The position numbers were made by a program, and so were the translations under genes. From contig NW_026889767.1 in assembly GCF_033153115.1 (NCBI RefSeq), positions 2,976,001 through 3,040,000 on the forward strand: a stretch of 64,000 nt of DNA. Direction: 5' to 3'. This document shows positions 1 through 64,000 of this stretch, piece after piece (position 1 is the first letter of the stretch; each line of letters opens with the position of its first letter). The notes under the pieces were generated by a model that was not told where the DNA came from, did no database searches, and saw only the letters and a program-made list of their open reading frames with translations. This DNA is from Saccostrea echinata (Eukaryota).

Positions 1-1397
1 ATTTCCATCGTAAACTTCCTTTATCAATCTAGTAATATTCAACTTTTGAAGGACAAAAGATAGGGTATTCATATTTGACATATAAAGTACCTGTGACAAT
101 CATTTTCAAATGTACTAAGATTTTTAACCCCGTGACATTGACCTTGCGTTTGACCTAATTTTCAAAAAAAATTAACAAAACTGATAACTTTTGACTGAGA
201 AAAGATATGGCATTTACATTTGACAGCGTTACCTGTTTCAAGACCATTCCAATTGTTGACATGTGCATTACCTGTTTCAACACCATTCCGATCGTATAAC
301 CTTGTATTTTATATTATATTTTTTCACGTATGTATTACTTGTTACACGACCTTTCGAATTGAATTATATTTGACCTCATGACCTTGATCTTGATGTCTGA
401 TGAAGTTTTATTAAGCTATAATCTTTGCCATAACTGTTTTCAATTCAATAATTTGTCTTTTTGTATCGTGGATAGACAATACAGGTGACACAAAAAAGAA
501 AGCTATAATACTCAGTATGCCATAAATAATGGCATCCCATCCACTAACACAACAAAAGCGGGGACCACAATTCTTTGAACGTGCTTGTTTGCTATTTTGT
601 TGGCCATTTGCTATTGAATATAAAATAATATTTACTATTATTTGTGATCCTAAATTTTAAGACTGCAGATATTAGTCAAGATTAAGTAGTTCTATGTGTT
701 TAAAATTTTATTTATAATTTTTAACATTTTTTTCCATCTGTATTTATAGCTAATTATATTTTTAATACACAGTCACTAAAGTAAAATGCTTACATTTTAC
801 TATATCTCAAATTATGGCGGTTCTTAAAAAAATTACTGCGGATTTTTGTTCCTTTTTGATTTTACAATTCATGATTTGGAATGAATTTAATTCTTTTGAA
901 TGTTGTCGTTTTTATAATATGAATTCATCAAAATGATATCAATCTCAATAAATCAATATGATTTCACTTCTTTAAGAGAAAAATCTGCAAATGATACTGC
1001 AATGATAAGATTAGACATCAATCGGTCATAAACCAAAAATAAATCAAATAAATATTGCTAGAAATTAATTATAGCAATATACATGATATAACAATTACGT
1101 ATACATTTCAACGGTTGGAGATACGGCTTTCATTCATGTGTGAATTTTTTTTAGAAGAGACCTTTCTTTGGGTACCATTTTTTTTAAAATGTCATTGACC
1201 TTGGATTTTGACCCACATTGAAGAAATCTGACCTTGACCATCAGCTGCAATAGGAAAGGGCATCAGTGTTCCACCATCAGATCTGTTTTTCTTCTTCTTC
1301 TTCTTCTTCTTTAACAATCTTTAACAATAAAATCTGTCTCTGAAGTTCTGAAATCTTCATGTTCTTTGATTCTGTCCATCAGTAACTGTAACAAATA

Positions 1398-3436
1398 CAG
1401 GACCAACCAAACACAACACCAGAGCGAACCCAGAGTACCCTTTGAGTTTGCTTGGGGTCCATTATTTCAAATACCTGGGTGCACTTTGGATGCGCCGTTG
1501 GAGAGCGCTCTTGATGCGCTCTTGGTGCGCTTTGCGTTTGCTTGGGGTCAGTATGGGTCAGCTAGGCGTGCGTTTTTCTCACGGGTGAGACCCTTCTTTT
1601 TCTTACCACCTGTAAGCCCCAGACCTAATGTATTCATATAGTAGCTGAAACAGTTCATTTTTGTTCAGTGGAGATCGGAAGATATAAAATGGAGTACGTT
1701 AACTAATTACATAAAATGACAAGGTAGTTTAAAGAAGTTCATGGATGTAATGAATAAAAGGAAAATTGATTGGCATCTGCTTTGAGAAATAATGTATGTT
1801 TTAATAAATGACTAAGTATTGATGATTACTACATGCACACAAAAATCAGATACCTTTACTAAAGAATTATTTTCTGTCTTTCATTTTTTTAATATTATCA
1901 AATCGTATTAGAATAACAGAGGGGAAGCCAATGTTATCCCTTGGCTAATCTTGGCTACCCGAAGGCAAGGTACAACACTGATTACTGCTCTGGATTTTTT
2001 TTTTTTTTTTGAAAAAGAACACATGGCTTGTACATGTATAACTATGTATGGTCACTTGGCACACATGCTTTGTTTTTTATTTCCCATTTCCATAAAAAGG
2101 AGTATTCCCAAAGGGTTTGTTCTCTCTGTTTCATCCGACTAATGATTTTAATAGATTTCAAGCTTCATTCTGAATTGTTTAAATAAATGATTTTTGCAAG
2201 AATTCCAAGGTATACTGACTGATGGATGTAGATTTAAAGACAAAACAAAGCACTCTCATCGCAAACAAACCACACAATGCACATTGAATATGAAAGCTAA
2301 CAAAAGAATAAAAGGTATGATCACTGCATTATGAGTGGGCATGACATCAACATAGCTAGAATCCTAAATTAGAAGTATATTTAACTCTATATAATGATAT
2401 TCAAGCTGTAGTCATACATAGCTAAGTTTTTAAAGACAATATATCTAATAAAAAGATTTAGAAATATCACGAAGATTAACTTATTTTACTTGATTAAACT
2501 AAAGATTAAGCTAAAATTTTATTTACCAGACTTATCTTTTTCCTAATGTAATAGTGTTGGATTTGTACAAAAATAAAGTAACAGAACTTGCCAGAATATA
2601 TGTTTTAACTTTTATTTAAATTTGATATTCAAAACCTAGATCCACCCCTTAGTTCTCCCTTACCTGTACATACTTATATATTACCTAAGGGCATTGGTCA
2701 GGTGTTTTGGAAGTGGTTATTGTTATTTTGGTTTTTATTGGTTATTGATTTGAAAGGTCTGATTCTATTGGTTTTATTGACTGGGTTGGAGTTTTCCCGC
2801 TTTATTAAGACCATTCTTTGTTCAGAGGTTGATTTGACCAGACTATATATATATTCATAAAGACATTTTTGACTTTGGACAGATTTCCATTTCTGGGCTT
2901 ACACAATACAACACAATATATATAATCACTCCACTGTGCAATAAATCTGATGAACCCTGACAGGAGTGTTGTGTTATATACTTCCATAGTGATATGTACA
3001 TTTAAACCTTCAACATAAACTTCCAAAGCCTCTAAAGTTACCTCGTCTGGGCTTTTTGATTAAAATAATTGATCTGCGGTCTTTTGGACACTGATCGGTG
3101 CATATATTTTACTGCTTCTTGAAAGAAACGTGAGATCTGTTCAACAGAGCGAACGTTCGCAAGCGCTCGCAAACATTTCTGTTGGAGGGATACGGAATTT
3201 TTGGCGACCCCTCGGGAGCGTTCGTTCTGTTGAACAGGCCTCTGATTGACATCTTTGGTATGTAATAGCAAACACGTTCGTTTTCTGGGTGCGCTTCTAA
3301 AATGGCGTTTGCATTTGGTCCGCCCGGGGTGCGCTTTGGTGCTTTCTGGGTTTACACGGTATCGATTTTAGCTTAGGAAAGCGAATCCGGGGTTCGGTTA
3401 AGTTAGCTCTCTGTTACGTGTGTCTGGTCTTTACTG
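1398..3436. mobile_element. Possible degenerate non-autonomous TIR DNA transposon
   Basis: The left end TA|CAGGACCAACCAAACACA..CAGAGCGAAC resembles the reverse complement of the right end TA|CAGTAAAGACCAGACACA..CAGAGAGCTAAC. Both ends are GC-richer than the background and share GGTGCGCTTTG-type motifs. No transposase recognised. Confidence 0.3.
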
Positions 3437-4346
3437 TAGATTTGCAGTAAGATATTTGAATTTTATTAAGAGTAATATAGGTTTCAGAGAACCCGAATGT
3501 AATTTAGGCATCCAAGTACACACATTAATGTTTTAAATATCTAAAAGACCCCTGGTAGTACAAGACGGACTGATGACCATTCCTGATCACTGAAACTACT
3601 AAGGGTGAAATCAAGGGGTTACACACATGGCTGAAATGTGACAAAAACTGGTTTGAGCCAAGGGTGTTCAAAACAATAAAATTAAAATACATTATAGGTA
3701 ATCTTTAACACCCTTTTAAACAATATTCTAACTAAAACGTTATATTGTCGATCTCTTTTCATGTAAGTCAACATTCTGTCCATACTTTTAACAGCTCATA
3801 TTTTCGATAATACCATTTTTTTTGTAAATCTTCCGAGTATCATCTCAAAAATTCTTCGTGAAATTGCTATCACGACTGTCAGGATAAGATTTTGTCTTCG
3901 TCCAATATTAAGGTATATTAAAAAAAAACAGTCTTATTTCTCGGCCATTTTTTTTTTATCGCAAAATGAAAAGAATTTATACCCTTGCTGAATCGCTTGA
4001 AAAGAAATCGATATGGGTAATAAAGGATCACATTTGAAAATTTGAAATAGTTTCAGATGAACTGAACAAGGTGATGATTAAAATTTCATATTTCCAGATC
4101 AATCAAACATTTATTGCTCACAAGTATTATATTTCTATTTCTATATCATTTTAGGACTTGATGAGAGTGCAAAGATTTGTTTTCAGCCATAATCATGAGT
4201 CATGAAGATATATCTATGGATTATTTGCAACATGAACTACTGTTCCGATACTGTACCCTAGAAATATATACAAAAACAATTATAAAATGAGTCTAGTACT
4301 ATTCTGCCAGTAGCATCTCGCAGAATATACTCATATATACAGGGAG

Positions 4347-4683
4347 ATGCACACTTTAAAAGCCCATATCATCTTTGTTACGATGAAAATAATTTTTATA
4401 TATGTTGCCGTATTAGGTATGCCATTCATCTGGTTTACTGCTGGACAAAATATCAAAAAGAATGTACAATACGGTAAGAGAATGTTAGGCGCATTGATTG
4501 ACATCGTTCAAGGAGTAAGTTTTACAGAGTGTACTGAAGATTGTATCAGTCGGAGACGATGTTTGTCTGTGAATTACTGGAGAAGTATACTGTTATGTGA
4601 AATGAACAGTGTAAACACATCGTCACATTCACTCTCAGGTGAACGCAGAACGGCGTTTGTTAACATTGCATTATGGGACACAG
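4347..4683 (+). CDS. Exon encoding signal peptide + PAN/Apple domain (first exon of the FReD locus, itself still open)
   Basis: MKIIFIYVAVLGMPFIWFTAG followed by C-x3-C-x5-C-x-S-x-N-Y-x6-C-E. Donor CAG|GTAAAA at 4683/4684. Confidence 0.8.
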
Positions 4684-6206
4684 GTAAAATACTGTAACTT
4701 CACTTTACAACCGTCAAAAATAAATTGATACAAGAATCCCACATTCAGCTAGTGAGTTCTTCCTGTTTAATTCTTCAGGGTGGTCGACTTGCAAACTCAT
4801 TGCGTAATATTTATTTTCACAATGAAATACAGAGTAGAAATTCCTAAAGAGATTACAGAACCTAATACTTTCATAGAATTAAGAGATAACAAAGAGATGG
4901 AACTCTTAATTTTTGAAGGATGTGTTAGTTTTCACATATTTCAATTTTTGCAAATTTTCATATCTCTATTTAATGGTCAAAAAGCAATTCCTTGTCAAAC
5001 CCAAAGTATATACACCTACAGGTATATCTCACACTGTCCCTATATAATATCATTACAGTATATTATCGTAAATTTCTTTATCTTCACTGCAGTCAACACC
5101 TTACAAAAAGAAAAAAAAATTTCAACTGTAATTTTTCACTCACAAAAACCTTGAACTGAGATAATTGATACAATATTTGTAATACTGAAAAAAAAAAAAA
5201 TTCTGCTAGCCCTGAAAATACTACGAGCCAAAATTATTGATAAATAACATATCACTGATTGAATCTTTTGAAATTGATTAATAGGCTGACTATAAGATTT
5301 CATTTGAAATAGCAAGGTATACAGACAAAAAGCCTGAAAACAATCTTCAATTCATATTTTATGACTTTGTTATCATTAAGTAATGAAATGGAACAAAGTA
5401 ACCAATAACCTTGAATAGGTTTTTTTAAATGATAAACAAAGCTGTATTTCACAATTAAAGACTCAATTACTTGTTCAAAACATATTCATGCTATTATATA
5501 AGACTTTTCTTTACTTTTTGAAGCAATTCATCGGAGGTTGTAGAAATCATCAATGTGCAATTAACATGAAGTGTGTACCTGGTCCTCTTCAGTCTCATAG
5601 GTGTGAAATTTCAGGTAATGTAAGAATACGTAGTTATAAGGGGGATTCAAGAACAAGATCATAAAAAACACCAGAAACCTTAGTATTTGCAAATTTTGGC
5701 GAAAGTTGGAAATCTTTTGTAATAGAAGGAAAAAGATATTGTCTGAAAAACCATTGCGTGCGATTGTTTACTTTACAGAAAGAGATTTTATGTACATCTT
5801 AAAGAGTGTTGATTTACAATACTTGATTGTTTAATAAAATGAATAAAACGATCAGTTACCATGCGCAAGAGTCCAATGAAACAATCACAAATTTTGAGAA
5901 GAGCAAAAATGGACCTCTGAGAACATCAGAGAATGCACCAGGTGCCATGGAGGAGTACGCATTTTCTGCTGACCGGTCTCAGCTGCCTTATTTTCAGTAG
6001 AACATGTTTTTGGTAGATTATCATTACATAAAATTAAAACTATATCTGTATATCCTGTATTGTGAGGTTTAACTCACCCAATTCATACATTTCCAAGAGC
6101 AAATTCGATTTCAATAGCGATAATATCATGCCGATATCGTATCGATGTTGACCGAAATCAATACTATGAAATTGAAATTATTGGATACCATATATAAGAT
6201 TGAGTG

Positions 6207-6207
<1 letters not shown>

Positions 6208-6284
<77 letters not shown>
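6208..6284. repeat. (TA)n microsatellite
   Basis: Uninterrupted TA dinucleotide run between two direct copies of a ~50 bp sequence. Confidence 0.95.
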
Positions 6285-6286
<2 letters not shown>

Positions 6287-6332
6287 TATCGATGTTGACC
6301 GAAATCAATACTATGAAATTGAAGTTATTGGA

Positions 6333-6564
6333 NNNNNNNNNNNNNNNNNNNNNNNNNNNNNNNNNNNNNNNNNNNNNNNNNNNNNNNNNNNNNNNNNNNN
6401 NNNNNNNNNNNNNNNNNNNNNNNNNNNNNNNNNNNNNNNNNNNNNNNNNNNNNNNNNNNNNNNNNNNNNNNNNNNNNNNNNNNNNNNNNNNNNNNNNNNN
6501 NNNNNNNNNNNNNNNNNNNNNNNNNNNNNNNNNNNNNNNNNNNNNNNNNNNNNNNNNNNNNNNN
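6333..6564. other. Assembly gap (N run)
   Basis: 232 N bases. Confidence 0.99.
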
Positions 6565-6973
6565 TACGGTATCCAATAATTTCAATTTCATAGTACATGT
6601 ATTGATTTTTTTTTATATCTTTTTTTGTATTTCCAGTTTGTGACCTTTTTCTAGCTTGAAAAACGCAATAAAAATAAAATCAAATGGACAGCTTTTAAGA
6701 ATTGGTACTGGTTTCTTTAGAATATTATAATGCTATTCGGTAACATGTGTCTGATCTGACATCGGTTGAGACGCTGGATATCAATAGTAAAGAAATTGAT
6801 GTACCATATGTTTACTCGAAGGGATACAAATGGATCGTAAGTCACTTAAACTAGTTTCATTTTTAAATGAATATTTTTTTTAATTTGCAACAGTTCACAT
6901 CTTGATGTCAGGAAAGTGAATATTATGAAGAGTGTTTTTCCTTCTTTTTTTGTATGAACCATTAAACATTTGT

Positions 6974-7013
<40 letters not shown>

Positions 7014-8127
7014 AATCAACAAAATAAATGCATTTTCTTACCAGATATAGATTTTGCACTCTTCTTAAGACTTTTATTGAAATAAAATATCTTTCTTCAC
7101 TGTTGCGCTTGGCCTTAAGTTTGAACAAAACTGATTCAAAATATAATGAAATTGAAAATATTTCTCAACTTCTTACATTTGTTACAATCATTCAATCTAG
7201 GATTTGAGCATGAGTGTCTTCATCATCAAGTTTTTGAAGATTTATTATCCATTCTTTATACATTTGATACAGTTTTTACTGTCAAAAATCAATATCCTTA
7301 TAATGCCATTTTTTGTCCAAATAACTTTTTTCTGATTGCTGGGTAGCCTTGTCATGTCAACTCTACAGCAAAAATCTGTTATATGTAGTCATAGTAAACG
7401 ACTCTGAAAATCCACTATAATAATGAATAAATTGCGAAGTATTGAATGCTATATTTGTATTTGACACCTTATTTTATTAGGTGATATAAAGAAGATGTTT
7501 TAACAACACAGATTTTTATAGACGTTGGTCCAGTTACAAGACTGGTTTCGGTAACTTTAAAGAGAAATCAGATCTTTGGATAGGTATGCTTGAAAAGTGA
7601 TATAGTTATGATAAGATACCCTCTTTATCAAAGAACAACCTTCTCTAAGAAAAATCTATCACTCGTATTTAGGTTCTCAATTATTTATTTCCTTTGTACT
7701 AAAATGGATACATATGTATAATTTTGCAACAGGAAATGACGCAATACATATGTTAAAAATGGCTACAATTATATGAGAGTGGAGATGCTGAACACACGAC
7801 AAGTTATTGGAGGCAGAATACAAACATTTCTTGGTTGACAATGAAAGCACCGAATACAACTTAACAATCAATGGATTCAAGGGGTTATACGGTGAGAATA
7901 ATACATTACAAGCATATTCGAATACAAAATTTTACAATCACTGCAGTACTGTTCTTTGGAAGGAAAAAATAATATAGTATTCTGAAATATGAAGTACCAT
8001 GAATTGTTTTATAGCATCATTTAATAATCTGCAAATTAAAAAAAAAACTTTAGCATTTAATATTAAATGTAATAGCTACCCAATTTATACGGTATAAACT
8101 GGGTTGTGGCAGTTTAATAAAACAAAA

Positions 8128-8245
8128 ACGCTTGGCAAAGAAACAGCTACTACCTATGTTTATGTCTTTGGTTTGACGCGGCGAACGAGAATCGAACCCG
8201 GGTCTCCCGATGACAATTAATGTCGTCAAGTATGACCACCGGCCA
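8128..8245 (-). mobile_element. tRNA-derived SINE fragment
   Basis: The minus strand reads GGGAGACCCGGGTTCGATTCTCG (B-box), then GCGTCAAACCAAAGACATAAACATAGGTAGTAGCTGTTTCTTTGCCAAGCG, similar to the body that follows the tRNA head in mollusc SINEs. Confidence 0.6.
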
Positions 8246-8545
8246 TTATTAGACATCGAAAAATAAACGTGTTATCGCAGCAGTCAGGCATGATGTCACA
8301 GCAATGTTTTAATTTTGATTGGCTTAGAAAATGCACATAGTTAAATGGCGTATTACATTATACATATGAAACGTCGTTGAGAGAAACATTGAAAATTAAG
8401 CCCCCCCCCCCCCCCCCCAGCCCCAGAAAATCATTGTTAACCAAGATGCAATCGAGGTTAAAATGGATGTTGAGGGATGGAAATTTTTTATTGTTACCCT
8501 AAACTACATATGATATTGATTTTATTATACTGAATGTTTTATAAG

Positions 8546-8720
8546 GGAAGCCTTTGCGCGAAGCTTTTGCACGGTCAACATTTTTTAGAGTATCACCCGC
8601 CGTCAAGCAATGTTGACTGTTGCCACGTTCTATAATATTGGAGGGCATGGTTTCAACATTCAAAGCGTTATAGGGTATTTAACAAATGTTTTTCGTATTA
8701 CTCTGTATTACTCTGCTGGG
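8546..8720 (+). pseudogene. Possible degraded last FReD exon
   Basis: After AAG| one frame reads LHGQHF..NVDCCHVL*YWRAWF..KC, loosely like the HNGMxF..NCA..GGWWF..C end of FReD domains. Confidence 0.3.
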
Positions 8721-9497
8721 ATGGCGGTCATTTTTGAATTGGGTTCTATATCTTATAGGTTGCACAGTAGAAAACTGACCTCTGGGGTTCTTTTTCTATA
8801 AAATATTTAACTTTTACAGATGGGGAGGGGGGGGGGTCATTTTTAATGTAAAAAAACTGACTCCCGTCATCATTCTAAATAGGTAATTATTTTTTCTCTA
8901 CACCGGATTTGGTTTAGACTTCATAGAAGTTATCGATTACCGTTCGGTCCTTGTCGTAAGGCTGTATGCATGAATTACGTCGGTAGTGGTTTCGCATACT
9001 TCATTTTAATTCCAGTCAATATACACTAAGAATGTAGAAATAGGAGAAACTTTTTATAGACATTATTTCTATAACATCATATTGTCCCCTCATTTTAAGT
9101 TTGTTATCTCGAGATGATATTTAATATTTTTCTTCATTTTTTATTGTAATGGTATGTTTGAACTTCATTATTTTGATGTTGATTTATCCTTGGAATATGC
9201 AATGGATGTAGGGATATAAATTTTATAGTGAAATCCACAGGAGTACAGATCCTGATATGTCTTACGCCCTAATATTAAAAACCAGGAATCTGAATTTATC
9301 TCATTAACTTCAGATGTATATTTGTATGTAATTGTAAATATATAACAGGCCCGTAGAACGCAGAGGGGGGGGGGGGGGTCTGGGGGGCCCATCCCCCCAT
9401 TTTTCTGAGTATAGTATTTTGCTATAGTAAAATTTCCTTTCGATGCTGGTTGGCCCCCGATTTTTAATGTTGTAAGGTTCAACACTGGCAGTAAATT

Positions 9498-9542
<45 letters not shown>

Positions 9543-11126
9543 TGCTTGTCAGATAATTTTGGGAAGTTGCCCCCCCCCCCCACACACACACACATACTTT
9601 TGTTCAGTTTAATTTTCTTTTCTTTTTTCGATTTAATAAAAACAAAGATTATTTGCATTTGATCTTTTGAATTTTCTTACACGATTCTGTTATTTGTTTC
9701 TAAAACAAACTCTTTTCTGACATTGTATCAAAATATTATCTGAAATTTTGTCCATCGTCTGGAAAAAAAAATCCTTGATGGAATTCATAATTGTACCGAT
9801 GTTACGTCGCCGTATGATATACCAGGGCTCCCAGTATTTAGGGCGTTCGAATTAGTTACTTTCAGTGTATCATATTTAACTACATTAACACCAGCAGTAA
9901 TGATGTGTTCAACGGTGCAGTAATTGTGAAACATTCGTAGAAAACAAAGGAGTAGACTTCATTTGGGAATATGATGGTATGCAGGATTGAATTATTTATT
10001 ATTAAGAATGTGACTTAAGTTCACATCATCTTCACATTGCTTATTTCGGAAAGGAAATATGCTTTCACTATCTGTATAGGAGCCAAAATCTCTAAACAGA
10101 ATTATTTATAGACTTGATCCTTTTGTTTTGAAGTATGACCCTTCAAATAAAATTTGGGAATCTTTCCTGAAAGATCACTTTATGGTGTTTAGACATGAGT
10201 CTTATCATTTGAGGGATTTTAGAATTTAGCAAACTAATCGGCACCAACTTATTGCCTTTCCACAATGAGAAGGAACAAAAAATCGTGCATCAATTTAAGT
10301 GACCTTGATAGTCAAGAAACAAACATGAATACTGAAGTTCTATCAGATATGTATAGTGTACTACAGTTAACTATAATTTTTACTACATATGCATAGTAGT
10401 TGGGTTTATTATTGTAAATACTTTGATTTATTTTGGAGCTCTATTTGATAACTTTCTTTAGGTTAAGGACCTTTTTGTTATTAAAATTTAATTTCAATGA
10501 AGTAAAGAATTTAAGATTTAATAATTTTGAGGTCATAATAAAAATACTATTATTTAACATAGAAATTTTAAATTACTTTAACTCAAACTTTGATACTATT
10601 GTAAACTATGAAATCAATAACTATAGTGACCTAAAGTATTTTTGGTTAAGTATATTCCCCTTATCTGTATTTCTTTTAGATTATGAAAAGCAATCGACAG
10701 GTTTGGTCATTTTTAGATCACTGTGTACATGTAACCGTATATACAGACGTCAAGACTTTTTTTTCGAAACAATGTTTTATTTTATAAATACATAGAAGAA
10801 ACCTATGTGTTTGAAAGACATTTTAAAGTTTAATTTAATCAAATTAGCTTAAAGATGTCATATCAGTGTCATATTAGCTTAAAGATGTCATATCAGATGT
10901 AATCTGAAACACCATCATCAGATTATTTACTTTTAAAAGCATAAAAATTAATGAAAATATACTTTTCCGTTTATAAGTTTACTATAAAAAGACACTTTTT
11001 ACTCAATAAAAAATCATTAAAGACATTTTTTATATTGACTGAAAACTTGATATTTTCTACTTGAATAAGTATAAGACATACGAACGAGTGGTTTGGTTTT
11101 ATTCATTTCAAGACGAACACAGCATA

Positions 11127-14007
11127 TTATTTCTTTTTGCCCAGACAGCAAAGAAAACAGTGACTACAACCTTTCCTTGTACAGTGATTGAAAAGGTGTT
11201 CTTTACGAAGCTGTGGATACATCTTTACATATTCATTCAATTCCACTTCTCCGTCATCTAAAGGGGGAATTAAAAGTCAAATCACATATTCATAAAAGAA
11301 TTTTGAAGAAAAAATTAACTTCTGAAAAAAAATATATATAATCTGAAAAAAATATATAATAATCTTTTAAAAGCCTAATAATTACTACTGTATTAAGCTA
11401 GAAAAGTACTGACATTCCCTTTTATTGCTGACAAAGACAATTAAGGATATGTCTTCACTACGAAACTAAAACACATACTGACGTTTCTACAGGCAAGACC
11501 ATCTTTAAAAATATCTTGTATACAGACCAACTTGCTAAAAATGATAACAATTAAGATTTATTTTTAATCTGTAGTAAACCATAGTTTTATTCATTCCAGA
11601 TTTTTTTTAATTCCGTCAACAAATATTCTAATTATATAAATGCCTTCAATTTTAACAGCTTTTCAAAAACTCTGCATTGATGTTGAAAATTTCTGGTAAA
11701 AAATTTCCCACCTACCTCTTGACTAATTTCTCTACCCTGAGTCGGGAGAGGCAATCAAACATTATTTAGGAATTTGCCCATTGTTGATAAATTTAGAAAA
11801 GTGCTGACAATTCTTGTTGGTGCTGATAAACTTTAAATATAAATAAGTACTGTCTTTATTCCTCCCTTTCGGGGAGAGTGCAGAGGTGTAATTGTTTAAT
11901 GAAAGGGAAGTTGAATTTAATTTAGAAATATAATTTTTAACAGACCTTCTTGCTCCTATGATCAACCTACAGTGGACGTTTTAGTTGAAGTATTTTGAAG
12001 GGGAAACAAATAAATTATTAAAAACCTTTCAGCAGATTAGCCATCCCTAAATTTCTTTTAGTGATGTTTTAATGAAGAAATAGGGTGATATACAGTAGTA
12101 ATTTCTTACTCTTGATTCTGCGCATGTGAGTTAAGGCTAGGTATAGGCTTTTCTATGCAAATGAACTAATAAAAATGTATAAGAGGTATATTTATTATTC
12201 AGAGAGAGTGTTGATTTATTTTCTTATGCATACTTAGTACCCACGATATGTTTTAGCCAGTACACACTATGACGTCATATTATGACGTCACTGATCTTTC
12301 CTACTGGAGGTAATAAAACACATCAACAAAACAGCTTCGGCGCAAGGGATTACCCTACCTATTTTTACATAAAAATTGTATAATGCTAAGAAGAATATTC
12401 TATAGATTAATAAAACTGCTGCACAAATCCTATGCATTTTCTCATTTGATCAGAATTTGAGAAGACTTATACCGGACTGTACATTTTTACCCTTATTCAT
12501 CTTAAAACTTTACAAATAGAAATTATACAGTTAAGCTGTTGATATTTGTGCTGCAATACCAGCAAACTTTGGAATATTTAGCTTCTAAGTATACCTTGTT
12601 TGAGTTGAATAAAATAGAGCATGCCCTTGCGCCGAAGCATTTTTGTTGATATCTATTATAATCTCGTGTAGTAAAGAACAATGACGTCATAGTATGACGT
12701 CATAATGTGTACTGGCTATCTCATGTCGTGGGCACCAAGTATGTATCAGAAAATAAGTTTGAACTTTCTCTGTATAATAGATATAGTCCTTAGGCATTTT
12801 TATTAGATTATTTGCATAGAAATGCCTATACCTAGCCTTAACTCACCTGCGTGAATTATAATTATAATTTTATTTTCCCCTAATGTAACCCTCATTTTGG
12901 TTATTGATGTAAAAATCAATTAATCAAATCTTTAATGTAATGTTTGTCAAATATTTTGCAAATACCGTAACCCATTTTGTACAAACTGGGTGAAAAATGA
13001 TGATCTGTTTTGAAAATCTCAATGGTTTTAAAAAAGAAAACAAAATTAATATTGTCTGAGATTTAATACACAGTATCGTCAGCATGTATCTTTATTTTTA
13101 AATGAATTATGACTGTTTTACTCAGGTGCAGCACACGTGCTTGTTAAATCAATACCGTCAAGTCAAGTAAGTACTCTTGTTTTATCTATTTATACCACAG
13201 CGACATTTGGCAAGAATATCCTTTAAGTAAAAAAAATTCACCGTTGATTGTGAGGCATATTGACATAAACTTCAAAAATGTCAGTACCTTTCTAACTTAG
13301 TTGTGTGACGTCAAATTATTTCATCAAACGATTTTAGTTCGAAACATAAGCTATTTTGACTCTAAAATCTAGATAGATAAACTACAAATTGCAATCCATT
13401 TAACTCTAGCACAAATTCTTTTTATACATTTAGCTGTGGTTTAAAAAAAATATAAGATAGAAAGAATCAAAAATCAAATCACAAATTCATACGGTTCATG
13501 TCTAGACTTTCAAAAATCATTCCAGCTTCAATGTGTCCTTGGGCAACAAAAAGGAACTCGGTTCTTTGAACTCTACCATCGCTGTTCAGATCATAAACTT
13601 CAAAGGCACAGGGAAGTTTACTTTTACTACTCTGGAAAAAAAAACATTATTAATGAATTCTCTGATTATTTGTTACGCCAATAGCAAAAAAAGACCTTTG
13701 TCTTATATAGTAAGGGAGTATTTTCCAAAAGTGCATTATACCTCTGGTTTGAGTTTTAAAATTTGAAAAAAACACGTTGTCTGATATTTTTCTGGTCACT
13801 TTCATTTTTATTTAATTAACACATTCTTTGTTTACTGTTAAATTAAACTAATATGCGCTACTGTAAATTAATATAAATATATGTATCTTAAAGTGATAAG
13901 ATTCTTTTTAGATTCAAACGATTAAAACAAAATGACGGTACCTTGAGTGGCATTTTTCCAGCCGTTCCATACACAAGAAGAAGCGACAGAAACACTTTCA
14001 GTATCAT
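11127..14007 (-). CDS. Secreted two-EF-hand precursor with C-terminal Cys-rich peptide, copy A (111 aa)
   Basis: Coding exons 14007-13942, 13631-13493 and 11257-11127; all introns GT-AG, phases 0 and 1 compatible. A 5'UTR exon ends at 14104. Translation: MILKVFLSLLLVYGTAGKMPLKSSKSKLPCAFEVYDLNSDGRVQRTEFLFVAQGHIEAGMIFESLDMNHDGEVELNEYVKMYPQLRKEHLFNHCTRKGCSHCFLCCLGKKK*. EF loops are DLNSDGRVQRTE and DMNHDGEVELNE. Confidence 0.9.
12121..12851. mobile_element. MITE with ~228 bp TIRs, inserted in the last intron of copy A
   Basis: 12121-12348 is the imperfect reverse complement of 12624-12851. The element is absent from the paralogous arm, whose empty site near 19360-19377 reads TTGATTCTGAATTA on the minus strand, implying a 2-bp TG duplication. 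Confidence 0.9.
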
Positions 14008-15409
14008 TGTCTTCTGTAATAAAAAGCAGGGACAGACATATGTATTATCAAGAGAAACTGTTTAGTTCTTAAAAGATTTCGGCCAATTCAAGGGTGGCCT
14101 TACCTTGCAATTTAGAGCAGAAATATAGAATTCACTATCAGTACCTGATATTCATAAAGAGCTACATTAGTTTCACATACATTATATATGTTTATTCAGT
14201 AGAGAATTCCATTTTCTGATTGGACTATCTAACGTTCTTGTCAAAATCCTGCAAACTGTTGTATATAAATGATCACTTGACTACAAAATATCTGTAACGA
14301 TTGAGAAATCGTGTCAGAAATACGGAAATCTTTCGAATCTTTTGCCTCTTGACATATATTTGAAGTAGCAGAATGTCAGTTTTATTTTTCAGAATTATTA
14401 AAATTTGCTATTTTGCTACTCTTCAGAGAACATCTGGTTTTCTCTAAGATGAATTATCAGGGGAAAAAACCAACACAGGAATTAAAAGCTATGAATTATG
14501 TTATTTATGTTTCAAACTATATCATTCTTATATATATTAAATTTTATATATTATCCTTCTCATACGCGTGCTGGATAGTATTCATTAAATAAACCCATGC
14601 TTAATCCACGGGTATGCTTTATCATTAGCACTTCCGTTTTTTTTTTTTTTTTTTTTTTACACAATCCCTCGCTTCAATATGTAGATTTATCAAAACTTCT
14701 ATTTGTGAAAATACTGCGTTATCAAATAAATGCTAATGAGCAAAAATGTTCCTTAAAAACATGAATTCAGGCTCATTATACCTCAATGAAAAGTCATATT
14801 TTATAAATGTATTGGTTTGATAAACGAATTGGCTACTGCGATGATGTTATTCCCCCTCCCAAACATTCTCATAGGAAACGTTATGTTAGTTGGTGGAATA
14901 TTTTTTGGTCTGCTTTACCAAAAAATATAATTGTGTATAACAATCATTAATTACGTCGTTCCAGTCTTGAAAAAAAAATTGGAAGATACGTTTAGGCTAA
15001 TATTTAAATCATTATAACAAACAGTTTGATTTCAGACTATTTTTTTTCAATTTGTAAATTATATGCATTACGTGTATGTGTATTTCAACGACCAATTGCA
15101 AGGAGGGTTTTCTTTCATGTATTATAATAAAATATTTTTGTGATGTCACTGAACTTTCCTAATCACGTGAAGGACACATAATTTTTCTCAAATATTATGT
15201 ACAGACATTGTTTCAGAATCAATGAGTAACAAAATAATTATGAACGCTTTTATTACAGAAGTAAACTCAAAGAATTCTACAGCATTTATAAAATGCTCGG
15301 GATATTGAGATCTGGCTTTTTGATCTAAAGTAAAAATTCTATGCTGACTTCGAGTTACCCACACATATTCTCCATTGTAGTAAATCCAAAACTGAGTTGT
15401 GAGATCTGA

Positions 15410-15605
15410 ACTCATTCCATAAGCAAAGACATGGTTTGAATACAAACAGTTTTTGAACTAAGGTATAATACTGACAGAAAAGTGGATGTCAGAGGGTTTT
15501 TCAACAATTGCATTTAAAGAAAGTACATGTATTTTACAAAACCCCGTGGTCTTTATGTTGAGACATTGTTTCCAGATATAACCTATCATTGGATTTTATT
15601 TTTTC
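15410..15605 (+). mobile_element. Decayed Penelope-like retroelement fragment (RT C-terminal part)
   Basis: Same-orientation homolog of 22590-22770. Residual similarity to the ARAC..Y.QFL..G..LT.K...QGFQQ segment. Confidence 0.55.
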
Positions 15606-18037
15606 TAACCTATTTCATACCATATGTTAAACCATTATTTTTCATACAATATTTAACTACAGATTACCCCGTCTACCTAATCAATACAACGGATTCATGG
15701 CAGTCGTGACCTCCACCTAGACACCTGGCATCAGTTGTAAAACTTCGTAGAATTTCTTTCAAAAACCAAATAGCAGGTTTTATGTAATATTCTTTATTAT
15801 ATATTGAACAACAATTGACTATGTTCATTTTGACTGGTTAATTACCTTGAAAGTTGGCCAAATGATTTATTCAAATCGATTTGCCCATATTCAAAATTTA
15901 TAATAATTTTAAGATATGTCACATTTAAAGGCTGATATCAAGTAATCTCATTTAAAGGCTCTAAAAGTAAAAAAAAAAAAAATCATGAATCAATAATATT
16001 TTAATATGACCTTTTTTCTGCTTTCCCCAGCGGAAAGAACAATTAAGCTGATTTGATATTCTCAAGCTTAACAAGATCTTGATCAGTGAAAAAAGTATAT
16101 GTGTAAAACAGATCAACGTTTGTTCAAATAATGACTCTTATGTGTTAAAAGGGTCACAATAGTGGATCAAAATATTACATCTGTGTTATAAGAAAAAGAA
16201 CTAGAAGTGTAAAAAATAAAAATCCAAATCATTTAAGTGATTTTAACATGCATGTATCTTCATGTTGTTAGAGTTAAGTTTTGTTCAAATCATGACAACG
16301 TCGGGGAAAGGTACGGCCACAGTAAGGGATCAAAGAATTACATAAAGTATAAAGGAAGAATGGTGAGGTTCAGGTTATTGGTAAAATGTCACTGTACCAG
16401 CTGCAGTGAATTCTCTGAACTTTCATCATATTGCCATCTGACCCTCATCTTACTGCAAACTGGGGTTGATAAGATAGGGAAAGTGACATAGTTATTATAT
16501 TCCTTTCATATAACATGCAGAATTTTTTAACAGTTTTTTTTTTTTTTAATTTAGTGTCTAGACTTTTGTTACAAGTTTCAGTACGTTGTTAACCAGAGAA
16601 TTTTGCAACATAATATCGTTAATTCTTTCTAATTACTGTAAAACAGCACGTTCAAACAAAGACTAAAAACGAGAATTTAAAATGCTCTCTATACTCACCC
16701 ATAGACAGAGTTAAAATTTATAAATGATATATACAATACACCTGCACAAATGATCCATAAGAAGTGATTGAAGATAATCTGTGTGTATGTATAAGAGAAA
16801 GATGAATCTTACCGGGGGGTTGTATCCAATTTTGGATTTACTACAATGGAGAATATGTGTGGGTAACTCAAAGTCAGCATAAAATTTTTACTTTAGAACA
16901 AAAAGCCAGATCTCAATACCCCGAGCATTCTATAAATGCTGTAGAATTCTTTGAGCTTACTTCTGTAATAAAAGCGTCCATAATTATTTTGTTATACTCA
17001 TTGATTCTGAAGCAATTTCGGTACATAATATTTGAGAAAAATTATGTGTCCTTCATGTGATTTGCATAAGTCACGTGACATCACAAAAATATTTTTTTAT
17101 AATACATGAAAGAAAACCCTCTTTGCAATTGGTTGTTCAATTATACATACATTTAATGTACATAATTTACAAATTGAAAAAAAAACCTAGTCTGAAATCA
17201 AACTGTTATAATGATTAAAATATTAACCTTATGACGGCCTAATCATTTTTCAATTTTTTTTTTTTAGAAAGGAACGGCGTAGTTAATGATTTTTATACAC
17301 AATTATATTTTTTGGTAAAGCAGACTCAAAAAATTTTCCACCAACTAACCTAACGTTTCCTATGAGAATGTTTGGGAGGGGGAATAACATCATCGCAGTA
17401 GCCAATTCGTTTATCAAACCAGTAAATTTATAAAATATGACTTTTCATTGAGGTATAATGAGCCTGAATTCATGTTTTAAGGAACATTTTGCTCATTAGC
17501 ATTTATTTGATAACGCAGAATTTTCACAAATAGAAGTTTTGATAAATCTACATCTTGAAGCGAGGAATTGTGTAAAAAAAAAAAAACGGAAGTGCTCATG
17601 ATAAAGCATACCCGTGGATTAAGCATGAGTTTATTTAATGAATACTATCTAGCACGCGTATGAGATAAATAATATATAAAATTTAATTTATAAGAATGAT
17701 ATAGTTTGAAACATAAAGAACATAATTTATAGGTTTAAATTCCTGTGTTGGTTTTTTCCCCTGATAATTTTTCTAAGAGAAAGCCAGATGTTCCCTGAAC
17801 AGTAGCAAAAATAGCAAGTTTTAATAATTCTGAAAAATAAAACTGACATTCTGCTACTTCAAATATATGTCAAGAGGCAAAAGATTCAGAAGATTTCCGT
17901 ATTTCTGGCACGATTTCTCAATCCTTACAAATATTTTGTAGTCAAGAACTAGTGATCATTTATATACAACAGGTTGCAGGATTTTGACAAGAACGTTAGA
18001 TAGTCCAATCAGAAGATGGAATTCTCTACTGAATAAA

Positions 18038-18090
18038 CATATATAATGTCTGTGAATCTAATGTAGCTCTTTATGAATATCAGGTACTGA
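18038..18090 (+). promoter_or_regulatory. Candidate TATA-type core promoter of EF-hand copy B (mirrored near 14140-14190 for copy A)
   Basis: TATATAA at about 18040, some 85 bp upstream of the 5'UTR donor at 18124, and retained in both arms. Confidence 0.35.
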
Positions 18091-18220
18091 TAGTGAATTC
18101 TATATTTTTGCTCTAAATTGCAAGGTAAGGTTACCCTTGAATTGGCCGAAATCTTTTAAGAAATAAACAGTTTTTCTTAATAATGCATATGTCTGTCCCT
18201 GCTTTTCATTACAGAAGACA

Positions 18221-19745
18221 ATGATACTGAAAGTGTTTCTGTCGCTTCTTCTTGTGTATGGAACGGCTGGAAAAATGCCACTCAAGGTACCGTCATTTTG
18301 TTTTAATCGTTTGAATCTAAAAAGAATCTTATCACTTTAAGATACATATATTTATATTAATTTACAGTATTAGTTTAATTTAACAGTAAACAAAGAATGT
18401 GTTAATTAAATAAAAATGGAAGTGACCAGAAAAATATCAGACAACGTGTTTTTTTCAAATTTTAAAACTCAAACCGGAGGTATAATGAACTATTGGAAAA
18501 ATGCTCCCTTACTGTATAAGACAAAGGTCTTATTTTTGTTATTGGCGTAAAAAAAATATTTAGAGAATTCATTAACTTTTTTTCAGAGTAGTAAAAATAA
18601 ACTTCCATGTGCCTTTGAAGTTTATGATCTGAACAGTGATGGTAGAGTTCAGAGAACCGAGTTCCTTTTTGTTGCCCGAGGACACATTGAAGCTGGAATG
18701 ATTTTTGAAAGTCTAGACATGAACCGTATGAATTTGTGATTTGATTTTGATTCTTTCTATCTTATATTTTTTTAAACCACAGCTAAATGTATAAAAAGAA
18801 TTTGTGCTAGAGTTAAATGGATTGCAATTTGTAGTTTATCTATCTAGATTTTAAGAGTCAAAATAACTTATTTTTCGAATTAAAATCGTTTGATGAAACA
18901 ATTTGACGTTTCACTACTAAGTTAGAAATAACTGACATTTTTTAAGTTTATGTCAATATGCACTATAATAAACAGTGAATTTTTTTTACTTAAAGGATAT
19001 TCTTGCCAAATGTCACTGTTGTATAAATAGATAAAACAAGTGTACTTACTAAACATGATGGTATTGATTTAACATGCACGTGTGTTCCACCTGAGTAAAA
19101 CAGTCATAATTCATTCAAAATTAAATATACATTCTGACGATACTTTATATTAAATCTCAGACAATATATTAAATATTTTTCTTTAAAAACCACTGAGATT
19201 TTCGAAAACAAACATTTTTCCAAAATTTGTACGAAACAAGTTACGATATATTGCAAAATGTTTTTTTTAAAAAAAAAACATTCTATTAAAGATTTAATGA
19301 ATTGATTTATAAATTCATAACCAAAATGAGGGTTACATTAGAGGAAAATAAAATTAAAATAATAATTCAGAATCAATAGGAAGAAGTTACTACTGTAAAT
19401 CACCCTATTTCTTCATTAATCACTAGAAGAAATTTAGGAATGGCTAATCGGCTGAAAAGTTTTGATAATTTACTTGTTTCCCCTTCAAAATATTTCAATA
19501 AAAACATTCTACTGAAAATTGATCATAGAAGCAAGGAGATCTTTTGAAAATTATATTTAGAAATGAACTCAACCTCCATTATGTTAAAAAAAAAAAATAG
19601 TCCTCTGCACAAGAATTGTCAGCACTTTTCTAAATTTATCAACAATGGGCAAATTTTTAAATATATATATATAGTTAGTATATTTGTTGACGGAATGAAA
19701 AATAAATCCGGAATGAATAAAATTATCATTTACTAGATATATAGA

Positions 19746-19789
<44 letters not shown>

Positions 19790-20219
19790 TAATTGGGATC
19801 ATTTTTAGCAAGTTGGTCTGTATACAAGATATTTTTAAAGATGGTCTCGGCAGTAAAAACGTTAATAACTGTTTAGTTTTGATGTGAAGACATATCGGTA
19901 ATTGTCTTTGTCAGTAATAAAAGGGAATGTCAGTACGTTTCTAGCTTAATACATTCGTAATTATTAAAAAAAAAAGTTTTAAAATAATAATGGTATAATT
20001 TTCTCGTAAATGATTTCTTTTTTCAAAATCTAACTGTTTTCAAAATTCTTTTACGCATATGTGATTTGACTTTCAATTTCCCCTTTAGATGACGGAGAAG
20101 TGGAATTGGATGAATATGTAAAGATGTATCCACAGCTTCGTAAAGAACACCTTTTCAATCACTGTACAAGGAAAGGTTGTAGTCACTGTTTTCTTTGCTG
20201 TATTGGCAAAAAGAAATAA
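18221..20219 (+). CDS. Secreted two-EF-hand precursor with C-terminal Cys-rich peptide, copy B (111 aa)
   Basis: Coding exons 18221-18286, 18587-18725 and 20089-20219, all GT-AG. A 5'UTR exon ends at 18124 (AAG|GTAAGG); AATAAA at 20243. Translation: MILKVFLSLLLVYGTAGKMPLKSSKNKLPCAFEVYDLNSDGRVQRTEFLFVARGHIEAGMIFESLDMNHDGEVELDEYVKMYPQLRKEHLFNHCTRKGCSHCFLCCIGKKK*. Confidence 0.9.
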
Positions 20220-22109
20220 TATGCTGCGTTTGTCCTGAAATGAATAAATGCAAACCGATCGTTCATATGTCTTATACTTATTCAAGTAAAAAGATATCAC
20301 GATTTCAGTCAATTTAAGAATATCTTTAATATTTTTATATTGCGTAGGAAGTGTCCTTTTATAGCAAACTGATAAGGAAACAAACTAGTTTAATTAATTT
20401 TTACGCGTTTGAAAAGTAAATAATTTGATGATGGTGTAATGGTATCTTTAAGCTTGAAATCTTAGTTTTTAAGAATGACTTTTTAAAATTATCACAAGTC
20501 CATTAACATGAAAAATAAAATTCTTTTTAATTTGATTAAACTTTAAAAGTTGTCCTTTAAACCCATTGATTTCTCTGTGTATTTATAAAATAAACCATTG
20601 TTTAGAAAAAAAAAGTCTAGACGTCTGCAGATACGGTTACATGTACAAAGTGATATTAAAATGAGCGTACTGGTAGATGCTTTTCACAGTCTGGAATGAA
20701 TACAGATAAGGAAAATATACTTCACAAAAAATACATTACTTCACTATAGTTATTTCAAGTCTACAATAGTACTAAAGTTTGAATTGAAGTAATGTAAAGT
20801 CTTTACTAGGTTAAATAATTAGTATTTTTACTATGATTTCTAAATTATTGTATCTTAAATCCATTTCTTCATTGAAATTAAATTTTAGTCACAAAAATGT
20901 CCATAACCGCAAAAAAGGTATCAAATAAACTCCACAGAAAATAAAAAAATTTATACTTGCTAGAAGAATTTTAATAAACTATGCATAAGTAGTGCAACTA
21001 TTCACTGTAGTAAACTATCAATGTCTACAGTAAATCAAAGTTAACTATAATTAGTTTTTGTTGGGTATTAATCAAAATGGCTTGCCTGATGATTGCAAGC
21101 ACCAGAAAATTGTGTTGTCAAAAAATTAAAAAAAAATGGCAGCGAGAAATAATTTCAGTATTAATATTTGTTTTTTGACCATCAAATTGATGCACATTTT
21201 TTGTTCCTTCTCTTTATGGAAAGGCAACAAGTTGGTGCCGAATAGTTTGCTAAATCCAAAAATCGCTCAAATGATACGACTCATGCCTATACACCATATA
21301 ATGATCTGTCAGGAAATATTCCCAAAATTATAAGTGTTAAATTCAGACACAACAAAAGGATCTAATCTATAAATAATTCTGTTTAGAGATTTTGGTTCCT
21401 AGACAGATATTGTAAACGCATTTCCTTTCCGAAGTAATTAAAGATGATGTGAACATGATGTAACATATTCTCAAAAATAAAAAAAAGTTCAATCCTACAT
21501 ACATGTACATGTGCCATCATATTCCCAATTGAAGTCTACACCTATTTTCTACAAATGTTTCGTAACTACTGCCCCGCTGTAGATATCATGACAGCTGATG
21601 TTAATGCAGTTAAATATGACACCTTGAAAGCACCTGTTTCGAACGCCCTATCTGCTGGGAGCCCTGATCTATCATGTGGCGACATACCATCGGTACAATT
21701 ATAAATTACTTCAAGGATTTTTTCCAGACTATCGGCAAAATGTAAGATAATATTTTGATACATTGTCGAAAAAGATTGTGTTTTAGAAACAAATTACAGA
21801 ATCGTGTAAGAAAATCAAAAAGGTCACATGCGAATATTCTTTTTTTTTTTTATTAGATCGGAAGTGATAAATAAATCAGATAGACTTCAAGAACAATATG
21901 TTAAAATACCAGGTGACAACTGCTTTTACAATATCGTCTTCGACAGCTGTGTTTAAAATGAACTAAGTTTGAATTCTACATTTAGGGAGCCAACTTATAA
22001 TAACAATTGACAACTTTAAGAGTAAATTTTTCAGATTCAGGATTCAAAGTTAATACCTTTAACATTCGGACAGTCAGCGAAGCTGATTCAGATTTTTCTA
22101 ATAAAGTAT

Positions 22110-22770
22110 TCATTTGAAGCAGAATTTATTCGAAACGTTACACATGAGTAGAAGTTCTAAAACTCTAGCGGTGGCCTTCAACTCGACATTTAGATATATC
22201 AATGACGCACATGTATTATCAATTAACAATGGTTACTTTAATTCATATGTCGACTCGATTTATCCCCGTATACTTGAAAATAGGAAACTCATGTTTTGGC
22301 CTTCAACTAGACATTTAGATTAATAAGACGTTTTATCAATTATCAAATGTTACTTTCATTCATATTTCTGCTCGATGTATACTAGAGACCTTAAATTGAA
22401 AGACGCCATGTTCAATCAACCCCATTTTTTTTTTAATTTGAATGATTTACTGATAATGGGCAACTGAAGACTTAACTGTACGACAAACGAGATGATTTCA
22501 GCATTTCCATTATCAACTTTCGATATTGATGTATTAATATTTCATTACACGTACCAGCGATCGAAAAACGGATTTCAATTCTCACAATCACTCCATAAGC
22601 AAAGGACATGGTCTGAGTATGAACAATTTTTTAACCAAAGTATGACACAGACATAAAATTGAATAGAAAGAGGGTTTTCAACAAATGCATTTCAAGTAAG
22701 TCTTATGGAAACTCCGTGATCTTTATATTTACATTGTTTCCCATTAAAGCGTATCATTGGATTTTATTTA
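22110..22770 (+). mobile_element. Degraded Penelope-like retroelement reverse transcriptase fragment
   Basis: Reads EAEFI..LAVAFNSTFRYIND..VLSINN..FNSYVDSIYP (YIDD catalytic motif decayed), with a second partial copy at about 22295-22410, then LYDKRDDFSISIINF. Many stops and frameshifts. Confidence 0.8.
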
Positions 22771-23184
22771 TACATTGATATTCTTATATATTAACCTGCA
22801 TGATTGACACACAGTCCTTTGAAAACCCAAACCGTGAAAAATATCTTTTTCACTAAAAAATATTATTTTGAGAGACATGAAGCTTTTCTCTTGAGTTTTA
22901 TAGAGTTTTTGGAGCCTAGTGTTTCGCTTAATTGAAATTCAATTGCAATTTAACATTATCTCAACTTAGCTTTTGTATCTGTAATTAATAGAAAGACAGA
23001 TAAATTTTTACATATTGTTAGGTTTCATCTTCATTGACAATATACAGAGCTCAACTTGGGGTTATTCTCTGATTAGACAAGGATTAGAGTTAAAATATAT
23101 AACTTAAATCAAATCAATTTTTAGACCTTTCACATTTTCTTCATTCAAGGAATAAGGAGAAATAAAAATTAATATATGGTGGCA

Positions 23185-23495
23185 TATTATTGGCATGCAA
23201 GATAAGTTATGTTAACTTGCAACAAAATTATGTAGTTACGGTATGTCAACATGCAAAATAATTATGTTGCCATGCAAGCACAGTCACCTGATTCGGTAAT
23301 AAATTTTTTAACCCATAGTATAATAATAAAAGTGTTATCATTAAAATATACAATGGGTTAAAAAATTATTACCGAATCAAGTGCAGGTGCTTGCATGCTG
23401 ACATAAATAAGTCGCATGTCTACATGATTATGTTGCATGTTAATATAAATAAGTCGCATGTCAACATAATTCTGTTGCAGCTTGCTTGTACATGT
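23185..23495. mobile_element. Foldback/MITE-like palindromic element with ~14 bp internal repeats
   Basis: CATGCAAGCAC..TGATTCGGTAATAA..TTTTTTAACCCAT mirrors ATGGGTTAAAAAATTATTACCGAATCA..GTGCTTGCATG around a centre near 23335. The arms carry ATAATTATGTTG/CATGCAA repeats. Confidence 0.75.
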
Positions 23496-23922
23496 ATGAT
23501 GTCGTATATACTGGCATTAGTAAAGAGCAAGAGCCACGAACCATCAAAAATGGCCCTGTGTCGAAAATTAACGGGTTTTTGTCAATTGATAGTGAAGACC
23601 TTTAGCTTTGCTTTGCCGTTTTTCTTTTTTCGATATCGATTATATTTTTTGAAAAAGAGAGTTTGAAGTATGATGGTGTTTTAAAAGAAAAATGCTAGCA
23701 GAACGTCATTTTCTGTAACGTAACGTCGTAGGGCGGAAAAATTTCATTGATCGATTTTGCATGTATGAATATGTGACTTTGAATTAAAACTAGTATCAAT
23801 AATATAATAAACATCATAATTAATTTAAGACGATTAAAAGCATTTGGAACTTGATTTTACTTGCCGTCTTTATGGTAACCTCGTGTTTAACTGATTGAAT
23901 TATATAGATACATGAAGTAAAA

Positions 23923-24398
23923 ACTAGAGATACTGTGAGCACTGAGCTCACAAAATGATACCCCGCCTATCATATATTTATAATGGCAAAGTCCATGTTT
24001 TGCTATGGGAGACCCGAAATATGTGTCTGATCAAAAGTGAAATAGGAGGTGCACAATGGCACAATGTAAAAAGATTCTGTGAAAGTATCATTAAATCTTT
24101 AATTTATTCAGGCGTATAAGAGGAGTTGCGGATAAGAGATGGGTACCCTAAATATTATTTAAAGAATGGCAGTGTCTATGTTTTGCTATTGGAAACCTGA
24201 AATATGTGTCCGATCAAAAAGTGAAATAAGAGGTGCACAATGGCACTATCTAACAAAGATTCTGCGAAAGTATCATTAAATTTTATTGAGTGGTATAGGA
24301 GGAGTTGCGGATAAGAGATGTGTACCCCAAAGCGTAATGGACGGACGGAAAGGACACCCCCATCACTATATACCCCAACTTTTCAAGCGGGAGTATAA
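23923..24398 (-). mobile_element. Helentron-associated non-autonomous element (HINE/DINE-1-like), nested
   Basis: Minus strand: TTATACTCCCGC.. end with inverted repeat, TCCGTCCGTCC microsatellite, two ~185 bp tandem units, subterminal GCGGGGTATC, hairpin GTGAGCTCAGTGCTCAC, ending CTAGTTT. Confidence 0.8.
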
Positions 24399-26526
24399 TA
24401 ATCTGTGTGACTGTCTTGGAATATTTTCATTCTACCTGGTCCCTATGATAATATTAAAAAAAGGAACACTCTATTTATATCCCTTCAACACATTTTTGAG
24501 CGATGCTTCGCTCCTAGTGAAGTATTGTGTATAGATCATCATAAACAATATACGACATGCTTCAAATGCCGATAGTCTGACCAACTAAGTTTTCCGGATT
24601 TTTCAGATATTAAGCTGATCTTTGTCATGTGCGTCCAGGCACATAGTATCGTTTTTTAAAGTTGGGAAGGGGGCAGTCGGGAAAAAAATAATTGACAACA
24701 TACCTGAAATGATCTTGAAACGAATGTTTCTGAACTGAAGAGCTAATTATTATCACACGTAACCAATGTGTAAAATCCACACTTTCGATTTCATTTGCAC
24801 ATTATGGTTTTTATGGTTTATAAAAAGAGTAGAGCTACACTGATATTGCTGATATGTGGGTCACTATCATAATTGAAATACATGTACAGGTGTTCATTTA
24901 TCCTTGTTTTATTATCTCACAATCAGCACAAGATTGATTTTAATCAACAAAAGCTTGCTTAAAAATATTTTACTCGAAGAAGCAATAAGAGTTGTCCGTA
25001 CATATTGTTTTCAATTTTCTTTATGATTTTTTTTCGTGAAAAGAGGCGCTGCCAAAACAGTCCCCACCCCCCTTCTCATTGAGGAAAAAATAAGAGGAGT
25101 AGGAAAGTCTTTAACAATTTTCAATTTCTAGATTGATTTCTATTAATTAACAATAAAGAAAGTTAAATTCAAGACAACCTAAGAGAATAAAATAAAAATA
25201 ACTACATTAGATAAAAATTTTGTTGCCATTAGTTTGTAACACCCCCCCCCCCTCTTTTTTTCAATCTCAACTGGAAGTCTTGGATCTACCATTCTACATA
25301 TCATGATACTAATAGTTTATACTGAGGGAGGAGGTACATGTACAAGTGTACTAACCAGAATAAGCTGACAATAGATTTAAAAAAAGAGTAAAAATTATTA
25401 TCCAAAAAAAAAAATCTACTTCTTTGGGTTTAAAAAAATCTAGCTATAAACAACTTACGGCCATACGTTTTAAAGAACATATTCCCGTTTTATTGATTTG
25501 TTTTTTAAAACACATTCTAAGATCTCTCTCTCTCTCCATGTGTTTTCACATCGCTGAATTCTTAGATAAAACCGTATACTAATAAAGTTGCAATGAAGAG
25601 GTGATGACGGATAAAAACTTTGGGTAAATTATATGTAGTGTACTTATTTATTTAATTTATGTTTTGTCTAAATAGACCTATAATCACTACCCTTTCACTG
25701 ACTGACGATCTGAAGCATATTAACTATACTAATAATTAAATTGTGTTAGTTACAATGAAATATTTGGAGCACAGTACAAAAAAATGCATAAATATTTTAT
25801 ACTGATGTCTAAGATATACGACATGCATTTAATGCAATTTTACTCACTGGGGGTATATTTGAATTATGTTTCACAAATTTAAGGATGACAAGATCGGGTA
25901 TATGTTTTATGTACATATGCATCAATAGCCTCACTTCGATTTTAATAAATACAGACATATTAAAAATATACCGATATATTCTTTTGTTTTTGATCACGGG
26001 CGCGGGATCGTCATGTGCAAGTGTTTTGACGATACCCGATATCGGTGCTCACATAACTGTATACTATAACTATACATTATTTATGGGTACCTGATTACAC
26101 ATAACCTCCTTAATAAAGACAACACATAACATTCTGTATAGGAATAGAAGAGGTCATTTATTTAGTCAAATAAATGACAGGATAATCAAACAAGTCATGT
26201 ATATGTAAACACAAATAAGACAATGCAAAACATACTAAACATAGTTCTCAACAATTATGACAAAGCAAAACATACTAAACATAGTTCTCAAACCATTATG
26301 CAATATTTATCAAAAATGTGATGTACATAATAAAGTATTTCTCTGAAGTAGGCTCAATATTCTTACATAATATACAGAATGTGATTGAAAAGATGGGGCA
26401 CCCGCCATAATACTAATACAATCAAAGTTACATGTTATTGGATAAATTTACACAATGTTCAAAAAATAAGGAGGTGGGGTGGGTGGTGGTTACTTATTTT
26501 CTTGGGGAATTCCTCTGTGAATTGAT

Positions 26527-26563
26527 AAAAATGGCGACTGACGCTAGAAACTGCGCATGCGCA
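26527..26563 (+). promoter_or_regulatory. YY1-like (AAAATGGCG) plus NRF1-like (TGCGCATGCGCA) motif pair
   Basis: Exact consensus matches at 26528-26536 and 26552-26563. Confidence 0.4.
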
Positions 26564-29500
26564 GAGGACACATACGACTTTTCTATTTAAAGAAAATGTG
26601 GCAAATACAAAATAGCAAGGATCAATACCCATAAATGTTTTATTATCATAAACCTGTTTTTGTATCAGCTTGTATGAGCCATGGATATAACTGAATTTTG
26701 TTAATCAACTGAGATGATTCTTCTGCATGTACATAAAAAAGGTGGATTTTGGTGCGGAAATGCAGATGATTATCTTAATGCGTATTTTTTTCATTCCTTT
26801 TTTTCAATTTTTTTTTTTTAATTTTCACTTTGGACAGCAACCCATATCATTATTATTTCGCTTGTTTTAAAAAGGTATAGCGTGATATCTTTGCTACACT
26901 CTCTATTAATTTGTTTACAATTTAAGTCATGCCTGATAACACTACTAACAACAGTATTTTGAATTATTTCAGAGAGGGGAGGGGGGAGGGGTAGTAAAGA
27001 AAGACACCGTGGCGGGAATTTCTGATAACTTATATAATTTGATGGTATCATCCAGTTGAGTTTACATGTAATTAAATCATATACATGTAAATACATGTAG
27101 GGGCACTATCTAGAGCGTTAAAAACTTTTCAGCAACATCCCAAATAATTTACAGCCTTTATGACGTCACAACTGACGTATTACTAGTAACGTCATACATA
27201 ATGACCTAGTCATAGTAAAAACCACAAAGTTTTTCCAGACATTTATTTCAGAAAATGTATGTAGTTGACTATTTTTCACATTTAGCGTTTTAAATGAACA
27301 ATTTACTGATTTTCTAGCATATTTTGTGAAATTTATATTTTTTTTATTATTACATGAATTGAATGTAAACGATTGATCTACAAATTAAGGATTATTTGAT
27401 CCATCAAAATTTAGATATAAAATCAGATTTCATATTGGCCACAGCCACGAACAACAACGATATTAAACATAAAGATTTGTATCGGTAATATCTATATCTA
27501 TGGGAAGTATAAAAGTTGTTCTTGACTGTGGCCACATCTAACTTTGGGAAAATCTGTCGAAAAAAGGCATTTTTTTAACGTTTTTATGAAACCGTCGCAT
27601 TTTCCAACCGTCGCACGTGTTTAATGGCGCATTATATAACGATATAAGTTATGTATGGAAAAGAAGAATGTTGTCCTCTAATATTTAACGTATAGTACTC
27701 TTCTTGAACCGAAACTTTATTTTTGTGAAAAACACAGGGCCAAATATGATGGTTCGTGGCTTTAGCTCTTTATCCCCATTAACCCTCTTACTGCCAGAAC
27801 TGTGTCAAAATTGTGCAGTTGATACGCCAGAACTTTTTCTTACAAGAAACAGAGTGCATTGAATATTTCTTTTCTAATTGTAAGCAACATCCTTAAGATA
27901 AATTCTTTATTGTAATAATTTTATAAATTTACTAAATAACGAACACAAGGACATTTCAACTTTTGAGTTAATGACGTCAGCTCCTTTGCTAATATTACGT
28001 CACAGTCGTAAGAAAAAGTCCGCGTAATTTGTCAAAGTAATAAAAATCATAATGTAAAAGAGTATTTAAAAAAAGAACATTTTAAACGCAATAATGAGCT
28101 GATTTTTTTCTTCCTGCTGTTTAAATTACAACTTATAAATCTCTCATTTAGAAGAGAGAATAACATAATTTAAAAGTATTCTAGTTATAAATTCAACTAG
28201 TATTTTATGTAAAACGCTTCTTCCTTTTGCTATAAAAACAGGAAAACGTCATCTAAATAAACCCCACACTTTTCGCCTAGATTTTTTTTTCTTGGACAAA
28301 TAAATAAGACTATTCTGTATGTCTATTCGATCCGCTGGGATACAAAAAAAAATCCTGCGTTACCAGTATTTTTTAAAATGTTTAGGCCTATAATATAATA
28401 TTTACTACAGATCGAAGCTCGTTAAATTATATACAATGGATAATCTCATTTTTGCCGAGAGACGAATTCAAACAAAGCATATTTTATCTGAGAATTTCAA
28501 GTGCAGAAAAAAAGAGAAATTTTCATAAATTTGACACATAATTTCAAATAAGATGTTTCTTACAGAAGTAGATCTAGCCGAATATCGCGGGGGGGGGGGG
28601 GGCGCTAAGCAAACGATGCGCACATGTGTTACAAATATTTGGAGGGGTGCTGGGGGTTGGGGTTGGTGAAATTAATAGATATAATCATATGTAACATAAA
28701 TTGTTTTTGGAACATTCAGTCATTGAGAAAATTGTTTGATGTAAAGGTGTGCATGTGGAGTTGGTCTACGTCATTGCCATAGAAACCGGGGGGGGGGGGG
28801 CATGGGGGCCGTAACGCATCCATAACTTTACCGATATATGGTAGACTGTGGGAAACATAGCTAGTACAATATATAAACATAGTTACTTTAGCTTCCCCCC
28901 CCCCTTCCCAATATTAACATAAATAGCGCCTGCATACTTTTTTTTAGCTTGTCAAAGAATTTTTGTTTGATAGCCCCCCCCCCCTCTCCACCACCCCCAA
29001 ATGAAATTCCTTACTATGGATATTGGACTGAAACGTCGACAACATATACATGGAACTCAAACAGTAATTTTAAGAATTTAAAATTCATATATGTCCCACC
29101 TAATTTTACAAATTTGATTCATTATTCTGTTCAAAATTTTCTGCTGATTGTAAGCAGGGTTAATCGAAATCTTTAGGCAAATCTAAAGAATGACGTATGA
29201 ACTATCTGAAACATATGGAATATAAAAGAAACACACAGCTTACGTGTAATTGCAGAACACAACATTTCTTTAATTACATGTAGTCATATTGTTAAATAGT
29301 ATTGCTTGCATGAAAATTTCGATATTTCAAAATTGTTGTAAAATAAATTCTATTTTCAAAAAATTAATGTAAAGAAGAAAAGTAATTAAGTTACATGTAA
29401 TCATAAAATACATTTTTCTGATAGTCGTTAGTTATTTGGTAAAACAGACCAGTTGTATACGTATTCTTATATACGTTTGTTGTGCAGAACAAATATACTA

Positions 29501-31495
29501 GTAATAGTCAAAGCAGAGGATCGAAAAAAGGAGAAATCATTTCAAATCCCAAGCCCCCCCCCCCTCCCCCAATCCCAGACACTTCTTTGACGGTCAATTC
29601 AGCATTGAAATTGAAACAATCCTAAATGAAAGGACAATCGGCTTTCCTACAATTGGTGCAGAATATGTTCAACTCTCGCACGATTTTGCATTTAACAAAC
29701 GTGGAAATCACCAATCTCATCAAGAATTTTTTTTACGGATAAACGGCCTGTTTCTGACACAATTCAGAAACTGTAGCAGATCATATCCAATCGATGAATG
29801 TTGTTTAAAAATGTAAACTAATTCAACCGAGGTTATACAAGTATTACTTCGGTAGCTATTAAATTTATTCATATCAATACACTGTTATAATTTAACTATC
29901 AAGTGTAAAAGAGGCGATGATTTCGCCTCAAAAATGCCTTCGAATTGAACAAGCATCCAGCAGTAATATGCATCCATGTGCGTTATTAGCAATTTGTCCC
30001 CCACCTTTCTGGTTCTTTCATTGATGGATATGTTGATATCAAGGTCGGTGGCAAATAATGAAAATTTTCAAAACAACAGCTTAAGGATGAGAACAGGAAT
30101 AATGTTATAGATGTTTATTTCAGTGGCGTGGCTATAGGCAAAAATAATGTGGATGCTTTTTCTGAATCAAGCTAGGGGGTCTGGGGAAGCTTTTAGCCTT
30201 CCCCCAGCCGGGGGTTGGGGGGATCCACGGAAATTGACAACATTTAGGAGTGTTAGATTGAGTATGCAGTGTTTGGATAATGCAAAAGAATTTATCTTTG
30301 AACACTGATACCAATTTATTAAAATACGTTCTCTTTTCAAAGAATTTTGTATTTTTCTTAAAAAAAATAATAATAATATGGATGCTTAGGCATGCAAGCA
30401 TACATAGAAGCTCTGCCACTGTAATTTATAAAAACCAGGAAATATTAATCCCGCTAAAAATGTATTTCAAGTATTCTGTCTCGTTACTACTATATAAAGA
30501 AATTGTCAGAGGAATATATGCACAAAGTGCGAACGATTTTATTTGCTCAGAAACATATCGGAATTCAGGAAATAAGTTGTGTTTCTCAGGAACGGATCTT
30601 TCAATATGTAAAAATAGTCGGTGCGAGAGGAAAGGTTTTTTCTTCGTGTGACATTCCGCAGTCATGCACCGAATTTACAAATGTATAACAAATCAAGCGA
30701 GTATTCTATCTGTAGATCTTTAGATATATACATTGTAATATATTAATCGAAGAAACAATGATTTATTGAAGATGCACTATTTCAAAACATAAATTAAACT
30801 ATTTTCCTTCTTTTAAAAAAATGGCGTCTACACGTCCCATGATTCACTTGAACATGTAGTACATGTACTCCTGGTTTGATTTTCTGAAATTCCCATTACA
30901 TTTTTTTTCTTTTGATTCCCAAAATCAGGTTTTTAGAGTGAAGTTTACTAAATAGCCATAAACATCTGATTTATTTCTGATCAGTTAAAAATTCATAATC
31001 TAATTTTTCTGTATATACTCAGGCCCCAAGATCGTTTAGCAATCCTAGACTTTAAAATCAAAGAAGATGGGCGTGTTTGGCGTGTGATCTGCAGGAATCA
31101 TGAGTACGAAACATTTATAGTTTAAATGTCCACGATTTGGTTGACTGACTACAGCTGGACAGGCGTTACAAAGCTACGCACATAGGAAACTGTTATATTT
31201 AGTTTGAAATAACATGTCAAATTGTAATATTTAGGTCCGCTTATCTTAATAATTAAACTTTAACATATATAGTAATGCTTCATATAAATAATAAACACCT
31301 ACCAAGATAATAAGGGTATAGTTAAATGTAATTACAAGTACATGTGTATATACAAGTATTACTGAGTATGTTGGAAGAATTGCTTTTGCTCTCGATGCAC
31401 CACAACAGAACCAGCATTTATCCATTTTAAAATAAATCAGTACAAAAAAATTTAAACTGACAAAAGAATTGATTGCTTGCATAATAAAATATTAA

Positions 31496-31570
31496 CGCTC
31501 CATGCGAGGATCGAACCAAAATTTTTTCGACTCCATTGCATTGGACGGGTAACGCATATTACTAAGCTAT
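31496..31570 (-). pseudogene. Degenerate tRNA-like sequence
   Basis: Minus strand shows TAGCTTAGT (A-box-like) and GGTTCGATCCTCGCATGGAGCG (B-box/T-arm); the cloverleaf is not intact. Confidence 0.45.
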
Positions 31571-32148
31571 CATCACTACACATTAAACTTGGCTTTTAAA
31601 ACGACAATGAAGGACCTCATTTACACATTGGAATTTTTTTGGAAAAAGTTCAGTTTTTATGGTCTCTGGGTCTTCTCTCCATTTTTTACAAATGATTGTT
31701 TGTTTCTTTGAATTAAAATGCATACAAATATCATTAGAAAATCATGGAGAGATGACCCAGAGATAGCAAATTTTTAGAAAAACGTGTTTAAATATGTGAC
31801 ATTTTGTACCAATTGAATCATCTACCCTATTTTCATATTATTTTCTAGCAAATCAAAATACAATTTCGGAAAAATATTTCCCTTTCCTATTTCACAGGAA
31901 CCCAAATGATCAAAAGAATGCTAAAATTTCGTGTGATAGATCAATGAAATTCTCACTTGTCAAGTGCGCCCAGATTCCTGCCGAATGCCAATCAAAAGCG
32001 CCCTCGTTCTTTCAGTAATTCACAAAACGGATATTTATTACAAACTGACCTATGAAAATTAAAATTCTGAGAGGAAAGTTAGGTGGAGGGGGTAATTTTC
32101 TCGATTTAAATTATATATTTTAATACCCTCGCACCTCGCACGACAGAG

Positions 32149-32360
32149 TACTGTAGATCACTAAATTTTAACGACACATTGTTTCCGCGAAATAATCCAC
32201 CCTTATAATAAGCGAGACATTTCTTTTTACGAACTGTGGTAATTGCTCTATATAATTTTTAGGAATACTTCTATACGCGAGAATGAAATTTTCGCGAGCA
32301 CAATGTCTCGCGTAATTACGCGAAAATAAAGTTCTCGCGAATAAAAATTGATTAACATCT
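32149..32360. mobile_element. Small MITE (TACTGT-ended, Tc1/mariner-like), nested
   Basis: Starts TACTGTAGATCAC, has internal CGCGAAAAT/TTCTCGCGAAT repeats, and a degenerate right end. Confidence 0.5.
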
Positions 32361-34165
32361 ATTTCCAAGGTATACAATTTTAAGATTTTATTATTATTTA
32401 CTTTCTTTACCAGAAAAAGTTTCTTCCTAAGGTAGAAGAGATGATTTATTAACAAAATTTTCAAGGGCAGATTGTTTAATTCCAAAATCTGACACCCCCC
32501 CTTTTAAATAATCGTCCCCTTAATAACACGAAAGGGAAAGATACATCTTAAATTCTATGTATGTTTCTATGAATAAAAATTAATACAAGTATACTTATCA
32601 TACTTTGCAAACTATAAGCGCTAACAACGATTCTAAGCTATGTCTTTAAAATAGGCTATGATATTTATGAAGTCATTATCATTATTCTTTGTGATGTTCT
32701 TTCTTTTTTCTTTCTTTTTTTTTTTTTTTTTGGTGACTCTTCAAGTTAATCTATAGTAAAAGTACCAAAAAGGAATCAAAGACCGTTTCATTTATAATTT
32801 GCAAAGTCCATTGCAAAGTGTTTTGAATATGCCCTGTACGTATTGTGACGTTTTTGACGTCATCACTGTGAGTTTGACGTCGTCATTGTATCACGGTTGT
32901 CTTTCAATATTTGCCAAGATAACGTTACAATTTTTATTACTTGGAGCAAATAAATGCTTAAATAAATACATGATTTATAAACTTAAACACTGAATAGATC
33001 AATACTTTTTTATATAAAATACTTTTGATGGGACATATATGACCCCTGTGGCAGCCAGTGGGTAGAGCCCATATATGACCCCTCTGGCAGTAAGAGGGTT
33101 AAACATATACCACCACAGTAATTTGATATTTTTACCACGTGCATTGCAATATTTCAGTTTAGTACATATACCTGTAGTAAATTTCTCCAGTGTTATTTCA
33201 TTGTAAGTCCTTGTGAATAGATTTTAAGAATATATTTACACATGTTTTAATAAGTTTTATTCGGGTGAATATAGTCTATACTCTATCGTCGACACTAGTT
33301 GATTAAATGTACTGATATGTACTTAAATGTAAGTGATACTTTGAAAAAAGTGTATATGATGACCATTGAATTTTAACAGGGCGACAATATTTTTTCCGCT
33401 AAAATATCTGCAAAATCTTTCGCTAAGTAGTAGTCAACCCTTAATTGAAACAATAAAAAAAAAAACATGGCGACCTATGGTACTTACCGTTTAAGGGTGC
33501 AATCAGAGTATCTCTAGAGGTACCATCACCTGCTTGCCAATGTTAACAATTTGTAATGGACTCATATGTATACTGTGGTGCCATTGGTGTACCATTGTTA
33601 ACATTGGCTGATTATTTAGTGGAAAATGTCAAACCAGGATATGATTATTGCTTCTTGCATCGGCATTTTGCAGCAAGAGAATGCGTTCAGAAATAGTTTT
33701 TTTAGTACAATAAAGTACTTAATTATCCCCAATAAAATATTTTCTCCTGCAAAACCATAGGGGCTTGTCTGTCTTCAGGATCGTTAAATGTAAAATAAGT
33801 TAATAAAATTTTGAATCTTAAACACACTTAAAAGTTGTTAAAATAAAGATTCTGACATTTTCAGTCAAGAAAAACCAGACATACTACACCTATATACATG
33901 TACGCAGAGTTTATGTATATAGGTGTGGTTTGTCCATATGCGCATATGGACGGATTATATAAGAATAGGTGATTTATAAGCAGTTAAAATCCGGGAGCTT
34001 TAAAAAGACACCATTTTCAAGGCGGTGTAACCGTGATTTCTGTCGCTAGTACTTAGGGTCGCTCTTCATAGAGCGACTCTGAGCACTAGCGACAGTTTTC
34101 ACTGGTACAGCGGTACCAAATAGTTAGGAACCGAAGACCTATGAAACCGTTTTATCGTAAAAAGT

Positions 34166-34347
34166 ATGGCGACATGCGAGCGGGAGCCTGCAGAGGGTTT
34201 TTCATTCAGAGGAAAGAAACGTCGTTTAGATGAAGAAGTTTTAAAAATATCAATATGCAAACAGCAGTTTAAAAGATGGCGTAATTTCAAAATTAAAGTC
34301 AAATGTACACGCGACTCGGAAGGAATACAAATCCTGCTAGACCATTG
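34166..34347 (+). CDS. Exon 1: small N-terminal domain (ISI..QFKRWRNFK...DSE.IQILLDHW)
   Basis: AGTATGGCG start and TG|GTAATT donor; phase 2 matches the exon at 35693. Confidence 0.75.
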
Positions 34348-46300: not shown

Positions 46301-49300
46301 CGCCTTTATATATTCAGGGGAAATGAATACAATTTTTAATATTTTTAACAGCAGTGGTTTTGATAAATGTGAATTATGGTCTTTGCATTTGTAAATATCG
46401 GGTCTCTGCTGAGTTCAGCCAAAGTGACATCGCTTACATCAGCAGTTTGTCACGTGACAGGTTTAAAATTGGACCATATATGTACTACTACAAAGATTGT
46501 AAAAGTTCAACGATATACGAGCATCTCTCCGCTATAAAATTTATTTTATTATCTTTGAGGCAAATTCCTTAACCCGAAAAGTGCTGGGAGCAACTTCCTC
46601 ATGCTCGAGAATTGTTATAAATTTAGCTGTCTTTCTATAAACTACAGACAAAAATGTAATACGCACTGGAATAATATTAGATTACAAAATAAATAAACAA
46701 TGCACAGCCAGCTCCCAGCACTTTTCAGAATAGTAGGAATAATAGCTACACGTGTTTAAAAATTCGGAATTTATAGTAAAGCGGATATCGTTGAACTTTT
46801 TGATATTTTGGAGGGGCTGGACCTGTCATTCTAGCACGTTACTGAACAAATGTGCTCCCTACGGCTTTATTTAAAGTCTACATATTATCAATTTAGTTTG
46901 ACAATAAAATGTGGATTAATATATTTCAGAATATGTCTCTCTTTTTGTCCGATTACGCATGCTTCGTATTTATTTTTATTTTTACAAGCTACGATTATCA
47001 TAAAAGCTTGATCCACGCCTCAAGTACAGAGAAACTGCGTGTCAAACTAAGAAATGACGTCATCTCATTAAGTACAGCGAGATCAAACTGGCTTTCATTC
47101 TGCATACGCTAAGTGCTATTATGGCAAGATAAGTTGCACATCCATTTATCTTTATATCATTTATGAGAAACGAAGGTATTTAGCGTGTTTTAAAAAGAAC
47201 ATATTAGTATTTATTCATGGAGATTCATTTGTGTTGTTTTAACGTGACGTCGTAATAGCTTTCCCGAACCTCTGCACAGGCTGACATGTATATGGGAGTC
47301 CTTAACCTAGCTATGAATTTTACCTAGTAATAAGTTTGAATCTAAATGGATGAAGGAACAACAAGATGCAAATAATGTAGATGCTCAAATGTCTTCATTA
47401 ATATGCCTTAATTGCTTAGTAATGGCAGAGCCTGAAAAGAGTTTAAACTTTTTTGGTTAGAAAGAAAGAGCCATTAAACTGTAAGATTGAATGTCCTGTA
47501 TAGGCAAAAAAATGCTTTGCATTCACTTTCAGCTATTGCCTACAAAATATATACATGTACAATCCCCAAATTAAGCAACGATCTCTGTTTAGCTCCTCTG
47601 AGCCAAAGGCTCAAAGAGCTAATGCTATGGCCATTTGTGTGGTGTGCGTTAACTTTTTAGAATATGGGCCGTAACTCAAGAACCCCTTGGCCAATTATTG
47701 TAAAATTTGTCACAGGGTATCCTTGGCCCAAGGGCTCCCATTTATACTACATCTAGGGCACTCTCTACCATCGGCTCATACATTCACCTCTGTCCTTGGC
47801 TTGCATTTATCACAGTGATAAGCACGAGAAATAGTGCATTTGTTCAAATTCATTATAATTATATTTATTATTAATGTTTTTCTTCTAAGGTAGATATTTA
47901 CTAAGTATATCTAGAACAATTAGTTTAATTTGAAATAATCCTTGCAATGTCATGTTTTTTACGTTATGTCAAAAATCTTGACGTGAGCCCATCGCAGAGG
48001 TGTCTGAGAATGAGATGAACAACAACTCTGCAAGGAAGAATGAAACTAGGGTTGTGACCCTTAAACAACGGGAGATGATTAGGTAAATAAAACCAAAAGT
48101 ACTGGTTGCTAAAAAATCTTCTCAAGAACCACTGGGCAGATTATCACCAAACTTACACAAAAGAATGAGGATATGTTGTAGATTGAAATTACACGGGGAT
48201 TTACTCTGGGACAAAGGGCGTTGTCTCAAGGTCACTTCAAAATTGATATTTTGCTTACTATTAGGACTAGCATCATCAAATCTTGTCAGTTGATGCATCT
48301 AAGGACCTTATATCATGTTGACTCAAAAGTAGGTCATGGTGACCTACTTTTGAAATTTTGCGACTGTTCTTTTTCAAAATCATTTAGAGCATATTTTGAA
48401 CTTTGACCTACTTTCTGAATTTTATAGCTAGTCTTTTAAACATTTAAGCCATTAATTCAAACACTGAGAGGTTTAGAATCATTGAGTCTTGTAAGATGAT
48501 GCATCTTGTGGCCATAAAACATATTATAAAAAAGTAGGTCACAGTGACTTACTTTTTGAACTTTGCAGGCATTCAATTTCAAAAGCGTTTTAGAGGCATA
48601 TTTTAGACATTTTAAGGCTTATGATCATAAAACTTTGTAAGTTGGTGCATCTTAAGTCCTCAAGAAACGTCAACTGAGAAGTAGGTCATTTTGACCTACT
48701 TTTGAAATTTTATGGCTATATTTAAATATTTTGGGTACTATTTGGCTTAGAATCATCAAACTTTGTCAGTTGGTCCATCTTGGGTCCTCGGAGTAAGTTG
48801 ACAGAAAAGTAGGTCACAGTGACCTACTTTTGAAATTTTATTGCTTTATTTAAATATTTTCTAGGTACTAATTGGGTTAAAATCACCAAACTTTTTCAGT
48901 TGATGCATCTTGCGTCCTCAGAGTTAGTGAACTGAAAAGTAGGTCACTTTGACCTATTTTTGAATTTTTATGGCTTTAAGTAAATATATCATTTACTAAT
49001 TGGCTTAGAATCATCAAACTTTGTCAGTTGATGCATCTTTGGTCCTCAGAATATGTCGACTTAAATGTATGTCACTGACCTACTTTTGGAATTTTATGGC
49101 TATATTTAAATATTTCGGGTACTAATTTGCTTAGAGTCATCAAACTTTGTTGGTTGATGCATCTTGGGTACTTGGAGTACGTCGACTAAAAAGTAGGTCA
49201 CTGTGACCCAATTAAATATTTTTTCAGGTACTAACAGGCTTAGAATCATCAAACTTTTTCAGTTGTTGCATCTTGGGTCCTCAAAGTGTGTCAACTGAAA

Positions 49301-52300
49301 AGTAGGTCACAGTGACCTACTTCTGAAATTATATGGTTATAATTAAATATTTAGGTATTAATTGGCATAGAATCATCAAACTTTGTCAGTTGTTGCATCT
49401 TGGGCCCTCGGAGAACGTCAACTGAAAAGTAGGTCAGCATGACCTTCTTTTGAAATTTGATGGCTTTATATAAATATTTCAGGTACTATTTGGCTTAGAA
49501 TGATCAAACTTAGTTGATGCATCTTGGGTCCTCAGAGAATGACAAGTGATAAGTTGGTCATCATGGCCTACTCTTAGGTACTAATTGACTTAGAATCATC
49601 TTGGGTTCTAAGAGTGTTTTATCTAATATGTAGGTCATGATGACTGACCTTTGGAATTTCAAGGCTTTAACTTAGAGGCTTCAAATAGAAGTGATAGGTT
49701 GTACAGTTTATCAGAAGAGCGATTCAAGGCCCTTGGGCCTCTTGTTACATGTTGTTTTTTGTCTGAATTTATTTTTATGAGACAAAAGCCTTGTGTTCAT
49801 TTGGGAGACATGATTTTAGGGTAGGATATCAAATGTATGATACAGTGCCTACTGTCCAATCCGACAACTGTGCAATCCAGCAAACTGGACTTTCTGACCT
49901 CATATATTTTTCCCAAAAAATTCTTTATAATTTTTATAGAATAAAGCATATTCCGACCACTGAACATTCCCAATTCCGGCACTTTTTTGTCAACGAAAGT
50001 AGATAATTACATATGATTTCCTCTGGGTAATCTGAAATAATTACATGGGTGTACCGTAATTGACCCCTGGCCAGGTAGCATGAAATTGTCCCCTTTGGTC
50101 ACAAGATTGGTCTACTTCGAGAGTAGATAATTACTTGCATGAGTTTGAAAGTGTTTATGTAAGCAATAAATGAACAGTTTTTGAATTTATGAATTAGGCA
50201 AGCAATTCTCTTTGTTGTTATCAATTTTATTCTCGCATTAACATGATAGCATCCGTGCGACAGAAAATTAAGAGTACATGATATTTCGATCGCCTTTACC
50301 TTTCAGAATAAATAAAGAGTCAGAATCATTCATAAAGCCATGTCGCAAAAAAAAACAGTACGGCGAACTACTGTATTATGTACATGTAGACAATACACGA
50401 TGTTGAAGGCAGCATCTTTTCTTATAGAAAATGTTTTATTTCCATGTTATTATACACTGAATTAAGCAAGACTGTGTACATGAAAGATTTGCCAAAAGCA
50501 AAAAATACTGCTTTTAAGTTGCCCATCAAATTTTAAAATATTATGTCTGCTGTTTTATGAAAATTCAACCACAATGTTCAAGAGTAACGTTCCATTTGTA
50601 TGAAAAGTGATGGTATTAATAGCACAGTCTATGCTGAGAAATAAACAATGGAAAAAAATCGGAAAGAAATGTGTAAAAAAAAAAATAATAATACTATGTA
50701 GAGAAGGTAGAGGAAATATTTCCTTTAATATCTACTGTCAGTAAGTAAAATGCTAAAAATTGAATTGCAACATCTCAAAGCATTCAGCACTTCCATCTGT
50801 TTTAAAAAATCATCATATATTACAACAATGCTATCACAAACGCTGTTTTTCAAAGAAACTAATCAGCTGAAGGTATATATTTAAAAACAAAGAAACACAC
50901 AATTATGCAAACACCTTGACAATTAAATACACGTGTACTTTAAACCTAATGAAGTCATCTGACTCCAGTCATAATGCTCAGAAATATTCAACACTGGCTA
51001 ATCCGACACTCTATGTAATCCGACATTGATTTTATTTCCCGCATCATGTCGGAAAAGACAGGTTTCACTGTTTTTCCAAGTGGTACTTGTATGAAAGTTG
51101 AGACAAGACTCTCTGTCAAATTACTGTACCTACCTTGAGAGTAGAATAAATTAAATACAGACCTTGACAGTAAAATCTGATATTAAACAGTACTTTCATT
51201 TACAGACAAATGCAAAATCTCATGAGAAAAATAACTCAACACTGGAAAATCTCAATGCAGAGACAGAGAATTCTATAACTGGAGCTGTATCAGGTCTACA
51301 ATCAGTGGAAGAAGAAGACCAGGATGATGTGTCAAGTAAACTGTGTGGTGAAAACAATAACACAAACAAGCAACATCTGTCTCAGAATGTGGAACACAGT
51401 GTTGAGCTTCTTGCTACCCAGCCTGAAAAAGATACCTCAGGATCATCTACCATGAATATTCCTGATTCTGAAATGAATGAGCAAGTTGAAACACATCCTG
51501 TTTTAGGAACGTCAGAAAAAGATACAAGTGCAACATCAACCTCAAATATTCCAGGGACAAATTCACATGAGAGAGATGTTAGGGCAACTACACTGGACAA
51601 ACAGTTGGAGACACAGAAGTTGTTGGCAACAGCATTCTTGCATTCACTTAATATACTTGGACCTCAGACCTCTGCTCAAGGCAGTAGCTCATTTTCTCCA
51701 CAGCTTAGCGGTTCAGCTCAGGAAATGGTTCAGAACATACTGGAACTATGTCGGGCTCCAGAGCAAAATCCTCCTATTCCAACCAAAAATCAGTTGGAGG
51801 AACCTAAGCCTGCAGAAAGTTTTTTGGCTCTGTCAGGGGTAAATACCAGTATGCTATCTCCAAAACAATCAACAATTGTATCAAGTGTTCAAAATTGTGG
51901 AGCAAATGAGACAGAAACATGTGATACTGGACTTAGGACTCCTTCACAGACCCACATGTTATCAGATTCAACATCTTTGGATGCGATTACGTCTTCCATT
52001 GCACATGAACCATGTTCAGCAATAACTTTCATGCCAGCAGCAGTGTCTGAAATATCATCATCATTCACCAATACTTATTGTATAGATGGAACAATAGGGA
52101 CAGTATCTTCTACATCTTCAAACGCCCCCAAGAAACAAACCTCAACCACTTATGGTTTTAGTACCACATCAAAGTCCAAATCAAAATTGAAGGGTAAATC
52201 TTTGTCAAATGTGCTTGAGGAGCCTGTGACTCCTAGGTATAGTACTCGTAAAAGGACCATGAATGTAATCGTACAGAAACTTGCTGAGGAGGAGAGTGAG

Positions 52301-55300
52301 TCTGACTTGAATGATGACAGCGATAATGATCCTAACTGGGAGGAAACAGAGAGGAAGAAAAAAGTAAGTGCCTCATGTGCATCTGTTCTGTGTATGAGAG
52401 AGAAAGAGAGAGACTCAGAGAGAGATAATCCCCTCGCAAAAAAATACTGTAATACATATACCTTGTATACACAGTTATTTTTGCCTCATTTAATTTTTGC
52501 CCTATTAAACTTGTTAACAATTTTGACCCTTATTAAATCACCTATAGCATATATAGGTATTGGTGGTTTTCATTTTGCCCACTTTTAAATTTGTCCACTG
52601 AGATGGGGGCAAAAGGGGCAGAAATGCTAATAGACTGGTGACAAAAATTCCTTGCATAGATTATGTACAGATTGTCTCTAAAAATAGCCTAAGATTTTAG
52701 TTTTTTTCAGGATTATTACTAAATTTTGGAATAAATAGAATGCGGTGTGTATTTTAAGATATGAGGTGGTATATAAAAAAAATTGTTTGATAAATATTTC
52801 TTAATTTTCTTTATACAGTCATCCAGTGGCCACAGAAATCCCAAAAAGGTATGGTTTAGTTTATTACTGAAAAAAGAAAATAAAAAACCATCCTCGTGTC
52901 TGCTTAAATTAATGTCAGATAAGAGAAATTTATGGCATTCTGTGTTCCAAAGCTCTCTGACTTTAACTTTTTGCCTAGGACACTGATTTCTCATCAGATT
53001 CTGATGACTTAATGGATTCAGAAAAAGATGAGGATGCTTTTGATGAAGATGATGATTATGAAGATGAAGATTCTGCACCTTCAATGGAGAAGCCTCATTC
53101 TGATGATTTCAAACGAAAAATAATCTTGTATGCTGAAAGACATGGCAACACCAAAACTGCCATTAGATTTCATATTAAAGAGGAAATGGTTTGGAATTGG
53201 AGGGAAGAAAAGGACACATTATTTTCTGTGAAAGGGTCTTCATCAAATGATGTTCTTACATCCAGGTCCCAGGTAAGCAACAACACAGAACAGTAAATTA
53301 GGCCCTCTCCTGACTGAGTGGTTAAAAATGGCTGTACCCAAAACATGTTTTAACCTTCAAGAAACATTATTTAGCTCACCTCGACGAAGTCAATATGAGC
53401 TTATGCTATACCCCCGGCGTTGGCATTAGCGTCAGCGTCCCGGTTAAAGTTTTTGGAGCAGGTCCATTCCCAAGTAACTATAAGCCCTACCTGGACCAAA
53501 CTTGCATGGGTAATGCATCTAGGGGTGGACACTACCACACTTGCTTCAGATGCTGATTCTGACCTTCATTTTCCAGATGAGTGAATTTTAGCCATACTTT
53601 AGCAAAATGAACATGGATGATGAATCTAGGGATCGACACTTCTAGACTTGCTTTGGATGCTGAATGTGACCTATATTTTCCAGATGAGTGAACAGGATAA
53701 TTTGTTTTTGGAGAAGCTCTAAAATTATATGTCCTGTTATGACTAAGCTTGTATGGATGATGCTTCTAAGGATTGACACTTCCAATCTTGCTTCAGATGT
53801 TGGAACTGACCACATTTTCTTGATTAGAGAACAAAAAAAAAGTTTTTGTAGCAGGCCCATTTCCAATTAATTGTAAGTCCTACTTAAACCAAACTTGCAT
53901 GAATATTGAATCTTGAGATTACACTAACTAGGAAAAATCAGATGTGAGATTTTCCAAGTACTGAAAGATATCATTCGTTGAGGTGAGCTTCGTAATCTTT
54001 GATTACCTATATTTGAATTTTTATGCTAATCTTTTTCAAACATTTAATGTCATGAATTCGAATACTGAGAGGTTTAGAATCATTAAATCCTGTAAGATGA
54101 AGCATCTTGGGGCCATAAAACACATTTATTAAAAAGTAGGTCATAGTGACCTACTTTTTGAACTTTGCAGGCATTCGATTTCAAAGCGTTTAGAGGCATA
54201 TTTTGGATATTTTAAGGCCTATGATCATAAATCTTTGTAAGTTTATGCATGTTGGGTCCTCGAAAAATGTCAACTGAAAAGTAGGTAACCAAAACCTACT
54301 TTTGAAATTTTATGGCTATATTTAAATATCTTTGGCACAATTTGGTTTAGAATCATCAAACTGTGTCAGTTGATGTACACATATCTTGGGTCCTCAGAGT
54401 AGGTTGACTGAAGAGTAGGTCACAGTGACCTTCTTTTCAATATATGTGACTGTAATTAAATATGTCAGTCACTAATTTGCCTAGAATCATCAAACTTTGT
54501 CAGTTGCTGTAGCTTGCTTCTTCGGAGTAAGTTGACTCTAAAGAAGGTCACCGTGACCTACTTTTGAAACTTTATGGCTTTAATTAAATATTTCAGGTAC
54601 TAATTGGCTTAGAATCATCAATTTTTCTTCAGTTGATGCATCTTGGGTCCTCGGAGTACGACAACTGAAAAGTAGGTCACCGTGACCTACTTTTGAAATT
54701 TTATGGCTGTATTTAAATATTTTCATGTTCTATTTGGCTTAGAATCATCAAAGTTTGTCAGCTGTTTTTAGAAAAGTAGTAAAAATATGCAAATGCAATT
54801 TATTACTCGGACAAAGTTTCAAACATTTTTAAGTATAATTCAAATTCCATGGTTCCCCATCACTCTGCTCTGCTTAATTCTGTCCAGCATTATTCATAAA
54901 CTTCATAAATTAGTTATATTAGTCGATGTAAAAATTTCAATTAATAGTTCATTTGACTTTATATTATTTAGAAAAATATCAAAGCCTACGAATCTGTTTT
55001 TACCACTCAAACGATGTATATTTTTACAGGGTATTACAGAAGAGGAATATGTCACTGCGGCAGTTGTAGAATACAACAAGCAGAGAATATACTTGGGAGT
55101 TATAGAGAAGGACAAGTTGACGTACTGCAAGACTTTTCTCGGAAAACTCGATGAACAATTTAGCATGTCTAATATTAATGCGAATTCATTAATACTAAAC
55201 AAGAAAGACATACAAAAATTTGGCAAAAATGAAAAACAATTTCTCATTTTGTCCTTTTCATGTCCCATTAAAGACTTAAAACTAAATATTAACCAAGAAA

Positions 55301-55359
55301 AATGTCAATACATAACTGAAGAAGTTTTGCGTTATTACCAACAGAAAAAGAAAATTTGA
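34166..55359 (+). CDS. Multi-exon nuclear protein with two psq-HTH/CENP-B-HTH (pogo/Tigger-type) modules and a Brinker-like HTH; no DDE domain seen
   Basis: Phase-consistent GT-AG exon chain: 34166-34347, 35693-35785, 36324-36382, (36895/36898-36945), 37409-37497, 38520-38834, 39226-39618, 40007-40237, 41881-42000, 43083-43355, 44817-44951, 51206-52363, 52819-52848, 52979-53272, and tentatively 55030-55359 (stop). No internal stops; about 1250 aa if all exons are used. Confidence 0.8.
34546..34693. repeat. Near-perfect 148 bp hairpin in intron 1
   Basis: Arms of about 68 bp with about 3 mismatches around the loop AAGCGAGCTA. Confidence 0.95.
34718..35494 (+). mobile_element. TRIM (miniature LTR retrotransposon) with tRNA-like LTRs
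   Basis: Direct repeats at about 34718-34850 and 35363-35494 (TGTCAC..GTGACA), each with AGCTCAGTGGTTAGAGC / GGGTTCGAGTCCC-type boxes. PBS TGGCGCCCA at 35262; PPT AAAGGGGGGGAATA immediately before the 3' LTR. Confidence 0.85.
34855..35260. mobile_element. PIF/Harbinger (Tourist)-like MITE nested in the TRIM
   Basis: TIRs GGCCAAAAAAAAATAATAGTCTTGCTTCCTGCTACC and GGTAGCAGGAAACAAGACTTTTATTTTTTTTGGCC; 3-bp TSD TTG. Confidence 0.85.
38520..38834 (+). CDS. Exon encoding a compact ~100 aa globular, possibly ubiquitin-like domain
   Basis: VP..EVKKLNEADLGNKVVNF..CPQLRVAGGFELFR..PPDGFTTSYL..CYVRP; phase 0-0 exon. Confidence 0.75.
39226..39618 (+). CDS. Exon encoding psq-type HTH + CENP-B-type HTH (module 1)
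   Basis: RNDLNFAQKMQVLDLLKQGRTQTEVARRIGCSQSVISFI..RKRLRAGKAADMEVALTNWF..IIKEQA..FNPSSGWLTRWKLRHNI matches the Tigger/CENP-B N-terminal pattern. Confidence 0.92.
43083..44951 (+). CDS. Two exons (43083-43355, 44817-44951) encoding psq-HTH + CENP-B HTH (module 2)
   Basis: KRNDLSLKDEMRVIELLDQKLSQTKIAKQLGCSQALISRI..DVDNALWAWY | ISNKMLKDQARKLADEFGISPFSASKGWLNRWKNRYNL; phase 0 junction. Confidence 0.9.
44490..44803. mobile_element. Two copies of a small mariner-like MITE in inverted orientation
   Basis: 44497-44625 is approximately the reverse complement of 44635-44760; the right copy ends CGAGATATCGAAGTTTAACTG. Confidence 0.65.
45024..45501. mobile_element. Kolobok-like MITE
   Basis: TTAA|GGTCAAGATCTAGTAAAT ... 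ATTTAGTAGATCTTGACC|TTAT. Confidence 0.8.
45510..45680. repeat. ~30 bp degenerate minisatellite
   Basis: About 6 copies of TGATCCTTTCATATGGAATAAGCAAGACT-like units. Confidence 0.75.
46283..47301. mobile_element. Kolobok-like non-autonomous element
   Basis: TTAA|GGACGCCCAT ... ATGGGAGTCC|TTAA; the flanks AGCTAGG and CCTAGCT are also inverted. Confidence 0.75.
47588..49746 (+). mobile_element. HINE/Helentron-type element carrying a ~129 bp tandem array
   Basis: 5' TTTAGCTCCTCTGAGCCAAAGGCTCAAAGAGCTAA; 3' GAAGAGCGATTCAAGGCCCTTGGGCCTCTTGTT (subTIR + hairpin); internal array about 48260-49650. Confidence 0.85.
48260..49650. repeat. ~129 bp satellite array (about 10 units)
   Basis: AGGTCA recurs at 48683, 48811, 48941, 49195, 49304 and 49431; unit AGAATCATCAAACTTTGTCAGTTGATGCATCTTGGGTCCTC..AAAAGTAGGTCACAGTGACCTACTTTT. 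Confidence 0.92.
51206..52363 (+). CDS. Large Ser/Thr-rich low-complexity exon ending in basic (NLS-like) and acidic tracts
   Basis: 1158 bp open, CAG| acceptor and |GTAAGT donor, phase 0-0. Confidence 0.88.
52979..53272 (+). CDS. Exon with acidic tract and Brinker-like (pogo-type) HTH
   Basis: HSDDFKRKIILYAERHGNTKTAIRFHIKEEMVWNWREEKDTL fits the F-K-x2-V-x2-A-x3-G-N-x2-A-x2-F-x-V-x4-V-x2-W-R pattern; TAG| acceptor and CAG|GTAAGC donor. Confidence 0.85.
53370..54012 (+). mobile_element. HINE/Helentron-type element
   Basis: 5' TTTAGCTCACCTCG..GAGCTTATG then (GGCGTT/AGCGTC)n; internal degenerate repeats; 3' GAGGTGAGCT plus hairpin GTAATCTTTGATTAC. Confidence 0.8.
54013..54770. repeat. Second array of the ~129 bp satellite
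   Basis: Collinear with about 48415-49300, including its longer variant units. Confidence 0.9.
55030..55359 (+). CDS. Candidate terminal exon (unrecognised ~109 aa domain)
   Basis: TTTTTACAG| acceptor in phase 0, compatible with the 53272 donor, and open to TGA. No family recognised. Confidence 0.5.
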   Translation, partial: GITEEEYVTAAVVEYNKQRIYLGVIEKDKLTYCKTFLGKLDEQFSMSNINANSLILNKKDIQKFGKNEKQFLILSFSCPIKDLKLNINQEKCQYITEEVLRYYQQKKKI

Positions 55360-55675
55360 AATGAAAATTGTTCACTTTTGATAAATTATATGGAAAGAAG
55401 TATAAAATTTATTGCTAATATTTGATGTGGAATCAACCATTGTATCTGTAAGTTGATTTTTTTTCCCATAATTAATTTCTTTTGACCACTTTTTACATTA
55501 ACCAATTGTTAAACATGGTCTTGTTGAAATATGTGGTATATGCCAAGAATGTTTACATGTGAAATAGAGTTATTAAAACAGAGTTTTTTTATTCTGTTTT
55601 TTGAGAAATCTGTGAGGGAAAAACCCGAGGGTATGTTCTTCCTTAACAAGCAATTGTTCAGATTTGCCCTTTTTC

Positions 55676-56080
55676 AATATGCCCGTCTGTAACAGGACAT
55701 ATAAGGTACAGCGGTCATGTCCGTCATTCTGTCTGTCTGTTAGCTTTTTTGTGTGCAGCTAGTAACTTTAATACTGTTGATGTTATTATAAACATAATGA
55801 TTATAATTAGTATTTTGATGTTTTACTAGGCAGTGGCATTGTTCATCTTAGACTTTTGTAAACAATAACAATAAACAAAATTGCAGATTGGGTCTTTGTG
55901 ACATGACAACTTGAATTTTTTTTTTAAATACTGTTTGTTTAGTAACTACAGCTTTTTTTTAAAAATGAAAAAAGAAACTTAAATCTTTATACCAATGTTG
56001 ATATGAAAACATGTAAACTATCTATTAATGATAAGTGAGCAATATCTGACAGCCGTATCGTTTGCTGTGGCTATGTACTT
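55676..56080 (+). mobile_element. Degenerate HINE-type element
   Basis: ATATGCCCGTC.. followed by GTCCGTC/TCTGTCTGTCTG microsatellite; GACAGCCGTAT near the 3' end. Confidence 0.4.
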
Positions 56081-56215
56081 TATTACTTTTACCTTAAATT
56101 TTCTTCAACTAATTATTAAGACCATGATATTAACTTGCATATTAGTTAAACCTTCACAAGTAAATGTTAAGACATACATATAATATTTTTTTTTTAATTT
56201 TAGCACGTTTTCAGG

Positions 56216-57369
56216 TTATTAGGGCCCCGCAAGGATTTGCGGGTGCCCTATAGTAATCACTCTGTCTGTCTGTCCGTCTGTCCATCTGACTGTCCGTCTG
56301 TCATTCTTCCGTCCACAAATTTTCTGTTTTTTCTAATAACTTTTTTTAGGGTTGACCAATTAAGTTCAAATTTGGTATGTTGGTTGAATAGGCAGTAAGA
56401 CATATTTTGATGCTAAGTTTGGTTCTCTATGTCATCCGGTTTTGAGCTGGGGTGGTGGGGTATATTCCTTAACTTTATATAAGAGTGAATGGGCAAAGAG
56501 AGATAACTGCTGAGAATGTTCCTATTGTAAACTATGAAAGGCTGCAATGAGTCTCTTGGGATTAATAAACTTTCCTCTGGAAGAAAATCCAAAGCATTTA
56601 TCTTTATCTGCCACATTGAGATTAATTAACACCTCTGTATGCAAATGAAGTTTGTTTTGAAGTTAAGATCAATTCTGAATAATGTTTACATTCTCTGAAA
56701 TGTGGATTTAAATAATGTTCATACTTTATTTTGTTAAAATACACAATGAGTTATGATTTTATTGAATTCTAAAAACAAGATATAGGTGAAGATATCGTTT
56801 TAATTATTATTTTCTTTTTTCTTTTCTTTTTTTCTGCCTTATGTAAATTCAAGAATACTAATTATTTTAACAGGTATTCAGATAATAACCTCACTCTATC
56901 ATTGCTGAAAAAGTTCTTATTGTAAACTTAGAAGAAAGGGTTGAGAGAGCAGTATAATTAATCCTGTGGGTTTGATTATCTTGCTGGTTTGCAGAAAATT
57001 TTAGAGGGTTATCTTTCTGTCACTTTAAGATTAATTAACACCTTTGTCTGCAACTGATATTTGTTTTGAAGTTAAGGTCAAGCCTAGGTGATATTTGCAT
57101 TCACTGAAGGCTGGCATTTTAGAAAACACATGCTTCATTCATTTTTAAATATACATTTAATTGAGTTATTATAGATATGATGTTTTTTACTGCCTTATGT
57201 AAATACAAGGATACTATTTACAGATTGTTGGATAATTAGCAGTTGCTGTTGCTTATTCTTTATATATTTTGAAATTTTTTGGAATCAAGTAAAATTCTCA
57301 TCCCCTAATCTGCACCCTTATATTTCTACCCCTTGGCGGGGCCCTTGCTGACTGGTCAGATTTCTAGTT
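56216..57369 (+). mobile_element. HINE/Helentron-type element
   Basis: 5' TTATTAGGGCCCCGCAAGGATTTGCGGGTGCCCTATAG plus (GTCT/GTCC)n; internal ~380 bp duplication; 3' GCGGGGCCCT, hairpin CTGACTGGTCAG, then TTTCTAGTT. Confidence 0.85.
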
Positions 57370-57379
57370 GTTTTTTATA

Positions 57380-64000: not shown

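Follow-up and report, generated by a model that had tools for sequence, protein, structure and literature searches.

The 64,000-nucleotide stretch of Saccostrea echinata DNA analysed here (the window) harbors two intact, unannotated genes, gene A (11127-14007, minus strand) and gene B (18221-20219, plus strand), each encoding a small EF-hand protein with a signal peptide and a short, cationic, cysteine-containing tail. On sequence grounds, the pair belongs to a family restricted to oysters (S. echinata, S. cucullata, Crassostrea virginica and Ostrea edulis), and this family of secreted EF-hand/Cys-tail genes is so far uncharacterised. It is plausible, if short of probable, that the tail is cut off as a free amidated peptide from an EF-hand precursor.

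Each gene consists of three coding exons (Table 1), and the product is 112 amino acids long with zero internal stops. All four coding introns of the pair are bounded by GT and AG; in both genes the one that follows exon 1 is in phase 0 and the one that interrupts EF loop 2 is in phase 1. These canonical splice sites and uninterrupted reading frames confirmed the claim of an earlier, sequence-only reading that the pair is intact and spliced. The gene models lie far beyond chance, since the RefSeq model of the S. echinata paralog P0001 (XP_061178592.1) agrees with them in exon boundaries and phases, and an annotated ortholog from S. cucullata, P0005, is 67% identical to the gene-pair protein. 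The boundary of coding exon 2 is common to all paralogs. The A and B proteins differ at four residues (S26N, Q53R, N76D and L107I), and three codons of the coding sequence differ synonymously.

Table 1. Features of the gene pair and of the surrounding duplication, with positions in the window; candidate features were predicted from the sequence.
Feature	Position	Strand	Remarks
Gene B candidate promoter TATATAA	18040-18046	+	
Gene B candidate non-coding exon, end	18124	+	
Gene B candidate 5'-UTR intron	18125-18214	+	
Gene B coding exon 1	18221-18286	+	start codon and signal peptide, 22 codons, then GT donor; identical in gene A
Gene B coding exon 2	18587-18725	+	first bracket Cys (LPC), EF loop 1, start of EF loop 2
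Gene B EF loop 1	18626-18661	+	coding exon 2
Gene B EF loop 2, exon 2 part	18716-18725	+	
Gene B coding exon 3	20089-20219	+	remaining EF loop 2, second bracket Cys, tail, stop
Gene B EF loop 2, exon 3 part	20089-20114	+	
Gene B tail	20166-20216	+	decapeptide 20175-20204, Gly 20205-20207, KKK 20208-20216
Gene B stop codon	20217-20219	+	
Gene B polyadenylation signal AATAAA	20243-20248	+	
Gene A candidate TATA	14188-14182	-	mirrors gene B
Gene A candidate 5'-UTR intron	14103-14014	-	mirrors gene B
Gene A coding exon 1	14007-13942	-	signal peptide
Gene A coding exon 2	13631-13493	-	EF loop 1 at 13557-13592
Gene A coding exon 3	11257-11127	-	tail 11130-11180, stop 11127-11129
Gene A decapeptide	11142-11171	-	last residue Leu
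Gene A polyadenylation signal AATAAA	11103-11098	-	
Inverted duplication	9634-21852	.	roughly 12 kb; carries genes A and B head-to-head
Innermost arms of the duplication	15227-15394 and 16827-16994	.	unique spacer ~1.4 kb
High-copy foldback repeat	12121-12853	.	733 bp; inserted in gene A intron 2 only

In both products the signal peptide, on which inspection of the sequence agreed with the earlier reading, is followed by two EF loops between two bracket cysteines, and then by HC-TRK-GCSHCFLCC(L/I)-GKKK and the stop codon; the LPC...NHC bracket around two canonical loops and the tail itself read in both translations exactly as had been claimed. EF loop 1 is DLNSDGRVQRTE in both genes, and EF loop 2, which straddles the exon 2/3 junction, is DMNHDGEVEL(D/N)E. 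Both loops have the 12 residues of a canonical EF loop, with Asp/Asn at positions 1, 3 and 5, Gly at 6, a hydrophobic residue at 8, Glu at 12 and flanking helices, and together they make an EF-hand pair (PF13499/PF00036). The EF-hand domain is acidic (net charge about -4) and the tail cationic (net +5), with two His residues flanking its Cys motifs.

Exons were searched separately, and the ortholog P0005 was used as a full-length proxy. Exon 2 alone gave EF-hand matches in Pfam that were below threshold (21.5 bits) because the intron splits the EF domain; full-length P0005 scored above the cut-offs (EF-hand_5, 39.7 bits; EF-hand_7, 35.6 bits). In both of two AlphaFold runs, one of them with P0001, helix-loop-helix was formed twice (pLDDT 84-93), and the tail was unstructured and exposed (pLDDT <50). 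DSSP placed bridge residues of the P0001 model at 26 and 91, close to both bracket Cys, and in the models the ends of the EF-hand domain lie side by side, probably tied by a Cys-Cys bracket. Foldseek, a PDB profile search and the ESM Atlas returned only generic calmodulin/NCS/calcineurin-B type EF pairs or unrelated EF-hand clusters.

Family members were recognised by a signal peptide, L-P/S-C before loop 1, a phase-1 intron in loop 2, the second bracket Cys and a tail in which basic residues enclose a Cys/Trp core. The gene pair has all of these, and intron positions are common to the members, whose products are about 105-125 aa. RefSeq names them "uncharacterized" or "hippocalcin-like" (LOC133187252, LOC134230154, LOC111126571, LOC111123512 and LOC111121915). 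Exon-wise profiles found matches within the S. echinata genome at E values of 1e-20 to 1e-26, and only 12 in a library of 1.84 billion representatives (E 1.7e-20 to 8e-10). A profile search retrieved seven full-length clusters at E<=1e-39, all from Ostreidae, below which a gap extended to E about 1e-18, the level of exon fragments and generic EF-hand proteins. Two proteins of about 1,230 aa each (P0002 and P0009) were discarded as spurious profile matches, the repetitive P0002 matching only via a recurring LQRD-like motif. A single-sequence search with P0005 found itself as the sole match, and a word-indexed search with the exon-3 profile gave zero candidates. The gene-pair protein was absent from a collection of 5.8 billion proteins, and its lack from public protein sets may mean that expression is weak or conditional. 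The protein collections searched hold one of at least six tail-bearing S. echinata loci. A literature search by locus and accession names returned no paper and no peptidome data on the family loci, and the view that the architecture is not a described family held throughout that literature.

Some relatives are tail-less and terminate at the bracket Cys. In hand-built models of distant S. echinata relatives, a basic-flanked Cys/Trp loop lies between the signal peptide and the EF domain, parted from the latter by RK or RRR; these relatives appear to carry a tail-like loop at the N-terminus instead of the C-terminus.

Shared across the family are the EF-hand core with both bracket Cys, a hydrophobic core of Cys/Trp, and basic residues at the C-terminus or close to it. 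The peptide of the A/B pair has basic sites on both sides (TRK before it, GKKK-stop after it), and in relatives it is preceded by KR, RR or KK and, in most cases, followed by K/R. Taken together, every tail but that of the O. edulis member has KR, RR, KK or RK after its second bracket Cys, and most members have one to three Lys/Arg before the stop. The number of tail Cys ranges from 0 to 4 (two in most paralogs, none in O. edulis), and every complete mature member has an even number of Cys, which fits a predicted bracket disulfide plus one or two intra-tail disulfides. Charges run from -1 to -8 in the body and from +4 to +7 in the tail, with the exception of the O. edulis member P0007 (+2 and +2).

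Conservation of the tail was less uniform. The Gly amidation donor occurs in only about a third of the tails: in four tail types (the A/B pair, the C33 paralog, P0003 and P0019, the last from C. virginica with GRR) it immediately precedes the terminal basic run, P0010 ends in Gly itself, and Trp or Asn takes the position in P0005, P0001, P0017, P0008 and two C14 paralogs, the ortholog P0005 ending in CCVW-KKK. The prediction that homologs would keep a basic site, a Cys-rich tail and G-K/R thus held for the basic site (except in O. edulis) and the basic C-terminus, but failed for Gly. Likewise, the expected variation of the tail was seen among distant paralogs, with core versus tail conservation of, for example, 64% vs 33% and 58% vs 11%, but not between close relatives, where tail and core were equal (65% vs 66%, 80% vs 76%). 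The decapeptide core matches the ortholog at 5/11 positions, and the peptide was not more conserved than the rest of the precursor.

Basic sites and a Gly-basic end together form the processing scheme of convertase, carboxypeptidase and PAM. Were the gene-pair product processed in this manner, the acidic EF-hand domain would be the carrier or pro-domain for the cationic tail, and the tail, held by internal disulfides, would be the effector. Processing would take place at the conserved basic flanks, with a convertase-type cut after RK/KR and subsequent trimming of terminal Lys/Arg by a carboxypeptidase, which in the A/B pair would expose Gly for amidation and yield GCSHCFLCC(I/L)-NH2 or a variant with one more residue. 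That Gly recurs before the basic run in four tail types speaks for such a precursor, as do the basic-flanked tail layout, the even Cys counts, the charge split, the faster change of the tail among distant paralogs and its exposure in the AlphaFold models. The N-terminal, basic-flanked loop variants would do so as well if modelled correctly, and mytimycin offers a precedent, by analogy, for an EF-hand and a Cys-rich peptide joined in a precursor across a dibasic site. Against it, RK after Thr is a weak convertase site, the Gly donor is unconserved, with Trp in its place in the ortholog, and the tail is no more variable than the core between close relatives. The existence of tail-less relatives also implies that the EF domain is functional by itself, and is not merely a pro-domain.

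Precursors of the cathelicidin and tachyplesin type combine a conserved, folded or acidic pro-part with a short, variable, cationic, disulfide-stapled peptide that is often Gly-amidated. The layout of the putative oyster precursor resembles theirs without sequence relation, its pro-part being an EF-hand pair, and the tails of P0010 (CICYRYICYC) and P0001 (RRRWC...) look like beta-hairpin peptides. Given that distant paralogs differ more in the tail core than in the EF domain, and that charge is distributed as in cationic-peptide precursors, the likeliest role for the tail would be in host defence or toxin-like, rather than in neuropeptide signalling.

The mytimycin peptide has about 54 residues, 12 of them Cys. 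Mytimycin precursors consist of a Cys-rich antimicrobial peptide and an anionic EF-hand extension, with a dibasic site between the two (PMC8004829). They resemble the oyster proteins as secreted bivalve precursors in which a basic site lies between a Cys-rich cationic peptide and an anionic EF-hand part, the function of which is likewise unknown (PMC8004829). However, their order is peptide first and EF-hand last, the reverse of that with the C-terminal oyster tail, and their peptide is a Cys-rich antifungal, unlike the oyster loop of 7-11 residues and 0-4 Cys (PMC8004829). Mytimycin is also restricted to Mytilida and the oyster family to Ostreidae, and no protein named mytimycin was among the best 120 profile matches. 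The comparison proposed in the earlier reading, including the opposite order, is therefore accurate as an analogy and not as family membership. The C-C-CC pattern, correctly named as framework XVI, is likewise taken as an analogy only; it is that of the conotoxin Q-superfamily peptide qc16a (PMC4278219). Such peptides and the A/B decapeptide share about 10-11 residues, four Cys and the C-C-CC spacing, but the likeness goes no further than this pattern: it is the signal sequence that defines the Q-superfamily, no EF-hand is described for its precursors in the review (PMC4278219), and the oyster frameworks, unlike framework XVI, are variable.

A serious possibility, though not the one we prefer, is that the protein is secreted uncleaved and that the attached tail works in cis beside the bracket disulfide. 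The tail could then serve as a cationic Trp/Cys anchor that attaches the protein to membranes, mucus, chitin or shell matrix, cross-link separate molecules, or act as an internal, Ca2+-switched ligand of the EF cleft. An EF module that functions alone agrees with this, as does the loop at either terminus in the hand-built models: the bridge residues of P0001 suggest that both termini project from about the same point, and since the bracket would hold them together, loops attached to either one would take up the same position on the intact protein, which fits an uncleaved in-cis function equally well. The mantle and shell of molluscs have secreted EF-hand proteins of their own (EFCBP, calconectin and SMP5), and these, like the SPARC-type EC domain, have a signal peptide and an extracellular EF-hand pair. 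SPARC EF hands are disulfide-stabilised; P0005 showed a weak match to SPARC_Ca_bdg (PF10591) at 19.1 bits, below the cut-off of 22, and a Pfam search of P0001 gave no match to PF10591. However, EFCBP, calconectin and SMP5 show no sequence link among the best 120 profile matches, and their descriptions mention no basic-flanked Cys/Trp tail. Docking of the tail onto the EF cleft found no support in either AlphaFold run, and an anchor would require neither the dominant KR right after the bracket Cys nor the recurrent Gly before the basic run.

It is improbable that the tail handles metal, with C-x-x-C, C-C and His binding Zn or Cu as thiolates alongside Ca2+. Oysters belong to an animal group known for Zn/Cu accumulation, metallothionein-like spacings (C-x-C, C-x-x-C and C-C) abound in the tails, and the A/B pair has two His beside these motifs; but the protein enters the oxidising secretory pathway, the even Cys counts fit disulfides, His is absent from other tails, and the O. 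edulis tail has no Cys at all.

Hardly to be expected, too, is a neuropeptide or hormone precursor releasing GCSHCFLCC(L/I)-NH2 from neuroendocrine cells to act on a receptor, even though the signal peptide, RK site and GKKK-stop fit the convertase/carboxypeptidase/PAM scheme. A true neuropeptide precursor conserves its peptide best; in the oyster family the decapeptide core is the part that varies most among distant paralogs, which speaks against a classical neuropeptide, as do its limited match to the ortholog, the Trp at the Gly donor position and the confinement of the family to oysters. The HCS2/pleurin precursor, whose EF-hand region is C-terminal, is encoded by a Helix gene reportedly described by Bogdanov et al. 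in 1998. It offers a precedent, since an EF-hand region and short amidated peptides occur together in this secretory precursor of a mollusc (cited in PMC8398477), but its peptides are linear PRXamides in several copies, it is neuron-specific, and it lacks a Cys bracket or Cys tail. The neuropeptide literature searched names no EF-hand-plus-tail family. Three candidates with suggestive names were rejected: CCWamide is an eight-Cys agatoxin-like peptide and CCCGS a 42-residue eight-Cys peptide, both unlike the A/B tail, and the CLCCY precursor yields unrelated linear peptides.

The two genes lie head-to-head in an inverted duplication (Table 1), the arms of which are 95.6% identical over 17951-18220 and differ by 13-22% in intron 2 and flanks. 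The high identity extends over intron 1, so that the similarity of A and B may reflect gene conversion rather than selection. The 733-bp insertion and the divergence of the arms rule out one locus read twice; and that the genes are silent or decaying duplicates, or an assembly artefact of a single locus, is very improbable, for although neither was found in public protein sets and one same-genome paralog was, their reading frames, splice sites, TATA boxes and polyadenylation signals are all intact and S. cucullata keeps the ortholog intact.

A broader proposal, which we put forward as doubtful, is that of an oyster superfamily in which a disulfide-closed EF-hand pair is a Ca2+-sensing carrier for disulfide-looped Cys/Trp peptides of 7-11 residues, attachable at either terminus and released at di- or tribasic sites. 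GCSHCFLCC(I/L)-NH2 would be the S. echinata example of this new class of mollusc defence or signalling peptides, with Ca2+ controlling folding, packaging or release. That the protein collections include so few of the tail-bearing loci illustrates how readily small multi-exon genes for secreted proteins can be overlooked. Release of the tails would mean that oysters possess an unexplored set of tiny disulfide-stapled peptides, small enough for synthesis and direct antimicrobial, ion-channel and metal-binding tests. It would also be the third independent case in molluscs, after mytimycin and HCS2/pleurin, of an EF-hand module accompanying secreted peptides, and would make the unexplained role of these modules testable. 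If the protein instead stays uncleaved, the genes would represent a lineage-specific extracellular Ca2+-binding family in a calcifying, metal-accumulating animal.

The sequence-only reading had proposed two complete spliced genes, and reading of 11000-20400 together with assembly of the proposed exons bore this out. All introns of the two mirror-image genes (gene A and gene B) are GT-AG; intron 1 is in phase 0, and intron 2, in phase 1, interrupts EF loop 2. At mirrored positions, both genes have retained a TATATAA box and an AATAAA signal, together with a candidate intron in the 5' UTR. Conceptual translation gave products of 112 aa each, and the genes differ by 4 residues and 3 synonymous codon changes. 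Each product starts with a hydrophobic leader carrying small residues at -3 and -1 (T-A-G), judged, by inspection only, to be a signal peptide. A short basic linker comes next, followed in order by L-P-C, two EF loops, N-H-C and a tail of 17 residues; both loops match the canonical pattern at positions 1, 3, 5, 6, 8 and 12. We refer to the cysteines of L-P-C and N-H-C as the bracket cysteines, and to the residues after the second as the tail. Searches and folds of the window genes used single exons or database proteins, and the joined 112-aa product was only described.

Coordinates of the gene pair, its surroundings and related loci (plain numbers, window positions; C, contigs of the S. echinata genome)
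Feature	Position	Strand	Remarks
Inverted duplication (~12 kb palindrome), genes A and B head-to-head	~9634-21852		unique spacer of ~1.4 kb
Gene A, coding exons	14007-13942, 13631-13493, 11257-11127	-	exon assembly from window sequence
Gene B, coding exons	18221-18286, 18587-18725, 20089-20219	+	exon assembly from window sequence
Foldback repeat, 733 bp	12121-12853		within intron 2 of gene A; missing from gene B
Tail-less relative	C9:35929127-35930022	-	C-terminus is the bracket Cys; candidate N-terminal loop after the signal peptide, R-CRIRLWGTC-ILER (with the residues after it, R-CRIRLWGTC-ILERK-SGG)
Tail-less relatives	C9:35936810 (neighbour of the preceding locus), C54:54400596
N-terminal-loop sub-family	C28:1087540-1089400		hand-built: signal peptide, RR-CSNNWLFVWC-RRR-GGG (RGGGESDGT-LPC), EF-hand exon
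Similar exon 2 copies	C28:5735661, C28:3701524, C46:2057615
C16 paralog	C16:10962838-10964200		K-WCVGW-QRK directly after the signal peptide; no Cys-rich C-terminal tail

Identity between the arms of the duplication is patchy, reaching 96.4-100% in the coding exons, 95.6% in the proximal promoter and 96% in intron 1, with 87% in intron 2, 78% in the 3' flank and 79-83% in the distal parts. This pattern, and the insertion of a foldback repeat in gene A only, indicate that each arm is an old locus of its own and that the duplication is no echo of the assembly. The foldback repeat (arms of 308 nt, 77% complementary; spacer of 115 nt) contains TGACGTCA palindromes and looks like a MITE, with 1,149 candidate genomic copies at first look and 40 scored copies that are 92-98% identical. 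The patchy identity is compatible with gene conversion between the arms, centred on the gene. Compared with purifying selection, conversion fits at least equally well, since the high-identity patch takes in intron 1 too. Elsewhere in the window, open frames at 39166-39627 and 43119-43553 carry helix-turn-helix DNA-binding domains of the Tc5/CENP-B type (the first at Pfam E 1.6e-10) and are probably remnants of a pogo/Tc5-like transposase. A Ser/Thr-rich open frame of 474 aa at 51164-52588, with no Pfam match, may represent one large exon from some unrelated gene, and a run of 232 N at ~6290-6520 adjoins a TA-type microsatellite.

When 5.8 billion proteins were searched with a full-length family profile, seven clusters, all of them from oysters, scored E<=1e-39; after a gap, the matches resumed at E ~1e-18 with fragments of exons and with generic proteins of the EF-hand type. 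The 112-aa window protein was returned neither by this profile nor by a single-sequence search with the S. cucullata protein P0005, and in the collection P0001 (XP_061178592.1 by exact look-up; encoded on C14) is the only S. echinata locus of the family. A profile of the exon-3 peptides gave only 12 matches among 1.84 billion representative proteins. P0005 (XP_062567916.1), 67% identical to the window genes, is their ortholog. The remaining members, found in Crassostrea virginica, in Ostrea edulis and again in S. cucullata, are named "uncharacterized protein" or "hippocalcin-like"; no paper mentioning any locus of the family was found in the literature. Exon-wise search of the S. echinata genome located tail-bearing paralogs with the same exon boundaries at three loci on C14 and one on C33, while C16 gave an exon-2 match only, with a candidate exon 3 that lacks a Cys-rich tail. 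AlphaFold, supplied with the family alignment, modelled the EF pair of P0005 and P0001 confidently (pLDDT 84-93) and left their tails unstructured (pLDDT <50). Foldseek, a PDB profile search and the ESM Atlas returned only generic EF pairs of the calmodulin, NCS or calcineurin-B type, and the Pfam matches were to families of the EF-hand, with SPARC Ca-binding below threshold.

Tails following the second bracket cysteine
Member	Tail
Gene A/B pair	TRK-GCSHCFLCC(I/L)-GKKK
S. cucullata ortholog P0005	TRK-GVCDCWLCCVW-KKK
C. virginica P0008	KKR-CWWCSNCCN-KRR
C. virginica P0019	KKR-CWWCTNCC-GRR
C. virginica P0010	KK-ICICYRYICYC..., longer; last residue Gly
S. echinata paralog P0001	RRR-WCNGCTFW-KK
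S. echinata C14 paralog, first	KRK-WCIGICLW-K
S. echinata C14 paralog, second	KRR-YLCLLVICIW-RK
S. echinata C33 paralog	KRD-WCGVCIG-K
S. cucullata P0017	KRS-WCIICIW-KK
O. edulis P0007	without Cys; without basic site after the bracket Cys

Nearly all members have the following tail features in common. Immediately after the bracket cysteine comes a basic pair, in most cases KR. The core is hydrophobic, 7-11 residues long and dominated by Cys and Trp. Further basic residues lie close to the C-terminus or form it, and in most members the stop comes directly after them. The proposal, made from the window alone, that an amidated peptide may be released is partly supported: a layout resembling that of a precursor characterises the family, amidation does not. 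The Gly amide donor is not conserved: six tail types have Trp immediately ahead of the terminal basic run, four have Gly and one has Asn. For the putative peptide of genes A and B, the calculated mass is 1079.381 Da as an amidated decapeptide with two disulfides, 1311.498 Da when reduced and carbamidomethylated, 1137.386 Da with the Gly extension and 1207.476 Da with an additional Lys at the N-terminus. Every complete mature protein of the family has an even number of cysteines. Net charge is -1 to -8 in the body and +4 to +7 in the tail, with the exception of O. edulis P0007 (+2 and +2). Comparison of distant paralogs shows clearly higher conservation in the EF core than in the tail (for example, 64% vs 33%); between close relatives the two are equally conserved.

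In mussel mytimycin precursors, an antimicrobial peptide rich in Cys is followed by a dibasic site and by an anionic extension at the C-terminus, which bears an EF-hand of unknown role (PMC8004829). Conotoxin framework XVI is indeed C-C-CC, as the sequence-only reading had stated, and its member qc16a has 11 residues (PMC4278219); the tail of genes A and B has only the Cys pattern in common with it. Secreted EF-hand proteins of shell or mantle are already known (EFCBP, calconectin and SMP5). CLCCY, CCWamide and CCCGS, neuropeptide families that were also considered, are unrelated to the oyster family.

Weaker exon-2 matches in the S. echinata genome have the same L-P-C start and intron position, and three of these relatives stop exactly at the bracket cysteine, without a tail. 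[quoted passage not shown] The C28 locus yielded no exon 3, and the loop of this sub-family appears to correspond, at the N-terminus, to the tail that other members carry at the C-terminus. The C16 paralog has an odd number of cysteines, provided that its model is correct. If the models hold, the short Cys/Trp loop would be a movable module, occupying one of the two ends in members modelled at both. Loop and EF domain would then always be parted by basic residues, in what looks like a processing boundary. The bracket would bring both termini close to each other, and therefore a loop at either end would project from the same point of the intact protein; the P0001 model has bridge residues at 26 and 91 (DSSP). 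A loop that can lie at either terminus would cut both ways, as a processing boundary or as a position in cis on the intact protein. That the tail stays uncleaved and acts in cis is a real, if lesser, possibility. A core that drifts between conserved flanks is the reverse of the pattern of a neuropeptide precursor, and the neuropeptide reading shares the remaining probability with a metal-binding role and silent genes. The same pattern matches that of defence or toxin precursors, and we tentatively favour the reading in which the tail of genes A and B would be a processed, defence-like peptide.
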